The notes beneath the pieces were generated by a model, which was not told the DNA's origin, ran no database searches, and saw only the letters and a list, made by a program, of their open reading frames with translations. The translations under genes and the position numbers were made by a program. This document shows, piece by piece, positions 1 through 32,627 of a stretch of 32,627 nucleotides of DNA. The DNA is from Chiloscyllium plagiosum (lineage: Eukaryota): contig NC_057726.1 of the NCBI RefSeq assembly GCF_004010195.1, positions 69,064,458-69,097,084 on the forward strand, given 5' to 3'. Numbering within the stretch: the stretch's first letter is position 1; each line of letters starts with the position of its first letter.

Positions 1-420
1 TCCAGCTTGAATGCGCGATTTATTCTTCAAACAGCTATTTGTTCTTAACTTCTTCAGTCTAAGTTTCTTTCTGTCCAATTCAGGTTACCCAATTGCACTA
101 CCCTTTTGTATTTTTAATTTTTTAAATGCCTTCTCTTTTTTCATTATATTTTATTTTTTCTACCTTTGCTTTACATTGCTCTCTGCTGTCTTCATTTTTT
201 CCCCAACTCAAGCATTCTTCTTGCCCATTCTCTTTTACTTTCTACCTCCTGTCTTTCAATTGCTATTAGCTTTTCATTCTCTTCCATTTTAAACCTTCTC
301 AATCACTTTCTGCCTTGCTTCTCTCAAACTCAAATCTTCTTTTCTTTAAAATAACTATTCTCATGGTGTTTTAGTTTTGGCCATGACATCTGAATTTTAG
401 TTTTCCTCACTTGGAGACCA
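1..420 (-). mobile_element. Possible decayed LTR-retroelement gag-like (K/E-rich) fragment
   Basis: Purine-rich minus strand giving stop-interrupted K/E-rich translation; no diagnostic motif. Confidence 0.25.
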
Positions 421-967
421 GTATAAGTCATAGCTGACTAGGAATTGGACCAAGATCCTTGAGGGGAGGTTTGTTAATTCTTCTGCAGTGGATCTCATTT
501 GGACTGGAAAGTTGGTGGCAGTTCAGAGGGGAGGGAAGATGAGAATGAATTAAAAGCTAATGCATGTAAAAGTAATAAAAAGCTAAAAAGATCAATTGAT
601 AAGTTTAACAAGGCTAAATGTTTTAACCAGTAATTTAAATATTTAATGAGAGAAGGCTGAGCAGTACCTCACTAGTTGAATGTAACCAACAAGTGCAATT
701 CCTTCAATGTGATTCTTGCAGATCAGGATGCGAAGAGTGACAACTCTTGGGCAGTAATTTTAAGGAAATGTAGCAATGAATAAGTATGAATTATATTGTT
801 TAACATGTTAAACTGCTGAGAATGACATCAAAATATAACGCATTGATATTATTTTAATTGAAATTGTTGGACAGGACATACTTATAGATGATTATGGTGT
901 TGCCCGGGGGAAATTTTCTATTGGCATGATTCTGAATTGACCAGTTTCTTGATGAGTCTGTGCACTG

Positions 968-1145
968 ATTAGATTAAATTAGTTTCAATACAATGTAGAA
1001 GCAGGCCCTTCGGCCCAACAAATCCACACCAACCCTGTGAAGAGTAACCCACCCAGACCCATTTCTCCCTGAATGATGCACCTAACACTATGGGCAATTT
1101 ACGCAGACACGGGGAGAATGTGCAAACTCCACACAGACAAGTCAG
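968..1145 (-). mobile_element. tRNA-derived V-SINE (HE1-like), partial
   Basis: Family core TGTGTGGAGTTTGCACATTCTCCCCGTGTCTGCGT and 3' GGGCCGAAGGGCCTG on the minus strand. Confidence 0.8.
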
Positions 1146-1254
1146 CTCTTGCAATTTTCATTTAAGCCTCCTGATGGTGCTAAGGTGTACCGTGAGAGGT
1201 CAACTGTGTATGATCGCCTATGCCAATTTGGGCACATAGATTATTTTTTTAAAA

Positions 1255-1600
1255 ATCATTCACGGGACCAGGTGGTCACTAACTCGGTCAGCATTTATTT
1301 CCCATCCCTAATTGCACAGAGGATATTTTAAAGTCAACCACATTGCTGCGGGTCTGGAGTCACATGTAGGCCAGACCAGGACAGGATGGCAGTTTCTTTC
1401 CCTAAAGGGTGTAAGTGAAGTGATTTATTCATTTGATGTGGAGTGGTCTATTCATTTTCATTACATTGTAGCAGTTTTCAACAAATATGTGACGTCCGAG
1501 GCCATTTTAAAACGCAGGTGTGAATCAAGCTTGTGACTGTGGACCTGTAGTCACATGTAGGCCAGAGCAGACAGACATGGCAGACTTTCTTCTGTCACGT
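1255..1600 (-). mobile_element. Deu/SacSINE-like SINE fragments
   Basis: CAGCATTTATT-CCCATCCCTAATTGC and GAGTCACATGTAGGCCAGA motifs; related fragments at about 10700-10860, 21185-21350 and 26890-27230. Confidence 0.45.
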
Positions 1601-2795
1601 ACACTCAATGAAGCAGATCAGTTTGTGCAATAATGAACAACTAATTAGATTAGGTTCTAATTCCAATTTCAAACAAAATGCTACACCATCTCCCATGCTG
1701 AGGTTCAAAGCCGGGCCACTTGCAAATTATTTAAGATCAGGATCACGAAGCCATAGCATTATGACACCACTTGCCTTGTCCAACCCAATATGATTTTAAT
1801 AAGAAGTATCATCCACTTTACATTAGTAAGTAATGTACCACCATGCTAAATCTGAAAACTTAAACCTGCCAATCTTACTGTCCATCATATATCTCATCTT
1901 GTTTCCGTTGTCATATGTCTTCAAGGAATTCCATTGCATCACTAAAGGCTTCAGGGTGATATTGTAGTTGCAATACTGATGTGTGCTTTTATTTGTACAG
2001 GATTAATTGCATCTTTAGTGCTCTTCTTCACCATAGTGGGTGATAATTTAATCTCTTAAAGCTCCTTGAGTTAGCTTTTGCCTTTTCCTATCTGGAACCA
2101 ATTCTGTCCTTGGACATATTACTGAGAGTCTTATCCTGTGCAACAACTTATCAGATTATATCCATTTGAGATATTTTTTCTCATGACAAACTCACAATTT
2201 CTTTACATGATGTGTGCCTCCATAAAACAACAGATGTATTCGTCTCCTTTTGTATTTATTACTAACAATTTGTCGTTAAAACTATATATTCGAGGTGCCT
2301 GGAGTAGCGCATGTGTTGAACTGGTTATAATTTTTGCCATCTACAGATTTACTTCATCTGGTTTAAAACTTACCATGATAACCAAAATCTTCCAAATAGA
2401 TTATGAATTCAGGTAAAGAGCTGCATAACCATGTGCATACTTTGTCGCCTTCACCTTCATAATGTGCTCGCCTTTATGATGAGTATTAATGCAAGTTTTG
2501 TTTTTAAACTAATATGAACGTGAAGTGAAGGATGTGGACTTAGCGCTTCAATGAACCACGCATATCGTCATGGGTACTCACAGGATAATAAAACCGATGA
2601 TTTCCATATTATGCTTTGTTCAGAAAATCCATTGTGATTGCTCTTCAAAATTGGATTCGTGACTATCATTGACAATTTCCTTCAGTGTTACTTATTGCAA
2701 TGCGTGTTCTTCCTGCTCATGTTGTTACTAGATTAAACAATAACGCTTGATTGTTATTTTCTTTCCCCAAAAAATACAACAGCCTTCAGTTAAAA

Positions 2796-2832
2796 ATGCA
2801 CCTCATGATTATATCTCTTTTTTTGGTTGTAG
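2796..2832 (+). pseudogene. Upstream paralog pseudogene, leader exon
   Basis: MHLMIISLFLVV then phase-1 donor G|GTAGTT; a 60-nt intron leads to the TTTTCAGCAG acceptor. Confidence 0.6.
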
Positions 2833-2892
2833 GTAGTTTTACACTTTCTTACATTTTTTAACTTGTTTTTTCCTGATGGCATTTATTTTCAG

Positions 2893-3301
2893 CAGAACGG
2901 ACAACCCTAAGGCAGAAACTTCTCATTCAGCAAAATAAAGCTTCCACAGCTGTTCCGATAGCGTTGCATGCATCTTCAAGAACGATCATTCGTCCGATGT
3001 GATAGGTAAAAACAAGGACTGCAGATGCTGGAAACCAGAGTCCAGATTAGAGTGGTGCTGGAAACGCACAGCCGATCAGGCAGCATCCGAGGAACAGGAA
3101 AACCAACGTTTCGGCAAAAGCCGAATAAAAGCCGATGTGATAATTATCCGATGGGTATGGTTGTGACAGCAGATGCTATGTGTCTGTGATATGAACCATT
3201 CATTAGAATTTGATTTTTTAAAATTTCTTCGGCAGTTTATCTTGGAGTAGCAAATGAAGGGACTCCAATCAATGATCGCAAGACTTGATACCTCATGTGA
3301 G
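2893..3301 (+). pseudogene. Upstream paralog pseudogene, decayed V exon split by a retro-insertion
   Basis: Frameshifted remnants DSVACIFKNDHSSDVI/IIRW, SLEFDFLK and SAVYLGVANEGTPIN; donor G|GTTAAA resembles the intact gene's G|GTTAAT. Confidence 0.55.
3005..3131 (-). mobile_element. Penelope-derived short insert
   Basis: Same family as 14510-14682; 11-bp TSD CCGATGTGATA at 2994-3004 and 3132-3142. Confidence 0.8.
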
Positions 3302-3497
3302 GTTAAATCTTTATTATAAGTGTCATCTGTTTGTCTATCAATTCTCTGGCTATCTAGTTTTCTCTCTGTTAAACATATATCTATCAGCATATCATCATCA
3401 CTTTCTGTCAATTGTATAAATGTAAGTGTGTCTCCCGCTCACAATTATGTCATATTCATTCTGATGTGCCAACGAGCGATAATATTTACACAATGGT

Positions 3498-3545
3498 ATT
3501 CGTAACTTTCACTGAGAAAAAATTCGTAACTTTCACTGAGAAAAA
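3498..3545. repeat. 24-bp perfect tandem duplication
   Basis: ATTCGTAACTTTCACTGAGAAAAA occurs twice head to tail. Confidence 0.9.
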
Positions 3546-3810
3546 AATGGCAAATGAAATCAAACCGAAAATGTAATAAATAAATCAACTGATATTGTTG
3601 CAGTTTTAATCAAATATTAGCAGGAAATATTGAGAAAAATGTATCTGCTGAATAACTGTGAGATAAATAGTAGTTTTTAATGTTTTCATAACCACAAAAT
3701 ATTCTTATTTTTGGAGAATACCTCATGTAATAGGATCGCTTAAATACATAAGCCGTCACACAGAATTCTGCTTTTGAATGTGATGACATTTCCCTTCTTC
3801 ATAAATTGTG

Positions 3811-4115
3811 CTGCTCCAGTTCCCATGAAGATTATTCACACAACATCCGGAGTGAGTTCATTTTCTTCTCGTGTACTTGAATTCAGAACGGCCGTATTTT
3901 ACATAAAATAATACCAACTCACTTGATATAAGAATGGTATTGAAATTCTGGCTGGATTTAAAACTATACAACGCACCAATGCACAGGGACTTTATGAAGT
4001 ATTCAGCTTATTAACCGAGATGCAACTTCGACACAGCAGTGTAGATTATACCTGCAGATTGTTGCATGTTTCACTCCTGACTCCAGCAATTACCATCTAC
4101 ATATTTTGCACCGAG
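3811..4115 (+). pseudogene. Upstream paralog pseudogene, C1 exon
   Basis: AAPVPMKII...VLEFRTAVFYIK*YQLT*YKNGIEILAGFKTIQRTNAQGLYEVFSLL...YTCRLLHVS is colinear with 13971-14276. Stops at 3909 and 3924 (conserved Trp to TGA), first Cys is Phe (3882), acceptor AG is TG. Confidence 0.9.
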
Positions 4116-4564
4116 GTGATGTAAACTTTTTCATGTCGAGCATCTAGTCATTGAAAATAGAACAGATATTCACAAACAAAAAAGTCAGTCTTCAAAAACA
4201 GAAAAAGAAATAAAGTTATCGATTTAAAGTTCTTCTGATGCGACGTTCACTAATAATTTAGAAAGAAAGAGGTGGTAGCAGAGTAACCATCAGTGCAATA
4301 TGTGAGTGACAGTGCAAATAAATTATAGTTTTAATGTTTTGTTATCCACAATGTTCTTGGAGAATGTCTTATGCAAGAGACAGATCCACTCCTTGTTTGA
4401 GGAGTGTGACTACTAAATTACGCATAAATATAAACATGCCCTCAAACCATGCTTTTGCCGTTTCGCATTTGTTGTTTTGGAAAAACAAATTATTCCATGA
4501 AATGTTTGGCATACGTTCCACATTACATGCCGAGTGTCATAGAATGGTAAATTCAGTAAAAAGG

Positions 4565-5505
4565 TAGCAAACGGTCAGACCACAACAATATAGAGACAGC
4601 ATGGTCCTGTTAGCTCGAAGGGCAAGGCTGGTAGGTGAAGGGAATGCTGGATGACTGGAGAAATTGAGGTTCTGGTCAAGAAAAAGAAGAAAGGTCATAT
4701 CAAGCAAAGACAGCAGGGATCACTGAATCCCTAGTGAGTATAAGTGCAGTGGGAGCAAACTTAAGGGGAAATATGATTAGATAGCCTACTTGATGGAAAC
4801 AGGCCCTTCATCCCAACAAGTCCACACCGACCTTCTGAAGAGGAGTAATCCATACAGACCCCATTCCTCTACATTAACCCCCAACTAAAACTACGGGTAA
4901 TTTAGCATGGCCAATTCACCTAACTGTGGAAGGAAACCCATGCAGACACAAAGAGAATGCATAAACTTCATACAGATAGTCGCCTGAGGCGGGAATTGAA
5001 CCGGGTCCATAGCATGGTGATGCAGCAGTCCTAACCACTGAACCACCGTGCCGCCCTAAGGCAAAAAAAAAGTGAGCATGAGATAGCTTTGGCAAATAGG
5101 GTTAAGGAGAATCTAACTGGTTTCTACAAATCCATGAAGGTTAAAAGAGGGCAGGAATGTCGCCATGTTTGGAACCACAGGAGATGAATGAGATACCGAC
5201 GAGTATTTTGCATCAGTGTTTACTGTGGAGTAGGATATAGAAGCAAGTGAACTTGGGAAATAAATAGCATATCCTGAAAAGAGTCCATAATACAGAAGAT
5301 GTGCTGGACATCTTAAAATGCATGTAGGTGGCTACATCCCTGGGACCGGATCAGGTCTATCTGAGAACTTAGTCAAAAGAGGGGCAAGTGATTACTGGCG
5401 CCCTTGTTAAGACATTTCTATCATTGATAGCCACAGGTGAGGTGCCGGAAAACTGGACGTTGGCTAACATGGTGCCATTATTTTAGAAAGTTGGTAAGAA
5501 AAAGA
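4565..5505 (+). mobile_element. CR1-clade LINE ORF2 fragment (interrupted by SINE)
   Basis: Decayed ORF2 motifs EYFASVFT, PGPDQVY and TGEVPENWTLANMVPLF. Confidence 0.75.
4776..5056 (-). mobile_element. tRNA-derived V-SINE (HE1-like), near full length, inside CR1
   Basis: Minus-strand head GGGCGGCACGGTGGTTCAGTGGTTAG (A box) and GGTTCAATTCC (B box). Confidence 0.85.
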
Positions 5506-5664
5506 AAGTTGGCAAGAATATCCTTCCTCTGAAAAAGTCCATACAATATTCTTCTGAAAATCTGAAATCTGCAGGTGGTACATCAATTCATTTGGTCTTC
5601 CCTGCAATCTAACTGTGGCCTTACTTTTCAGTTTTCTTCAACCTTTGATCCCATTCGCCTCACA

Positions 5665-6467
5665 TGTGATGACACAGAGGTTGAATCTCTGTGTTAATTG
5701 AAACCAAACACCCAGAAAAGCTCACCTTATCTCATAAAATGTGTGTGAGTGAAAGAGAACTCCTAATTTTCACGACTTAAAGAAAAATAACAATTTATTT
5801 TTCTAACTATATTCGTATACACAAAACAAAAATGATTAACAGGTCTAAACTTTTTTTGTTTCTTCACTAATCACTATCCGACTCTAATTGTAGAAAAATA
5901 CTGCTCCAGTAACACAATTATTAAACATAACATTAATTTAATCCCAAGTCCACACAGTCTCTCGTGCTGTCTTCTTTTTGGTCTTCTGGTTCTCCTGTCT
6001 TCTCTCTGGGTCTTCTTTCCTTTTACTATGATTATTCTCACAGGAAAAAGTACCTTTAGATAGATAGTGCCTTCTGAAATTTCCTTGCGAGCAAAATGTG
6101 TATTTCCTCTGGTGGCCTTTGCTCTTCAGCTCTACAGCAGTTGCCCTGATCAATTTTCAAAATGCCGATGACCTTTATACCCTCAATATCATTCCGTGTC
6201 ATTTGTCCACTGTTGTCAATACAATAAATTCAAACTCAACTGGGTTTTATTATCCTGGACATAATTTAAGTTAATTAGTTAAATTTGAATTGTTGTCAAA
6301 ACTGCAACCAACATGCAGGTATCCATTTAACAGCATGTATCTATTTTGGAATAGCCTGTCTCTTAGCTGTTATATTCTCGCAGTGTAGCTGTACTTTAAC
6401 TTTACTTTACAATTCAGAAAACACTTTTTATCTTAAAGTGAATATGCACACTTTTGACTTTGTAACA
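5665..6467. mobile_element. Possible solo LTR inserted in a CR1 3' end
   Basis: TGTGATGA...TTGTAACA termini; CR1 3' sequence appears continuous across it; no TSD seen. Confidence 0.35.
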
Positions 6468-7590
6468 AGTGCTGCATCCAGCCGCCTCTTGAATACATCC
6501 AATGTTGTTGCATCAACTACTTCCTATGGTAATGAATTCCACATACACATCACTGTTTGAGTTAAGAAATGTCTTCTCATCTCCATTCTAAATGGTCCAC
6601 TCCGAATCTTCAGAGTGTGACACCAGGTCCTGGATACACCCATCATCAGAATCATCCTCCTTGTCTTTTCATGTTAGGACTTTATAAATGTCAATGAAAT
6701 CCCCGGTCATTCATCTGCACTCCAGGGAAAACAATCCTCACTTAGTCAATCTCTCCTCTTCCATTAGTCCTGCCATCCCTGGAATCAGCCTGGTAGTCCT
6801 TCACTGGTCTTCCTCAAGAGCACGAGCATCCTTCCTCAGAAAAGGAGACCAAAAGTGCACACAATATTCTAGGTGTGGCCTCATCAATTCCCCGTGTAAC
6901 TACAACGGCACATCCCTGCTCCTGTACACAAAACCTCTCACAATCAAGGCCAACATACCATTTTCCAGCAACTTTACCACTTGTTGCACTGCATGCTAAC
7001 CTTCAGCGACTGGTGCACACGTCCTGCTGCACCCTCCCCTCTCCCAACTTACAGCAATTCATGTAGTCATCTGCCTTCTTGGCATTGCTTTCAAAGTGAA
7101 TAACTTCACATTTATCCAAATTATACTGCATCTGCCATTGATTTGCTCACTCACCTGACCTGTCGAGATCAATCTGAGGGATCTCTGCATTTTCATAGCA
7201 ATTTACTCACCCACCCAACTTGGTATCATCTGCAAACTTTGAGATGTTACATTTGTTCCCTCATCGAAATCATTAATATATATTGTGATTAGCTTGGGTC
7301 CCAGCACTTATTCCTATGGCACCACATTAGTCAGTGGCTGCCAACCTAAAAAGGACCCATTAATTTCAACTCACTGTTTCCTCTCGGCTAATCGGTTTTA
7401 TATCAATCTCAATAACTTCGTCAATCTCATGCACTTTAATCTTGCACAATAATCTTTTATGTAGGACATTGTCAAACACTTTCTGAAAATCCAAATGTGC
7501 TCAGTGACTGGCTCCACCTAGTCAATTCTACTAATTATATCTGCATGGGCTTCCAACAGATTTGTCAAGCATGATTTCCCCTTTGATAGA
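6468..7590 (-). mobile_element. CR1-clade LINE 3' fragment
   Basis: Minus-strand RT remnants, including KFADDTKLG (+ strand CCCAACTTGGTATCATCTGCAAACTT) and DFQKVFDNV. Confidence 0.85.
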
Positions 7591-7714
7591 CAACATCTTT
7601 GCCCTTTGATAGACCATGACTTTCTACATATAATCCATTGCCTCCACTATTTAGTTTAAGAGTCTCTCTATTTACCAAGTAATGCCAGCCACAAGAACAT
7701 TATTCCTAACATGG

Positions 7715-7828
7715 ATAAAAGCAAATTACTGCAGATGCTGGAATCTGAAACCAAAAGAGAGCTTTGACAAAGGGTCAGTTAGACTCGAAACGTCAGCTCT
7801 TTTCTCTCCTTACAGATGCTGCCATATC
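7715..7828. mobile_element. Penelope-derived short insert
   Basis: Near-identical to parts of 13519-13735; flanked by direct repeat CCTAACATGG. Confidence 0.75.
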
Positions 7829-8412
7829 CCTAACATGGTTCTGGTCAATCACAATGGCAAAGACACCACTTTCCTCAGTACAGCTGGCTGTGACAAATGA
7901 CCAACTTCTCTCTCAGAATTCTTTGGAAGGATGCCACTGTTAATCACTGATGGTATTTGAGCCTTATTTAGAGATGACCATTGATCTGTCGCACCTTCCC
8001 CGAGGGAGAAAAATGCTCGAGACAAGTGCTGTCCATTCAAATGTGGTAGATTGAGTTGGTGCATTTGCTGGTGAATTCCCAAGTATTTTCACTAATCTCA
8101 ATAGATAAAAAAAACAGTTTTAGTCGATGGTCTTCATTGGGACCATTCTGTACACCAGCACTACCTGTTGTTTATAGCCCAGGTGAAAATTTGATTCAGC
8201 CTGTTGTCAATATGTCCCTTCATCCACAGATAACAGTTTCTATTGGAAAGCACATTCTCATGAAATCCTGCAGTTGTTTAAGTTTCACTTAATACCGAAT
8301 GTATCTTTCGTCATCAGTTCATGCTAATTGAATTAATTCTAGTTGTCTCCACTCCCCCTTGGAAAAGCACGCTAACTTCATGTTATCTCATTTTTAAAAA
8401 AAATAGCAAAGT

Positions 8413-8540
8413 ACCTTAATGAAGGGTTTTTGCCCGAAATGTCGATTTTTCTGCTCTTCGGATGCTGCCTGGCCTGCTGTGCTTTTCCAGCACCACACTC
8501 CCGACTCTAATCTCCAGCATCTGTCATCCTCACTTTCGCC
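8413..8540 (+). mobile_element. Penelope-derived short insert with degenerate hammerhead core
   Basis: TTAATGAAGGGTTTTTGCCCGAAATGTCGA followed by the family body. Confidence 0.7.
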
Positions 8541-8774
8541 GCATTGTGGAGTGTCCTACTTTGGAGCCAAGAAGACTGGGTCCAAGTCCCATTTCCTCCA
8601 GAGGTATGTAATATATAATGTCAAACATTGTTGTCGCACCTTTTCTGATTTATATGTTTTGAACCAGTTATAGATATTTCAATGATGTATAGCCTGCATT
8701 CATTCCTTACGTAATCGCCGATGCTTAGCCGCTGTCATGCCTTTTAATAAAATTACATACTTACTGTAGTCAAG

Positions 8775-8933
8775 TAGGTTCGCTGAATTGGCCATGCTAA
8801 ATTGCCCATAGTGTTAGATGAAGGGGTAAAATGTAGGGGAATGGGTTTGGGTGGGTTGCTCTTCGAGGGGTCGGTGTGGACTTGTTGGGGCGAAGGGCCT
8901 GTTTCTACACTGTAAGTAATCTAATCTAATCTA
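8775..8933 (+). mobile_element. V-SINE 3' half with (TAATC)n tail
   Basis: TGAATTGGCCATGCTAAATTGCCC...GAAGGGCCTGTTTC...TAATCTAATCTAATCTAA. Confidence 0.8.
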
Positions 8934-9050
8934 AAAAAGATATCCATCACAATTCTGTGTTTTCCTCTGTTTAGCTATAGGATCCTTACTTTACTTCCAA
9001 TCCCAATAAATAATCAGTTTATTTATTGATGCCATCATAAGATTCTAATT

Positions 9051-9363
9051 GGATGGCATGGTGACACACTTGTTTCATAGCACTGGGGTCTTGGGTTCGA
9101 TTCCAGCCTCATTGACTGCCTGTGTACATTCTCCCCGTGTTTGCTTGGGTTTCCTGCGGGTGTTCTGGTTTCCTCCCCCAGCCCAAAGATGTGCAGGTTC
9201 AGTGGATTGGTAATGCTAAATTGCCTAGATTGTGTAGGATAGATGGGTGTGCTGTGATAAACGTGAGGTTACGGATTGGGTAGGATGCCCGTCGGAATGT
9301 CGGTGCGGAGGATCAGTAGATGTGCTAACAGGTCTCTCACTGCACTGTAAGAATTCTATGATT
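9051..9363 (+). mobile_element. V-SINE (HE1-like)
   Basis: B box GGTTCGATTCC, family core, tail TTCTATGATTC. Confidence 0.75.
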
Positions 9364-11290
9364 CAAAGGCAGACATAATTTAATTAATGTTTGAAATATA
9401 CCAGGGCTTATTAAATGACTAATATAAATCAGACATTTATTTTCATGAATATTCACCTTGGCTGTTTGTTGAGATGCTGTTCAGAGTGTTGATGCAAACT
9501 CGATGGGCCGAATTTCCGCACTGCAGGAATTCTTGTCTAAAATGACAATTAACATTCAGCCATAGTTAATCTTTGAAAGAATAAGCAAATTTCGCAGCTG
9601 TTCACAAGGTGCTATTTTTCCTGAAATTTTGAGGTCGACTTCTTCGATAAACCTTGAGCTGGATATTTTCATTCAGTTGCAACGTGAGAGGCTGATTTGG
9701 GAAACGTATTGTGATTCTTCCAAGACAACTGCTGCATTGAAACGACTGTTGAAAGGATCTCTGTTAATTAACCGAAAATGCACAAATGCAGCGCATATGC
9801 GGACAGAAACTCTGGTCACTTCAAAACACAAACGCATTTATTTTTTATGCACAGCGCATTCAAAAGCGTTGAATGGACGTGTCCGTTCTACAGACTCAGT
9901 GTGCAGTCCATGAACCAGCTTTCATCCCACTCAGCCGAGCAGACAAGCAAGTGGAAACATTCTAGAGTTAACCTCAGGTCACGAAATACAACTTCCCTCT
10001 ACTTCAGATTTCATACTTCTTTTAAACATTTCTAAAAGCTTTTATTTCACACACTTGGTATTGATCAGTTTTAACTTCTGGGTATTTATATTTCGAAATG
10101 ATAAACAGCAGAATAGCTAAAACTCTGCTCTACACACACACACACAAATCTGATCCAACCACCAGTGGATCAGCTCAAAATTTGCCATTTCTCCAATTTA
10201 ACAACTGATAGAAACAGCTCAATGTTGAAGATCTCGGCTTCAGAACTACACACATGCTTAACCATTGGTCTTTCTATGCAGTTGCAGACGAACCTGTGTC
10301 TGATAATATGGAAAAGTCTCAGTTGCGTCCTATCTCAAACAAGCACCGGAAAGAAAGATCACTGGACTCGTTAACTCTGTTTTTTGTCTCCACTGCGTGT
10401 ATCCAATGATGTCTGTTTTTGTTTCCGATCTCCAGCATTCGCAATTTCTTGTTTGATGTCCTGTCCCAAAATTAGAGCACTACTCATTCCAGCGAATTAA
10501 TTTCACAGTTTTTGCTCTCATCCACAATCACATGATGGAAGTTTCATTTAACAACGTTATGTGCAAACCAACGCATTAATAGCCCGTGAATCTTTTTTTA
10601 CTTAGTTTTGTGCTCGGCCTTGTTCTTTATATTCTGCCCATTCATCATTATGGGGTTAGCTTTTGAAACGAAACTGACAATATACCTTTTCATTGTTATT
10701 CTTTCCCGGAATTTGGCCGTTGTTGGCTCGGCCAATATGTATTGGACTTACCTAAATACTCCTGAGAAAGCTGTCTCAACCTGCCTCCTTAACCTGCTGT
10801 CGTCAATGTGGCTCAGATAAACCCAGTGAGAAGTTGGCGAGGGAATACAGGAGGGTTTCAGAAGCAGAGCAGGGGATTGTTGATACATATCATTGCGTGG
10901 AAGTGCATTACTCCTCTCTAAATAATAGAATTCAGGATTTTGCTGAAATCTCTGTACTCTCCTGAATGGCTATAAGCTCTCACAGAATGGAGAAGAACCA
11001 CGTCATTCCGGACAGAACAGAGACATTGAGGGGCGAGATATTCATTGCCTTAAAGCTTCAAGAAACAAACATTATCTCTTAAGATTAATTGTCAAGGATC
11101 ACCCAAAATAGAGAATAAACAAGATGGTATTCACTGTTATTTAGTTTCACTGGGCATTGTAATCAAACACTAATCTCAACTTATTTCTAAATGTGGATAG
11201 TATTAAAACCGCTACAGCAGACTGAAGCAATCACTGATCTACAACTTTACATACATTCTGTGCCCATTGTGAAGTCTTGGATTTTTTTTT

Positions 11291-11916
11291 TAGATTTACA
11301 TTCCTTACTGTGTGGAAACAGGCCACTCAGCCAAACAAGTCCACACTGACCCTCCGAAGAGTAACCCCTTGTTCTAACTAATGCTGTTCACTTAATGGGG
11401 CAACATCCTTTCATTAATGAGGCTATAATCAATCGCTTGTTTATCCTTCGGCATCCTCTTACCAAACTGTCTCGGATGGTTGCTTGTCGCGCCCCTCGAT
11501 GACCTTGGAGTAGCTTTTTTCAGTAGCTCTGTTTACGTTTCACTTAAACGCTGGAGTAGGCTGTTTAATTTGTTTATCTGTTGTCGGCCATTTTGTATTT
11601 TAATGCTGAAGCAGGCTATCTCATTCTACCTAAACCTTCTCGGCTACTTTGTGTCTTTCAAACATGGGCCGTCCTTACACCCACCAAACCGCAACCCCGC
11701 GGTCCCAGGGCGAACCCTTTGCCTGTATATTCTTGGACACCACACACAATGGCCATTCTAGCAAGCTTGTACATCTTTGGATGGTGGGAGTTAACCGGAG
11801 GACACGGCAAAAATCCACTCAGACAGGCAGAATGTGCAAACTCCACACTATCACCATCTTGAGCACGGATCCCTGGCACTGTGAGGCAGCAGTGCTAACC
11901 ACCGAGCCACCGTGCC
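11291..11916 (-). mobile_element. V-SINE split by an unrelated ~375-bp insert (11370-11746)
   Basis: SINE 3' part at 11291-11369 and 5' part at 11747-11916 with A box GGCACGGTGGCTCGGTGGTTAGC. Confidence 0.7.
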
Positions 11917-12368
11917 AAGCCAAGAATGCTTTTTCTTTGAAAGGGAAATTGTTGTATCCTGTGGCTGAATTGAAAGTCTGAAAATTGAAATTCTGAGAAA
12001 AATGTTCTCAAAGAAAGTACTGTATATTATTGTTGTGTGGACACCGGTAAAAGAACAACAAACAATGGGGTTTTGTGGATGTCCAGCCGATATTACACCT
12101 AAATCTAGTGGATCATGAGTGCACACGGATGATAGCAGTAGTTTCACCATCGAGGCCTAGACTTTGCTATAACCGCAGGTGACTATCAGTGTTAGCATTT
12201 CCGCTTGCCATTACGACAACAAGATCCTATTTGAAAACGCATGCATGTTGTCCACTCGGCAAGGAATGGGTCACGTGCTTCTTGACTTCTTTTGGCGCAA
12301 GTGATTAATATTGACTCTTAACTGACGTTCCAACGAATGTTCATCAGTGTCTTTTTTATATCAAATGT

Positions 12369-12450
12369 ATGATCTGCAAGATTGGCGTTGTCGCTATGTT
12401 TGTGAGTGGATCACTGTTAAATATATGGTTTTTGTGCATTTCATATCCAG
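12369..12450 (+). CDS. SIRP-like V-C1 IgSF receptor, exon 1 (signal peptide)
   Basis: ATG at 12369 gives MICKIGVVAMFVSGSLLNIWFLCISYP, a hydrophobic leader, ending in a phase-1 donor CAG|GTACAC that matches the phase of the V exon. Confidence 0.75.
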
Positions 12451-12772
12451 GTACACGCTCCTTCTTGCAGTGTTTGAAATGTCCTTTATAAGACAGAAGA
12501 ATAATTGAACTGTTATTTGACGGATAATCTGGCAGTTTTTGTTTTGTATGTTATTTTTCACACCAATGTTCCTTGTCCTAGGAATCCTGTGGTTAAGTAA
12601 AAATACATTTGCGATAATTCATTTCGGAGAGAAATTCAGATAGTGGAGCAGAATTCAAACAGCAAGGCATGCTAAATTCCTACCGTACAAGTGTACTGAA
12701 TTAATGATGCTACTTCGTGGTGTAATCCATTCTCCCTGCCGAATCAGTGTATTTGCCTTTTGTTAATAGCAG

Positions 12773-13081
12773 TTGTGTGCACTTCGGACAATGGTATTCC
12801 AGATATTATGCAAATAAAGACCCTGATTACTGCAAGAGTTACCATGCGATGCCCCTTCCCTTATGAACTCAATCATTCAAACATCAATGTTTTATGGTTG
12901 AGAGAAGGTAATAAGATGCTTCTGGAGGAGGATGGCAGACTTCTCCTTAATGTAAAGAAAGGTGGAGCCTACCTTCATCTCTTCAATGTGACTGTCCTGG
13001 ACGCTGGAATATATTATTGTATAGTCAAATATCACCATCAAACCGTTTCTCATAAACCCGCTGCTCAGCTTGTTGTCTACG
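12773..13081 (+). CDS. SIRP-like receptor, exon 2 (Ig V-set domain)
   Basis: Open frame with V-set hallmarks: VTMRC (B-strand Cys), VLW (C-strand Trp), AYLHLFNVTVLDAGIYYC (DxGxYYC) and QLVVY G strand. Polypyrimidine tract with TAGCAG acceptor; phase-1 donor G|GTTAAT at 13082. Confidence 0.92.
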
Positions 13082-13518
13082 GTTAATGTCACCACAGTTA
13101 AACGTTAGGTTTTCGTTCTATTGAACAGTGAATATGCGTGGGTAGTTACTTTTCAGAAAAAATGCAGTGCATACAAAATTGTTCACTTCTTGCAACGGCA
13201 TGTTCATTAATTTCGTTAAAACAGCATCATCACCATTAGCAAATGGTATTGAAATTTGTGTTGAATACAAAGTTAATGCAAGACTTCCAAGTGAAGTACG
13301 TTTTACAGTTTAAGCGTGAGATAACAGAGGAAATTGCTGCGAGGTTATCGGCATTGTTAAACATTTTAAATGTCATGTTGTTTTCTGCTTTGAAAAACAA
13401 AATTCCTATTCCCCTTGTTGGGACTCCGGCTGTCTCGTTTTCCATGATTCAGTTTCCAAACCGATCATTGCGAGCAGGTTGCAGTATGGCAACTCAAATA
13501 GATTTGTATTAATTAATA

Positions 13519-13735
13519 AAAGAAAATTACTGCGGATGCTGGAATCTGAAACCAAAAGAGAAAATGCTGGAAAATCTCAGCAGGTCTAGCAACATCTATA
13601 AGGAGAGAAAAGAGCTGACGTTTCGAGTCTAACTGACCCTTTGTCAAAGCTTTGACAAAGGACCAGTTAGACTCAAAACATCAGCTCTTTTCTCTCCTTA
13701 CAAATGCTGAGATTTTCCAGCATTTTCTCTTTTGG
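13519..13735. mobile_element. Palindromic Penelope-derived insert (intron 2)
   Basis: Inverted arms centred near 13650 (CTTTGTCAAAGCTTTGACAAAG); 16-bp TSD TTTGTATTAATTAATA at 13503-13518 and 13736-13751. Confidence 0.85.
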
Positions 13736-13970
13736 TTTGTATTAATTAATATGGTCCGAAGGTAATATCCAACATACAGATGATGAATCAATTGCATAAC
13801 GAGGTCGCTACATGGTAAAAGCAATAGCAACCCCTACCAGTATAAATAATAATAATTTGTGCACTGGCCTCCCCAGAAATAAATCTGTTGGATCGTTCAG
13901 TAAACCTTTTAAGTATTAGAGTAGAAGTACAATGCCCACATTTATGTGAATGTTGTTATTTACAATGCAG

Positions 13971-14276
13971 CTACACCAGCTCCCCTAAAACTTGTATTGG
14001 TACGTTCCGAAGACACTCCGCCTGCTTCTTCCAAATTACAATGCAGGACATCTGGCTTTTTCCCAGAAGACTATAACCTTACTTGGCACAGACACGGGAC
14101 ACAAATCTTCACTGGGTTTAGAAACATAAAACAGGCAAATGGCGAGGGTCTTTATGAAGTTGTCAGCTCCTTGGACATGTCAAAGTCACCCGGGAACGGC
14201 ATTGTCTACTCGTGTCAAGTATATCACGTTTCGAGCTCATTTCCAGCAAATGCTAGTTACACTGTTATGAATGAAG
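13971..14276 (+). CDS. SIRP-like receptor, exon 3 (Ig C1-set domain)
   Basis: LQCRTSGFFPEDYNLTW...NGEGLYEVVSSL...YSCQVYH has the C1-set motifs CxxxGFxP, W and YxCxVxH. Acceptor TGCAG at 13970; phase-1 donor AAG|GTAAGA. Confidence 0.93.
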
Positions 14277-14509
14277 GTAAGATTCCATGACACGTTGTGC
14301 GGGAATCTTTCAAATATCGTTGAAAAAGGAAAAATAAGTACAAAGTGATTACTGCAGTTAGTTACCTCAGATTGTGTCAATCCCGAAGTTTGATACTGTT
14401 GTATGATTAAAGATTTCCTTTCTTCGTCTAACTCAGAATTTGTGTGGTATATTGTCACGTGGGTGACATCTAACAGTGGATATTCGTCACCGAGCGTTCC
14501 CATCATTTA

Positions 14510-14682
14510 GGTAAAAACAATGACTGCAGATGCTGGAAACCAGATTCTGGATCAATGGTCTGGAAGAGCACAGCAGTTCAGGCAGCATCGAGGAGCTTCA
14601 GCAAAATCGACGTTTCGGGCAAAAGCCCTTCATCAGGAATCCTGAATTGCTGTGCTCTTCCAGACCATTGATCCAGAATCTG
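14510..14682. mobile_element. Penelope-derived insert with inverted arm
   Basis: Arm 14538-14582 is inverted at 14641-14685; 14-bp TSD GTTCCCATCATTTA at 14496-14509 and 14683-14696. Confidence 0.85.
14604..14640 (-). ncRNA. Minimal hammerhead ribozyme motif
   Basis: Minus strand reads AUUC-CUGAUGA-A-GGGC-UUUU-GCCC-GAAA-C-GUC-GAUU: intact catalytic boxes, 4-bp stem II, vestigial stem III, GUC cleavage triplet. Confidence 0.7.
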
Positions 14683-14789
14683 GTTCCCATCATTTATTTA
14701 AAGATATAATGTTGAAATTCACTCTCGAAGATAGTGTTAAATTCAATAACTGGAAATGTTACAGAGGGACAAAGAGATGGATGGAATAC

Positions 14790-15250
14790 CATCACTTTAT
14801 ACAGCACGGAAGAAGCCGTTCAGTCTATTGAGTGCAGCCCACCTATTTACGATAATCATACTTCTCAGCATTTGGCCGATCACCTTGAATGTTTTGACAT
14901 TTTAAGTGCTCGACCATGTACATTTCTTAAAAAGGTTTACCACCTGTATTACCTTCTCAGGAGTGTATTCCTGATACCCAACAGCCGCTCAGTGAAAAAT
15001 CAATCCTCAATTTTGCTCTGAACCTCTTACCTTTCCTGTAAAATACCTCTCATTGTCCACCCTTCACCTAAAGAGAACAGTTGCTTTTAATCCACCCTGT
15101 CCATGCTTTCATAATTATGGACACCTCAGTCAAGGTTTCCCACAACCGTCTTTGTTCCAAAGAAAACAATCTATGCTTCTCCAAACTTTTCCGAGCTAAA
15201 ATGCTCCGATCCTGACAGCATCCTGGTGACTCTCCCCAACGTAAACAAAT
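14790..15250 (-). mobile_element. CR1-clade LINE 3' end, decayed
   Basis: Resembles the other CR1 3' ends in the window (CATCCTGGTGA motif, 3' UTR). Confidence 0.6.
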
Positions 15251-16721
15251 CTTTCCGTATTGTTATGCTGAAAATACCTAACGGACTGTGTGTTAAGATC
15301 AGATTGAAACGATTGCAAGAAGACGTGTACACATTGTTTGGTTAATTTATTTGGTCAATACCTCATGCATCTATCAACCAATAGTTGACACTTTCAATTA
15401 TGGATAAGTATTAACGATAAATGGTTAGTTTAAAATACTCAGATATATGTTCGGCTCGTTGGGGACTTTGGCGATGGCAACACTTGGAGCTGTATCTCAG
15501 ACTCCACCGTGATGGTTTCACGAACTCCAGCCTAATGGTGAAAGTTCACCGAATTGGATAAAGTCCCGATATTAATACTATTTTGGATCTACTGTTACAT
15601 GCTATGTCAGCACTTCAGAGTCCTTCCAGTACTTTTTCAGGTTTTCCACTGGGAGAAAACACGCTGAAAAAAGATCTTCCAGGTGGCTCCTTTTTAACTG
15701 CACAATATTCTGTTCCCCACCCAGTCAAGCCCATACAGTTACCTCCCAGTCAAAGAAGGTTGTTTTTACACTTGTCATTTTCCACTTGTTTTCAATTGCT
15801 GATTTTCATGTCGAATTAGCCCTTAGTGATTAACCCTCAATGGTTTAGTTTGAAGGAATCACTTTAAGCACACGCGACACACATTGATATCTTCAAAGCC
15901 TTATCCAAACACGCACATACTGCTAAATATCTCCAAGTTGGTTAAACATGCGATATAGTTCACAGGCCATTACACAAATACATAAAGATGAAAAACAATT
16001 ATCAATCGTGTAACAATTGGAGACCATAAGAGTGAGAGTACTGGTGAAGCTTTTGATGACCACCTTCTTAAAGATAACCCACCAATGACGCAGAGGAAGG
16101 GTTCCTACATTGTCTGATTTGCCAACCTATTGATTATGGTTGGAAGCGATGGCCCTTTCTTGCCATAAGAAACCATGGTGTATTGTTGCCAAATGAGAAC
16201 GAATCTGCTGATGCTGTGCAAGGAAAGCCTGCAATTTCTTAATTATCGCTTCTGGACATAAACTAGTCAATCGATTAGTCATGCAATGCATAGTTATCTT
16301 CTCCCATTCCTCGATTATGTAGTGTTTAAACCTAACTTCATCATGGATAACATATCTTTTGTCCTGAAATGAGTTGGCAGGTGGTTTCTCTCTCTTATCA
16401 TTAAGGTGGACACTGTGAGGGCTGGCTAAACACGTGGGGTTCAGGCCAATTTCATGGATATTGTATCATTGATTGGCAACTTTCTCCCTGTGCAAAGACC
16501 CCCGCTACACTGCAAAACAAAATGATTCAAAGGTCGTAGAATATAAGGGGCATATGAGGCATTCTCGCTATTGTTCCTATTGGGTCCAATTGCTGTTATC
16601 CAGCCATTTTCCATGAATTCCCCAAACAGATGAGGTAGAGAGCTAAACAGCAAACATAATTCCAGGTATATGCTATTAAAAAGAAACAGCATTACATGCC
16701 GTGGCATTGCAATTACTCTTT

Positions 16722-17753
16722 TTTTTTTATTTCAAAAATATACTTTATTCATAAAATACTTTGATGATCTGTACAACTGGACATGCCATACATATGTAAA
16801 CATTCCATTTGTTTGCATACCGAAAACATTCCTATTTACAGGTCTGTACGATTACATTTTTAGCTGAGGCGTCAGCAGAGCCCAAATGACTGCGCGGGCC
16901 CCCTGTTCTTCTTTAGGCAGGCAGTTGTTCCATGGTGGTCTTTCCCCACCGCGCCTTGGCGGCAGCTGCCCCAAGCTTCAGCGCGTCCTTCAACACGTTG
17001 TACTGGACCTTGGAATGTGCCAGTCTGCAACACTCAGTCGGGGTCAACTCCTTCAGCTGGAAGATCAATAGGTTTCGGACCACCCAGTTCGTCTCGGTGT
17101 GCATCCCGGGAAACAGGCCGTAGAGCACGGAGTCCCGCGTCACGGCGCTGCTCGGGATGAACCTCAACAAACACCACTGCATTCCTCTCCACACTTCTTC
17201 TGCGTAGGCACATTTCAGAAGGAGGTGTGTGACAGTCTCCTCCCCCCGCAGCCGCTTCCAGGGCAGCGTGCGGTGCAGCTGAGAGTGCGGGCATGCATAA
17301 AGGATCTCACAGGCAGAGCCCTTCTCACCACCAGCCAAGCCATGTCTTGGTGCTTGTTGGAAAGTTCTGGCGATGAGGCATGCGAAGGGTCTCAAGAACT
17401 ACGTGCTGACCACTTCCTGATGGACTTGTGGTCAAAGGTGTTTTTCTTCATAAACTTCTCCATGAAGGACAGGTGATACGGAACGGTCCAACGACTTGGA
17501 GCGTTCCGCGGCAGCGAGGCCAGGCCCATCCTTCGCAACACCGGGGACAGGTAGAACCTCAGTACGTTTGCGTACCGGGGATCCACGCACAGCTTGATGC
17601 AGCCACACACAAAGGTGGCCATCAGGGTGAGAGTGGCATTGGGTGTATTTTTTCTCCCTTTGCCCAGATCTTTGTACAGCGAGTCCCTTCGGACCCGGTC
17701 CATCTTTGACCTCCATATAAACTGGAAGATGGCCCGGGTGACTTCAGCGGCAC
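16722..17753 (-). mobile_element. 5'-truncated Tx1-clade (L1-Tx1) LINE
   Basis: ORF2 C-terminal remnants (LRFYLSPVLRRMGLASLPRNAP; zinc finger EETVTHLLLKC), T-run tail at about 16719-16728, and 10-bp TSD ATTACTCTTT at 16712-16721 and 17754-17763; GC-rich relative to flanks. Confidence 0.9.
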
Positions 17754-17979
17754 ATTACTCTTTAATAAGTCAGGCATAAATGTTAAATTAGTAATGGTGA
17801 GGTGAAATAATTGTTTCCAAGACAACGGGTGTCTGGATAGCAATACACTATTTACTTAACGCCATTGTTCTAAACTATACATTTAGGGCAGACTACAATG
17901 TATTCAGTTAGCCTCAGCACTGAGATTCATCTGGGTATGATACATTTCCCGAACTGTGTTATTTGTAAACTTCCAAGCC

Positions 17980-18317
17980 GTGTCAGTCAAATGTCAATTT
18001 GCTAATTCACTGTATGCTAATGATTTGATCCATGCAGCAAATAGTTTTGTAGCTTCCTTGGACAGTTGCCCAGCTTGAGCAATTTTGTTTTGTTGAGTCT
18101 CAATACCCATGGAAATTAATGCACCTATTCGCAATTTTGTTTTGTTGAGTCTCAATACCCATGGTGTCAGTCAAATGTCAATTTGCTAATTCACTGTATG
18201 CTAATGATTTGATCCATGCAGCAAATAGTTTTGTAGCTTCCTTGGACAGTTGCCCAGCTTCAGCAATTTTGTTTTGTTGAGTCTCAATACCCATGGAAAT
18301 TAATGCACCTATTCGCA
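17980..18317. repeat. 154-bp duplication with templated spacer
   Basis: 17980-18133 matches 18164-18317 with one mismatch; the intervening 18131-18164 copies 18079-18112. Confidence 0.9.
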
Positions 18318-18649
18318 CCTTTGTTCAACCTAGAATAGAGAAGAGGACATCTCTCCTGCCTCACCTCTGTAATGTCAACGGTATGTGTAAAGAGCGGTAA
18401 TGGGAAGTTAAATTATTTGAACACTAGGGTATAGGTGTCATACAACTGCTGATGATTGGGTAACGGTGTGGCATTTAATGGACCTGGATGCATGGTTCAT
18501 CATAACAATCCTCAATATGTTTTATGCCCTTTTATCTCTGTATCGTTTTGGCTGATGAGTTAGTCACCCCGCATATGAGCCACTGTCCAAGCCAACATCT
18601 CCCTGAGTCGCTGTACCACGAAGTCATAGTAAGAAACTAGTTCTGTGGT

Positions 18650-19490
18650 GAAGTGTAATTAGGATAAGTGAGAGATGTGCCTTCTCTAAAATCCTAACAT
18701 CTCCACAAAGCCTTGGGTCATTTCTTTAGCTATCCGGGCTTACACCTCACTGGTTTTGTTTCTTACTCTGTCATAATTCAGACGGTCTCCTCGGCCCATT
18801 GTGTTCTCAGCAAAATAACATCTTGCTTTGGTCCTTGGATATTCTGAGGATTGATTTTGCAGACTTTATTCCGTAGGTGCTCAGTCAAAGTAGCTATCTC
18901 TTTGGCTACTACTTCCTCTGACAGGCCACACAGCAATATATCATCAATATAAAGGGTTATTTATGTCACCAGAGAGAGACAATTTCTCCAGATTCATGGC
19001 TTTAAACCATGGCAGAAAGTTAGACTGTGCAAGTTGCCTGCACAACCGACAACCCGGGAACTCTCTTTGCTCCCATGTGAAAGCAAACTGATTCTATGAA
19101 TTCTCAGTCGAGAGTGTAGTGCTCGAAAAGCACAGCAGGTCAGGCAGCATCCGACTAACAGGAGAATCATCATTTTGGGCATAAGCCCTTCATTGATTCT
19201 CCTGCTCCTGGGATGTTGCCTGGCCTGCTGTTCTTTTCCAGCAATACACACTCGACTCTGAGCTTCAGCATCTGCAGTCCTCACTTTCTCCCTTTGTGAA
19301 TTCTCACCAAGGACAAGAGAGCATGAGCTCAGTTGATTACAGCATGCCGTTCCCAATGACACCTGCTCCAGTAATGTTACAATGTCTGGGAGAGTCAATG
19401 CCAATCGTGGTGCATGTTGGTTTAACCGTCAGTCATCCACCACCATTCACGAGTTACCCTGTGCTCTCTTTCCTGTCCGCACAGGGCTGT
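18650..19490 (-). pseudogene. pol: Retroviral reverse transcriptase remnant
   Basis: DSPV...*MVVDD*RLNQHAPRLALTLPDIVTLLEQV, GNLHSLTFCHGL, ITLYIDDILLCG (YIDD at 18940-18951), KINPQNIQGPKQDVILLRTQW and FVEMLGF*RRHISHL are ERV-L-type RT motifs. Confidence 0.9.
19107..19296. mobile_element. Palindromic Penelope-derived insert within ERV RT
   Basis: Inverted arms; 10-bp TSD TGAATTCTCA at 19097-19106 and 19297-19306. Confidence 0.8.
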
Positions 19491-19494
19491 CGTA

Positions 19495-19712
19495 CTGGGA
19501 TAAAGTTAAAAATCACACAACTCCAGTTTATACTCCGACATGTTTATTTGGAAGTACAAGCTTTCGGAGCGGTGCACCTTCATTGGGTAGCTAGTGGAGT
19601 AGCTACCAGAGTTTAGAGCAAAAGATCATAGTGTCATAGAACTGATATTATATGTTGAATAAACCTAGATTGGTGTTAAGTCTTTCGACTATTAGAATGG
19701 GTTGCATGTTTC
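19495..19712. mobile_element. Second Penelope-like family fragment within ERV pol
   Basis: AAAGTTAAAAATCACACAAC...TTTATTTGGAAGTACAAGCTTTCGGAGC; a reverse-complement relative lies at 28480-28915. Confidence 0.6.
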
Positions 19713-19849
19713 CATTCTCAGCTCAGCTCAGCTTACACAGGGAGACAGAAGGTCGTACAAACCCATGCTGCCTCTATCCCTTTAATAATGTCTGTGATCT
19801 CCTTGTGCCCTCAATACGGCTTACCATTAATAATTCGTGAATGGGATGA

Positions 19850-20150
19850 ATTCCCACACAGCTTACCCAACTCTCACATTCATCCTTTATACACCAAAAC
19901 AAATTGGGGTCCATATTTCCAGCCCAGACACAACACCCATCCTTACAAAATTTTCATTTACGCTGCATATTAAGATAGATGCCATTCAAGGTGGTCTATC
20001 CCCAATTGCCAATTGCACCAGTGTCTGCACCACTGGTGTTTCTGCTCTCTCAAATCTATTTACAGTGCTTTTAGTTCCCACATGTCTGGACCGTATCAAA
20101 CAAGACCATAATGTGTTGTTTGCTTCCATTTCTCCAACAAATTCTGTTCG
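19850..20150 (-). pseudogene. pro: Retroviral protease remnant
   Basis: MVLFDTV (minus strand, about 20089-20109) is a degenerate LxDTG active site positioned between gag and RT. Confidence 0.45.
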
Positions 20151-20486
20151 GGATGTATGACCTGAGTGCACTCCCTCTTTTGATTGTATCTCAGTGTCCT
20201 GACCACCTTCCGAATGTAGGGGATTATTCAGTCTCCACATTCGCTCCAGTTCCTTTCATGTAGGGTACAGAAGGAACTCTGATACTCCTTTCCTTTTCTA
20301 GGGAATGGCATCTAAATGAGAATTTGTGTCTTACACTATGGGAGGAGTTGTTCCCAATCTCCTGCATGATCGTGGTGCACTTTTGTGACCACTAACTGTC
20401 CAAACAACATTTTCACTTCACCGACTGGTCTGCCCTGAGCTAGCTCCGGCAATGCCAGCAGCGTCCATTATGCAGGAGTTGAATTC

Positions 20487-21052
20487 TCATTCGGGTTGTG
20501 AAAATTTCCTGGACTTGTCCCTAGAAAATTTTTTGTGCGCAATCCTGTTTGTGCAGCTAACTCCAGAATCGCGCACTTCCCCGTGATATTGTATGCCACG
20601 GTGCAGTTTCCTGCTCGTAATCCATGAGTGGTCCGGATACTCAGTTCTCACTGCTGTACACACCCATGCAGCCAATGCCCCTGCTCCCTGCAGAGCATTA
20701 TGTATGGCTTCATATGCAGGCAAGGCTCCCGTACTCCAAAGCTTCTTATCCTTGAGAGAAACATTTAACGCCCTTGAGAGCTGAAACTGGGTTATCCAAG
20801 CTCCCCGGGACTCGCCTGCTTTCTGATAGAACATATTTCCCAATCCTACAATTCTGTCATTATGTAATCCGGCACAATTCGAGTATATTGTGGAGCATGC
20901 TGGCCATACCCCGGGGCTGCGCTAAGGGACACATTATCACCATTAGTGTCTTCTTCCCAATCAGTCCACTCATCCTCCAAATCGAACGAATACCAGTCCA
21001 ATGATCGGGACCTGATCAGTTCCTCTGAACTTACTGGTGTCTTGCCATACAT
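20487..21052 (-). pseudogene. gag: ERV-L/Fv1-like gag remnant
   Basis: DYIMTEL...GNMFYQKAGESRGAWI...ALNVSL...ALAAWVCTAVRTEYP resembles the ERV-L gag pattern YTxxEL...YxQKxGExxxxW as I recall it. Confidence 0.65.
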
Positions 21053-21354
21053 TGAGTAGTCATTTGTGTTGTTACTTCTTACAAAGTCCTTTGAATATCT
21101 TCACATACGTGCAGAAACTAATGTAGCCCAAGGCGAATGTCTCCATGCATCATAATATTAAACACAGTTTGATTATTATTTTTATATTCACTGGTAGTAC
21201 GTTATTTTTATTTGCTGGGAGGACATTTATTGTCGATGCCTAATTGCCAAGAGAGCAGTTAATAATCATTCAGTTAGCAGTGAGTCATTTGCAGGCCAGC
21301 TGACAATGGCAGAATTCCTTCCAAAAGAACATTAAGTAAGCTACCTGGTCTTAA

Positions 21355-21870
21355 AGTCATAGAGATGTACAGCATGGAAGCAGATCCTTCATTCCAACTT
21401 GTCTATGCCAACCCGATAACCTACATTAATTGAGTCCAGTTTGCCAGCATTTGTCCCATATTGCTCCAAATGTTTCGTATCATATACCCATCTAAATGTC
21501 TTTTAAATGTCGCAATTGTACGAGCCTCTATCCCTTTCTCTGGCAGTTCATTCCATACTTATACTACTCCCTGCATGAAAAAGTTACCCATTAGATCTCT
21601 TTTAAATCTTTCCCCTCTCACTTTACACCTATGCCTTCTAGTTTTGGACTCGCCTAACCTGGGGAAAATACCTTGATTATTCACCCTATCCATGGCCCTC
21701 ATGATTTTCTGTAAGGTCAACCTTCAGCCTCTAACGCTCCAATGAAAATAGCTCCAACCTATTCAACCTGTCCCTGTAGATTCTACCCTCAAACCCTGAC
21801 AACATCCTTCTAAATAATTTTTGAACCCTTTCAAGTTTAGCATATTTACGATTGCAAGGAGACCAGTGTT
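21355..21870 (-). mobile_element. CR1-clade LINE 3' end
   Basis: LERVQKLFRRMLSGFEGRIYRDRLNRLELFSLER is typical CR1 ORF2 C-terminal sequence. Confidence 0.85.
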
Positions 21871-22400
21871 TTAATGACAAACATTTCAGCATTTCACTGA
21901 ATTCAAATTTCACTACCTGCACTGGTGACATTAAAAATCCATGAGCCAAGAACATAGAGATTTGTATTGTTAAGGCAGTGCATTGAAACTGTGTAATTGT
22001 CTTTCCTCAGTTAGACTGGTCGCACTTCCAGGAAGATTTCATTTAAAATAGTCTCAGTTACTTTGTGCTCCAGAGAACATTGTCCCATTATAACTGATAT
22101 CTGATCTGAACTCTTTGTAATTGGATACTTCTGGTATTGGATGAATTAATTATCATTATTTTGATTAATTAAAAGGTGACAAATCAAATTTCTTCATCGC
22201 TGCTGATATTTTCATGACTTCTCACGATTTACTGTCTTTATATCCAACTTCATATAGGAAAGCTGACATATGCGATTGCATGGATAATATTAGAATGCTA
22301 ACCAGGCAGTTTAATGGGAAATGGAGCATGTGATATTTACATTTATGTGTATCTGGTTTCTGATACAACTTCTAACTTTAATTTTCTGTTCATCTCTTAG

Positions 22401-22514
22401 ATTTTGTCTCGAAAGTCAGTGTTGCTGTTTTTGCTGGATGGGCTGGTGGAGCACTTGCAAATCTATTCTGCATAGTGATAATTGTTAAGTGTCTCCTATT
22501 CATTATATCTAAAA
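22401..22514 (+). CDS. SIRP-like receptor, exon 4 (transmembrane)
   Basis: Acceptor TTCATCTCTTAG, phase 1; translates DFVSKVSVAVFAGWAGGALANLFCIVIIVKCLLFIISK. Donor is uncertain: 22515 (phase 1) or 22489 (phase 2). Confidence 0.78.
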
Positions 22515-22686
22515 GTATAAATATGAATGTACATGCTTAGTGAAATAAATTGATTAAATTGCCTTACCCTTGTCCAGTTAAAATAAGTGTACAATGTAAA
22601 ACTACTTGCAAGCATTTGTGTCACGTCAGCGCTAGCATTCCATGATAAGGTTCATTCCTATATTATTCTAAATCCCATCTTTTCAG

Positions 22687-22717
22687 ATCTGAAGGCAATC
22701 TAGTGAATTTCACTGAA
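22687..22717 (+). CDS. Candidate small cytoplasmic exon (ancestral or alternative)
   Basis: Acceptor CCCATCTTTTCAG; open as phase 2 to 0 (SEGNLVNFTE) with donor GAA|GTAATA, or an alternative donor at 22739. Entered in phase 1 it hits TAG after five codons. Confidence 0.35.
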
Positions 22718-22907
22718 GTAATACTTCCACAGCTTCAAGTCACATTTACATGTGTGCAATTGTGTTCAACATTTTGTGTTATATTCTGAGTCGACTTAGT
22801 CTATTGTAACTTGTGTCTGTGTGAATTGCATGGTAATTTGATGGCTTACAAATGAATACAAACATCATATCTCTCTTGACAATGAATACCAACTTTGTTG
22901 CCATCAG

Positions 22908-22951
22908 ATTCAAAGAAAAGGGCAACAAGTCCTACTCAACACAAAGATGAG
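22908..22951 (+). CDS. SIRP-like receptor, cytoplasmic exon (44 nt)
   Basis: Acceptor TTGCCATCAG and strong donor GAG|GTAAGG; open in two frames (NSKKRATSPTQHKDE or IQRKGQQVLLNTKMR). Confidence 0.72.
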
Positions 22952-23071
22952 GTAAGGCCTTTGACTTCACTTTGAAATTCATCTGCATGATTCAGACATT
23001 GCAATCAAAATAATCTGTTTCAAACTATCTGGATGAAGTCAAAAGTTTTACTGTCATAACAGAACTTCAGC

Positions 23072-23334
23072 TGAGTCAAAAATTGTGGTGCTGGCAAAGC
23101 ATAGCCATTCAGGTAGCATCTGAGGAGCAGGAGAGTTGATGTTTCGAACATAAGCTCATCATCAGGAATGATCAAGATGTTATGCTCGAAACGTCAACCC
23201 TCTTGCTCCTCGGATGCTGCTTATCTCAAAATGTCGACTGTCCAGTTCCTCGGATGCTGTCTGACCGGCTGTGCTTTGTCATCACCATACTTTTTGACTT
23301 TAGTCTCCAGCATCTGCAGTCCTCACTTTCTCTC
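23072..23334. mobile_element. Palindromic Penelope-derived insert
   Basis: Inverted arms; minus strand CUGAUGA-U-GAGC-UUAU-GUUC-GAAA-C-AUC at about 23137-23165. Confidence 0.75.
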
Positions 23335-24250
23335 AAAAGTGCATTTCGTCTTTAATATGAAAGGAAGATAGACAAAGAATTGGTTGAAAGTATTACAAAT
23401 TCTTACAACTATAATACTTGTCATGAGTAATGCTATCATTTATTAGTCACTCATGTTTCTGGGTTCACTTACAGCAACGTTGTTAATTAACTAATTTTTG
23501 TTATATTACAAGATGGGCATAGTTCGCTCGCCTGTTGTTCAACATGCTGTTCTGAAAAAAAAACTATCCCTAACACACCCCAAAACTCATTTGTCACAGT
23601 TGAGTGCTCATTAGTTTGCCAAACCTATATCCAGATTAAATCCCGTCATGCTCATTGCAAAACCCACGTGCGTTATTGCACCAATCTCTTTATTTTGCCT
23701 CTGCCTCACATTACTGCTATTGTTTGTAACTTATTAGTAACTACTACTGCTCCCTGCTGCTTGCTGTTACTTAGCTCCATCAGAGTATATCTCATTTGGT
23801 TGTTCCATCTGTGGTCCTTCTTGACTCGTTCACAGGTCCCATCCATTACTACTAGTGTAATACTACAATACAGTTTTCCCCTGCTATCTGAACGTTGAGC
23901 ATGCTTATGAAACCTTTCAAAAGCCAAAATGGCATAAAGTGAAGAACAATTAATTTATATTGGGAAAAAATTCACATTGTTTTCTTAAACGTGAACATTC
24001 TCTTCAGATTTCTTTCAGTTAGCGAAAGCAGGTAGTAATGTAAAAGTGAAGTGGCAAAATGTGACCTTTCAAAAAGCAGGGATGCCTGTATCATTTTTTT
24101 TCCCTTTGTCCAACCTGAATATCATTGAATAATCAGTTCACTTGAACATCCTGCAGTGTAATGGCAATTACACGATGGCCATTCATCTCTATTTATTTCA
24201 TTTTAATTATTTACCTTTTTGTAAGTGTGATGTGTATTGGCTTGACTGTA

Positions 24251-24529
24251 GATTAGATTAGACTACTTAAATTAGATTACTTACAGTGTGGAAACAGGCC
24301 TTTCGACCCAACAAGTTCACACCGACCCGCCGAAGCGCAACCCACTCAGACCCATTTTCCTACATTTACCCCTGCCGCTAACACTACAGGCAATTTAGCA
24401 TGGACAATTCTCCTAACCTGCACATTTTTGGACTGTGGGAGGAAACCGGAACACCCACAGGAAACCCACGCAGACACGGGGAGAATGTGTAAACTCCACA
24501 CAGTTAGTTGCTTGAGGCGGGAATTTGAA
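24251..24529 (-). mobile_element. V-SINE (HE1-like)
   Basis: (GATTA)n tail on + strand and well-preserved family core. Confidence 0.85.
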
Positions 24530-25013
24530 ATAGTCTTCTTTAACATGCTTCTAAGCTTTGCTAATGCGTACCATCATTTCCCCTGGTCTTGTCAGGTTGT
24601 AAAATGTCACCCCATATTTCAAGGAATCAGGTACAGAAGTGCAGATCTGAAGGGAACGAAGAATTCCCTCTGATAAAGCAATATTGCATAAAAAGTCTGA
24701 GACCATATATGTAAAATAAAATTGACTTTTTCTGTTTTGTTCTTTGAATGAAAGGAACACCAGTCGTTAATTGTGAAATTATCTCATTGCTATCTGTATG
24801 ACTGGGCTCCCAATCAATTGGTTGTGTCACATTGTTATCTCAACAAAAAATCTTCAGATAGAAATAAACAATTTGCTGGAAAATATTGCATGGCATTTTG
24901 TGTAAGTTAAATATTCTATGGAATTGGATTGCATATTCATTTTTACTAAAAGTCGTCATTGTCCATTTATTATAATTCAAGTAGTGTTATTGAAATGATT
25001 ATGGCGATTTAAT

Positions 25014-25266
25014 GGGCAGCATGGTGGCACAGTGGTTAGCAGTGTTGCCTTATAGTACCAGCGACCCAGGTTCAATTCCCTACCTCAGGCCACTGTCTGT
25101 GTGGAGTTTGTACATTATCTGCGTGGGTTTCCTCCCACAATCCAAAACTGTGCAGAGGTGAATTGGTCATGCTAAATCGCCCATAGTGTTGGGTAAATGT
25201 AGGGGGGTGGGTTGTTCTTCAGAGGGTCGGTTGGGCCGAAGGGCCTGTTTCCACACTCTAAGTGAT
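25014..25266 (+). mobile_element. V-SINE (HE1-like)
   Basis: GGGCAGCATGGTGGCACAGTGGTTAGC A box and GGTTCAATTCC B box. Confidence 0.85.
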
Positions 25267-25859
25267 CGAACTATTTCATTATTATTCAACTTACCGATAA
25301 ATTGTTGCTTCTATCAGTATAATCAACATATTATTTTATGCATTAAGTAAAGAAAAGTGAGGGAATGTCAGTTTCAAACCAATTAATGCACCAGATATTA
25401 TTATACTCACTTTGAGTTGTTCTTTTATTTCCAAAAGAAGAGGCATGTGGTTAAGTAACTTTATTTATCTTTGTAAAGGAAATTTGAATAATTCCTTCTG
25501 GATCTACAGTAAAAAGTACCCAGCATCTGTAATTTGAAACAAGATGTAATGTTGAACGATTTCTATACAAATGTTGTGCTCATGAAACTGAATTTCACAT
25601 AGTTCGTCTTCTGAGTTTTAACATATTTAACCATGAAGTTTCATAGTTTGCAACAATTAATAGAGTTACATCAGCAAATCAGGCACCTTTCTTTTTTTCC
25701 ACCGGCGAAAAGCTGCTACAGAAATGCTCACTGTTAAGAATGTAACAAAGTACCAGCAAACTCAAGGAGCCAAAGCAATTGTCATTGATTACTGTAGAAA
25801 CTTGGTTCTTGGCTCCAGAAAGTATAAATTAATGAATGTTAAACCCTAACTTTCCATAG

Positions 25860-25968
25860 GAAACAAGAGACAGCTGAAGACTGACTAACATACGCTGATC
25901 TTGAACTGGTCCATTCAAAGCAAGCTAAAATTCCTAAGCCACAGGATGAAAGAATAATATATGCAGAG
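25860..25968 (+). pseudogene. ITIM-encoding cytoplasmic exon interrupted by an in-frame TGA
   Basis: Acceptor CTTTCCATAG; motif frame reads KQETAED*LTYADLELVHSKQAKIPKPQDERIIYAE with TGA at 25882-25884; phase-0 donor GAG|GTATAT. All three frames stop before LTYADL. Confidence 0.75.
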
Positions 25969-26114
25969 GTATATCCAATTTTCTATTCACATATATGGAT
26001 ATAGTTATTATTTTCTTAATTACAACCATTTGGTTTTTTGGATAACGTTGGAAAATTCTCAGCTTTTTGTGAAACTTGAAGCAATAATGAACTATTTTCA
26101 ATGTTGTTTTACAG

Positions 26115-26243
26115 ACCAAAGAATGCATGAGTAAAAGTCAACTGACCTATGTTGCTCTGCATTTGAGTGGCCCCAAGTTAACATTGAAACCAGAACACAA
26201 AGATTCAACTCCATTGTATGCGGTGCTGAAAATCAGCAGCTAA
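26115..26243 (+). CDS. SIRP-like receptor, terminal coding exon with two tyrosine motifs
   Basis: Acceptor TTGTTTTACAG, phase 0; TKECMSKSQLTYVALHLSGPKLTLKPEHKDSTPLYAVLKISS*, containing ITIM LTYVAL and ITIM-like PLYAVL; TAA at 26241-26243. Confidence 0.8.
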   Translation, partial: TKECMSKSQLTYVALHLSGPKLTLKPEHKDSTPLYAVLKISS

Positions 26244-27641
26244 ATTGAAACATGCACAGACAAAATCAAGTGATGTTGGTATTCTGAGTGTTTTCTATCC
26301 TTTTCTGTCTGGTGTATTCCTTTTCCTGATTTTCATTACTTTTAAAAGTTAGTTGTTGACTTTGTTTTTTCCTTTAATATTTCACAAACCAAGTCTGTTT
26401 TGACTTCAAACTTGTTTAACATGTATCATTCAAGATCGCAACTAGCTTCATTCAAAATATTAACAAACCCATCATTCTCTTGAACTCTCCATTATATTTC
26501 ATATAAAAAAAGTATTACTGTTTTCTAATAGCTTTTGAAAAACACATACACCACCAGATTTTTCTCACCATTTCACTGTTATTTACATTATGAAAATACT
26601 TGATATTTTCATTTCCTTCCATCCTTTCTTTCAGTGTAGCATGAATCATTATATATACAAATCTCACAAGGAATCTTCACAGTTTTGACTGTGTCACGTA
26701 AATATGTCAGTTTTTCATTGTTTTGTTTTTCTAAATTTGTTCACATTTCATTGTTTTTTTAAAAATTTGAATTGGTTGTTCAATCCACTATCATTTAATA
26801 ATTAGCTGTAATTTCATTTACCATGTTCTGCAAAAGTATTTACGCCTTTCTTTTTTTCTGTCGTGAAGCTAAATAGCCCAAAGTAATAACTTTTTCCACT
26901 GAATGTGGGTGTCAATGGCTTGGTCAGCATTTATTGCCTATTCTTAATTGCGCTTTAATTAAGTGGCTCAGAAGGATAGTTCAGAGAGCCATTAAAAGTC
27001 AACTACATGACTTTGGGTTGTTGAATCACAGGATAGCACATTTCATTCTGTAATTGGCATTAATAATCCCAATATTTTTTACAAAAGTCATGAGTGTTGC
27101 ATGGTCTCACACTTCTGGATTTTAAAATTGGATTCAATTTTTCCCTTCTGCCATGGAGAAATTTTAATCCAGGTTCTCAGAACATTGGTCTGGGCCATCG
27201 AAATGAACATTATGCCAATGCCTCCTCAATTTTATTAATTGGCAATATTTTCTACTCAAGCATAACTCTTCAAGTGCAGGTAACAAATAATAGTACTCTA
27301 TGCACGCAATGTTTATGCCAATGTTTCAACCTTGATAACCCACTTGTCTGGCTGCCAACACTTTCCAACAAAGCAACTTCCTACCAATATAGGAATCAAC
27401 AGGAATCAAGGACCAAACTCTCTGCTGGTTGCAGTCATACCTGGCACATAAGAAGATGGTTGTGGTTGATGGAGGTCAGTCATGTCGTCCCCAGGACGTC
27501 TCTGCAGGAGTTCCTCAGTGTAGTGTCCTAGGCTCGACCATGAATGAATATGAATATCCTTTATTGTCATGTACATTCAAAATAAAATACAGTGAAATGT
27601 GTGCAGCATAGCCCGTATATAGCGCCATTTACAGAATAAAG

Positions 27642-27830
27642 GAGAAAGTGAGGACTGCAGATGTTGGAGATCAGAGTTGAAGAGTGTAATGCTGGAAAAG
27701 CACAGCCAGTTAGGCAGCATCTGAGGAGCAGGAGAGTCGACACTTCGGGCATGCCCTAACATCAACTCTACTGCTCTCCGGATGCTGCCTGACTGGCTGA
27801 GCTTTTCCAGCACCACAGTCTTTGATTCGT
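27642..27830. mobile_element. Palindromic Penelope-derived insert
   Basis: Inverted arms; direct repeat AGAATAAAG at 27633-27641 and 27831-27839. Confidence 0.75.
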
Positions 27831-28479
27831 AGAATAAAGTAAGGAAAGATAACTTAAAGGGAGTCCAACTTTCCTTGTTCACTGCTTTGCCACCACCAGA
27901 CTCTCACTTCGAGCTTTCCATCCCACGTGATGCTGCAGAGAATGATCTGCTTCAGTCTATACCAGTCCGTGCCATGCCACTGTCCGGCGCCTTCTCCACA
28001 TTGAAAATGAGAACCCCAATCATTAAATTCCAGGCCAACCGCTCAACGCAGCCTTCAAAACCACTGTCACCACTCCGGAGCTCATTGATACCGCCTCAAG
28101 TTGAAGATCTCCCTTGGACCCAATGAAATCCCAGATATGCTGCCTTACCGTTGATCTGAGGATGCGACTGATGTGCTGTTTTGGGACGTGGCCCTTTGGC
28201 CACTCTGGGGAAGCAGGCTCTCCGGATCTCACTCTGACCCATGTCCAATGTCTTTCCAGCCTGCACTGACTTTGCTGTCACTGCCGGGCACAACGTGCAT
28301 GTTCAGCTCCCGCCTTGTCCCAGGAAATGACTCCTTTCTTCAGGTTAGTTTTGGCGGGTATGAACAACAAAGGGGTTGAGGGAGAGCGAAAGAAAGAAGG
28401 AAAAGGGAGTGAATTTGCATTTGCAGAATTGTATTTGCAGATGCATTCTAGTTTGTTCACACAATCTGGTGGCAGTCAA

Positions 28480-28915
28480 TACTTTTTATAATCCACGTGA
28501 TATTTTATGAATTTCTACGTTGGAAATAGAACCAGTCTGATTCAAGATTAGAACATATACAGACTCTAACAATGCATTGACTGAGCTGCGATATCACCTC
28601 TTTTTTAAATAAAACCTTAAGTTATCTCGGGAATACGACTTGAAATAAATTCTGGTATTCGCATTTTAATGAATGAAACCTGCAACCCATTCTAAAAGAT
28701 GAAAGACTTAACAACAATCTATGTTCAATATATCGCATTATTGTATGACTCTCTAATTTTTGCCGTAAATTCTGTGTCCTATGATACCACTCCATTAGCC
28801 CATGACAAAGGAGCAGTCCTCCGAAAACTTGTACTTCCAAATAAACCTGTAGGACTGTCACCTGGTGTCGTGTGATTTTTAACTTTGTCCACCCCAGCCC
28901 AACACTCGCACCTAC
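28480..28915. mobile_element. Penelope-like element terminal fragment
   Basis: Reverse-complement relative of 19495-19712; degenerate hammerhead core ATGACAAAGGAGCAGTCCTCCGAAA near 28802-28826. Confidence 0.6.
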
Positions 28916-29251
28916 ACATTGTGAAATTAGAAGGTAGAGCAGTTTCTGCTAAAAAAGGAGTTAATTCAGGACAATTTGGAAATAATTTACCTCAGTTTAA
29001 ATCTTTAACTAGAACTTTGAAAGTGAGATTTGAAGCTGAGAGTGTCTAAATATGTTAGTGTGAATAATTAAGAGAGAGGCGATTGAACTCTCATGACCAG
29101 GAATTGAAATAAGCCATTAAGTCATACCTATGTAGCATTGTAAAGTAATGGGATGACATTTATAACATGTGCTTCCAAATAGTTTAAAATGCATTATACA
29201 TGAAAAGCTTGGATTATTTCATTTTCTCATCATATTTAATAGAAGAATAAT

Positions 29252-29572
29252 GGATCCCTACAGTCTGGAAGCAAGTCCACACTGATCCCCCAAAGACCTT
29301 TCCACCCAAACTCACTCCTCTTCCCTATCCCAGTAACCTTGCATATCCCATGGCGAACCCACCGAGCCTGCACATTCCTGGACATATGGGCAATTTAGAA
29401 TGGCCAATCCATCTAACATGCACATCTTTGGACTGTGGGAGTAATCTGGAATACTGGAGGAAGCTCACATAGACACAAGGGGAATGTGCAAACTCCACAC
29501 AGACAGGCACCCAAGAGTGGAATCGAACACCTGTCCCTGGTGCTGTGAGGCAGCACTGAGCCACCATGACAT
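29252..29572 (-). mobile_element. V-SINE (HE1-like)
   Basis: Family core and B box GTTCGATTCC on the minus strand. Confidence 0.75.
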
Positions 29573-29739
29573 GGTTGTGTATAATTGTTTGCGTAATAAA
29601 CTATTTTAAAATATTTTTGATAAGATGAATTAGCATCGTTTTGTGCATGCATTTCAGTGAAAAGAATACCTCATAAAAAAAGCTTGAACAAAAGCTTGAA
29701 CTCCATAGGGATAGAGTTTGTACGATGTAGGAGAAGAAA

Positions 29740-29933
29740 GCATGATGGCTCAGTGGTAAGCACTGCTGCCTCAGAGAGCCAGGTTTGATTCCAGCCTCAG
29801 GTAACAGTCTGCGTGGAGTTTGCACATTTCTCTATGTCCATCAGGAAGTTTGGTGGCCATCTCTTTGGAGAGTCTGTGCAGACTTGATGGGGCAAATGGC
29901 CTCTTTCTGCACTGTAGAAATTCTATGATTCTA
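29740..29933 (+). mobile_element. V-SINE (HE1-like), internally deleted
   Basis: TGGCTCAGTGGTAAGCACTGCTGCCTCA head and TTCTATGATTCTATG tail. Confidence 0.7.
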
Positions 29934-29939
29934 TGGCCA

Positions 29940-30485
29940 ACAAATCTGCTTGACATTCAATGGTATCATGGTTGATGACCTAATCCACTCTCCTGTCTTT
30001 TCACCATCGGTCATGATTCCCATCTGATTAAAAGACATTTGATCTTAGCCTTAAATATCCTGAGAGGTCCAATCTCAGCTGCTGTCTGTGGTAAAGAAAT
30101 TCCACTAATGCACTGTCCCCAAGCGAATAAACTCTGTCATCCTGGCCCACTGCTCGAGTCCGCGATTATGCCCTCTGGTTCTGAACTCTACACATGGATA
30201 GACCACGTTTCCTCATCACTGTTGTATGGATTTAAGAAGTTTGCCTCTCATTCCTCTGAACTCAAATGAGAACAGGCCCAACCTAATCAACCTCTCCTCA
30301 TAAGAAATTCCTCCATGTCATTATCAACACAGTGAACTTTTTTCAGCCTGCCTCCAATGTCAGTGCATATTTCCTCAGATAGTGATCAACATTGTTCACA
30401 GTTAGCTCGGTGTGGTCTATCTGGTTTTAGCAAGACATCCCTATGTTTGTATCCCATTCACTTTGAAATAAAGGGCAACATTCCA
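29940..30485 (-). mobile_element. CR1-clade LINE 3' fragment
   Basis: Decayed ORF2 C-terminus and 3' UTR similar to 30645-32390. Confidence 0.65.
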
Positions 30486-30494
30486 TATGATAGG

Positions 30495-30640
30495 GGAGTT
30501 AGTGATGTCATAGTAATGTCACTGGATTAGTAATCGAGACATGGCTTCATATCCCACCATGAAATGGCGAAATTTGCATTCAGTAAAATTTGGAAATAAA
30601 AACTAGCCAAATGATAACCTTGACAATTGTTGTAAAACCT
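30495..30640 (+). mobile_element. Deu/SacSINE-like SINE 5' fragment
   Basis: TAGTAATGTCACTGGATTAGTAATC...TTCATATCCCACCATG head followed by AATTGTTGTAAAACC. Confidence 0.45.
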
Positions 30641-30644
30641 CCAT

Positions 30645-32390
30645 AAGACCATAAGATCAAAAGATACAGAGGCAGAATTACGCAATTCAGCCTTGCTGTG
30701 CCATTCAATTGTGGCCGAGATGTTTCTGAAACCCTTTCTCCTACTTTCTCCTCATAACCTTGGATCCTCTTACCAACCAAGAACACATCTATTGCTCTTT
30801 TAAATATCCTCAATGACTTGGTCTCCATAGCACTCTGCAGCAATGAGTTCCATAGATTAACCACAATCTGCTGAAGAAATTCCTCCTCATCTTAATTCTG
30901 AAGAGTCATCCCTTCAATCCAGGCTGCACCCTCGGGTACTAGTCTCTCCCACGAGTGGAGACAAGGCCTCTCAGTATTCTGTAAAGGTCAATGAGATCCT
31001 CTTCAGCTTTGTAAATTTCAATCAAATATAACACATAACATAATGAATATAACACCGAATATAACAATTGTATCATATGACAAGCCATTCATCCCTGGGA
31101 TAATTCTTGTAAACCTCTCTGAAACCCCTCCAACACCAGCATATCCTTCCTTAGATCTGCTCACAATTTTCCAACTGTGGTCTGACCAAACCTCATACAG
31201 TGTCAGCAATACATCTCTGCTTTTGTATTCTAGCTTTCTTGAAATGAATGCAAACATTGCAGTTGACTTCCTAACCACCAACTAAAACGGAATGTTAACC
31301 TTAAGAGGATCTTGAGCTAGGTCTCTCAAATTCACTTATGCTTCAGATTTCTGAAGCATTTCCCCATCTTCCTACCAAAGTGCATAATCTCACACTTTCC
31401 CACATTGTATTCCATCTGCTACTTCTTTCCCCACTTGCCTCGTATGTTCAAGTCCTTCATCCGGCACCCCACATTCTCAGCATTACCTGTCCTTACACCT
31501 ATCTTTGTTCCACCTGCAAACTTACCAGCAATTCATTCACTTCCTTGTCCAGATCATTAATGGATAACATGACTAGTTGTGGTCCCAACAATGATAATTG
31601 TGGAGGTCTACTAGTCACGGGCTGCTGTTCTGAAAAAGACTCCTTTATCCCCACTCTCTGCCTTCTGGCAGTCATTCAATCCTCTATCCATGCTAGTGCC
31701 TTTCCATGAACAGAAAGAGCTCTTAATAAGCATCGTCCTGTGCAGTACCTTGTCAAAGGCCTCTGGAAACCCATATAGATCATGACCACTGGTTCTCCTT
31801 TGTCTAACTTGCCTATTACCACCATGTCAGGCAGGAACTCCCTTGATGAAGCCGGGCTGACTCCGTCCCATTTTACCATGCACTTCCAAGTATTCCTCAA
31901 TCTCATATTTAATAATGCTCTCTAATATCTTACCACCAACCAAGGTCAGGATAACCAGCCTATAGTTTCACTTGCTTCTTAAACAGGGGTGTTACATTAG
32001 TCATTTTCCAGTTCATTGGGACTGTCTCTGGCTTAAGTGATCCCTGAAAATTCGATACCAATGCCTCTATATCTCCTCAGTTATTTCCTTCAGAACTCTG
32101 GGGTGTAGTCCATCTGGTCTACATGATTTATCCACCTTCAAAGCTTTAAGCTTCCCCAATACCTTCTCCTAAGTGATGGCCATTACACTCATTTATGCTG
32201 CCTCACTCTCTTCATATTCTGGTGTGCTACTGGTGTCCTCCCCTCTGAAGACAGAGACAAAGTACCTATTCAATTTCTCCCTTATTTCTTTGCCACCCAA
32301 TCCTAATTCTCCAGCCTCATTTTCCAGGAGTCCAATGCATTTGCCATTATCTTACTTGTTAGTTACCAAAAAAACTTGCAATTTTCTTTT
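30645..32390 (-). mobile_element. CR1-clade LINE, ~1.7-kb 3' portion
   Basis: VNLWNSLLQSAME, FISRKLEYKSRDVLLTLY and LDKGEPVVMIYMGFQR are CR1 ORF2 motifs; tail (AAGACCAT)n on + strand. Confidence 0.85.
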
Positions 32391-32627
32391 ATAAAATGGT
32401 AGGGAGAATGCAGGTAAGTGTGTGAGAGGGACCATGCACATGTATGGGGTGGGGGTGTGTGTTTGCTGAAGGATGTGGAGAGGGAGAGTTCAGGGTGAGC
32501 AAGTTAGTGATGTTGATGGGTTGAGAGGAGTATTTTGGGGTTGAGCAAGAGAATCAAAGTAGACCGATCAAAAGAACAAGGAATAGTGTGTGGAGTGGGG
32601 TAAGGTCGATGAGATAGTAAAACATGA

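Follow-up and report, generated by a model that had tools for sequence, protein, structure and literature searches.

A single-C1 receptor gene of Chiloscyllium plagiosum with a broken tail module: a likely inhibitory member of a large cartilaginous-fish V-C1 family

The window analyzed here, a 32,627-nucleotide stretch of Chiloscyllium plagiosum contig NC_057726.1 without any N, contains a germline-encoded (non-rearranging) V-C1 surface-receptor gene, which belongs to a large family of cartilaginous fish. Its product is likely an inhibitory receptor, and the gene is predicted, with somewhat better than even confidence, to skip a broken tail exon, here called T1, while keeping two signaling tyrosines.

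Exons and coding sequence

Direct inspection of the window letters found AG/GT borders at all six of the exons originally predicted, with every junction GT-AG and phases of 1, 1, 1, 1, and 0. As predicted, their join was open, comprising 984 nt and encoding 327 aa followed by TAA, with zero internal stops, in the order leader-V-C1-TM-tail. The features are given below, together with percentages of agreement with P0001, the Stegostoma tigrinum (zebra shark) RefSeq model LOC125459911.

3810..4115, forward strand: C1 relic from a different family member, carrying two stops and lacking the first Cys
12369..12450, forward strand: leader exon, GT donor, phase 1 (no match in P0001)
12773..13081, forward strand: unsplit V-type Ig exon (Pfam ig 29.8 bits; 65% to P0001; model and fold matches)
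13971..14276, forward strand: single C1-set Ig exon (Pfam C1-set 38.9 bits, cut-off 21; 71% to P0001)
22401..22514, forward strand: transmembrane (TM) exon (61% to P0001; hydropathy windows; family alignment)
22908..22951, forward strand: short cytoplasmic linker exon, phase 1 to 0 (AG/GT borders)
25858..25968, forward strand: seventh exon, broken tail module T1 (111 nt, phase 0-0; LTYADL and IIYAE; 73% to P0001 residues 301-337)
26115..26243, forward strand: last coding exon, tail module T2 (LTYVAL with Tyr297, PLYAVL with Tyr320, and TAA; 59% to P0001)

The leader could be aligned by eye with those of family members P0003, P0004, and P0005. Translation probably starts at the family-homologous ATG 12396 (Met10) and not at the in-frame upstream ATG 12369; ATG 12396 has a purine at -3 (Kozak context), lines up with where P0004 and P0005 begin, and would give a 318-aa protein. 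The V exon exceeded the Pfam ig cut-off of 21.8 bits and scored 24.2 bits against V-set, slightly below the cut-off of 26. Its domain is short (Cys-Cys 56 and Trp-Cys 41 residues) and ends in SHKPAAQLVVY, with the J-like GxG motif lost. A rearranging Ig or TCR identity was rejected, as the V exon encodes the G strand as well, up to its GT donor; no RSS-like site was found near this exon, the only one in the window being at 5673, 7 kb away. Furthermore, a profile scan of the C1-TM intron (14277-22400) detected no extra V or C1 exon, with best scores below 0 bits. The original view is supported in that the gene encodes a non-rearranging receptor of a cartilaginous fish, with a single C1 and a tail of the ITIM type.

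In the TM exon, Lys262 occupies the family's usual TM end and is followed here by 7 further hydrophobic residues. The linker exon reads PTQHKDE versus PTKHKDE in P0001, a weak match (36%, E 0.24). No activating-type (Arg) TM exon was found anywhere in the window, and none of the V, TM, or tail exons that would go with the C1 relic at 3810..4115 was detected.

Tail module T1 and the remaining tyrosines

The gene had been credited with a SIRP-alpha-like tail carrying four tyrosine motifs. All four are indeed encoded in the tail region, but only LTYVAL (at 26142) and PLYAVL (at 26211) lie inside the 327-aa join, whereas LTYADL (at 25885) and IIYAE (at 25954) both belong to T1, outside the six-exon join; read over the junction, the latter would be IIYAET, which does not fit the ITIM consensus. 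T1 carries two lesions. Its ancestral acceptor at 25856-25857 is AT instead of the AG found at the same place in paralogue L001, and an in-frame TGA at 25882-25884 directly precedes LTYADL, at a position where P0001, whose T1 is open, has Arg. A four-tyrosine tail is therefore not supported for this copy, as its sole open splice route holds two tyrosines versus four in P0001.

When T1 is skipped, the frame is kept, and the 327-aa product retains one ITIM (LTYVAL) and one ITIM-like tyrosine (PLYAVL, which lacks a hydrophobic residue at -2). Each of the six routes tested that include T1 reaches a stop after 287-293 aa, at a distance of 80-91 nt ahead of the final junction. A cryptic AG lies two bases into T1, and its use could send transcripts into decay. 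Were the gene neutral throughout, both lesions would land in T1 with a probability of about 0.02-0.03 under four weightings, a post hoc figure, and would share any one exon with a probability of 0.17-0.19. In each of the two modules, T1 and T2, the tyrosines sit at positions 11 and 34.

Probable orthologue, family, and cluster position

The match to Stegostoma P0001 is far beyond chance, and P0001, which joins C1 directly to TM, is likely the orthologue. In a C1 tree, a quick version with 101 columns and without SIRP, IgL, TCR, or PRARP rows, the subject was sister to P0001 (SH-aLRT 98), an 11-row subfamily was recovered with SH-aLRT 99, and B7-H6-like proteins fell outside the family.

About 45 V-C1 copies occupy two clusters on the subject's contig (C17). 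The original prediction had missed both these clustered paralogues and the T1 exon at 25858-25968. Family members occur in sharks, rays, and chimaera, often under the automatic RefSeq name "SIRP-like"; in addition to LOC125459911, named members include Callorhinchus XP_007902824 and Heptranchias XP_067853506. The subject shares with these clustered chondrichthyan receptors the short V, the single C1, the modular two-tyrosine tail exons, and the cluster position. Family tails consist of repeated exon modules of 37-42 residues, each with two tyrosines 23 residues apart, and the module number varies, reaching 4 in the P0009 model. Motif content varies too: P0001 has a canonical ITIM in T1 only, P0005 has lost the T1 ITIM tyrosine, and L001 has lost both T2 tyrosines. 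Among 75 family proteins, an ITIM/ITSM-like tail was found in 34 (by a loose pattern; 3 of these look Arg-type by eye), an Arg-type TM with a short tail in 6 (5 Arg, 1 Gln), and a TM without motif in 22, while the TM was absent in 13. Because ITIM-tailed and arginine-TM members are both present, the family looks like a set of paired receptors.

The J-like V end, GxG-T/S-xLxV, was kept in 16 of 19 family V exons sampled. The proposed relevance to pre-RAG receptor architecture thus stands for the family but not for the subject copy, which has lost the motif and is therefore a derived family member and not a pre-RAG relic. No published description of the family was found in the literature searched, several key papers being outside its reach.

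The flanks of the C17 cluster were scanned through 150 of 195 non-repeat ORFs in 16 ten-kb samples; Pfam matches occurred in 5, of which 2 were weak and ignored, and the contig carries the genes that we take to be RPL13, AMFR, and SLC38A8. None of 50 MHC class I matches was on C17, and the chromosome-scale ones were on C37. Human SIRP is linked to NSFL1C at 20p13. Synteny, raised with the original prediction as a check on SIRP kinship, apparently speaks against it: the gene presumed to be shark NSFL1C is on C20, with no family exons within 100 kb around it.

Discussion

The predicted skipping of T1 is supported by six open exons with canonical splice sites and by the same exon order in P0001. 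Loss of this symmetric 111-nt exon would keep the frame and give a 318-327-aa protein with the canonical ITIM LTYVAL and the ITIM-like PLYAVL. ITIMs are phosphorylated by Src-family kinases and recruit the tandem SH2 domains of SHP-1/SHP-2, by which activation is damped. By analogy, once the V domain binds its ligand, Src-family kinases would phosphorylate both tyrosines here, which would then recruit SHP-1/SHP-2 and damp activation; family members with a TM arginine and a short tail would be the activating partners. Given the divergence of the paralogues, a varied set of self or microbial ligands is more likely than a single ligand of the CD47 type.

Against the skipping model, the three nearest paralogues inspected (L001, L004/L005, and L016/L017) are broken in the assembly. 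The gene could be a young pseudogene, in which splicing continues to include T1 by way of the cryptic AG, giving transcripts with a premature stop that are degraded, and in which there has been too little time for the remaining exons to be damaged. We regard this as a minority possibility, albeit a real one. The relic C1 exon found 8 kb upstream of the gene fits this reading. Every route that includes T1 meets its stop over 55 nt short of the final junction, and the 73% identity that T1 retains with P0001 points to a recent loss. No protein of the subject gene was found by a protein search with the C1 exon (178-2000 aa), a blank that is weak evidence, or with the V exon (0 of 35 candidates); RefSeq models of two same-species paralogues were present in the collection searched. 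However, lesions are absent from the remaining 984 nt and 10 splice sites, and both struck the one exon whose frame-neutral loss leaves a signaling tail.

It is unlikely that the two lesions represent a rare allele or assembly errors in a species that normally makes a four-tyrosine, 364-aa form like P0001. The orthologue's T1 is open, only a single haplotype is visible, and when the assembly was searched at the DNA level for another copy of the tail region, the one match was the window itself. Nevertheless, the lesions are two separate substitutions 26 bases apart, the one at the Arg codon fits a CpG transition, and the window is free of N.

Still less do we expect the gene to be a shark SIRP-alpha orthologue that binds a CD47 orthologue. 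Like the subject, mammalian SIRP-alpha, -beta, and -gamma combine an unsplit V with C1-set domains and have paired tail tyrosines, and the shark family is apparently also paired into inhibitory and activating forms. The unsplit SIRP V exon has a J-like G strand; of the shark V exons sampled, 16 of 19 show such a motif, but the subject's does not. Among 12,139 PDB matches to the family profile, SIRP-alpha ranked 4 and SIRP-gamma 11. Furthermore, the coelacanth V-C1-ITIM protein P0159 had SIRP-gamma and SIRP-alpha as its best PDB matches and C1 exons of the C17 cluster as its best shark-genome matches. A Pfam CD47 search gave no match in the shark genome, nor in any control genome, and is thus uninformative, as was a marker search for the prodynorphin family. 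In the V-C1 profile scores, however, SIRP-alpha (67.2 bits) is level with Ig lambda (70.4 bits) and Ig kappa (72.8 bits), and SIRP was absent from the top 60 of a V-only profile search. It was also absent from the listed fold matches, an absence that speaks neither for nor against SIRP. The ectodomain of full-length SIRP-alpha, -beta1, and -gamma is V-C1-C1, versus one C1 and a shorter V here; the SIRP-alpha tail has four ITIM/ITSM tyrosines, versus two here; and SIRP-beta uses a TM Lys, whereas the activating-type shark members have Arg. Unlike NSFL1C-linked human SIRP, the shark cluster is apparently on a different chromosome from NSFL1C. SIRP membership thus fails on domain count and apparently also on synteny, the "SIRP-alpha-like" label on RefSeq models does not establish orthology, and the SIRP link originally suggested is unproven. 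In PMC13262535, the origin of the SIRP family is placed at Tetrapoda.

Least probable, in our judgment, is an intramembrane Lys262 pairing with a DAP12-type adaptor in a subfamily shifting from inhibitory to activating as ITIM modules decay: the most hydrophobic 20-residue window does include Lys262 (2.62 versus 2.17 without it), and the Lys and the hydrophobic stretch after it are conserved in P0001, P0002, P0003, P0005, and P0008, but the same column is an ordinary cytoplasmic boundary lysine in many other members, the family's apparent activating form has a different, Arg-type TM exon, and the ITIM is retained.

The T1-skipping inhibitory receptor favored here is, as a single gene, a derived and partly decayed member of a family already in RefSeq under automatic names, and the greater interest attaches to the family: numerous germline V-C1 receptors, clustered away from the MHC and apparently paired, in most of which the V end is J-like. 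Cartilaginous fish are the oldest lineage to possess adaptive immunity. If the family is undescribed, candidate inhibitory receptors of shark NK or myeloid cells can be drawn from it, and it adds a new branch to questions about how SIRP and antigen-receptor-like V-C1 genes arose. We tentatively speculate that these VJ-C1 genes, with ITIM and Arg-TM forms off the MHC and NSFL1C chromosomes, form an undescribed paired-receptor system sharing a single-C1 ancestor with the coelacanth V-C1-ITIM gene and tetrapod SIRPs, the subject's tail being tuned by exon-module loss. If true, the SIRP lineage would be pushed back to the jawed-vertebrate ancestor.

Comparison with known receptor systems

Fold searches returned generic Ig matches (I-set, VNAR, PD-L1, and NKp44), all within about 1.5 Z, and multi-domain chains predominated in the V-only and C1-only PDB profile searches. 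Ig light chains, which tie for the best V-C1 score, rearrange and have neither a TM nor an ITIM tail. B7-H6 (NCR3LG1) shares the V-C1 ectodomain and was fold match rank 5 of the P0001 model. NITRs comprise inhibitory and activating forms. According to bioRxiv 10.1101/2021.06.11.448072, NITRs of ray-finned fish are a clustered V(J) receptor family, the holostean clusters being flanked by runx1 and donson. An NITR identity was rejected, as the NITR second domain is I-type versus C1-set here (38.9 bits).

PRARP was reportedly described by Fu et al. in 2019 as a non-rearranging VJ-C1 receptor with inhibitory motifs. This VJ-C1-TM layout with inhibitory motifs recurs at the family level, with the J motif lost in the subject copy. 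UrIg, a non-rearranging VJ-C1 antibody-like gene (PDB 9dmx), also provides V-C1 in sharks; it was the top fold match of the P0001 model and scored 56.1 bits against the V-C1 profile, but has several C domains, as the 9dmx title indicates, versus one here. PMC10751288 counts PRARP among VJ genes in the MHC and describes UrIg as MHC class III-linked. In contrast to PRARP, the shark cluster lies on C17, away from the chromosome-scale MHC class I matches on C37, and comprises about 45 copies.

The V-C1 receptor gene is a tail-clipped member of a large family

The V-C1 gene at 12369 to 26243 of the window (Chiloscyllium plagiosum contig NC_057726.1) is a real gene: a derived, tail-clipped member of a large V-C1 receptor family in cartilaginous fish. 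The six exons of the original prediction (12369-12450, 12773-13081, 13971-14276, 22401-22514, 22908-22951 and 26115-26243) were confirmed, with GT-AG at every intron and a join of 984 nt, encoding 327 aa followed by TAA. In a Pfam scan, the C1 exon exceeded the C1-set cut-off, and the V exon passed the generic ig model and narrowly missed V-set. P0001, a Stegostoma tigrinum RefSeq model and likely orthologue, matched the V, C1, TM and last exons at 59-71% in conserved order, with its C1 spliced straight to TM. The predicted V fold resembled I-set, VNAR and other Ig domains with no clear winner, and a J-like GxG-T/S-xLxV end was absent from the V exons of both the gene and P0001. No model of this gene was among the proteins matched by its C1 exon, which is weak evidence.

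An out-of-frame ATG at 12364, 5 bases ahead of the first in-frame ATG, could reduce translation. The C1-TM intron holds minus-strand ORF fragments (16913-17754 and 21731-22006), presumably LINE retrotransposon remnants. A 184-base tandem duplication of 98% identity lies at 17980-18325, and short dispersed repeats are represented by palindromic copies at 13549-13738, 14530-14693, 19106-19257 and 27680-27822.

Lesions in a tail exon and its probable skipping

The tail had been predicted to carry four tyrosine motifs. LTYVAL and PLYAVL lie inside the 327-aa join, but LTYADL and IIYAE lie outside it in an extra exon, the observation being, overall, partly confirmed:

25858-25968, tail exon T1, 111 nt, phase 0-0, 73% to P0001 residues 301-337

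T1 carries an in-frame TGA at 25882-25884, the equivalent P0001 residue being Arg, and its ancestral acceptor reads AT, with AG at the same place in paralogue L001 by gapless alignment. Inclusion of T1 through the ancestral start or any of five nearby AGs gave a stop at 287-293 aa and no tyrosine motif. These stops fall 80-91 nt upstream of the last junction, and a stop that far upstream normally triggers nonsense-mediated decay. Skipping preserves the frame, because T1 is 111 nt long with phase 0-0. Under a rough neutral model, the probability of both lesions falling in T1 was 0.02-0.03, against 0.17-0.19 for their sharing any single exon; lesion placement thus gives moderate, post hoc support for continued selection on the rest of the gene.

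We consider it fairly probable, by analogy with ITIM receptors, that T1 is skipped in splicing and that the receptor would be expressed at the cell surface, where Tyr297 and Tyr320, 23 apart, would be phosphorylated and the phosphorylated tail would recruit SHP-1/SHP-2. That the gene is a pseudogene, against which the placement of the lesions speaks, is a doubtful alternative, and that the lesions represent an allele or an error is unlikely. An activating role through Lys262 is very unlikely.

Family size, decay and paired-receptor layout

With the C1 exon as query, searches of the shark's own genome returned at least 53 matches (150 of the 252 candidates were scored); the V exon gave 34 and a relative 99. 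Merging these matches placed no fewer than 45 C1 exons and 48 V exons, with broken copies counted, on the gene's contig (C17), in two stretches (61.5-62.3 Mb; 68.9-70.7 Mb) and a single gene at 57.5 Mb. Relatives, named SIRP-like, NCR3LG1-like or uncharacterized, occurred in Callorhinchus, Heptranchias, Heterodontus, Scyliorhinus, Rhincodon, Chiloscyllium, Amblyraja, Mobula, Hypanus and Hemitrygon, and two paralogues were matched by C. plagiosum RefSeq models at 98-100%. The three nearest paralogue loci inspected, L001 (69.93 Mb), L004/L005 (69.12 Mb) and L016/L017 (70.06 Mb), all on C17, are broken in the assembly by frameshifts or stops; since P0007 of Chiloscyllium punctatum is an open counterpart of the L016/L017 gene, recent loss or assembly error is indicated for that gene. 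Another member has decayed within the window, with no partner exons there or in the 10 kb upstream:

3810-4115, plus strand, decayed C1 exon, two stops, first Cys gone

At paralogue locus L033, two minus-strand C1 exons (3413-3715 and 8232-8534) share an identical translation and are separated by 4.8 kb that includes one V; either the duplication is recent or the assembly is at fault.

In each of 19 family V exons the domain is short, with a Cys-Cys spacing of 54-59, and 16 of the 19 have the J-like end. The tails consist of one repeated exon module, with tyrosines at module positions 11 and 34; module number and the surviving ITIM vary between members. The P0009 model (Heterodontus) has V without C1, and four tail modules forming a repeated pair. 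Among 75 family proteins, 34 have an ITIM/ITSM-like tail by a loose pattern, 6 an Arg-type TM with a short tail, 22 have a TM but lack a motif, and 13 lack a TM. The shark's own genome also encodes Arg-type TM exons, at L017 and L047, although the training set already included proteins nearly identical to these two:

L017:7301-7405, plus strand, activating-type TM exon, Arg near outer end, Asp-His at inner end
L047:2116-2217, minus strand, activating-type TM exon, Arg near outer end, Asp-His at inner end
L044:567-674, minus strand, activating-type TM exon, Gln variant

This exon type recurs in different subfamilies. The coexistence of ITIM-tailed and Arg-type members indicates a paired receptor layout, in which the latter would be activating. 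The family merits follow-up more than this copy does.

In published work, NKp30 and PRARP are VJ genes in the MHC and UrIg is a non-rearranging VJ-C1 gene (PMC10751288), joined-VJ IgSF members are listed (PMC11599192), SIRP is assigned to Tetrapoda (PMC13262535), and NITR structure and synteny are given (bioRxiv 10.1101/2021.06.11.448072). Term searches of PMC3964593 (main text, one supplement file) and of PMC11372145 found nothing relevant. No description of the V-C1 family appeared in the literature searched, which covers the likely relevant papers incompletely, and the family is provisionally considered undescribed.

Relation to SIRP and other V-C1 proteins

In a C1 tree whose rows hold no SIRP, IgL or TCR, the gene paired with P0001 (SH-aLRT 98) inside an 11-row subfamily (99). 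For a SIRP link, the family profile ranked SIRP-alpha 4th and SIRP-gamma 11th in PDB, and coelacanth P0159 (Latimeria XP_005987622), an ITIM-bearing V-C1-TM protein whose motifs are LLYTTI and TVYAEI, had SIRP-gamma and SIRP-alpha as its top matches there. Its best shark matches were C17 cluster C1 exons, by C1 only and in a list that a large family readily fills. Against the link, the gene carries one C1 only, and in the profile comparison the V-C1 stretch of SIRP-alpha scored 67.2 bits versus 70.4 and 72.8 for Ig light chains (UrIg, 56.1).

C17 carries RPL13, and AMFR-like, GST-like and SLC38A8-like exons flank the family clusters; the NSFL1C-like gene is on contig C20, with no family exons within 100 kb around it, also against a SIRP link, and MHC class I is on contig C37. 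These gene names are presumptive, and we take the human positions to be 16q and, for NSFL1C, 20p13. A GST N-terminal exon (L065:3019-3321, minus strand, C17:62.32 Mb), which we assume to be near the fish rho class, borders the first cluster.

The original interpretation was partly supported. The gene likely works, by analogy, as SIRP-alpha does, but the single C1, light-chain scores on a par with that of SIRP-alpha and a cluster apparently away from NSFL1C leave it a putative SIRP at most, and true SIRP orthology is very improbable.
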